The notes beneath the pieces are model-generated. The model saw only the letters and a program-made list of their open reading frames with translations, did not search any database and had not been told where the DNA came from. Position numbers and translations under genes: made by a program. This document shows, one piece after another, positions 1 to 40,896 of a stretch of DNA of 40,896 bases; positions within the stretch are counted from its first letter, which is position 1; each line of letters opens with the position of its first letter. Origin of the DNA: a virus (Duplodnaviria > Heunggongvirae > Uroviricota > Caudoviricetes). Location of the stretch: IMG/VR virus record IMGVR_UViG_2874920711_000001, one strand, 5' to 3'.

Positions 1-10406: not shown

Positions 10407-11735
10407 TTACAACTCCGCGTAATTACCGTGCGCGATGATCAATCCATAGGTGTAACAATCGAAAAGGTCATCAGCACGTTTATGCGCGTCTTTATCCGCC
10501 AGGTGGAATCCGGCGATTTGTTTTATGAGGTGGTTTGCGGTGGTGCGCTTGAATGAAACGGTCTTGTCGTAAGCCTCCCGGACGATTTTGCACATCCCCT
10601 GATAGTGGTAGCTGGATGCCATCACCGCCCGTTCGTCTTTGCCCTTGCTGGTTAGTGCCGATTTAATCGGCGTCATATCCCAGCCTTCGGTTTCCGCCTT
10701 CTGGTTGAGGATTGCCCCCATCGCGGCGTCTTCCATAAAAATTCCCTGGCTGCCCAGACGCGGACGGCATAATTTCGCGAGGCGCTCAAGGTTGTCATAA
10801 ACGCCGGGGATATATTCAGGAAGCAATGACGCTTTAATTTGCGTCACATCCCAGTCAATAATCGTCAGTTTTGGCTCTTCCGAATACGTTGACTCATAAG
10901 CGAAATACAACACGCCAGTACCATCATTTTCGGTCCCGCCTTTCAGCGCCGTATCCATCACTGCGAAAATCATGTCGCAGTACGGCGGCATCTCAATCGG
11001 CTGACCGTCCACCAGCAGCTTATCGACATCGAGTAACGCGTCTTTGGACCAGTCCACGAACTCGGCAAGATATTCCTGCTGCCAGACGCGCGGATCGGAT
11101 TTCTTCTCCGTTTCCTCCAGTTCTTCTTTCGGAATATACGGATTCGATGAAGTTGGCGCATGGTGCATGACAAATCCCAGGGATTCATCGTGGCATATCG
11201 CGTAGAAAAAATTGCTCTCGTCGATACCGTTTGGTGTGGAAAATACCCACGCACAGCCGCGGTAATCGACAAGCGTCGGGCGTATAGCTCGGGGCCAGAT
11301 TTCCTCGAGCATTTCCGGCGATTTAGTGAATGCTGCCTCATCAATCAGCACAGCGTGATATTTACGCCCACACCCGGCCAGTTTGTTATTGTCCGTTACC
11401 CAAAAGTCGATGCGCCCCCCATTACGGAGAATAATGCGCTTTTCATTTTTTGACTGGCTGAGGATCAGCGGTTGCAGAACGGCGCTAATTTCATCCCAGA
11501 TTTCCTGGTACTGGCGGTATTGTGCGGTAAAAATCCCCACCCTACCCGCGATAAGTTGCCCGGTGGTAGGAACGGCAAATTTCCGCGTAGCGAAACTGGT
11601 AGCGATGTTTACCAGCATCACCGTTTTACCCCAGCGACGACCACAGCATACCGCGTGGAAGCGTTCCTCTATTGCCGCCGTCCATGCAGCTATTTGCCCC
11701 TCATGAGGTTTTGGGAGGTAGATTTCAATCGACAT
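10407..11735 (-). CDS. Phage terminase large subunit
   Basis: 442-aa ORF with Walker A-like GRRWGKT and a C-terminal nuclease-type region; overlaps the upstream small-subunit gene. Confidence 0.8.
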   Translation of the reverse strand: MSIEIYLPKPHEGQIAAWTAAIEERFHAVCCGRRWGKTVMLVNIATSFATRKFAVPTTGQLIAGRVGIFTAQYRQYQEIWDEISAVLQPLILSQSKNEKRIILRNGGRIDFWVTDNNKLAGCGRKYHAVLIDEAAFTKSPEMLEEIWPRAIRPTLVDYRGCAWVFSTPNGIDESNFFYAICHDESLGFVMHHAPTSSNPYIPKEELEETEKKSDPRVWQQEYLAEFVDWSKDALLDVDKLLVDGQPIEMPPYCDMIFAVMDTALKGGTENDGTGVLYFAYESTYSEEPKLTIIDWDVTQIKASLLPEYIPGVYDNLERLAKLCRPRLGSQGIFMEDAAMGAILNQKAETEGWDMTPIKSALTSKGKDERAVMASSYHYQGMCKIVREAYDKTVSFKRTTANHLIKQIAGFHLADKDAHKRADDLFDCYTYGLIIAHGNYAEL

Positions 11736-12816
11736 TATCCACTCCCGGCATCGGCAGAGAGTTGTGGATAATTATTTCGTTATTCTCACCACCCACGCCT
11801 TTTTTGAGGTTTTCAATCTCAGTGCGCAGCTTTTCGTTGCGAAGCCTCAGTCCTTCAAGCTCCAGATCATTGCGACTGTCAGTTGCACCACCAGCAGAAC
11901 TTCCTTTCGTCGCCATTATCAGCTTGATAAGTTCGCGCCGGGCGGCAGCCTTATCCTCCAGCAGGATCTCAACACCAAATTTCCCGAGCTTTGCCCCTGC
12001 ATATAATTGTCGCGCATCCCCATCAAGCAGAGTGGTATCAGCCATATAAAGCTGTCCCGTTCCCTCACCGCAGCACTTCGGACAATCCGGATTGGGTATG
12101 GCGTTATCAACAAAGCCGAGGCCTCCATATTCCGGCTCGGGTTTGCCATCTCTGGAGGCCTGTGCCGCTGCCTTATCGAATTCTGCAATATCACGCCACT
12201 GGTAGAGATGATTCTCGCCCCAGCAATAACGGCAGTTAACACGGCGAAATTGTGCCAACTGATTGGGGTCGGCCTGGACAATAGCCATCAACTGACTCAC
12301 CAGTAAATCCAGGTCTGCGGTATAGCGTTTCTGATACTGATTGCGGAAGTAACTGATAGCACGATAAACCCTGGCATTTCTAAGCATACGGCTGGCGTTG
12401 CTGTTAGCTGTCGCACCTTGCCCCTCATAACCAGCCAGTCGGTATGCCTCTGTCGGCTTTTTCCCCTGAGCAACAAGCATCGCAAACTTAGCCTGCTGGT
12501 CAGAAATGCCGAATTCATCGGGGCAGAACGAAAATTCCTCCGCGTCGCCCTCATTCAGGCACGCATCGGATACTGGCTTTTTTTTCTGAGATTTTCCGTT
12601 CCGCTTTTGCGCAGTCTGCGCAGATTTTTTCTGCGCACTTTGTTGCGCAGTTTTACGCATTTCTGTCTGCGCATTTTTCGGAGGTTTTTTGATGTAACGA
12701 CGGGCTGTTGCGTAATTCAGTCCCCTTGCTTCACACCATGCCACCGGAGATATACCGGAGCGGGTGTATTCAGCAATATACTCCTGCTGCAACGCCCCCC
12801 AGTCCGGTCTGCTCAT
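11725..12816 (-). CDS. Putative phage terminase small subunit / DNA-binding packaging protein
   Basis: 363-aa ORF with N-terminal HTH-like segment, immediately upstream of and overlapping the large terminase gene. Confidence 0.5.
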   Translation of the reverse strand: MSRPDWGALQQEYIAEYTRSGISPVAWCEARGLNYATARRYIKKPPKNAQTEMRKTAQQSAQKKSAQTAQKRNGKSQKKKPVSDACLNEGDAEEFSFCPDEFGISDQQAKFAMLVAQGKKPTEAYRLAGYEGQGATANSNASRMLRNARVYRAISYFRNQYQKRYTADLDLLVSQLMAIVQADPNQLAQFRRVNCRYCWGENHLYQWRDIAEFDKAAAQASRDGKPEPEYGGLGFVDNAIPNPDCPKCCGEGTGQLYMADTTLLDGDARQLYAGAKLGKFGVEILLEDKAAARRELIKLIMATKGSSAGGATDSRNDLELEGLRLRNEKLRTEIENLKKGVGGENNEIIIHNSLPMPGVDNVD

Positions 12817-13177
12817 CAGTTAGTCCTGATTTTTATCCACCCTGAGTAGTTCGCGCAGAGCAAAGGCATCCCCTTTTCTGGCAAGCTTAAACAATACCGC
12901 TCGTAACTTGGCTTCACCTTTCGCTCCGCCCTTACGGATGGACGCATAAAATCTCGCTCATACAGCCTTGCTTTATGAATAAAACGCCCCCCAGCAGCCA
13001 GTGCTACTGGGGCGGAGGTGTTGCTGGTAAAGTTAGGTATTGGATCAATGAGTGAGTCAACATAATATTAAACTCACAATTATAAATCAGCCATATATTA
13101 GGAGCGCCAAAAAAAACCTGAAAACAATATAATAACAGGATAAATTTCAAGGCGACCAAGAATCATAGCTATGCACA

Positions 13178-14571
13178 TTAAATATTTTGCAATGTCATTA
13201 AGCACTCCGAATGACGATGCAGTAGCCCAAAACCTAATCCCATATTATTAATACATGCAGCCACTGTTGCAAATGATGTAAGAAAATCATATCCCATACC
13301 ATTTAACACCAGTATAAAAAACACCGTGAAGAGAGTATAAAGAAAAAAGAAACTCCATACAGACCTCATGACACGATCTGTAACTATCTTCCCTCCTACA
13401 TTTACACTCAACAACGCTCTGGGATGAGAAAGCTGGTTTATCTCGTGTTTGCTTTGTTTGAAAAGTATAAGAAATCGAAGTGACTTAATGCCACCACAAG
13501 TTGAACCTACACATCCCCAAAGAAACTTGACAACAGCAAAAACACTATCGTGTGCGTGGGCCAGTTTGCATAATCCTGCGTAGCTAAACCATTATCAGTG
13601 AGCATGGAGCTGGCAAGAAAAAACGAATGAATAAAACTTCCAGGCAAGTCATACATACCTATATGCCAGACCTGGAAAGAGGTAACAATGATCACCCCTA
13701 AGGCTATTAACAGAAAGAAACGAAGTTCAATATCTCTGATTAAAGGTTTTATCGTTTTCCTGCTAATAACAATATACCAAAGGGTGAAATTGAAAGCCGA
13801 TAGCAGGGAAAAAGAACCAGCCACCAGCTCAACCAAATAGTTATTAAAATATCCGATACTCTCGCTATGAGTTGAGAAACCACCAAGCGAAACTGTGGAT
13901 ATCCCGTGACAAATAGCATCAAACAAAGGCATTCCTGCAAGTCTATAACAGACAATACAAGCAATACCTAATAAAGAATAAGTTATCCAAAGTGTCCGTG
14001 ACGTATCGGCCAGGCGGGGAGTAAGTTTGTCATCCTTAAATGGCCCCGGCATTTCTGACTGATAAAGCTTTGCACCACCAATACCCAATAATGGCAATAC
14101 AGCAACCGCCAGAACAATAACTCCTAAACCACCTATAAAATTTAACTGTGACCGATAGTACAAATATGCCCGAGGTAATGAACTAACATCATCAATTACA
14201 GTTGCTCCTGTTGTTGTTATTCCAGAAACCCCTTCAAATAGAGCATCGATAAACGTTAAATTAAGTTCTGAGTCAATCCATAAAGGGAATGCACTAATAA
14301 CAGAAAACAAAATCCAAAACATTACAATTATAATAAACCCATCACGGGTACGTAATTGAATACCAGATTTCTTAGTTGTATACCACGCTCCGCCACCAAT
14401 GCAAAAAAATATAACGAAAGTTATAAAGAAAACGAACAGGCTTTTTTCTTTATAAAACAATGCTACAACCATTGGTGGCAACATTGAAAGACTATAGAGC
14501 CAAACCAGAAACCCACACATATGAGTAACAACTCTTACATGAGATGTATTCATATATAAATATTCTTTCAA
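13178..14571 (-). pseudogene. trkG: TrkH/TrkG-family potassium uptake protein, frame broken by a G-run contraction near 13514-13517
   Basis: 354-aa and 78-aa ORFs are consecutive parts of one multi-pass membrane transporter; AT-rich relative to flanks; trkG is the prophage-borne paralogue in Rac. Confidence 0.7.
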
Positions 14572-14696
14572 TTATAACCACCTTGCTGCAATATTATGAT
14601 TATACTGTATAAAATTTAACTCCTCTAAGATCTTACTTCACTGTTCCTTATGAAACAATCATCAAAATGAATCATATTGTAGTTAAGATTTTACTT

Positions 14697-15154
14697 TAAA
14701 CACTGTTCGGTTATGTATTGCTGAGCACCTTCAAGTTGGGCCTGCATCATTACCAGTCGTTCCCGGAGGGTGAAATAATCCCGTTCAGCGGTGTCTGCCA
14801 GTCTGGGGAGACTGCATTATCCACGCTGGAGGCGATGGTGGCTTCACGCACGGACGGACAGACTGCTTTGATGTGCAACCGACGACGACCAGCGGCAACA
14901 TCATCACGTAGAGCATCATTTTCAGCTTTTGCATCAGCTAACTCCTTCAGGTATTTTGCATCGAGTGCAGCAACATCACGCTGGCGTATCTGCATGTCAG
15001 TAATGATTGCGGTCGCCTGGTTGAGTTTTTCCTTCACATTATCGCGCTGCTCTTTGTAGGTAATGGCGTTATCACGGTAATGATTAACAGCCCATGACAG
15101 GCAGACGATGATGCAGATAACCAGAGCGGAGATAATCGCGGTGACTCTGCTCAT
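14697..15154 (-). pseudogene. Rz i-spanin with embedded Rz1 o-spanin; Rz frame broken at a homopolymer near 14805-14808
   Basis: N-terminus [18 protein letters not shown]; after the break the ORF frame reads the Rz1-type peptide [14 protein letters not shown] while the Rz continuation lies in the adjacent frame. Confidence 0.75.
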
Positions 15155-15646
15155 TGCTGCCCCACAAACAGACTTCACGCTCAATCTCACGACGGGTCAT
15201 CAGCCCTTTCCATTGCTTACCGCCAGCATATGTCCAGCGACGTAGCTGGTCACATGCGCCTTTGATATCGCCCTGGTTTATTTTGCGAAGAAGCGTCGAT
15301 GTTCTGAAATTGCCAGCGCCCACGTTGTAAACGAACGAGTAAAGAGCGCCGCGCGTTGTTTCCGGTATATCGACTTTGATGTACGGGTTAATTTGTCTGG
15401 CGACAGTGGCAAGGTCTTTATTCAGGAGAGCTTTGCATTCTGCTTCGGTATACGTTTTACCAGGCATGATGTCTTTTCCGGTGTGTCCGTGACATACAGT
15501 CCATACACCAATGATATCTTTGTATGGTATGTAGCTGACACCTTCCAGACCATCGTTACCACCTGGGCCAGTGATTAACACAGATGCTATAGCAACAGCC
15601 CGCCACCAATAGCAACTGCAACAGCCTTGCGTAATGATGGCGACAT
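15084..15646 (-). pseudogene. SAR-type phage endolysin (lysozyme), frame broken early at a G run near 15599-15601
   Basis: ATG overlapping the holin stop gives [16 protein letters not shown] then stops; the neighbouring frame continues [20 protein letters not shown] and a lysozyme body. Confidence 0.75.
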
Positions 15647-15860
15647 TATTCACCTCTCGCAGCCTTACGCTTATCTTCTCTTATTTTGAAATACAGATTC
15701 GTCAGATAAGTCAGAAGCCCAGAAGCAGACTTCCCAGCACACCAATCGCAGCCCACTGTGATGGACTGACCTGATCCAACCACTGCAAAAACCAGTAGCC
15801 GGCACTGCCGGCGGAGGTGCCGTAGGCAATGCCTGTTGATATTTTTTCCATCTGATACAT
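15646..15860 (-). pseudogene. Phage-21-type pinholin, frame broken at a G run near 15717-15720
   Basis: ATG at 15860 gives [49 protein letters not shown] then stop; adjacent frame continues [23 protein letters not shown]. Confidence 0.7.
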
Positions 15861-15896
15861 ATCCCGCCCCCGACAGACCTGTGCTATCGGAAAGAA

Positions 15897-15925
15897 AAAA
15901 GGCCATCAGCAAAACTCTGATGGCC
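15897..15925 (-). terminator. Rho-independent terminator-like hairpin upstream of the holin gene (tR'-like position)
   Basis: 9-bp stem GGCCATCAG/CTGATGGCC followed on the minus strand by a T run. Confidence 0.45.
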
Positions 15926-16034
15926 TGAATCACCTTTACCAATATTGTATGAAAAAACACGCACGTCTAATTGACAATAATTTTCATTTCCATTAAAAAA
16001 GATCGCGTAGCATTCTTAATTCATGAGGAACTTT

Positions 16035-16099
16035 ACCCGCCAGCAATCTGAGTAGCGAAAGCTGTTCATCCCCAATGTTTTTGCTGGCGGGTCCTTTTT
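16035..16099 (+). other. Long-loop hairpin (11-bp perfect stem, about 34-nt loop) followed by a T run
   Basis: cccgccagcaa at 16035-16045 pairs with ttgctggcggg at 16080-16090; T6 follows. Confidence 0.4.
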
Positions 16100-16536
16100 T
16101 CTACGGTCCTCCTCCCCGGAGGGGCATTTCATTATTTTTCTAATCATTACTGGTGAGAAGGCGGAAGAAAAAGCCAGTTCTTCGCCCCTAAATAACAGCA
16201 TGATTCCAGTCCATGCAAAATCTGATTTCCAGCTCACACATACCGAGCACTGTACAAAAAACCGCCAGCCAAGGCAGTTAAGAGTGTGTTCCCGGGGTTT
16301 GCTTAGAATATTTTGTAAGTTGTCCGAAGAGATATTTACAACACCAGAATGATGCATTATCAGTCCCCTGCCAGAGGTTCACTACGTAACCTGACCGACA
16401 ATGCACCATTCTGGTGCTGAAAAAAGAGCACTGGAACTGCAACAAAACAACATCACAGAACAGGAGATGGTAAGGAGTCAGACATTCCCACACAATATTG
16501 TGTCAGTGCAAATAACAACCTTCGTCTCAAATCTCG

Positions 16537-16612
<76 letters not shown>

Positions 16613-16614
16613 AT

Positions 16615-16690
<76 letters not shown>

Positions 16691-16692
16691 CG

Positions 16693-16770
16693 CTGGCCCA
16701 CCACCGAGGACTCGAACCTCGCACCGTCAACTTAGAAGGTTGATGCTCTATCCGGATGAGCTAGTGGTGG
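16693..16770 (-). tRNA. tRNA-Arg (anticodon UCU)
   Basis: Acceptor stem ccaccac/gtggtgg, anticodon stem tcaac/gttga with loop cuTCTaa, T-loop ttcgagt, 3' CCA. Confidence 0.8.
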
Positions 16771-16847
16771 TTGGTGGCCCTTGCTGGACTTGAACCAGCG
16801 ACCTGGCGATTATGAGTCGCTCGCTCTGACCAACTGAGCTAAAGGGC
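16771..16847 (-). tRNA. tRNA with CAU anticodon, Ile2-like (would be called Met by anticodon alone)
   Basis: 77-nt cloverleaf, anticodon loop cuCATaa, T-arm resembles Ile2-type tRNAs. Confidence 0.7.
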
Positions 16848-16936
16848 CGGAGGCAGAATAATAACCATATGTCATCACATCTGCAAACTCATCTGACCAC
16901 CAGCACGTTTAACGTCCTGTGCCGTTTTTCAGGTAT

Positions 16937-16958
16937 AAAAAAACCCGCATAAAGCGGG
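16937..16958 (-). terminator. Rho-independent terminator downstream of the 17056-17613 gene
   Basis: Hairpin cccgc-ttta-gcggg followed on the minus strand by T7. Confidence 0.6.
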
Positions 16959-17055
16959 CTCTTTCAAATGTCCATGTCTGCTATTCGCCTCGCGGTACAG
17001 CTTTGCGAAGCGTACAAGAATTGAAGCAGTTTATGGCTAAAATTGCAAGAACTTT

Positions 17056-17613
17056 TTAAAGCTGCATCAGCCTTTCCACCAGTTTATCTCTGCGAACAAC
17101 AAACCAACCATTGGCTCTCGCCAGTTCCAGCCATGACTCAAGGGAAATAACAATATCATCATCCCGCAACTGAATTGTGGAAACAGTGACACCGCCTTGC
17201 TGATAACAGAGAACTCGCGTGTCGTAACTTTTCTGGCATGAAACTGGCGTTGACGGCTCCTTTTGACTGAAATAGCAGTCTTCCAGTTTTTCGAACACAT
17301 CCCACGCCTGATCGGTTTCGAGCATTTTTGCGTGGCGGGCTGCGCCGCGTTCTGTCCAGAGAATGAGGGAGCGGTTTTTGGGAGAGATGGGATTTTGTGA
17401 GTAGTTTAAAGCTACCCGCAATTCTTTAAGGTCATTACCAACAACTTTGAAAAAGTGTTTCCCTTCAACGAAGCGTACTTTGTTCTCATGATGATTCTGG
17501 CGAATACGCACCGGCTCAGTGCCGTAAAGCTGCGCCAAAAGTTCGGTGGTAATAACAGGAATCTGGTTATAGGTAACAGGGGAAAGGTTTTTGACAGAAA
17601 TCTGAACAGTCAT
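17056..17613 (-). CDS. Phage regulatory protein with ORF6N/KilA-N-like domain (antirepressor-like)
   Basis: 185-aa ORF containing LILWTERGAARHAKMLETDQAWDVFEKLEDCYF, resembling phage antirepressor N-domains. Confidence 0.5.
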   Translation of the reverse strand: MTVQISVKNLSPVTYNQIPVITTELLAQLYGTEPVRIRQNHHENKVRFVEGKHFFKVVGNDLKELRVALNYSQNPISPKNRSLILWTERGAARHAKMLETDQAWDVFEKLEDCYFSQKEPSTPVSCQKSYDTRVLCYQQGGVTVSTIQLRDDDIVISLESWLELARANGWFVVRRDKLVERLMQL

Positions 17614-17899
17614 AACGACCTCGCGTTTCGATGGTTTTTAACTCACCACCTGCGACGCCAATCGCTGGGTGGTGAACTGTGCAGGGTTGGCGTAACCGGT
17701 CGAAACATCCGGCGAGTCTCTCAACTCCCCCACACAGCCCACCATAAATCGCGAATGTGACTGTGCTTAGCGCATAAAAAAACCGCCAGCGCGGTTATGC
17801 ACCGTTTTGAGGTAGCCTGAGTTTAACGGACACTCCTTCCTGAAATAGAATGGCATCAGAAGGAGCTAATAATGAGCAGAAAAACCCAACGTTACTCTA

Positions 17900-18814
17900 G
17901 GCTGTGTCCCTTAATCATCTGAGCTATAGTAACTGTCTGTTTACACAACATATTGAACTATGGCTCGCTACGACCTTCCCGATGAGGCATGGACCATCAT
18001 CAAGCCCCTGTTACCTCCTGAACCCGCCACACCACGGGCCGGACGCCCATGGGCTGAGCACCGTAAAATCATCAATGGCATGTTCTGGGTGTTATGTTCC
18101 GGTGCACCATGGCGCGATTTACCCGAACGATATGGGTCATGGAAAACTGTTTATAACCGCTTTAACCGATGGTCAAAGTCAGGCGTGATTAATATTATTT
18201 TCAACAGGTTGCTTTCGCTACTTGATGCAAACGGCTTTATTGACTGGTCTGCCACCGCGCTGGATGGCAGTAATATCCGGGCGCTGAAATGTGCCGCCGG
18301 TGCTCAAAAAAACATCCCGATATCGACGGAGATAATGGGCTGGGTCGCTCTCGCGGCGGTTTTGGCACCAAAATCCATCTGGCAACAGACGGAAGTGGCC
18401 TCCCGTTAAATATCGTGCTAAGCCCGGACAAGCTCATGAAAGCCAGTTCGCGCAACGACTTCTGGACGGGATTGGCGTTCAGCGTCAGAACGGCAGCATG
18501 AAACGCCGTGGACATGCGGTACTGGCTGATAAAGCGTATTCAGGGCGCGCATTGCGCAACGAGCTGAAAAATAACGGTATAAAGGCAGTAATCCCCCGAA
18601 AGTCAAATGAGAAAATGGCATCGGATGGACGTGCACAGCTTGATCGTGATGCGTACTGCAATCGTAATGTCGTTGAACGGTGCTTTGGGCGGCTGAAAGA
18701 ATATCGCCGCATCGCCACGCGTTACGACAAAACGGCGAGAAATTACCTGGCGATGGTGAAACTGGGCTGCATCCGACTCTTTTATCAACGCTTACGTAAT
18801 TAAGGGACACAGCC
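17900..18814 (+). mobile_element. IS5-family insertion sequence (about 915 bp), TA duplication, inserted in IS600 orfA
   Basis: Inverted ends GGCTGTGTCCCTTAAT...ATTAAGGGACACAGCC; IS600 sequence resumes with duplicated TA. Confidence 0.7.
17960..18803 (+). pseudogene. IS5-family DDE transposase, frame broken at an A7 run (18306-18312) and a G run (18426-18427)
   Basis: Three consecutive ORFs (17960-18409, 18289-18501, 18498-18803) together read as one transposase (MARYDL..., TKIHLATDG..., KAYSG...RYDKTARNY). Confidence 0.7.
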
Positions 18815-19126
18815 TAAAGAGTTCAAAGCCGAAGCTGTCAGAACGGTTCTTGAAAATCAACTTTCGATCAGTGAAGGCGCTTCCCGATTATCCCTTCCTG
18901 AAGGCACTTTAGGACAATGGGTTACCGCCGCCAGAAAAGGACTCGGTACTCCTGGTTCCCGCACGGTGGCTGAACTGGAATCTGAAATTCTGCAACTGCG
19001 TAAGGCGTTAAATGAAGCTCGCCTTGAGCGAGATATATTAAAAAAAGCAACAGCGTATTTTGCACAGGAGTCGCTGAAAAATACGCGTTAATCGAACAAT
19101 GGCGACAACAATTTCCCATTGAAGCG

Positions 19127-20086
19127 ATGTGTCAGGTATTTGGTGTATCCAGGAGCGGTTATTACAACCGGGTACAGCATGAACCCTCAGACAGAAAACA
19201 AAGTGATGAGCGGCTAAAACTGGAGATTAAGGTGGCACATATCCGCACTCGCGAAACATATGGAACCCGGCGGCTCCAGACGGAGCTGGCAGAGAATGGC
19301 ATCATCGTTGGTCGTGACCGACTGGCACGTCTTCGTAAGGAGCTAAGGCTACGCTGTAAGCAGAAACGCAAGTTCAGAGCGACTACGAACCCGAACCACA
19401 ATCTGCCAGTTGCGCCAAATCTGCTGAACCAGACGTTCGCTCCTACAGCACCAAATCAGGTCTGGGTGGCGGACCTGACGTATGTTGCCACACAGGAGGG
19501 ATGGTTGTACCTCGCTGGCATCAAAGATGTTTATACGTGCGAAATTGTCGGCTACGCCATGGGAGAGCGCATGACAAAAGAGCTGACAGGTAAAGCCCTG
19601 TTTATGGCGCTCAGGAGCCAGCGCCCACCTGCCGGGCTAATCCACCACTCTGATCGAGGTTCACAGTACTGCGCATACGATTACCGGGTCATACAGGAGC
19701 AGTTTGGTCTGAAAACATCAATGTCGCGTAAAGGTAACTGTTACGACAACGCTCCGATGGAAAGCTTCTGGGGAACGCTGAAAAATGAGAGCCTGAGCCA
19801 CTATCGTTTTAATAACCGGGATGAAGCCATCTCAGTAATACGGGAATACATTGAGATTTTCTACAATCGTCAGCGTCGTCACTCTCGTCTGGGAATATCT
19901 CCCCGGCAGCCTTCAGGGAAAAATATCATCAGATGGCTGCTTAAAAAAAGAACAAATGGTAGTGTCCGCTATTGCCAGTACACCTCATTTCGATATCCGG
20001 GACGCCAATCCCGACGCCAGATTTTGCTGGCGCGTGAGGAATATAGCCCCGGATTAACGTTGTCGTCAACAGCCACTACAGGCTAA
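19127..20086 (+). pseudogene. IS600 OrfB with altered 3' end (G-run contraction at 19891-19893); reads past the IS end
   Basis: Identical to intact OrfB up to RLG, then frame changes; ORF extends beyond the IS600 terminus at 19987. Confidence 0.75.
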
Positions 20087-20120
20087 ACTAACAATATTCC
20101 CCAACAACGAAGGATTTAAC

Positions 20121-20408
20121 ATGGCTCAGGTCTATTTTGATACACTGAAGTTCGTCGAAACCTTGGAAGCCGCAGGAATGCCGGCAGCTCAGGCGCGCGC
20201 TATATCTGCCGCAGTGAAAGATTCTCACGAAGCCGCAGAAGTCGCCACAAAGCGCGACCTAAATGATGTCAGAACTGAACTAAAAAACGACATTGCAGCC
20301 CTTGATGCAAAAATAGACAAACTCAGCCTGCAACTGACCGTCAGATTTGGTGGCATGCTCGTCGTTGCTGTTGGCGCACTGACAGCCATCATCAAATTAC
20401 CTCTTTAA
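20121..20408 (+). CDS. Hypothetical coiled-coil protein with C-terminal transmembrane helix
   Basis: 95-aa ORF with good start context; C-terminal hydrophobic stretch GGMLVVAVGALTAIIKLPL. Confidence 0.5.
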   Translation: MAQVYFDTLKFVETLEAAGMPAAQARAISAAVKDSHEAAEVATKRDLNDVRTELKNDIAALDAKIDKLSLQLTVRFGGMLVVAVGALTAIIKLPL

Positions 20409-20516
20409 ATTACCAGCCCGTTCGGGGCTGGTTTACCTTACCCCAGCGGCAAATCGAATACACAACCAGCGCCACCGCCATTGCAATTCCTACCGTGGTG
20501 AATGCTTCAGGCCAGG

Positions 20517-20975
20517 TCATCGTAAAACATCCTCCACGCTTATCAGTCCATTTCGCTTCAGGTAATCCATCGCCTTCTCCGGTAATTTGCAGTCAGGCTT
20601 AGCTTTTTTCAGTTGACTGACCAGTCGTTTAACCCACATTGTTAATTCGCTAACCTGATTACTGGATGCTAGTAGGTTGTCGGCTTTACCCAGAATGACA
20701 GCACAGCAAGCCTCTTTGAGTACCCAGTCAACAGCGTCTTTCCATGCTCCTGTTTCGACTGGTGGATTCTCACGCTTTACCTGTTCATAAAAGCGCACGG
20801 CTTTAACCAGTCCTTCTGATGTCACCTGGACTGGCGGGGCAGTGAATAAGGCCTGAATTTCATAGTTCGGCCTGTCGTTACAATCCTCTTTTTTCGGTAC
20901 ATATTTCCAGTCACCAGACCACCACTTCCCCTGAAAGTCCGTAACGCCTTTTTTTTCACGTAGCGATATCGCCAT
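20517..20975 (-). CDS. Hypothetical phage protein (152 aa)
   Basis: Uninterrupted ORF convergent with 20121-20408; no family recognised. Confidence 0.45.
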   Translation of the reverse strand: MAISLREKKGVTDFQGKWWSGDWKYVPKKEDCNDRPNYEIQALFTAPPVQVTSEGLVKAVRFYEQVKRENPPVETGAWKDAVDWVLKEACCAVILGKADNLLASSNQVSELTMWVKRLVSQLKKAKPDCKLPEKAMDYLKRNGLISVEDVLR

Positions 20976-21030
20976 GCCACTGTTTTTGCTTGCCCCGCCG
21001 TTTCATGCCCTTCCTGATAATTAATCTCGC

Positions 21031-21207
21031 TCATTCATCGCCCCACTCATCACAATATGCTTCGACCGGAGTTTTTCCTGCTTCATAATCATCACGCCAT
21101 GCTTCAGCATCAGCAGCACTGCCACCACGTAACTCTGCATAGTCCATTAACAGTTCATGCCATTCTTCAAAACTGACGTTGTATTTAGTTGAACCAAAAT
21201 CAGCCAT
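21031..21207 (-). CDS. Hypothetical small acidic protein (58 aa)
   Basis: My own translation (below the ORF-track length cut-off); start ATG overlaps the stop of the upstream 60-aa ORF (ATGGCTGA). Confidence 0.4.
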   Translation of the reverse strand: MADFGSTKYNVSFEEWHELLMDYAELRGGSAADAEAWRDDYEAGKTPVEAYCDEWGDE

Positions 21208-21382
21208 TTTGTTCTTCCTCTTCGTCTTTTATTTCGTGATATGAGTAATTGCAGTAGTTAAAGAAAATATCTTTTGCTTCGTCATGTATTTCATCAGGCG
21301 TCGCATCATCATCCACTTCGAATTCATCCTCGAAATCTCCACCGGCTATTCCCGTTTCAATAATAATTTTGAACTTTCGCAT
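21200..21382 (-). CDS. Hypothetical small, highly acidic protein (60 aa)
   Basis: ORF rich in Asp/Glu (DFEDEFEVDDD, EEEEQ), translationally coupled to the 58-aa ORF. Confidence 0.4.
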   Translation of the reverse strand: MRKFKIIIETGIAGGDFEDEFEVDDDATPDEIHDEAKDIFFNYCNYSYHEIKDEEEEQNG

Positions 21383-21427
21383 TTCACTACCGCCCTTTCG
21401 GGCCTGAGGGATCCCACAAAATTACTG

Positions 21428-22601
21428 CTAATAAACCAGCACCATATTTCGGTAGGTTCTGGACAGATGGTTTAGAACTGTGCTCAGTACTGTTCGTCTT
21501 AAAATAAGTGGCGAGTGTCGAAGAACATTCTTCGCTAACGTCAGATATGAGATAACCCGCCGGGATTTAATGCTGTTAGCCTGATATTTCAGGTGTAACC
21601 CTTTATTTTCAGCGTGATAACCGAGTAACCACATTACGATAGTGCTCAACGTTGCCAGCAGACTCAGAACCAGAATTCTTCCTGTTGAACGACTTTTGCT
21701 GGCCCGAAGACCAAATCCGAAGCGCCCGTTCTTTTCATCACGAAAGTTTTGCTCTATCTGCATTCGCCGACTGTATAACTTGATGATTTCTCGCGCTCTG
21801 AAGTCATTTGTACTGCTGAAGATCAACCAGGCTTCTTTTGCTGATTTGCTCTGTTCTTTGTCTGTTTTGTTTAAACCACTCTGACCTTTCGAACGTTTCT
21901 TTTTTCGCCCTTTTGCCGATTTCTTATAGGTGTAAAAATGCCCCGGATGCTTTTTTTCCTTTCTTTAACCAGCCTTCCAGCCCCCATATATTCCGGTGTT
22001 TTACATTCAGGGCTATCCGACACTTTTAACCATCTTTCAGGCGCGTTATCGAGGCAATACTGAACGTTATTTCTGATCCGACCAATAAAATCCCAGCCCA
22101 GAGAAGTAATATGGTGAAACCATGCGCTCTGAAATCCAGCATCCGTGACAATAATAACCCTGGCATCGGGGGCAGGGATTGAGCAAGGGAATCAAGGAAA
22201 TCATGTTGTATCAATGGATTATTTTGTTTTTCAGAAGGAACAACCTTACTCAATAACGGAATGGAACGCCCGTCACACAGAAGGCTGGCACGAAGAACAT
22301 GATGCTCCTGGGAGGGATAGCCACTCCAGTCTACGGCTATTACACATAAAGATAACTGCCGTGTCAGCATTGAAGTGATATTCCTGAAAATCATTGGAAT
22401 ATCGCGATGGAGCGCCTCATTACCCATGAGGCGATCAATACGTTTGCTCTTATTCTTAACTTGTGCATTACCGGGAAAAAACGTCCGATACTGGTCAGCG
22501 TCAGAGATGCTCCGTTGATTAACACCACTGTGGCATCCATCAGGGCATTTTGTCGGTACTGATGAAATGGTGCTAAGGCATCCCGGAAGAAATTCTGACA
22601 T
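21428..22601 (-). pseudogene. IS4-family transposase remnant (N- and C-terminal parts in different frames)
   Basis: N-terminal ORF 22026-22601 has a DDE-type VIAVDWSG motif; C-terminal ORF 21428-21826 has the Y(2)R(3)E(6)K signature (YSRRMQIEQNFRDEK). Element ends not confidently located. Confidence 0.55.
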
Positions 22602-22786
22602 ACTTTATGAACAGGCATAGCAGTGATCTCATTGAATTGTTGGCACAAATCAGTAGATCACATAATGCTATGTCTGTCTCGTTTTCTGGGAATTCCTCAG
22701 CCTTTCGGGCGGCCTCCTGATGATTTGAGGGTGCAGGAATCCCTCCGGTTAAGGATTAAATTTTTAACAGTGCTAAATTTAATTAT

Positions 22787-23195
22787 TCAGTTCTGGATTT
22801 TGTCGCCCTGCGTATCCGCGCTTTCGCGTTACGCTCAATCTGTATCAGCTTTTCTATATTTCTCCGCCTTTCCTGTTCCTCCTGGCGCAATAGCCTTACA
22901 TCATCTGCCAGTCTGGTTTCTCTTTTTGCCACAGAGAGCATCCAGTCAAACGGCTCCACAACCGCACCGCAGATTTTACAGCGGACCTGACGCTCTTTTT
23001 CGTCAACCCGTACAGAGGCGTGATGGCAATATGGTCTTTCCGATGGATCATAAAGAAAATTAACCTGATTACGAGGGCATCCTCTTTTACCGGAAATAAA
23101 ACAATATTACTTAACTCATCTTCTGGTTTTATTTCCACGTCACTCTCCTTTGATGCGAATGCCTGCGGCAATTAGTGCCTGATAACTAATTTCAC
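22787..23195 (-). pseudogene. Hypothetical gene(s) with ambiguous frame; C-terminal coiled-coil and Cys/His-rich segment
   Basis: Two overlapping frames both look protein-like (ORF 22896-23171 and an adjacent frame ending at 22787); likely one gene with a frame break. Confidence 0.25.
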
Positions 23196-23650
23196 TCACA
23201 GTACCACCTCCTGAAAATTACCCTGATAGAAAGCCAGTACACGCTGCATAACTTCGCTTTTACGACACTCAGTACAAATTATATTATGACGCCTGTCGTA
23301 ACGATGTATTTCTCCGTCAGGTATGAGGTAGCCTGAGTTTAACGGACACTCCTTCCTGAAATAGAATGGCATCAGAAGGAGCTAATAATGAGCAGAAAAA
23401 CCCAACGTTACTCTAAAGAGTTCAAAGCCGAAGCTGTCAGAACGGTTCTTGAAAATCAACTTTCGATCAGTGAAGGCGCTTCCCGATTATCCCTTCCTGA
23501 AGGCACTTTAGGACAATGGGTTACCGCCGCCAGAAAAGGACTCGGTACTCCTGGTTCCCGCACGGTGGCTGAACTGGAATCTGAAATTCTGCAACTGCGT
23601 AAGGCGTTAAATGAAGCTCGCCTTGAGCGAGATATATTAAAAAAAGCAAC

Positions 23651-24869
23651 TGTAGATTCAATTGGTCAACGCAACAGTTATGTGAAAACATGGGTTGCGG
23701 AGGTTTTTTGAATGAGACGAACATTTACAGCAGAGGAAAAAGCCTCTGTTTTTGAACTATGGAAGAACGGAACAGGCTTCAGTGAAATAGCGAATATCCT
23801 GGGTTCAAAACCCGGAACGATCTTCACTATGTTAAGGGATACTGGCGGCATAAAACCCCATGAGCGTAAGCGGGCTGTAGCTCACCTGACACTGTCTGAG
23901 CGCGAGGAGATACGAGCTGGTTTGTCAGCCAAAATGAGCATTCGTGCGATAGCTACTGCGCTGAATCGCAGTCCTTCGACGATCTCACGTGAAGTTCAGC
24001 GTAATCGGGGCAGACGCTATTACAAAGCTGTTGATGCTAATAACCGAGCCAACAGAATGGCGAAAAGGCCAAAACCGTGCTTACTGGATCAAAATTTACC
24101 ATTGCGAAAGCTTGTTCTGGAAAAGCTGGAGATGAAATGGTCTCCAGAGCAAATATCAGGATGGTTAAGGCGAACAAAACCACGTCAAAAAACGCTGCGA
24201 ATATCACCTGAGACAATTTATAAAACGCTGTACTTTCGTAGCCGTGAAGCGCTACACCACCTGAATATACAGCATCTGCGACGGTCGCATAGCCTTCGCC
24301 ATGGCAGGCGTCATACCCGCAAAGGCGAAAGAGGTACGATTAACATAGTGAACGGAACACCAATTCACGAACGTTCCCGAAATATCGATAACAGACGCTC
24401 TCTGGGCATTGGGAGGGCGATTTAGTCTCAGGTACAAAAAACTCTCATATAGCCACACTTGTAGACCGAAAATCACGTTATACGATCATCCTTAGACTCA
24501 GGGGCAAAGATTCTGTCTCAGTAAATCAGGCTCTTACCGACAAATTCCTGAGTTTACCGTCAGAACTCAGAAAATCACTGACATGGGACAGAGGAATGGA
24601 ACTGGCCAGACATCTAGAATTTACTGTCAGCACCGGCGTTAAAGTTTACTTCTGCGATCCTCAGAGTCCTTGGCAGCGGGGAACAAATGAGAACACAAAT
24701 GGGCTAATTCGGCAGTACTTTCCTAAAAAGACATGTCTTGCCCAATATACTCAACATGAACTAGATCTGGTTGCTGCTCAGCTAAACAACAGACCGAGAA
24801 AGACACTGAAGTTCAAAACACCGAAAGAGATAATTGAAAGGGGTGTTGCATTGACAGATTGAATCTACA
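23651..24869 (+). mobile_element. IS30 copy (1219 bp) nested in IS600 orfA
   Basis: Ends TGTAGATTCAAT...; 1 bp shorter than the copy at 6972-8191 because of a G-run difference upstream of the transposase start. Confidence 0.8.
23712..24862 (+). pseudogene. IS30 transposase, same 1-bp frame break as the 6979-8129 copy (G run at 24404-24406)
   Basis: 237-aa ORF plus 88-aa ORF 24596-24862. Confidence 0.8.
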
Positions 24870-24946
24870 ACAGCGTATTTTGCACAGGAGTCGCTGAAAA
24901 ATACGCGTTAATCGAACAATGGCGACAACAATTTCCCATTGAAGCG

Positions 24947-25822
24947 ATGTGTCAGGTATTTGGTGTATCCAGGAGCGGTTATTACAACTGGGTACAGCAT
25001 GAACCCTCAGACAGAAAACAAAGTGATGAGCGGCTAAAACTGGAGATTAAGGTGGCACATATCCGCACTCGCGAAACATATGGAACCCGGCGGCTCCAGA
25101 CGGAGCTGGCAGAGAATGGCATCATCGTTGGTCGTGACCGACTGGCACGTCTTCGTAAGGAGCTAAGGCTACGCTGTAAGCAGAAACGCAAGTTCAGAGC
25201 GACTACGAACCCGAACCACAATCTGCCAGTTGCGCCAAATCTGCTGAACCAGACGTTCGCTCCTACAGCACCAAATCAGGTCTGGGTGGCGGACCTGACG
25301 TATGTTGCCACACAGGAGGGATGGTTGTACCTCGCTGGCATCAAAGATGTTTATACGTGCGAAATTGTCGGCTACGCCATGGGAGAGCGCATGACAAAAG
25401 AGCTGACAGGTAAAGCCCTGTTTATGGCGCTCAGGAGCCAGCGCCCACCTGCCGGGCTAATCCACCACTCTGATCGAGGTTCACAGTACTGCGCATACGA
25501 TTACCGGGTCATACAGGAGCAGTTTGGTCTGAAAACATCAATGTCGCGTAAAGGTAACTGTTACGACAACGCTCCGATGGAAAGCTTCTGGGGAACGCTG
25601 AAAAATGAGAGCCTGAGCCACTATCGTTTTAATAACCGGGATGAAGCCATCTCAGTAATACGGGAATACATTGAGATTTTCTACAATCGTCAGCGTCGTC
25701 ACTCTCGTCTGGGGAATATCTCCCGGCAGCCTTCAGGGAACAATATCATCAGATGGCTGCTTAAAAAAAGAACAAATGGTAGTGTCCGCTATTGCCAGTA
25801 CACCTCAGTAATGACCAGATAA
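24947..25822 (+). pseudogene. IS600 OrfB with altered 3' end (C-run contraction at 25722-25724)
   Basis: Identical to intact OrfB up to RLGNIS, then frame changes and reads past the IS end at 25807. Confidence 0.75.
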
Positions 25823-26105
25823 GATCCAGATCAACCACAGATGGTTTCCTCACCTTTACTCTCGAGAGTTTTTTGCGGGCGCTTTGCCAGTCCTTGCGAG
25901 CCTGTTCAGACGGGAATAAGCCGTAGCCAGAATTATATACATCACCACTTGCGACCAGTTCTATGCATAAGCGACCGACAGACGCACGACTGATACCTGT
26001 TTCATCGGACAACTGCCGAATCGTGACCCGACCGTCCTGATGCACGAGTTCCACAATTCGCGTCTTCAGTTCTTCCCGCTGTTCGGGAGTAAAAGGTTTC
26101 GCCAT
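25808..26105 (-). pseudogene. Winged-helix DNA-binding protein gene, 5' part; interrupted by the IS600/IS30 composite (3' part at 23196-23323)
   Basis: Removing the IS and one GTA copy restores a roughly 140-aa ORF ending at 23196; contains an HTH-like segment and a CTEC motif. Confidence 0.55.
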
Positions 26106-26174
26106 AAATCCTCCTGAAACTACTTAACAACCCTCGAATGGCTAACATTCGGACGCCAGCTCTCCAGTTAAAAT

Positions 26175-26864
26175 TCACCCAGCGCCGCCGTTCATGACCA
26201 TGCGATCCATCACCCGCTCGCCGAGCAATGTTTTCATCACCTCATAGTTCAGGTTTGTCAGCATCCCCACGCTGCGCATCGACGCTGTCCGGCGATCAAC
26301 AATCTGGTGCAGCACCACCTGCTCGTTTTTCGTCTCGCGCTGAATGCCAATTTCATCAAGAACCAGCAGATCCACTTCGCACAGCTCCCGCAAAAATTTT
26401 TCGCCTGACTGCCCGTCGTCATAGCTGGCGTGCAGGGCGCTCATAACATCAGCCACGGTAACCACAATCACTGTCTGACCGTCTTTCAGCAGGCGATTCC
26501 CGATAGCTGCCGCTAAGTGATTCTTCCCGGTACCAGGTTTTCCGCTGAACGCAAAATTTGTACACCCGGTCATCAGTTCATCGGCGATGGATTTCGCCTG
26601 GCTTAACGCGTATCGCTGGCCGTCGTTCTGCACCTGGTAATTCGCAAACGAGCATTTACGGTGCAACGGCTGGATGCCTGAGCGATTCAGAATTTTTTCC
26701 ACCCGCAACTGGCGATTCAGGCGGTTGATCTCCTCGCTACGTTTCTGGCCTTCAGCAAGTTGCCACTCGCGCCACTCCGCTACCGTTCTGAATGGGGCGG
26801 TTACATGTGGCGGGGTCAGTCGGCGGATGCGTTCCAGAACGCCGCCTGTCGCAATATTTTTCAT
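26175..26864 (-). CDS. DnaC/IstB-like replication helicase-loader ATPase
   Basis: 229-aa ORF with Walker A GKPGTGKNHLA and Walker B LLVLDEIG; start overlaps the stop of the upstream replication gene (ATGA). Confidence 0.8.
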   Translation of the reverse strand: MKNIATGGVLERIRRLTPPHVTAPFRTVAEWREWQLAEGQKRSEEINRLNRQLRVEKILNRSGIQPLHRKCSFANYQVQNDGQRYALSQAKSIADELMTGCTNFAFSGKPGTGKNHLAAAIGNRLLKDGQTVIVVTVADVMSALHASYDDGQSGEKFLRELCEVDLLVLDEIGIQRETKNEQVVLHQIVDRRTASMRSVGMLTNLNYEVMKTLLGERVMDRMVMNGGAG

Positions 26865-27643
26865 GGTCCGTTACCCCTGAAGCCTGGCGGGATCGCACTG
26901 TCCGGCAACGAGACGGTGTTAACCTGTCGGAGCAACGTCTCAGGCCGAACACCTTTCGGCGCGAACAGGCCCTGGTATTCATTGGCGATGCTGTGTCGAA
27001 TCACCTGCTCAGGTGTAAAACCCTGCTGACGGAATTTTTCCAGTTCCCGTATCGCCCGTTAGCGCCCTGCTCCGTTCGAATCGGTTTTCGCAATGCCTGT
27101 CTGAACCGGACCCACTCATGCCAGAGTGTTTCCGGCAACCAATCGGGCAGCTCAATAGCCTCCGGCTCGAATTTTTTAGACGCTCGTTTTTGGCGAGGGG
27201 ATTTAGGGGAGATCAGTATTTAGATCTTCCTCTGGTAACGCTTTTTGATCCGTTTGTGTAACGCTGGCAGCGTTACCTTTTCGTTTCAGTTCGCGTATTT
27301 TTGTTACTCGCTCGTTTGTAACCGCCCGTTTTTTAGAGCTTTTTCCGTTATGACGTTCAAAGTTAGGTAGAGAAAGCCCACCGTCATTTTCGACCAGCCA
27401 TCCAACCTGAATTAACGCATCAGCAAAACCAGACATAAAAGTGATGCGATCTATTGCACTTTTTGTAACGCCGCGAGCGTTACAATCTGCATTACCGTCT
27501 ATCATTTGTTGATCCGCCCATGCCCAGAAGCGAATAACCTTCCCTAATGCGGCATCTGGATCAATATTCAGAATCTCAGCAAGCCTGAATATTTCCGGCT
27601 TATCCGGCGTAATAACCTCGAGCTTTATCCAGTTTGAAGCCAT
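26861..27643 (-). pseudogene. Phage replication initiation (replisome organiser-like) protein, at least two frame changes
   Basis: 146-aa N-terminal ORF 27203-27643; the remainder is readable in two further frame segments down to the stop at 26861. Confidence 0.6.
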
Positions 27644-27720
27644 TTGTTTTCACCTTGTAACGCTCGCAGCGTTACATTTAACTGATACCGAACAAAACAA
27701 TCCGGCACGATTAATTTCAA

Positions 27721-28143
27721 TCAATGCACTACGACAGAATCGCCGGGCGACCCACCACCGCTGAAATGTGCTTTCCGGTAAACGGCCTGGACAGCATCAT
27801 CATGCGCATCAATTGCCGTACTCAACGCTTCCTGCGCCGCCAGTAATGCACGGCGTTCCAGGGTATCGAAGATACAGAGTCGGTGACGCAGCTCACGCGG
27901 AAGAATTGCCAGAACCGCAGGGATCAGTTTCTGAATTTTTTCCCTTTGCGCTTTCGTTTCACCTTTCAACCAACGGTGATAGATATTCTGCTGATTGTTC
28001 CAGTCCTTGCCTGGTACCAGAGACAATTCGCCGCCCCCTGCCGCAGATATTCTTCAGTAATTGCGTTAGCGACCCACGCCTGCCCTTTTTCGGCTGCCAG
28101 GGCTAACAGCACTGATTCGATGTGCTCATGCCTGATTTTCATG
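27721..28143 (-). pseudogene. ydaT: YdaT-like protein, frame broken by contraction of a C/G run at 28034-28038
   Basis: ATG at 28143 gives MKIRHEHIESVLLALAAEKGQAWVANAITEEYLRQG then shifts; the 101-aa ORF 27721-28026 is the continuation. Confidence 0.65.
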
Positions 28144-28145
28144 AA

Positions 28146-28352
28146 TCACCTTCCCAGGTCGTTTTGCCTTACGATATTCGTCATAAACTTTGGGGTCGTA
28201 CTGAAGTTCCCCGCCAGATGCCTCTTGCAGGCGCATCGCGCGACCTTCAGGAACCAGTTCCCCCATGCAGCAATGCTTGCCAGCCTAACTCCTGCGGCAT
28301 TGGCAAGCTTTGTTTTGCTGCCAAAAAACGCTATAGCATCAATTTTCAACAT
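28146..28352 (-). pseudogene. ydaS: YdaS-like Cro-type HTH protein, frame broken by contraction of a C/G run at 28260-28264
   Basis: N-terminal MLKIDAIAFFGSKTKLANAAGVRLASIAAWG; the adjacent frame continues ELVPEGRAMRLQEASGGELQYDPKVYDEYRKAK. Confidence 0.6.
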
Positions 28353-28360
28353 ATCGAGCT

Positions 28361-28378
28361 CCTTAGATTTTCCTAAGG
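28361..28378. promoter_or_regulatory. Palindromic operator-like site CCTTAGattttcCTAAGG in the divergent ydaS/repressor intergenic region
   Basis: Perfect 6-bp inverted repeat with 6-bp spacer; further CCTAAG/CTTAGG copies at 28397-28405 and 3' of the repressor gene. Confidence 0.5.
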
Positions 28379-28428
28379 AAACCAGATCGTAGAGAAACCT
28401 AAGTCAAGAAAAATTAGAATTCCCTAAT

Positions 28429-28836
28429 ATGAAAAACGAAACCTTCGGTGCTCGCCTCTTACATAGGCGTAAAAAATTAAAACTGTCTCAGGCCGCATTA
28501 GGTAAGCTGGTCAAAGTGGCTCACGTAACAATTTCTCAATGGGAAAGAGATGAAACACAGCCGGCGGGGAAAAGATTATTCGCACTGAGCCAAGCGCTTC
28601 AGTGCTCACCGACTTGGCTTCTTTTTGGGGATGAAGATAAACAACCAGGCGAACCGATCCCGGATAATCAGCCAGCCATTCTGACAGAAGATCAAAAAGA
28701 GTTACTTCAACTGTTCGACGCACTGCCTGAGTCAGAGCAAAAGGCCCTGTTGTCAGAGATGCGTGCTCGAGTTGAAAATTTCAACAAACTTTTTGAAGAA
28801 CTACTCAAAGCTCGCAAAAGAAGCGCAAACAAATAA
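28429..28836 (+). CDS. racR: Prophage repressor, XRE-family HTH (RacR-like)
   Basis: 135-aa ORF with HTH segment LSQAALGKLVKVAHVTISQWERDE, divergent from ydaS and flanked on both sides by operator-like repeats. Confidence 0.6.
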   Translation: MKNETFGARLLHRRKKLKLSQAALGKLVKVAHVTISQWERDETQPAGKRLFALSQALQCSPTWLLFGDEDKQPGEPIPDNQPAILTEDQKELLQLFDALPESEQKALLSEMRARVENFNKLFEELLKARKRSANK

Positions 28837-28906
28837 TCCCCTTTTTTCTCCACACCCTGTAATAAAAAGCACAAACTTTCAAACACTTGTGTTTTTTACA
28901 TCAAAA

Positions 28907-28956
28907 AACTTAGGTTTTTCTACATAAAAATCTTGACCACCCACCTTAGGTTATTC
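28907..28956 (+). promoter_or_regulatory. Operator-like CTTAGG repeats with a TTGACC -35-like element (pL-like early-left promoter region)
   Basis: cttagg at 28911-28916 and ccttagg at 28945-28951; TTGACC immediately precedes the second site; downstream genes are all on the + strand. Confidence 0.4.
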
Positions 28957-29038
28957 TAAATTTCATTCATCAAGACACCGCACGGTGTTCTCAGCAAACA
29001 GTTCCGCTACCCCGGCGTTAAGGGGAAATGGGGTCAAC

Positions 29039-29194
29039 ATGAATACTATCGATCTTGGCAACAACGAATCTCTGGTGTACGGCGTGTTCCCCAACCAGAA
29101 CGGCACATTCACCGCCATGACGTATACCAAAAGCAAAACGTTTAAAACCGAAGCTGGCGCACGTCGTTGGTTGGGAAGACATTCAGGTGAGTAA
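29039..29194 (+). CDS. Small prophage protein (51 aa), YdaF-like
   Basis: ATG with GGGG/AAGGGGA Shine-Dalgarno; first gene after the pL-like region. ORF track lists a longer GTG-started version from 28985. Confidence 0.5.
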   Translation: MNTIDLGNNESLVYGVFPNQNGTFTAMTYTKSKTFKTEAGARRWLGRHSGE

Positions 29195-29195
29195 A

Positions 29196-29399
29196 ATGAA
29201 CGAGACAGAATTAAAACACGTTATCGCTCTACTCCCAGAAGATGCAAAACGCCTCCAGCAACTGGAGCCAAATGCAGGCACTGGGGCACGCATCTGGCTG
29301 GCTAAAGAAGCGCTGGAATCTGGCGATTATGATAGCGAAGAAGCCTTCTACAAAGCAGAAGGCCGTGCAGGATATTCACCGGGTCTTGGCGGGGTATAA
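29196..29399 (+). CDS. Hypothetical small protein (67 aa)
   Basis: ATG one codon after the upstream stop; ORF track lists a GTG-started version from 29187. Confidence 0.4.
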   Translation: MNETELKHVIALLPEDAKRLQQLEPNAGTGARIWLAKEALESGDYDSEEAFYKAEGRAGYSPGLGGV

Positions 29400-29672
29400 A
29401 TACCATGCGCATTGACTGAATTCGCAAACAAAAACAGACGCGCGATACCCGGATAGTCGGTCTGCATAGTCAGATATCTGGCTGCGAATTTGATAAATAT
29501 CACCGCCCTTTTCGGAAACATAAGTTCCGTCCGGGAGTTGATTATACGAACCATCTCCATGGGGGATCGTTCTCCTGAATCCTAGTGAGAGCATATATTT
29601 ATGAAGCCCTTCGTAATCCTCTGGCTCAGCATTATATAGTTCTACTCTGGCGAGATACGTTGGCATATTCAT
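29376..29672 (-). CDS. Hypothetical protein (98 aa), convergent to the early-left operon
   Basis: Uninterrupted ORF on the opposite strand from all neighbours; no family recognised. Confidence 0.4.
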   Translation of the reverse strand: MNMPTYLARVELYNAEPEDYEGLHKYMLSLGFRRTIPHGDGSYNQLPDGTYVSEKGGDIYQIRSQISDYADRLSGYRASVFVCEFSQCAWYLYPAKTR

Positions 29673-30172
29673 TTCCTTACTGGTTGTGCGAGAACTTCAG
29701 TAAAGATACCACCAAAGCCCGGAGGTGGTGAAATAAAACCGGGCACAACACGAAGGCGCATTTCCGGTATCCATAAAGAGTCGGTCTTGTCTGTTAAATT
29801 TAAATGGTGGGAGTGCGCCTCCGGTTGTAAATAACGACATTGCTGTGTGAAGTACCAGTTGGCGGCATCGGTTTAATTGCTGGCTGATGTCCGCCCTTTT
29901 TAAAGTGAATTTTGTGATGCGGTGAATGCGGCTCAGCGCACGCGGAACAGTTAAAACAGTAAGGAAAATCCCTTATTCCGGCGTTAATTATTAACTGGTT
30001 AACGTCACCTGGAGGCACCAGGCACCGCATCAACAAAGTTCACTTCGGTGATGAAAGGAAAGAGAAAATGTTGAATGTAGCTATTGAAAACCAGAACGGG
30101 TGGAATTATAGTGCACCTGCACCTCATAAAACGGGTGCCGGGATTGCTACCCCGAAGTCATTCACGGCGCAT

Positions 30173-30196
30173 AACCGCGCTCAGGCGGTTTTTTTA
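30173..30196 (+). terminator. Rho-independent terminator-like hairpin inside the early-left operon
   Basis: accgc-gctcag-gcggt stem-loop followed by T7; no convincing + strand ORF ends just upstream. Confidence 0.5.
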
Positions 30197-30360
30197 TGCG
30201 TAATGCACAGCCACATTCAAATTATGGTGGGGCGTGCGGGCAGTCGCAAGACTGGCCGGGTTCCGTGATGACCGGTTGTAGCAACCCTGTACGTCTCACC
30301 ACCCATGAGATTGCTACCTCCGGTGGTGAGTTAATCAAATTCATCGCGGAGGCTGCCATC

Positions 30361-30909
30361 ATGGCTACTACCCTTTCTCACCCTTGTGTAACCGTAGAAA
30401 ACGGTCGCGCTGTCACTACGTCTGTTGCGGTTGCAGAGTTCTTCCACAAACGACACGACAATGTGTTACGTGCCATCGCAAATATTGAATGCTCAGATAA
30501 ATTTACTGCCCTCAATTTTGAGGCGAGCGAATACACCGACTCAACCGGGCGCAAACTCCCAATGTACCAAATCACCAAAAACGGCTTCGTTTTCCTGGTG
30601 ATGGGCTTCACTGGCAAAAAAGCCGCCGCATTCAAGGAAGCCTACATTGCTGAGTTCGACCGCATGGAGGCCGAACTGCGCCAGAATAACACCCCACCTG
30701 CTGACAAGATGATTCCGGGTGATGGTCGCACTCTGGTTGTTCACTTCGACAAATTCGGCAATGTCGAATTCACCGAAACCGTTCCTGATGGCGCACTGGT
30801 CTGTACCCTGGAGACTTTCCGGTTTTATCTGGAAAAACAGGGATGGACTCTTGTTAACCGGGGCGCAATTAAAAATATGACTGTGGAACAATTACTTTCT
30901 TTAAAATAA
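30361..30909 (+). CDS. Rha-family phage regulatory protein / antirepressor
   Basis: N-terminal segment TSVAVAEFFHKRHDNVLRAI typical of Rha-family proteins; ORF track lists an extended version from 30196. Confidence 0.65.
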   Translation: MATTLSHPCVTVENGRAVTTSVAVAEFFHKRHDNVLRAIANIECSDKFTALNFEASEYTDSTGRKLPMYQITKNGFVFLVMGFTGKKAAAFKEAYIAEFDRMEAELRQNNTPPADKMIPGDGRTLVVHFDKFGNVEFTETVPDGALVCTLETFRFYLEKQGWTLVNRGAIKNMTVEQLLSLK

Positions 30910-30925
30910 AAATGGAGCTACGGAT

Positions 30926-40896: not shown

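Follow-up and report, generated by a model that had tools for sequence, protein, structure and literature searches.

Frameshifts in the phage-21-type lysis cassette of a Shigella prophage are very probably G/C homopolymer under-calls of a single assembly

The window analysed here is a stretch of 40,896 nt that is an exact piece of the Shigella chromosome GenBank CP026824.1 (GCA_002949875.1). On its minus strand, at 14691-15860, it carries in order the genes for a pinholin, a SAR endolysin and Rz with an embedded Rz1, a phage-21-type lysis cassette that is already catalogued. Comparison with other assemblies of the same prophage leaves us with little doubt that the frameshifts in this cassette are under-calls of G/C homopolymers in this one assembly and not mutations. 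The most likely source of such one-base G/C under-calls would be a long-read consensus made without accurate-read polishing, and the strain's true sequence would almost certainly encode all four lysis proteins intact.

Layout and family of the lysis cassette

The cassette genes, with the lengths of their products after bases were restored as described below, are:

15646..15860, minus strand: pinholin/antiholin gene (S21 type, class II holin), 71 aa with one base restored
15151..15646, minus strand: SAR endolysin gene (R21/RrrD-type lysozyme), 165 aa with two bases restored
14691..15154, minus strand: Rz i-spanin gene, 154 aa with one base restored
14750..14934, minus strand: Rz1 o-spanin lipoprotein gene, 61 aa after restoration, lipobox LVVVGC with Cys20

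An earlier note made from the letters of the window had described a phage-21-type cassette at 14697-15925. The coding span is instead 14691-15860, and the family assignment was confirmed by four Pfam matches and by 83-95% identity to the phage 21 proteins. The restored holin matched PF04971 (Phage_holin_2_1, phage P21 holin S) at 121.4 bits against a cut-off of 26, the endolysin PF00959 (T4-lysozyme-like) at 155.6 bits (cut-off 22), Rz PF03245 at 167.5 bits (cut-off 25) and Rz1 PF06085 at 65.4 bits (cut-off 28). A search of the four proteins against NCBIfam returned no informative equivalog. Identity to phage 21 was 65/71 residues for the holin against S21-71 (92%), the match taking in the two hydrophobic segments and the charged tail at the C-terminus, 156/165 for the endolysin against R21 (95%), 128/154 for Rz (83%) and 51/61 for Rz1 (84%).

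Gene order and overlaps are common to the window and phage 21 (GenBank OL657228.1; S21, R21, Rz21 and Rz1-21): S and R overlap by TAATG, R and Rz by ATGA, and Rz1 lies inside Rz in the +1 frame. The TAATG overlap of holin and endolysin, which the earlier note had proposed, is present as described, the endolysin start sharing the A of the holin TAA at 15646, and the holin, endolysin and Rz/Rz1 peptides quoted in that note were all found in the minus-strand ORF list. Rz starts in an ATGA overlap with the endolysin end and has an N-terminal transmembrane segment; the Rz1 gene (14750-14934) lies entirely within Rz (14691-15154), and in its product the lipobox cysteine is followed by Thr-Ser. This is the embedded architecture of two-component spanins, in which the gene for an o-spanin lipoprotein sits inside that for an i-spanin with an N-terminal transmembrane domain (PMC6139136).

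In the alignment of the endolysin with R21, residues E35, D44 and T50 are conserved, which we take to be the Glu-Asp-Thr catalytic triad positions of R21. Residues 8-26 form a Gly/Ala-rich, weakly hydrophobic SAR segment that is likewise conserved in this alignment; the N-terminal segment is thus of the signal-anchor-release type, its release behaviour being a prediction. The 92% identity of the holin to S21 similarly predicts small (~2 nm) pinholes that would depolarise the membrane but not pass endolysin. By analogy with the family, the pinholin would accumulate in the inner membrane until small heptameric pinholes dissipate the proton motive force; the SAR endolysin, up to then tethered to the membrane, would be released, refold and cut the peptidoglycan, after which the Rz/Rz1 spanin complex would disrupt the outer membrane. 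Heptameric channels of ~2 nm, SAR endolysin release and outer-membrane disruption by spanins have been described for pinholin lysis (PMC6116005, PMC9636201, PMC6139136).

Several features set the region apart from phage 21, with which it shares ~91% nucleotide identity by megablast. The central coiled-coil segment of Rz and the C-termini of Rz and Rz1 have diverged, and downstream of the lysis genes lies trkG in the window versus bor in phage 21. The holin begins MYQM versus MKSM in S21-71, so that Lys2 of the antiholin form is absent. In S21, the antiholin made from the dual-start motif MKSM carries an additional positive charge at its N-terminus (PMC9636201). At 15849-15860 (minus strand) of the window, both dual-start Met codons (Met1 and Met4) are kept and the extra-charge Lys is gone; the MYQM holin allele occurs on at least 998 contigs and is a common natural variant.

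By megablast, thousands of E. coli genomes also contain the region, with the annotations essD, rrrD and rzpD-rzoD. The essD-rrrD-rzpD/rzoD cassette of DLP12-type E. coli cryptic prophages belongs to the same family (~90% nucleotide identity), as does the Rac-like essD-rrrD-rzoD-trkG arrangement (for example, E. coli 3-72, NZ_CP155528.1; ~90% nucleotide identity), in which trkG is the downstream neighbour as in the window. The Shigella allele is a sequence variant distinct from both E. coli forms. Unlike the E. coli essD-rrrD loci, the window prophage lies next to yebY, and ipaH3 and numerous IS elements are part of it.

Frame breaks and their restoration

Alignment with phage 21 and with the E. 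coli Rac-like locus revealed four one-base gaps in the coding span of the window. Together with a fifth, non-coding site, the contracted runs of the cassette are:

15718..15720, minus-strand gene: holin; CCC on the plus strand, GGGG in sister loci
15599..15601, minus-strand gene: endolysin, about codon 16; CCC, true length 4
15160..15163, minus-strand genes: two codons ahead of the endolysin stop and of the ATGA overlap with Rz; CCCC, true length 5
14805..14808, minus-strand genes: common to Rz and Rz1; GGGG on the plus strand, true length 5
15867..15871, minus-strand gene: holin 5' leader/ribosome-binding region, non-coding; CCCCC, true length 6

As deposited, the holin frame stops after 49 aa (ORF 15711..15860) and the C-terminal tail of the holin forms the end of another ORF, 15646..15960. 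The endolysin body lies in an ORF of 189 aa (15084..15653) that runs past the normal stop into the Rz region. Compensating frameshifts within the endolysin were considered and ruled out, both of its contractions being -1. The single contraction at 14805-14808 breaks Rz and Rz1 alike: Rz1 ends early at 49 aa, and a 146-aa ORF (14750..15190) starts in the Rz frame, shifts to the Rz1 frame and ends as the Rz1 C-terminus, which bears out the earlier reading that the Rz break sends the ORF into the embedded Rz1.

When one base was duplicated at each of the four coding sites, the products were a holin of 71 aa, an endolysin of 165 aa, Rz of 154 aa and Rz1 of 61 aa. The earlier note had attributed the damage to three single-base run contractions and proposed restoring them in silico. 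Its three sites are exact, each being a contraction relative to the sister loci, and restoration did give full-length ORFs; it had overlooked the fourth coding break (15160-15163), so that four bases are needed rather than three, and also the contraction in the holin leader (15867-15871). With only its three repairs the endolysin would still overrun, because 15160-15163 remains contracted.

We then looked up the restored and the broken proteins as exact sequences in a collection of 15 billion sequences. Proteins identical to the restored holin were present on at least 998 other contigs, to the endolysin on 449 (named lysozyme RrrD), to Rz on 13 (named for Shigella dysenteriae) and to Rz1 on 8. 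Of the broken products, the collection had neither the Rz fusions (134 and 146 aa) nor the 49-aa stub of the holin, and the 189-aa endolysin ORF was found on the source contig alone. The broken products are thus absent elsewhere, and a shared inherited lesion is therefore without support.

Intact sister loci, the indel spectrum and rival explanations

We compared the window with nine sister loci, which come from strains other than that of CP026824.1 and are about 99.9% identical: L004 (AAMJ02000035, a Sanger-era draft of S. dysenteriae 1012), L006 (CP027027.1), L008 (NCTC, UYIS01000022), L007, the two other draft assemblies L011 and L012, and L005, L009 and L010. An exact look-up with the small terminase had led both to CP026824.1 and to this prophage in independent assemblies. 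The CP026824.1 locus itself (L003), in reverse complement, matches window positions 3725-20816 exactly. In CP027027.1, UYIS01000022 and AAMJ02000035 the same prophage is present at 99.8-99.9% nucleotide identity over 14 kb, with one extra base in each of 13 G/C runs, which leaves the genes intact, and with proteins identical to the restored window proteins. Across the set, the cassette contractions are absent from 8 of the 9 sister loci (L004-L008 and L010-L012), all of which have an intact holin (68/71 aa), endolysin (165 aa) and Rz (154 aa). TrkG was called at 485 aa in six of these eight; no trkG was listed for L005 or L010.

The ninth locus, L009 (GCA_002968135.1, PSSP01000002.1), is an additional contig of 24.9 kb in another Shigella assembly and duplicates a segment of the prophage. 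It is contracted at four of the window's G/C runs of at least 5 nt (L008 positions 4684, 4938, 5649 and 6005), sharing both cassette contractions in runs of that length (endolysin C-terminus and Rz), and its endolysin was called at 187 aa. The chromosomal copy in the same assembly, L007, is intact, and L009 is probably a low-coverage, unpolished redundant contig. That a low-quality, unrelated contig shows contractions at identical runs points to a systematic sequencing or consensus bias.

Over 14,184 nt aligned with L008, the window differs by 4 substitutions and 13 indels. All 13 indels are single-base deletions in the window, inside G or C runs of reference length 4-6, and insertions in the window were not seen over this alignment. 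The same 13 deletion sites were recovered against L004 and L006 where aligned, and the same sites against L011. The four substitutions against L008 are all transversions (A>T, T>A, A>C and T>A). Counted by run length in the reference, the runs were affected as follows:

G/C runs of 4 nt: 4 of 63 contracted
G/C runs of 5 nt: 7 of 9 contracted
G/C runs of 6 nt: 2 of 5 contracted
A/T runs of at least 4 nt: 0 of 181 contracted, 31 of these runs being at least 6 nt

G/C runs of at least 5 nt were thus contracted in 9 of 14 cases, about two thirds. If indels fell at random among runs of at least 4 nt, the probability that all 13 would lie in G/C runs is 1.5e-7. Within the reference cassette, all 4 G/C runs of at least 4 nt are contracted and none of the 10 A/T runs of at least 4 nt is changed.

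The contractions extend well beyond the lysis genes. Non-coding sites are affected at 15867-15871, 16121-16124 and ~13013, and the gene next to the cassette is broken twice:

13098..14553, minus strand: trkG moron, directly downstream of Rz and before the terminase genes as in Rac; G/C-run contractions at 13515-13518 and 13226-13228

With both bases restored, trkG encodes 485 aa identical to the product of L008. A tail-fibre gene (~4700-6050, minus strand) that encodes 588 aa in both L006 and L008 is split in the window into ORFs of 268 and 205 aa by one-base G-run deletions at ~5380 and ~5086. The window also contains three copies (6033-8524, 23317-25807 in reverse, and 34577-37063) of a 2.49-kb composite element, made up of IS600 and another member of the IS3 family. 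Between these copies there are a few substitutions, and four different G4/C4 runs vary in length by one base. This discordance serves as an internal control and is a sign of homopolymer under-calling across the whole window.

Further candidates lie in the right half of the window, where comparison with a more divergent E. coli O121 locus suggested G/C-run contractions at ~32647 (recE), ~30237, ~37131 and ~25721. Sister loci for this half were sought through a 229-aa YdaV-like ORF (26175-26864) and none was found, this ORF being unique to the source contig. A RecE fragment (356 aa, 31602-32672), the YdaV-like ORF and an IS600 ORF (319 aa, 19127-20086) each had their exact sequence on the source contig only, which suggests further assembly-specific frame errors.

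Shigella genomes contain many genuine pseudogenes, and real decay of lysis genes is not implausible in principle in such a genome and in a heavily IS-disrupted prophage. A cryptic prophage cassette could have been inactivated gene by gene during Shigella genome decay: the frameshifts are present in the deposited sequence, and selection on the lysis genes may be weak in an IS-filled prophage in which no homologue of the two Q types searched for was found near the cassette. We nevertheless consider genuine pseudogenisation highly improbable. It does not account for 13 indels to 4 substitutions, all of the indels deletions, with 9 of 14 G/C runs of at least 5 nt hit versus 0 of 181 A/T runs of at least 4 nt, whereas slippage during replication should strike the long A/T runs (up to 8 nt) no less often. 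Intergenic sites and unrelated genes are contracted just as the cassette is, each IS copy in the window is short at different run bases, the unrelated low-quality contig L009 is contracted at the same runs, and the cassette is intact in the other sister assemblies examined. Taken at face value, the deposited sequence would mean that the CP026824.1 strain has true one-base deletions in G/C runs of all four lysis genes, trkG, a tail-fibre gene and IS transposases, and that an unusual deletion process specific to G/C runs has silenced a cassette that is intact in its closest relatives; this, too, seems to us very unlikely.

Mutator strains are enriched in run-length indels, and a mismatch-repair-deficient lineage would carry real homopolymer frameshifts throughout its genome. 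Such a lineage should also show many transitions, yet only 4 substitutions, all transversions, separate the window from L008 over 14 kb, and neither insertions nor changes in A/T runs were seen against that locus. Scaled to the whole genome, four lesions in the four overlapping genes of the cassette, plus two in trkG and no fewer than three more within the 14 kb, would be a load with which a cell could hardly be viable, and we give a mutator origin almost no credence. The idea that real frameshifts are bypassed by programmed ribosomal frameshifting or transcriptional slippage to give functional proteins is vanishingly improbable: nothing was found in its support, the window runs are merely 3-4 G/C bases, a slippery heptamer and a stimulatory structure are both absent, the sister loci have ordinary ORFs with one more base, and rescue by transcriptional slippage is, to our knowledge, known only for long A/T runs.

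Under-calling by the assembly is favoured over these biological explanations because the changes are deletions only, occur in G/C runs only, affect about two thirds of such runs of at least 5 nt and are indifferent to coding status. Homopolymer indels are the main type of error in long-read assemblies and turn genes into apparent pseudogenes (PMC12007338). The window resembles that description in its single-base run deletions, which fragment genes and imitate pseudogenes, and differs from it in a bias exclusively to G/C runs. The earlier statement that every gene is frame-broken thus describes the deposited letters; as a biological state it is contradicted by the intact sister assemblies and by the artefact-like indel spectrum. 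The same note had advised confirmation with accurate reads, which was the right caveat, and the nearest substitute at hand, a set of independent assemblies, says that the breaks are very probably not real.

Prophage context and consequences

The prophage is an ipaH-carrying, lambdoid, IS-riddled element on the yebY side of the Shigella chromosome. An intact ipaH3 gene for a T3SS effector E3 ligase (2390-4105, plus strand) lies at one prophage end, and chromosomal yebY (40555-40896, minus strand) lies at the other end of the window, adjoining an integrase region. By exact look-up, intact neighbour proteins (terminases and IpaH3) carry Shigella names. Upstream of the cassette we located the following features:

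15900..15926, minus strand: terminator-like 10-bp GC-rich hairpin and T-tract, ~40 nt upstream of the holin start, called by consensus scan only
16538..16848, minus strand: tRNA cluster Met-CAT, Arg-TCT, Thr-TGT and Gly-TCC
17056-17613: ORF6N anti-repressor-like gene
17960-20086: IS elements, upstream of the ORF6N gene

A hairpin and a tRNA cluster upstream of the lysis genes are the usual layout of a late-operon leader in lambdoid phages. Phage 21 likewise has a tRNA cluster, between pR' and S, and the window tRNAs occupy the equivalent position, although the sets differ (Met/Arg/Thr/Gly in the window versus Asn/Thr in phage 21). Sister locus L010 has a gene for a Q antiterminator on the upstream side of the ORF6N anti-repressor-like gene. 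When two types of Q from the sister loci served as tblastn queries, no Q gene was found in the window. The late operon of the CP026824.1 strain may therefore be transcriptionally orphaned, without a late-transcription activator even if its reading frames are intact.

The cassette adds nothing to what is known of pinholin, SAR-endolysin and spanin lysis, its exact proteins being already catalogued. With at least 13 single-base G/C-run deletions in 14 kb, we suggest that the whole CP026824.1 assembly needs polishing. The value of the finding is as a quality flag only: pseudogene counts, the apparent 'crypticity' of the prophage and its lysis competence would mislead if they were read from the CP026824.1 genome.

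Follow-up and report, generated by a model that had tools for sequence, protein, structure and literature searches.

In the window, i.e., the whole 40,896-nt stretch of DNA analysed here, two very short genes, orf60 and orf58, lie one behind the other on the minus strand (Table 1). The product of orf60, MRKFKIIIETGIAGGDFEDEFEVDDDATPDEIHDEAKDIFFNYCNYSYHEIKDEEEEQNG, contains 9 D, 11 E, 4 K, and 1 R, which gives 20 acidic versus five basic residues and an acidic content of 33%; in the product of orf58, MADFGSTKYNVSFEEWHELLMDYAELRGGSAADAEAWRDDYEAGKTPVEAYCDEWGDE, the acidic residues make up 28%. Among 84 annotated proteins encoded in three related phage regions these are the top two in acidity: the charge per residue is -0.25 for orf60 and -0.21 for orf58, the next protein reaching -0.10 and the median being +0.008. 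The preliminary description, in which the locus was presented as two translationally coupled, overlapping ORFs of 60 and 58 aa with an extreme richness in Asp and Glu, is correct in coordinates and content: the ATGGCTGA overlap is present on the minus strand, and the net charges of the two proteins are -15 and -12. The GAGGA motif located 8 nt upstream of the orf58 ATG and embedded in the EEEE codons of orf60 may act as the ribosome-binding site of orf58. Overlaps are routine in these operons, as 23 of 67 same-strand neighbouring gene pairs in three related loci overlap, and the orf60/orf58 overlap alone is therefore no proof of a special partnership.

Table 1. Coordinates of the orf60/orf58 pair and of the adjoining features in the window.
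Feature	Coordinates	Strand	Basis
orf60 (DUF7167-family miniprotein, 60 aa, net charge -15)	21200..21382	minus	ORF list and translation
orf58 (PHROG 519 miniprotein, 58 aa, net charge -12)	21031..21207	minus	ORF list
Overlap ATGGCTGA, 8 nt (orf58 start and orf60 stop)	21200..21207	minus	sequence read directly
GAGGA, candidate Shine-Dalgarno sequence for orf58, within the Glu-rich 3' end of orf60	21216..21220	minus	junction GAAGAGGAAGAACAAAATGGCTGA
Mosaic cassette: both genes with a 21-nt leader and the initial codons of the gene that follows	20986..21403	minus	common to phages with unrelated flanks
ISSfl1 (IS4-like), 1297 bp, complete length	21404..22700	minus	99.4% identity to annotated ISSfl1
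Downstream phrog_660-family gene, broken	20517..21034	minus	phrog_660 matches both halves; intact (171 aa) in E. coli THO-006
Native gene upstream of the pair, remnants in two ORFs	22783-23171	minus	encodes 137 aa with a CxxC...CxxC-like motif where intact (related loci L001 and L008)

The window represents a Rac-like prophage of Shigella type in an advanced state of decay. On its minus strand Pfam recognizes a TrkH/trkG-like gene, a lysozyme gene, an ORF6N gene, and a ydaV/IstB-like replication gene, and several IS elements are present. The pair is located between the ydaV/IstB-like gene (26175-26864) on one side and the ORF6N gene, a tRNA cluster, and the lysozyme gene on the other, all on the minus strand. 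In intact relatives it is preceded by O/P or DnaT-like/P genes and followed by hokD, DUF968/YdfU, RusA, and Q, which bears out the nin-like location given in the preliminary description. The prophage tRNA cluster (16538-16848, minus strand), situated between the ORF6N and lysis genes, comprises Gly-TCC, Thr-TGT, Arg-TCT, and Met-CAT. With matches at 37398-37576, 2079-2261, and 40290-40434, Rfam recognizes RalA (the antitoxin sRNA of the Rac RalR), the Shigella chromosomal sRNA CssrB, and SraC/RyeA together with SdsR/RyeB; these RNAs locate the window around a Rac-like prophage on a chromosome of Shigella type. The isrK and C4-antisense (a1b1 target) elements of a P1/P7-type anti-repressor control module are found at 17665-17749, 19944-20046, and 30119-30306, the copy at 19944-20046 overlapping the 3' end of an IS600-like transposase ORF (319 aa, 19127-20086).

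Upstream of the pair, as alignment to relatives indicates, the native sequence ends at 21403 and restarts at 22701, the interruption being ISSfl1, flanked by a 10-bp target duplication, CCTTTCGGGC, at 21394-21403 and 22701-22710. The insertion point, 21 bp before the ATG of orf60, falls within a GCCC-GAAA-GGGC hairpin, and the element thus separates the pair from its native upstream gene and promoter. The ISSfl1 transposase frame is itself interrupted, leaving segments of 132 and 191 aa, with a DDE_Tnp_1 fragment at 21428-21826. A promoter and terminator scan around the pair gave results at chance level, with no convincing promoter, and Rfam returned nothing at the pair locus; on this arrangement the cassette is probably poorly expressed or silent in the window. 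On the downstream side the start of the phrog_660-family gene overlaps the orf58 stop by ATGA. Because of two extra A residues in the poly-A run at 20950-20958, this gene is read as two ORFs (70 and 152 aa); it is a pseudogene here unless the homopolymer was missequenced. Taken as a whole, the locus is ordinary and locally degraded, and the decaying prophage carries the cassette as a passenger. Directly downstream of the phrog_660-family gene there is a 36-aa hydrophobic ORF (20410-20520, minus strand), adjoining a 95-aa ORF on the plus strand (20121-20408) that belongs to phrog_17872 and has a CCDC90-like/DUF1640-type N-terminus and, at the C-terminus, a hydrophobic segment.

Both ORFs are genuine genes under purifying selection, and chance ORFs are excluded. 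Among the unique cassette alleles from the retrieved loci, 35 of 39 are intact for orf60 and 34 of 34 for orf58, and the remaining two forward frames are closed in every allele of either gene. The pairwise Nei-Gojobori dN/dS ratio is 0.088 for orf60 and 0.062 for orf58, and both proteins match curated or clustered protein families. At the protein level the two products encoded in the window are 100% identical to many database entries, the identical RefSeq proteins being named by PGAP 'DUF7167 family protein' (WP_001224662, orf60) and 'hypothetical protein' (WP_000753058, orf58). Both families are already catalogued, and this copy adds nothing beyond the database content.

The orf60 protein is matched by the Pfam family DUF7167 (PF23768) with 55.1 bits (E = 7.9e-15; gathering cut-off, 24.4 bits), residues 2-53 aligning to model positions 1-60 of 60. 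Residues 1-57 also align to the whole of the phrog_1997 profile (positions 1-57 of 57; E = 9e-31). Having no differing feature, the protein is typical of DUF7167/PHROG 1997 and shares with the family the consensus MRKfkVxxETg..G...ExEVdDDATxEEIEExAkexxFN..wgw.E followed by an acidic tail. The acidic columns fixed in the family are D19, E22, D24-26, D30, E31, D34, and D38. In the AF2 model (pLDDT 84.5) orf60 is predicted to form a beta-hairpin (2-8, 17-23) and a helix (29-43). An exhaustive phmmer search of 1.84 billion representatives yielded 99 DUF7167 cluster representatives at E<=0.001, and the divergent ones are mostly stand-alone proteins of 50-70 aa. Two tandem DUF7167 domains are present in the metagenomic proteins P0234 (105 aa) and P0242 (129 aa); the existence of such duplicated proteins suggests that the single-domain ones may act as dimers. 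A scan of species-representative genomes for DUF7167 gave six loci, and a literature search found no paper mentioning the family.

The orf58 protein is matched by phrog_519 (E = 4.5e-23), covering only positions 76-137 of 143, i.e., the C-terminal part of the profile. PHROG 519 is an unnamed family of phage proteins of approximately 50-70 aa, exemplified by CBA120 orf183 and Menlow gp173. Its members share with orf58 the acidity and the motif FxEWHxxL..YA...GGSAADADAWREDYEAGKTPxxAWxDEWG, those of virulent phages being 40-60% identical to it. A Pfam search with orf58 and 57 relatives gave no match, and the label 'DUF5419' attached to the homologue from a Morganella phage was not reproduced by Pfam for any of the 58 family members. 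The invariant or near-invariant residues of the family are F13, W16, L20, A24, W37, D40, Y41, G44, T46, P47, and W55, and its conserved acidic columns are E15, D33, E35, D39, D40, E42, and D53. According to the AF2 model, built from the 58-sequence alignment, orf58 would be a three-helix bundle (13-27, 34-42, 47-55; pLDDT 87.4, pTM 0.70), and its conserved residues, mostly aromatic or hydrophobic, may simply form the core. The median net charges across the two families are -10 and -11; as acidity is kept family-wide, it is selected. No NCBIfam model was found for either protein, and neither was matched by the Pfam models of NinB/E/F/G/H, DUF1317, DUF1382, or Ead_Ea22 at E<=0.1.

In related prophages the two genes are conserved as a pair, and the preliminary description, which would have been refuted by a lack of such conservation, thus withstands its own test. 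When 282 sequences (281 retrieved loci and the window) were scanned with the HMMs of both families, both genes were found in 237, all of them E. coli/Shigella-type cassettes, and the 8-nt spacing was identical in 236 of these. Of the 160 top IMG/VR loci matching either protein, 159 contain both genes, and the pair occurs, at a coverage of at least 80%, in 1750 of 5426 complete E. coli genomes, that is, in about a third. What surrounds it is variable: 13 types of upstream flank and seven types of downstream flank form 19 combinations, and the preservation of the pair across all of them defines it as a discrete mosaic cassette of 0.39 kb. The cassette occurs in nin-like regions as well as in the exo-xis/ea region of Stx2a phages, e.g., ArgO145, whose alignment to the window spans 20986-21403; in Stx2 phages the homology to the window is limited to 21013-21403, with 97.7% identity. 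The gene that follows the pair is often ead/Ea22-like or a phrog_660 member. In one cassette derivative (L008/L231, IMGVR_UViG_651053022_000007, locus 2977-3177) nearly all of orf60 is deleted and its first four codons are fused to the orf58 frame (MRKF-RKNK-MADF...), a natural deletion which indicates that within the cassette lineage orf58 can persist without orf60. The nin and exo-xis genes of lambda, namely NinA-NinI, orf60a, orf61, orf63, and ea22, share with the pair the neighbourhoods, the size class, and the mosaic, exchangeable behaviour, but orf60 and orf58 are alternative occupants of these regions and not homologues of the lambda genes.

Outside the cassette the two families part company. 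Apart from the deletion derivative described above, all 44 non-cassette homologue loci (36 from the scan of 282 sequences and eight scanned later) contain only one of the families within about 2.5-3 kb, which points to a lineage-specific juxtaposition in E. coli/Shigella phages and not to an obligate two-gene system. Solitary members of either family have no acidic neighbour. The orf58 relatives found alone, with 40-79% identity, come from lambdoid and P2-like phages, Ackermannviridae, Autographiviridae, and other phages of Enterobacterales and of a few other Proteobacteria. A homologue of 79% identity is located behind an Ead_Ea22 gene in Enterobacter prophages, in exo-xis and nin positions. 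P2-like prophages of Salmonella enterica (L287-L289) carry an orf58 homologue at 3001-3189, where it overlaps the 3' end of gpA, a replication gene. The gpA-gpQ interval of P2 is a defence hotspot (Rousset et al., PMC9122126), and the Salmonella homologue sits at its gpA edge; in one of these prophages, L288, an nSTAND/AAA_16 gene is present in the same hotspot, approximately 0.7 kb downstream of the orf58 homologue. In virulent Ackermannviridae the homologue lies just 3' of the major capsid gene, and further solitary ones were found in a Morganella phage, Jilinvirus, and Koutsourovirus. A different arrangement is seen in Pectobacterium aroidearum (CP084023, 2835-3177), where an orf58 homologue of 74% identity is preceded by another acidic protein of 57 aa, classified in phrog_8773. 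The ATGnnTGA junction between the two genes is an 8-nt overlap as in the cassette, and the partner shares with DUF7167 only an EVxVPDTAT-like motif; hhalign gives 36% probability over 17 columns, and the PHROG is a different one. The phrog_8773 protein may be either a very divergent DUF7167 protein or a convergent partner.

DUF7167 alone occurs in many phage types infecting both Gram-negative and Gram-positive hosts. Solitary members were found in the nin-like region of a Klebsiella lambdoid phage, in Enterococcus Herelleviridae, and in Phapecoctavirus, and in the pL operons of P22-like phages DUF7167 is encoded between N/Ral and cIII/Kil/RecT. In Guernseyvirinae it lies directly upstream of, and overlaps, a DUF2800/PD-(D/E)XK nuclease gene; in one setting it adjoins an SSB gene, and on a 166-kb phage contig it follows the gene for a topoisomerase subunit, near a ligase gene. 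An association of DUF7167 with exonucleases conserved across phages of Gram-positive and Gram-negative bacteria was considered and rejected, the supposed Enterococcus case being that of phage MDA2 (1971-2513), in which the 'exonuclease' upstream of the DUF7167 homologue is, by Pfam, a DUF3850/ASCH protein. The deposited annotation is probably wrong. With this misannotation, and with the PD-(D/E)XK neighbour confined to Guernseyvirinae, nucleases are less firmly linked to the family than the annotations would imply; adjacency to nuclease or recombination genes is a feature of some DUF7167 members and is absent in the window and in its E. coli relatives.

Among PDB chain sequences both phmmer and profile searches with the two proteins returned only chance or low-complexity matches, the designed armadillo repeats that matched the acidic helix being of this kind and not homologous, and BFVD returned only uncharacterised phage proteins. 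Ocr (T7 gp0.3), ArdA, Gam, gp5.9, and T4 Arn are likewise small, strongly acidic, early-expressed phage accessory proteins, but none of them was among the matches listed, and no sequence, profile, or fold similarity to them was found; the same holds for homology or fold matches to the RecBCD inhibitors lambda Gam, T7 gp5.9, and P22 Abc2. T7 gp5.9 is of similar length, and its gene lies just before that of the T7 exonuclease, a position resembling that of DUF7167 upstream of the PD-(D/E)XK nuclease gene in Guernseyvirinae. No PADLOC model matched orf60 or orf58 at E<=1. A literature search found no paper with the accession WP_001224662 or WP_000753058, the supplements of two screens of phage accessory genes contain none of the sequence motifs of the pair, and the PHROG identifiers are not present in a preprint on anti-defence machine learning.

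The reading preferred here, to which a probability of about 0.4 can be assigned, is that orf60 and orf58 are two independent, genuine accessory genes which form a cassette by lineage and each code for a putative acidic protein binder. In this scheme one E. coli/Shigella phage lineage carries the two genes side by side as a translationally coupled cassette of 0.39 kb, and each protein would bind its target stoichiometrically and independently of the other, covering with its conserved acidic face a basic region that probably contacts nucleic acid. The target, of host or phage origin, would be a protein of DNA metabolism or defence, engaged early in infection or induction; in the window the cassette is intact yet stranded behind ISSfl1. 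The descriptive part of this explanation, i.e., real small accessory genes in a side-by-side cassette, is close to certain, while the inferred acidic-binder mechanism is tentative. The location in an early or accessory region and the conserved acidity are consistent with the idea of an inhibitor, but such a location discriminates poorly, since most small phage ORFs lie there.

Several other explanations have to be considered. That the pair represents chance open frames or decayed remnants without a functional protein is barely credible: the prophage around it has indeed decayed, with IS elements and a frameshifted neighbour, and a convincing promoter is no longer there, but dN/dS values of 0.06-0.09 over 34-35 alleles, the closure of the other frames, homologues in virulent phages and across bacterial orders, and the confidently predicted folds of both proteins all speak against it. 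Local silencing in this genome is possible, the genes themselves being real. Another alternative is a single functional unit, a heterodimer or a two-step system needing both proteins and for that reason translationally coupled. It would account for the identical 8-nt spacing in 236 of the 237 pair-bearing sequences, for the survival of the pair through the exchange of both flanks, for the fact that both proteins are extreme acidic outliers of the region, and for the acidic partner joined to the Pectobacterium orf58 homologue through the same ATGnnTGA overlap and carrying the EVxVPDTAT-like motif. Nevertheless, it appears improbable in view of the 44 of 44 non-cassette loci with one family only (the Enterobacter homologue of 79% identity behind Ead_Ea22 among them), the solitary members devoid of an acidic neighbour, the commonness of overlaps in these operons, the natural deletion that loses orf60 and keeps orf58, and the assignment of the Pectobacterium partner to another PHROG, with an hhalign probability of 36% over 17 columns.

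Two further alternatives concern the mode of action. One or both proteins could be strict DNA mimics like Ocr, ArdA, Gam, gp5.9, or Arn, in which case they would resemble the phosphate backbone and inhibit restriction enzymes, RecBCD, or nucleoid proteins. This is the function suggested, along with that of other host-factor inhibitors, in the preliminary description, which is partly supported, its descriptive part being right. The strong acidity at fixed positions across both families, a size like that of T7 gp5.9, and the tandem-duplicated DUF7167 proteins hinting at dimers are in line with such a function, as is the placement of DUF7167 beside Ral in the pL operon of P22-like phages and directly upstream of the nuclease gene in Guernseyvirinae. 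The searches described above linked neither family to the known mimics, and strict mimicry is judged to be no more probable than the two-gene unit. DUF7167 could alternatively be a phage-internal replication or recombination factor, e.g., a small subunit or regulator of a nuclease, SSB, or topoisomerase, with orf58 as an unrelated passenger. Its occurrence in phages of Gram-negative and Gram-positive hosts implies a target that is either universal or phage-encoded, and in several unrelated phages its neighbours are genes of DNA metabolism. These neighbours, however, vary between phages without a constant partner gene, most phages possessing such enzymes lack DUF7167, and in E. coli lambdoid phages DUF7167 is found among the nin/exo-xis accessory genes, away from the recombination genes; this role is rather unlikely.

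A bolder version may be formulated, in which DUF7167 and PHROG 519 would be two new, widespread families of counter-defence or host-takeover inhibitors with an acidic, nucleic-acid-like surface. The target of DUF7167 would then be conserved between Gram types (e.g., a nuclease of the RecBCD/AddAB class, or a restriction or nucleoid protein), and the cassette would be a compact anti-defence island. This version is doubtful; if true, it would mean that about one in three complete E. coli genomes carries such an island. Were either protein an inhibitor of a host factor or of defence, many phage genes now annotated as 'hypothetical' would receive a name, and a small, easily tested anti-defence protein would be added to those known. 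Between them the two families reach virulent Ackermannviridae and P2-like, P22-like, and Enterococcus phages; the carriers of the cassette itself include Stx2a-converting phages.

Follow-up and report, generated by a model that had tools for sequence, protein, structure and literature searches.

The closest described relative of the locus considered here is the dicC-dicA-dicBp region of the Qin (Kim) prophage of E. coli K-12. In Qin, DicA binds the operator Oc in vivo, binding is lost when one A of CTAA is changed to C, and Oc overlaps the -10 element of the dicC promoter, whose transcription start site was mapped experimentally; DicA also activates its own weak promoter, and Om and Oa, two more sites, were picked out from sequence only, neither of them binding DicA when alone (PMC3441716). 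DicA also represses a second promoter, dicBp, upstream of ydfA, and deletion of dicA raises dicBp 22-fold. Three operators are described 3' of dicA, DicC is required for spontaneous switching, and DicA has no RecA-type cleavage site, and its repression is relieved by the antirepressor Rem (PMC10448788). The P22 repressor C2 is a protein of 216 aa with an Ala-Gly bond for RecA-mediated cleavage, whereas DicA has 135 aa and lacks that bond (PMC10448788). In the Rac prophage the corresponding genes are racR, ydaS and ydaT, and the footprinted Rac YdaT-box is ATGATTCATGAAAATCAA; the box of CP-933P is TTGATT-N6-AATCAA (PMC11879457).

We analysed a stretch of 40,896 nucleotides of viral DNA (hereafter the window) and read the interval at 28146-28956 as a DicA/DicC immunity switch, related to P22 immC, in a degraded Rac/Qin-like lambdoid prophage of a Shigella-type chromosome (probability about 0.9). 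Judged by homology, the locus is a mosaic of two adjoining modules, one for DicA/DicC immunity and a Rac-like one with ydaT-ydaU-ydaV. The system is already known, being an ordinary DicA/DicC switch. Two aspects are mildly new: an operator flank unlike that of Qin, which co-varies with a helix-2 residue, and repeated homopolymer-run mutations in the lytic arm. The features are as follows, in order along the window.

27721-28142, minus strand: ydaT-type (CII-analogue) gene, frameshifted; assigned from Pfam and from identity to Rac YdaT
28126-28352, minus strand: dicC-type (P22 Cro-like) gene, frameshifted; assigned from its ORFs and the intact copy in relative L001
28132-28149, minus strand: YdaT-box-like inverted repeat GTGATTCATGAAAATCAG (coding strand), spanning the ydaT start codon
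28360-28379, strandless: O1, TCCTTAGATTTTCCTAAGGA, a perfect 20-bp palindrome; putative Qin Oc counterpart
28379-28407, minus strand: predicted dicC promoter (PR analogue), by positional homology to Qin
28387-28404, strandless: O2, TCGTAGAGAAACCTAAGT, a weaker dyad in the spacer of the predicted dicC promoter; putative Qin Om counterpart
28412-28429, strandless: O3, AATTAGAATTCCCTAATA, ending at the A of the dicA ATG; putative Qin Oa counterpart
28429-28836, plus strand: dicA-type repressor gene, intact, 135 aa; assigned from homology and profile models
28863-28898, plus strand: likely dicA terminator, a hairpin and T run past the dicA stop codon
28908-28925, strandless: O4, ACTTAGGTTTTTCTACAT, an operator-like dyad preceding the -35 box by 8 bp
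28933-28962, plus strand: dicBp-type promoter (PL analogue), TTGACC, 17 or 18 nt, CTAAAT or TAAATT
28944-28961, strandless: O5, CCTTAGGTTATTCTAAAT, overlapping the spacer and -10 of the dicBp-type promoter
29039-29194, plus strand: ydfA-type gene (DUF1391), first gene of the dicBp-type operon

The repressor is 62% identical to K-12 Qin DicA over its full length, and it matched the NCBIfam DicA model (NF007257 / PRK09706) with 237.3 bits against a cut-off of 101, the match covering residues 1-135 of 135. Residues 2-69 align to the solved N-terminal domain of P22 C2 (E = 1e-21), and the layout is that of a P22 C2-like N-terminal HTH domain followed by a short C-terminal domain. By these matches the protein is a DicA homologue with a P22 C2-like N-terminal domain. 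A preliminary description of this DNA had called it RacR-like, which does not hold: BLASTP found no similarity to K-12 RacR (E = 2.9 over 5 residues), and tblastn with RacR and YdaS returned no match in the window. The repressor has no S24 peptidase domain, its Pfam matches being to HTH families only, and an Ala-Gly dipeptide at residues 46-47 lies inside the HTH domain, without a catalytic domain. Because the cleavage bond is missing and Pfam finds only HTH families, the window DicA would be inactivated via an antirepressor or through instability.

On the minus strand, dicC and ydaT are overlapping genes, each split into two ORFs. The first of these had been described as ydaS-like; it gave no alignment to YdaS at E ≤ 100, and its Pfam match is P22_Cro. 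The intact product of L001, a relative that is 99.6% identical, shows 75% identity to K-12 DicC, scores 158 bits with the NCBIfam DicC model (cut-off 130) and matches P22 Cro at E = 2.4e-7, so the divergent gene is a DicC gene of the P22 Cro-like kind. The description of the second gene as YdaT-like was correct, since a 101-aa fragment matches Pfam YdaT_toxin (PF06254, E = 2e-11) and the intact orthologue and Rac YdaT share 94% identity.

A Rac-type region, in which a RacR-like repressor would control ydaS and ydaT via the repeats, draws some plausibility from this second gene. In addition to the 94% identity of YdaT, the genes that follow are ydaU/ydaV-like (they are also broken), and the order of repressor, divergent Cro-like gene and ydaT is that of Rac. 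Rac and the window also have the CI/Cro/CII logic in common, and the inverted repeat that spans the ydaT start codon resembles the Rac YdaT-box. The repressor and Cro-like protein of the window, however, belong to families unrelated to those of Rac: neither has detectable similarity to its Rac counterpart, tblastn with both was blank in the window, and both window proteins score above the curated DicA/DicC cut-offs. At the level of sequence the Rac-type reading is already refuted, and we regard it as scarcely credible. The Rac immunity region had been put forward as the comparator for this interval; by DicA/DicC identity, the right one is Qin dicA-dicC-dicBp.

With Qin as the reference for the DicA/DicC switch, the repressor (62%) and the Cro-like gene (75%) are homologous and the 135-aa repressor architecture is common to both. 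The perfect palindrome reported earlier between the divergent genes is indeed present: the inverted repeat CCTTAGATTTTCCTAAGG occupies 28361-28378, between start codons at 28352 (minus) and 28429 (plus), and in its extended form it is the 20-bp O1 at 28360-28379. The further copies that had been placed 3' of the repressor beside TTGACC were also recovered, as O4 (28908-28925) and O5 (28944-28961), which flank TTGACC at 28933-28938. Two extra intergenic dyads, O2 (28387-28404) and O3 (28412-28429), were absent from the earlier account and bring the totals to three between the divergent genes and two 3' of the repressor. The proposal of an OR/OL-like layout is borne out: one group of dyads separates the repressor gene from the Cro-like gene, and a second accompanies a TTGACC promoter 3' of the repressor.

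The positions of these dyads match those of Qin. In Qin, TTGTTAGTCATAACTAACAA and GATTTAGCATTAGCTAACTA precede the dicA ATG by 66 and 16 bp respectively, and ATGTTAGTCATGGCTAATCT lies directly past a TTGACC box downstream of dicA; in both regions the core TTAG-N6-CTAA is found about 66 and about 15-16 bp upstream of the ATG, O1 at -66 having the position of Oc. A Qin-type Oc-like 20-bp repeat near the dicC -10 and two weaker sites before dicA are, to judge by the alignment, present at homologous positions in the window, and O1, O2 and O3 would correspond to Oc, Om and Oa, with O4, O5 and TTGACC as the probable counterparts of the dicBp operators and promoter. Because neither Om nor Oa was bound by itself in Qin, O2-O5 may require cooperativity, or some of them may not be DicA sites. 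Compared with the three operators described 3' of dicA in the literature, the window has two convincing dyads there.

A search for the half-site across the window, which had been suggested as a check on the repeats, upheld their local clustering and gave no window-wide enrichment. The hexamer CCTTAG/CTAAGG occurs 13 times in the 40.9 kb against 13.3 expected, and 3 of the 13 copies fall within the 811-bp interval (binomial P = 0.002); an 18-mer with up to 3 mismatches likewise showed no enrichment across the window. Exact TTAG-N6-CTAA, by comparison, was found 3 times against 0.33 expected, a count reached in 0 of 100 shuffles, and all three matches lie inside the 278 bp of non-coding DNA that flank the repressor gene (P = 3e-7). 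When up to one mismatch was allowed, 5 of 16 core matches lay inside the same 278 bp (P = 6e-8). The information lies only in the local clustering and in the dyad core. CC/GG flanks are found at the strongest site only, and the element recognised is, on this pattern, the 14-bp dyad core TTAG-N6-CTAA and not the hexamer CCTTAG.

We compared the intergenic region with those of relatives, drawing on 80 related loci from IMG/VR and 4 phage records. Conservation of columns in an ungapped, ATG-anchored comparison was blurred by 1-bp shifts, and a MAFFT alignment of 12 lineages, with DicA 62-100% identical to that of the window, was used instead. Invariant in the 12 lineages were TTAG and CTA of O1, the sequence AGTCAA (the -35 of the dicC promoter read on the other strand), and TTAG and CTAA of O3, while spacers and flanks varied; the downstream dyad pair and the TTGAC box were also kept in relatives. 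At the O1-equivalent position, TCCTTAGGTTTTCCTAAGGA is found in a Klebsiella phage (71% identical) and CTGTTAGATTTTTCTAACAA in a Stenotrophomonas phage. In mEp460, which has another recognition helix, a different palindrome, ATTGAG-N4-CTCAAT, occurs at that position.

It could be argued that the repeats do not bind protein and are by-products of AT-rich promoter DNA and shared ancestry. Several dyad halves do coincide with the promoter and ribosome-binding elements TAGAAT, CTAAAT and AAGGAG, close relatives are non-independent samples, and Om and Oa of Qin were unbound by DicA when alone (PMC3441716). What such an origin leaves unaccounted for is a dyad symmetry of fixed 14-bp geometry that persists at five sites although flanks and spacers have diverged, a joint shift of operator flank and helix-2 residue between lineages, and the other palindrome that mEp460 carries in the same place; binding to Oc, moreover, was demonstrated in Qin (PMC3441716). 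We therefore consider by-product repeats very unlikely and continue to treat the dyads as putative DicA operators.

The flanks of the core differ between the window and Qin (CC..GG versus TG..CA), as does the helix-2 residue that follows a conserved Gln (Ala in the window, Arg in Qin). Over five lineages, the two bases next to the TTAG core change with this residue: the window type and Klebsiella phage ST405-OXA48phi1.2 combine Ala or Ser with CCTTAG; Qin, the L085/L086 type and the Stenotrophomonas phage combine Arg with TGTTAG. The L085/L086 type has the recognition helix 3 of the window with Arg in helix 2, and its flanks are TG. This apparent covariation is a lead on specificity and not a result. 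A proposal that goes further, and that we hold as possible at somewhat less than even odds, is that the window DicA is heteroimmune to Qin DicA by a natural specificity swap and that, separately, loss of the lytic arm was selected to lock the switch.

The dicC promoter is predicted to comprise a -35 TTGACT (28407..28402), a 17-nt spacer and a -10 TGGTTT (28384..28379), which compares with TTGACT-17-TATCTT in Qin. At 28383 the window has C where most relatives have T, changing the predicted -10 from TAGTTT to TGGTTT, and the invariant -11 adenine is gone; the TAGTTT of the relatives itself matches the consensus at 3 of 6 positions only. AAGGAG (28364..28359), the Shine-Dalgarno sequence of dicC, is overlapped by O1, which is also directly adjacent to the predicted -10. 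In the other direction, O3 contains a -10-like TAGAAT (28415-28420) that matches the -10 consensus at 5 of 6 positions, and dicA is without a Shine-Dalgarno sequence. If TAGAAT serves as the dicA -10, transcription would start about 2 nt before the ATG, and because of this start and the missing Shine-Dalgarno sequence the dicA mRNA is probably nearly leaderless. Neither the dicC nor the dicA promoter was called in a promoter scan of the window, and both assignments rest on Qin homology. Past the dicA stop codon, a hairpin with a minimum free energy of -9.4 kcal/mol (z = -2.85) and a T run probably terminate dicA transcription; relatives have hairpins of other sequence in the same place after dicA.

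In the switch as we propose it, dimers of the intact 135-aa DicA homologue would bind the 18-20-bp dyads through the core TTAG-N6-CTAA. DicA on O1, a site that would cover both the predicted dicC start site and the ribosome-binding site, would act with DicA on O2 to shut off dicC-ydaT transcription and, by analogy with Qin and lambda, to stimulate its own promoter, which is likely to be weak and activator-dependent like that of cI from lambda PRM. O3 would be placed for negative autoregulation and for targeting by DicC, and at O4/O5 DicA would block RNA polymerase, presumably by occlusion, at the dicBp-type promoter into ydfA.

The distal promoter was called by the promoter scan as TTGACC-18-TAAATT at 28933-28962, and its TTGACC aligns with the TTGACC upstream of ydfA in Qin. 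The gene that follows matches Pfam DUF1391 (E = 8e-27) and is 90% identical to K-12 YdfA; in both regions an operator overlaps a TTGACC promoter that precedes ydfA, and the leader from the promoter -10 into ydfA is almost identical. The near-identity downstream of the -10 places a mosaic boundary where the immunity module ends. Beyond it, the window differs from Qin in having no dicF, dicB, ydfD or rem: an Rfam scan found no DicF in the window, and tblastn with Rem, DicB, YdfD, KilR, SieB and RacC found none of them there. The absence of dicF and dicB is a matter of cargo and not of the switch itself. A LexA box upstream of the isrK/C4/Rha module, which could have linked an antirepressor to the SOS response, was considered and rejected, the full consensus being absent. 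A CTGT-N8-CCAG at 29843 is 1 of 25 such weak matches in the window.

On the lytic side, the window differs from Qin in that dicC is frameshifted, its predicted promoter has lost the -11 adenine, and the gene after dicC is a Rac-type ydaT in place of ydfX/ydfW. The earlier observation that both lytic-side genes are frame-broken stands, and each break can be placed at a 1-bp deletion in a C run. In dicC, the window has C5 at 28260-28264 compared with C6 in the relative, and the frame is lost past approximately residue 31; in ydaT, a C6 run has become C5 at 28034-28038.

Two C6-to-C5 single deletions relative to a 99.6% identical relative are what long-read homopolymer errors would look like, in which case the switch would be intact and functional in the organism. 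Other details point the same way: between 25808 and 28260 the window differs from that relative by 9 single G/C-run deletions and a handful of substitutions, it equals CP026824.1 at each indel site compared, its deletion at 27197 is not in the independent contig L011, and L007 has C4 at the ydaT run. Against errors in these two genes, the exact 68-aa frameshifted DicC product was found on 13 contigs from at least 9 samples, including 7 complete genomes and Logan contigs. The 58-aa frameshifted YdaT product occurred in 40 listed blocks of the collection, of which 24 contigs were read; among its carriers are Logan assemblies from several sequencing runs and an NCBI draft made up of short contigs. 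The dicC and ydaT breaks occur in every combination, singly or together, and the strains that carry them show substitution differences as well. Since many independent assemblies have the frameshifted products, the breaks are very probably real alleles, and homopolymer error as the source of both is unlikely. Sequencing error for both breaks had been suggested by the excess of G/C-run deletions against FDAARGOS_943 and was dropped when the products were seen to recur elsewhere. The frame breaks may have arisen more than once by slippage. Sequencing error may still explain some of the other indels, for example that at 27197, where L011 differs.

With both breaks taken as real alleles, the lytic arm is dead three times over, and the replication genes downstream are broken too. 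With the -11 adenine missing from the predicted dicC promoter, dicC and ydaT frameshifted and the replication genes broken, the switch would be locked in the repressor state. The preliminary description had argued that the lytic genes would no longer be released by repressor loss if the breaks are real; this is reasonable given the breaks, with the correction that the pair concerned is DicC/YdaT and not YdaS/YdaT. The possible selection to lock the switch, as distinct from neutral decay, concerns the repeated and independent loss of the -11 adenine and the dicC and ydaT frameshifts, which occur in all combinations in Shigella-type genomes.

The DicA/DicC switch of the window can also be set beside other known systems. 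P22 immC has divergent genes and a multi-site operator region, as in the window, with the DicA N-terminal domain aligning to C2 (residues 2-69) and DicC to P22 Cro; the P22 operators probably have the outer TTA-N8-TAA geometry in common with the dyads. The CI/Cro region of lambda likewise has three operators over two divergent promoters and distant operators at the leftward promoter. In lambda, too, the strongest site adjoins the lytic promoter and the repressor promoter is weak, a weak and probably nearly leaderless one being likewise predicted for the window. The repressor family differs from that of lambda, and the window has a repressor without a cleavage domain and two convincing distal sites only. 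A dicA allele 97.8% identical to that of the window is found in the PPompW prophages of Shiga-toxin-producing E. coli (for example LC567836.1), where the genes are annotated dicA and dicC. There dicC is intact, a 183-aa hypothetical protein and not a Rac-type ydaT lies past dicC, and dicA is followed on its own strand by ydfC and a gene with the annotation "cell division inhibition protein".

For annotation, the correct labels in this interval are dicA as a gene, dicC and ydaT as pseudogenes, DicA operators and a dicBp-type promoter, and not RacR/YdaS; beyond annotation, the importance of the locus is little. It is a clean example of a cryptic prophage that retains its repressor while the lytic arm decays via homopolymer slippage. 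The conserved core with its lineage-specific flanks offers natural operator/repressor pairs for tests of specificity in P22 C2-like repressors, and if the proposed specificity swap is true, one residue outside the recognition helix would set immunity specificity in the P22 C2-like family.

An inverted repeat resembling the YdaT box spans the ydaT start codon, and the footprinted box of the Rac prophage differs from it only at the two outermost bases. Between O1 and O2, two of the operator-like dyads that separate the divergent dicC and dicA genes, we found clustered substitutions (28380-28389) when comparing the window with the related loci L004, L011, L012, and L021. Here AAACTAGATCG is replaced by AAACCAGATCG, AAACCAGGCCG, or AAACCAGGCTG among the compared loci, and the cluster falls exactly where the -10 element of the dicC promoter is predicted.

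28132-28149, inverted repeat resembling the YdaT box (coding strand: GTGATTCATGAAAATCAG)

Across 25808-27225, comparison with the nearly identical locus of the relative FDAARGOS_943 revealed seven single deletions in G/C runs of the window and one 6-bp deletion of a repeat unit, with substitutions almost absent; these deletions break the ydaU-like, ydaV-like, and DUF977 genes. One independent contig carries the deletion at 27206 and lacks that at 27197. The deletions may be a mixture of real slippage and assembly error.

The gene for exodeoxyribonuclease VIII, recE (31602-33541), persists as two open reading frames matching model positions 1-351 and 375-596 of 877, beyond which the gene meets an IS element. 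RalA, the antitoxin sRNA that acts in the Rac-type RalR/RalA system, is present at full length, as would suit a prophage with a Rac-like backbone. IS600-type elements occur as many copies and fragments in both orientations, some of these carrying another element inserted within them; together with a match to CssrB, they point to a Shigella-type genome. The cluster of four tRNA genes may be borne by the prophage. The SraC/RyeA and SdsR/RyeB genes probably lie in chromosomal DNA at the prophage edge.

37398-37576, RalA sRNA (Rfam)
800-2065, 6033-8520, 17808-19987, 23310-25807, and 34571-37076, IS600-type elements
2079-2261, CssrB "Shigella sRNA" match (Rfam)
16538-16848, minus strand, tRNAs Gly-TCC, Thr-TGT, Arg-TCT, and Met-CAT
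40290-40434, SraC/RyeA and SdsR/RyeB sRNA genes (Rfam)

The isrK and C4 antisense RNA matches overlap the start of a gene for a Rha-family phage regulator, an arrangement that resembles the c4/ant layout of P1 immI. A second C4 match, accompanied by matches to isrK and the c4-a1b1 target, is divided by IS sequence and may be the remnant of another module of the isrK/C4 type.

30119-30306, isrK and C4 antisense RNA (Rfam)
30196-30909, Rha-family phage regulator gene
17665-17749 and 19944-20046, minus strand, second C4 antisense RNA match with isrK and c4-a1b1 target matches (Rfam)

We found no convincing LexA box in the window upstream of the module formed by isrK, C4, and the Rha-family gene. 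This module could provide an antirepressor route for DicA, a repressor that is not open to cleavage.
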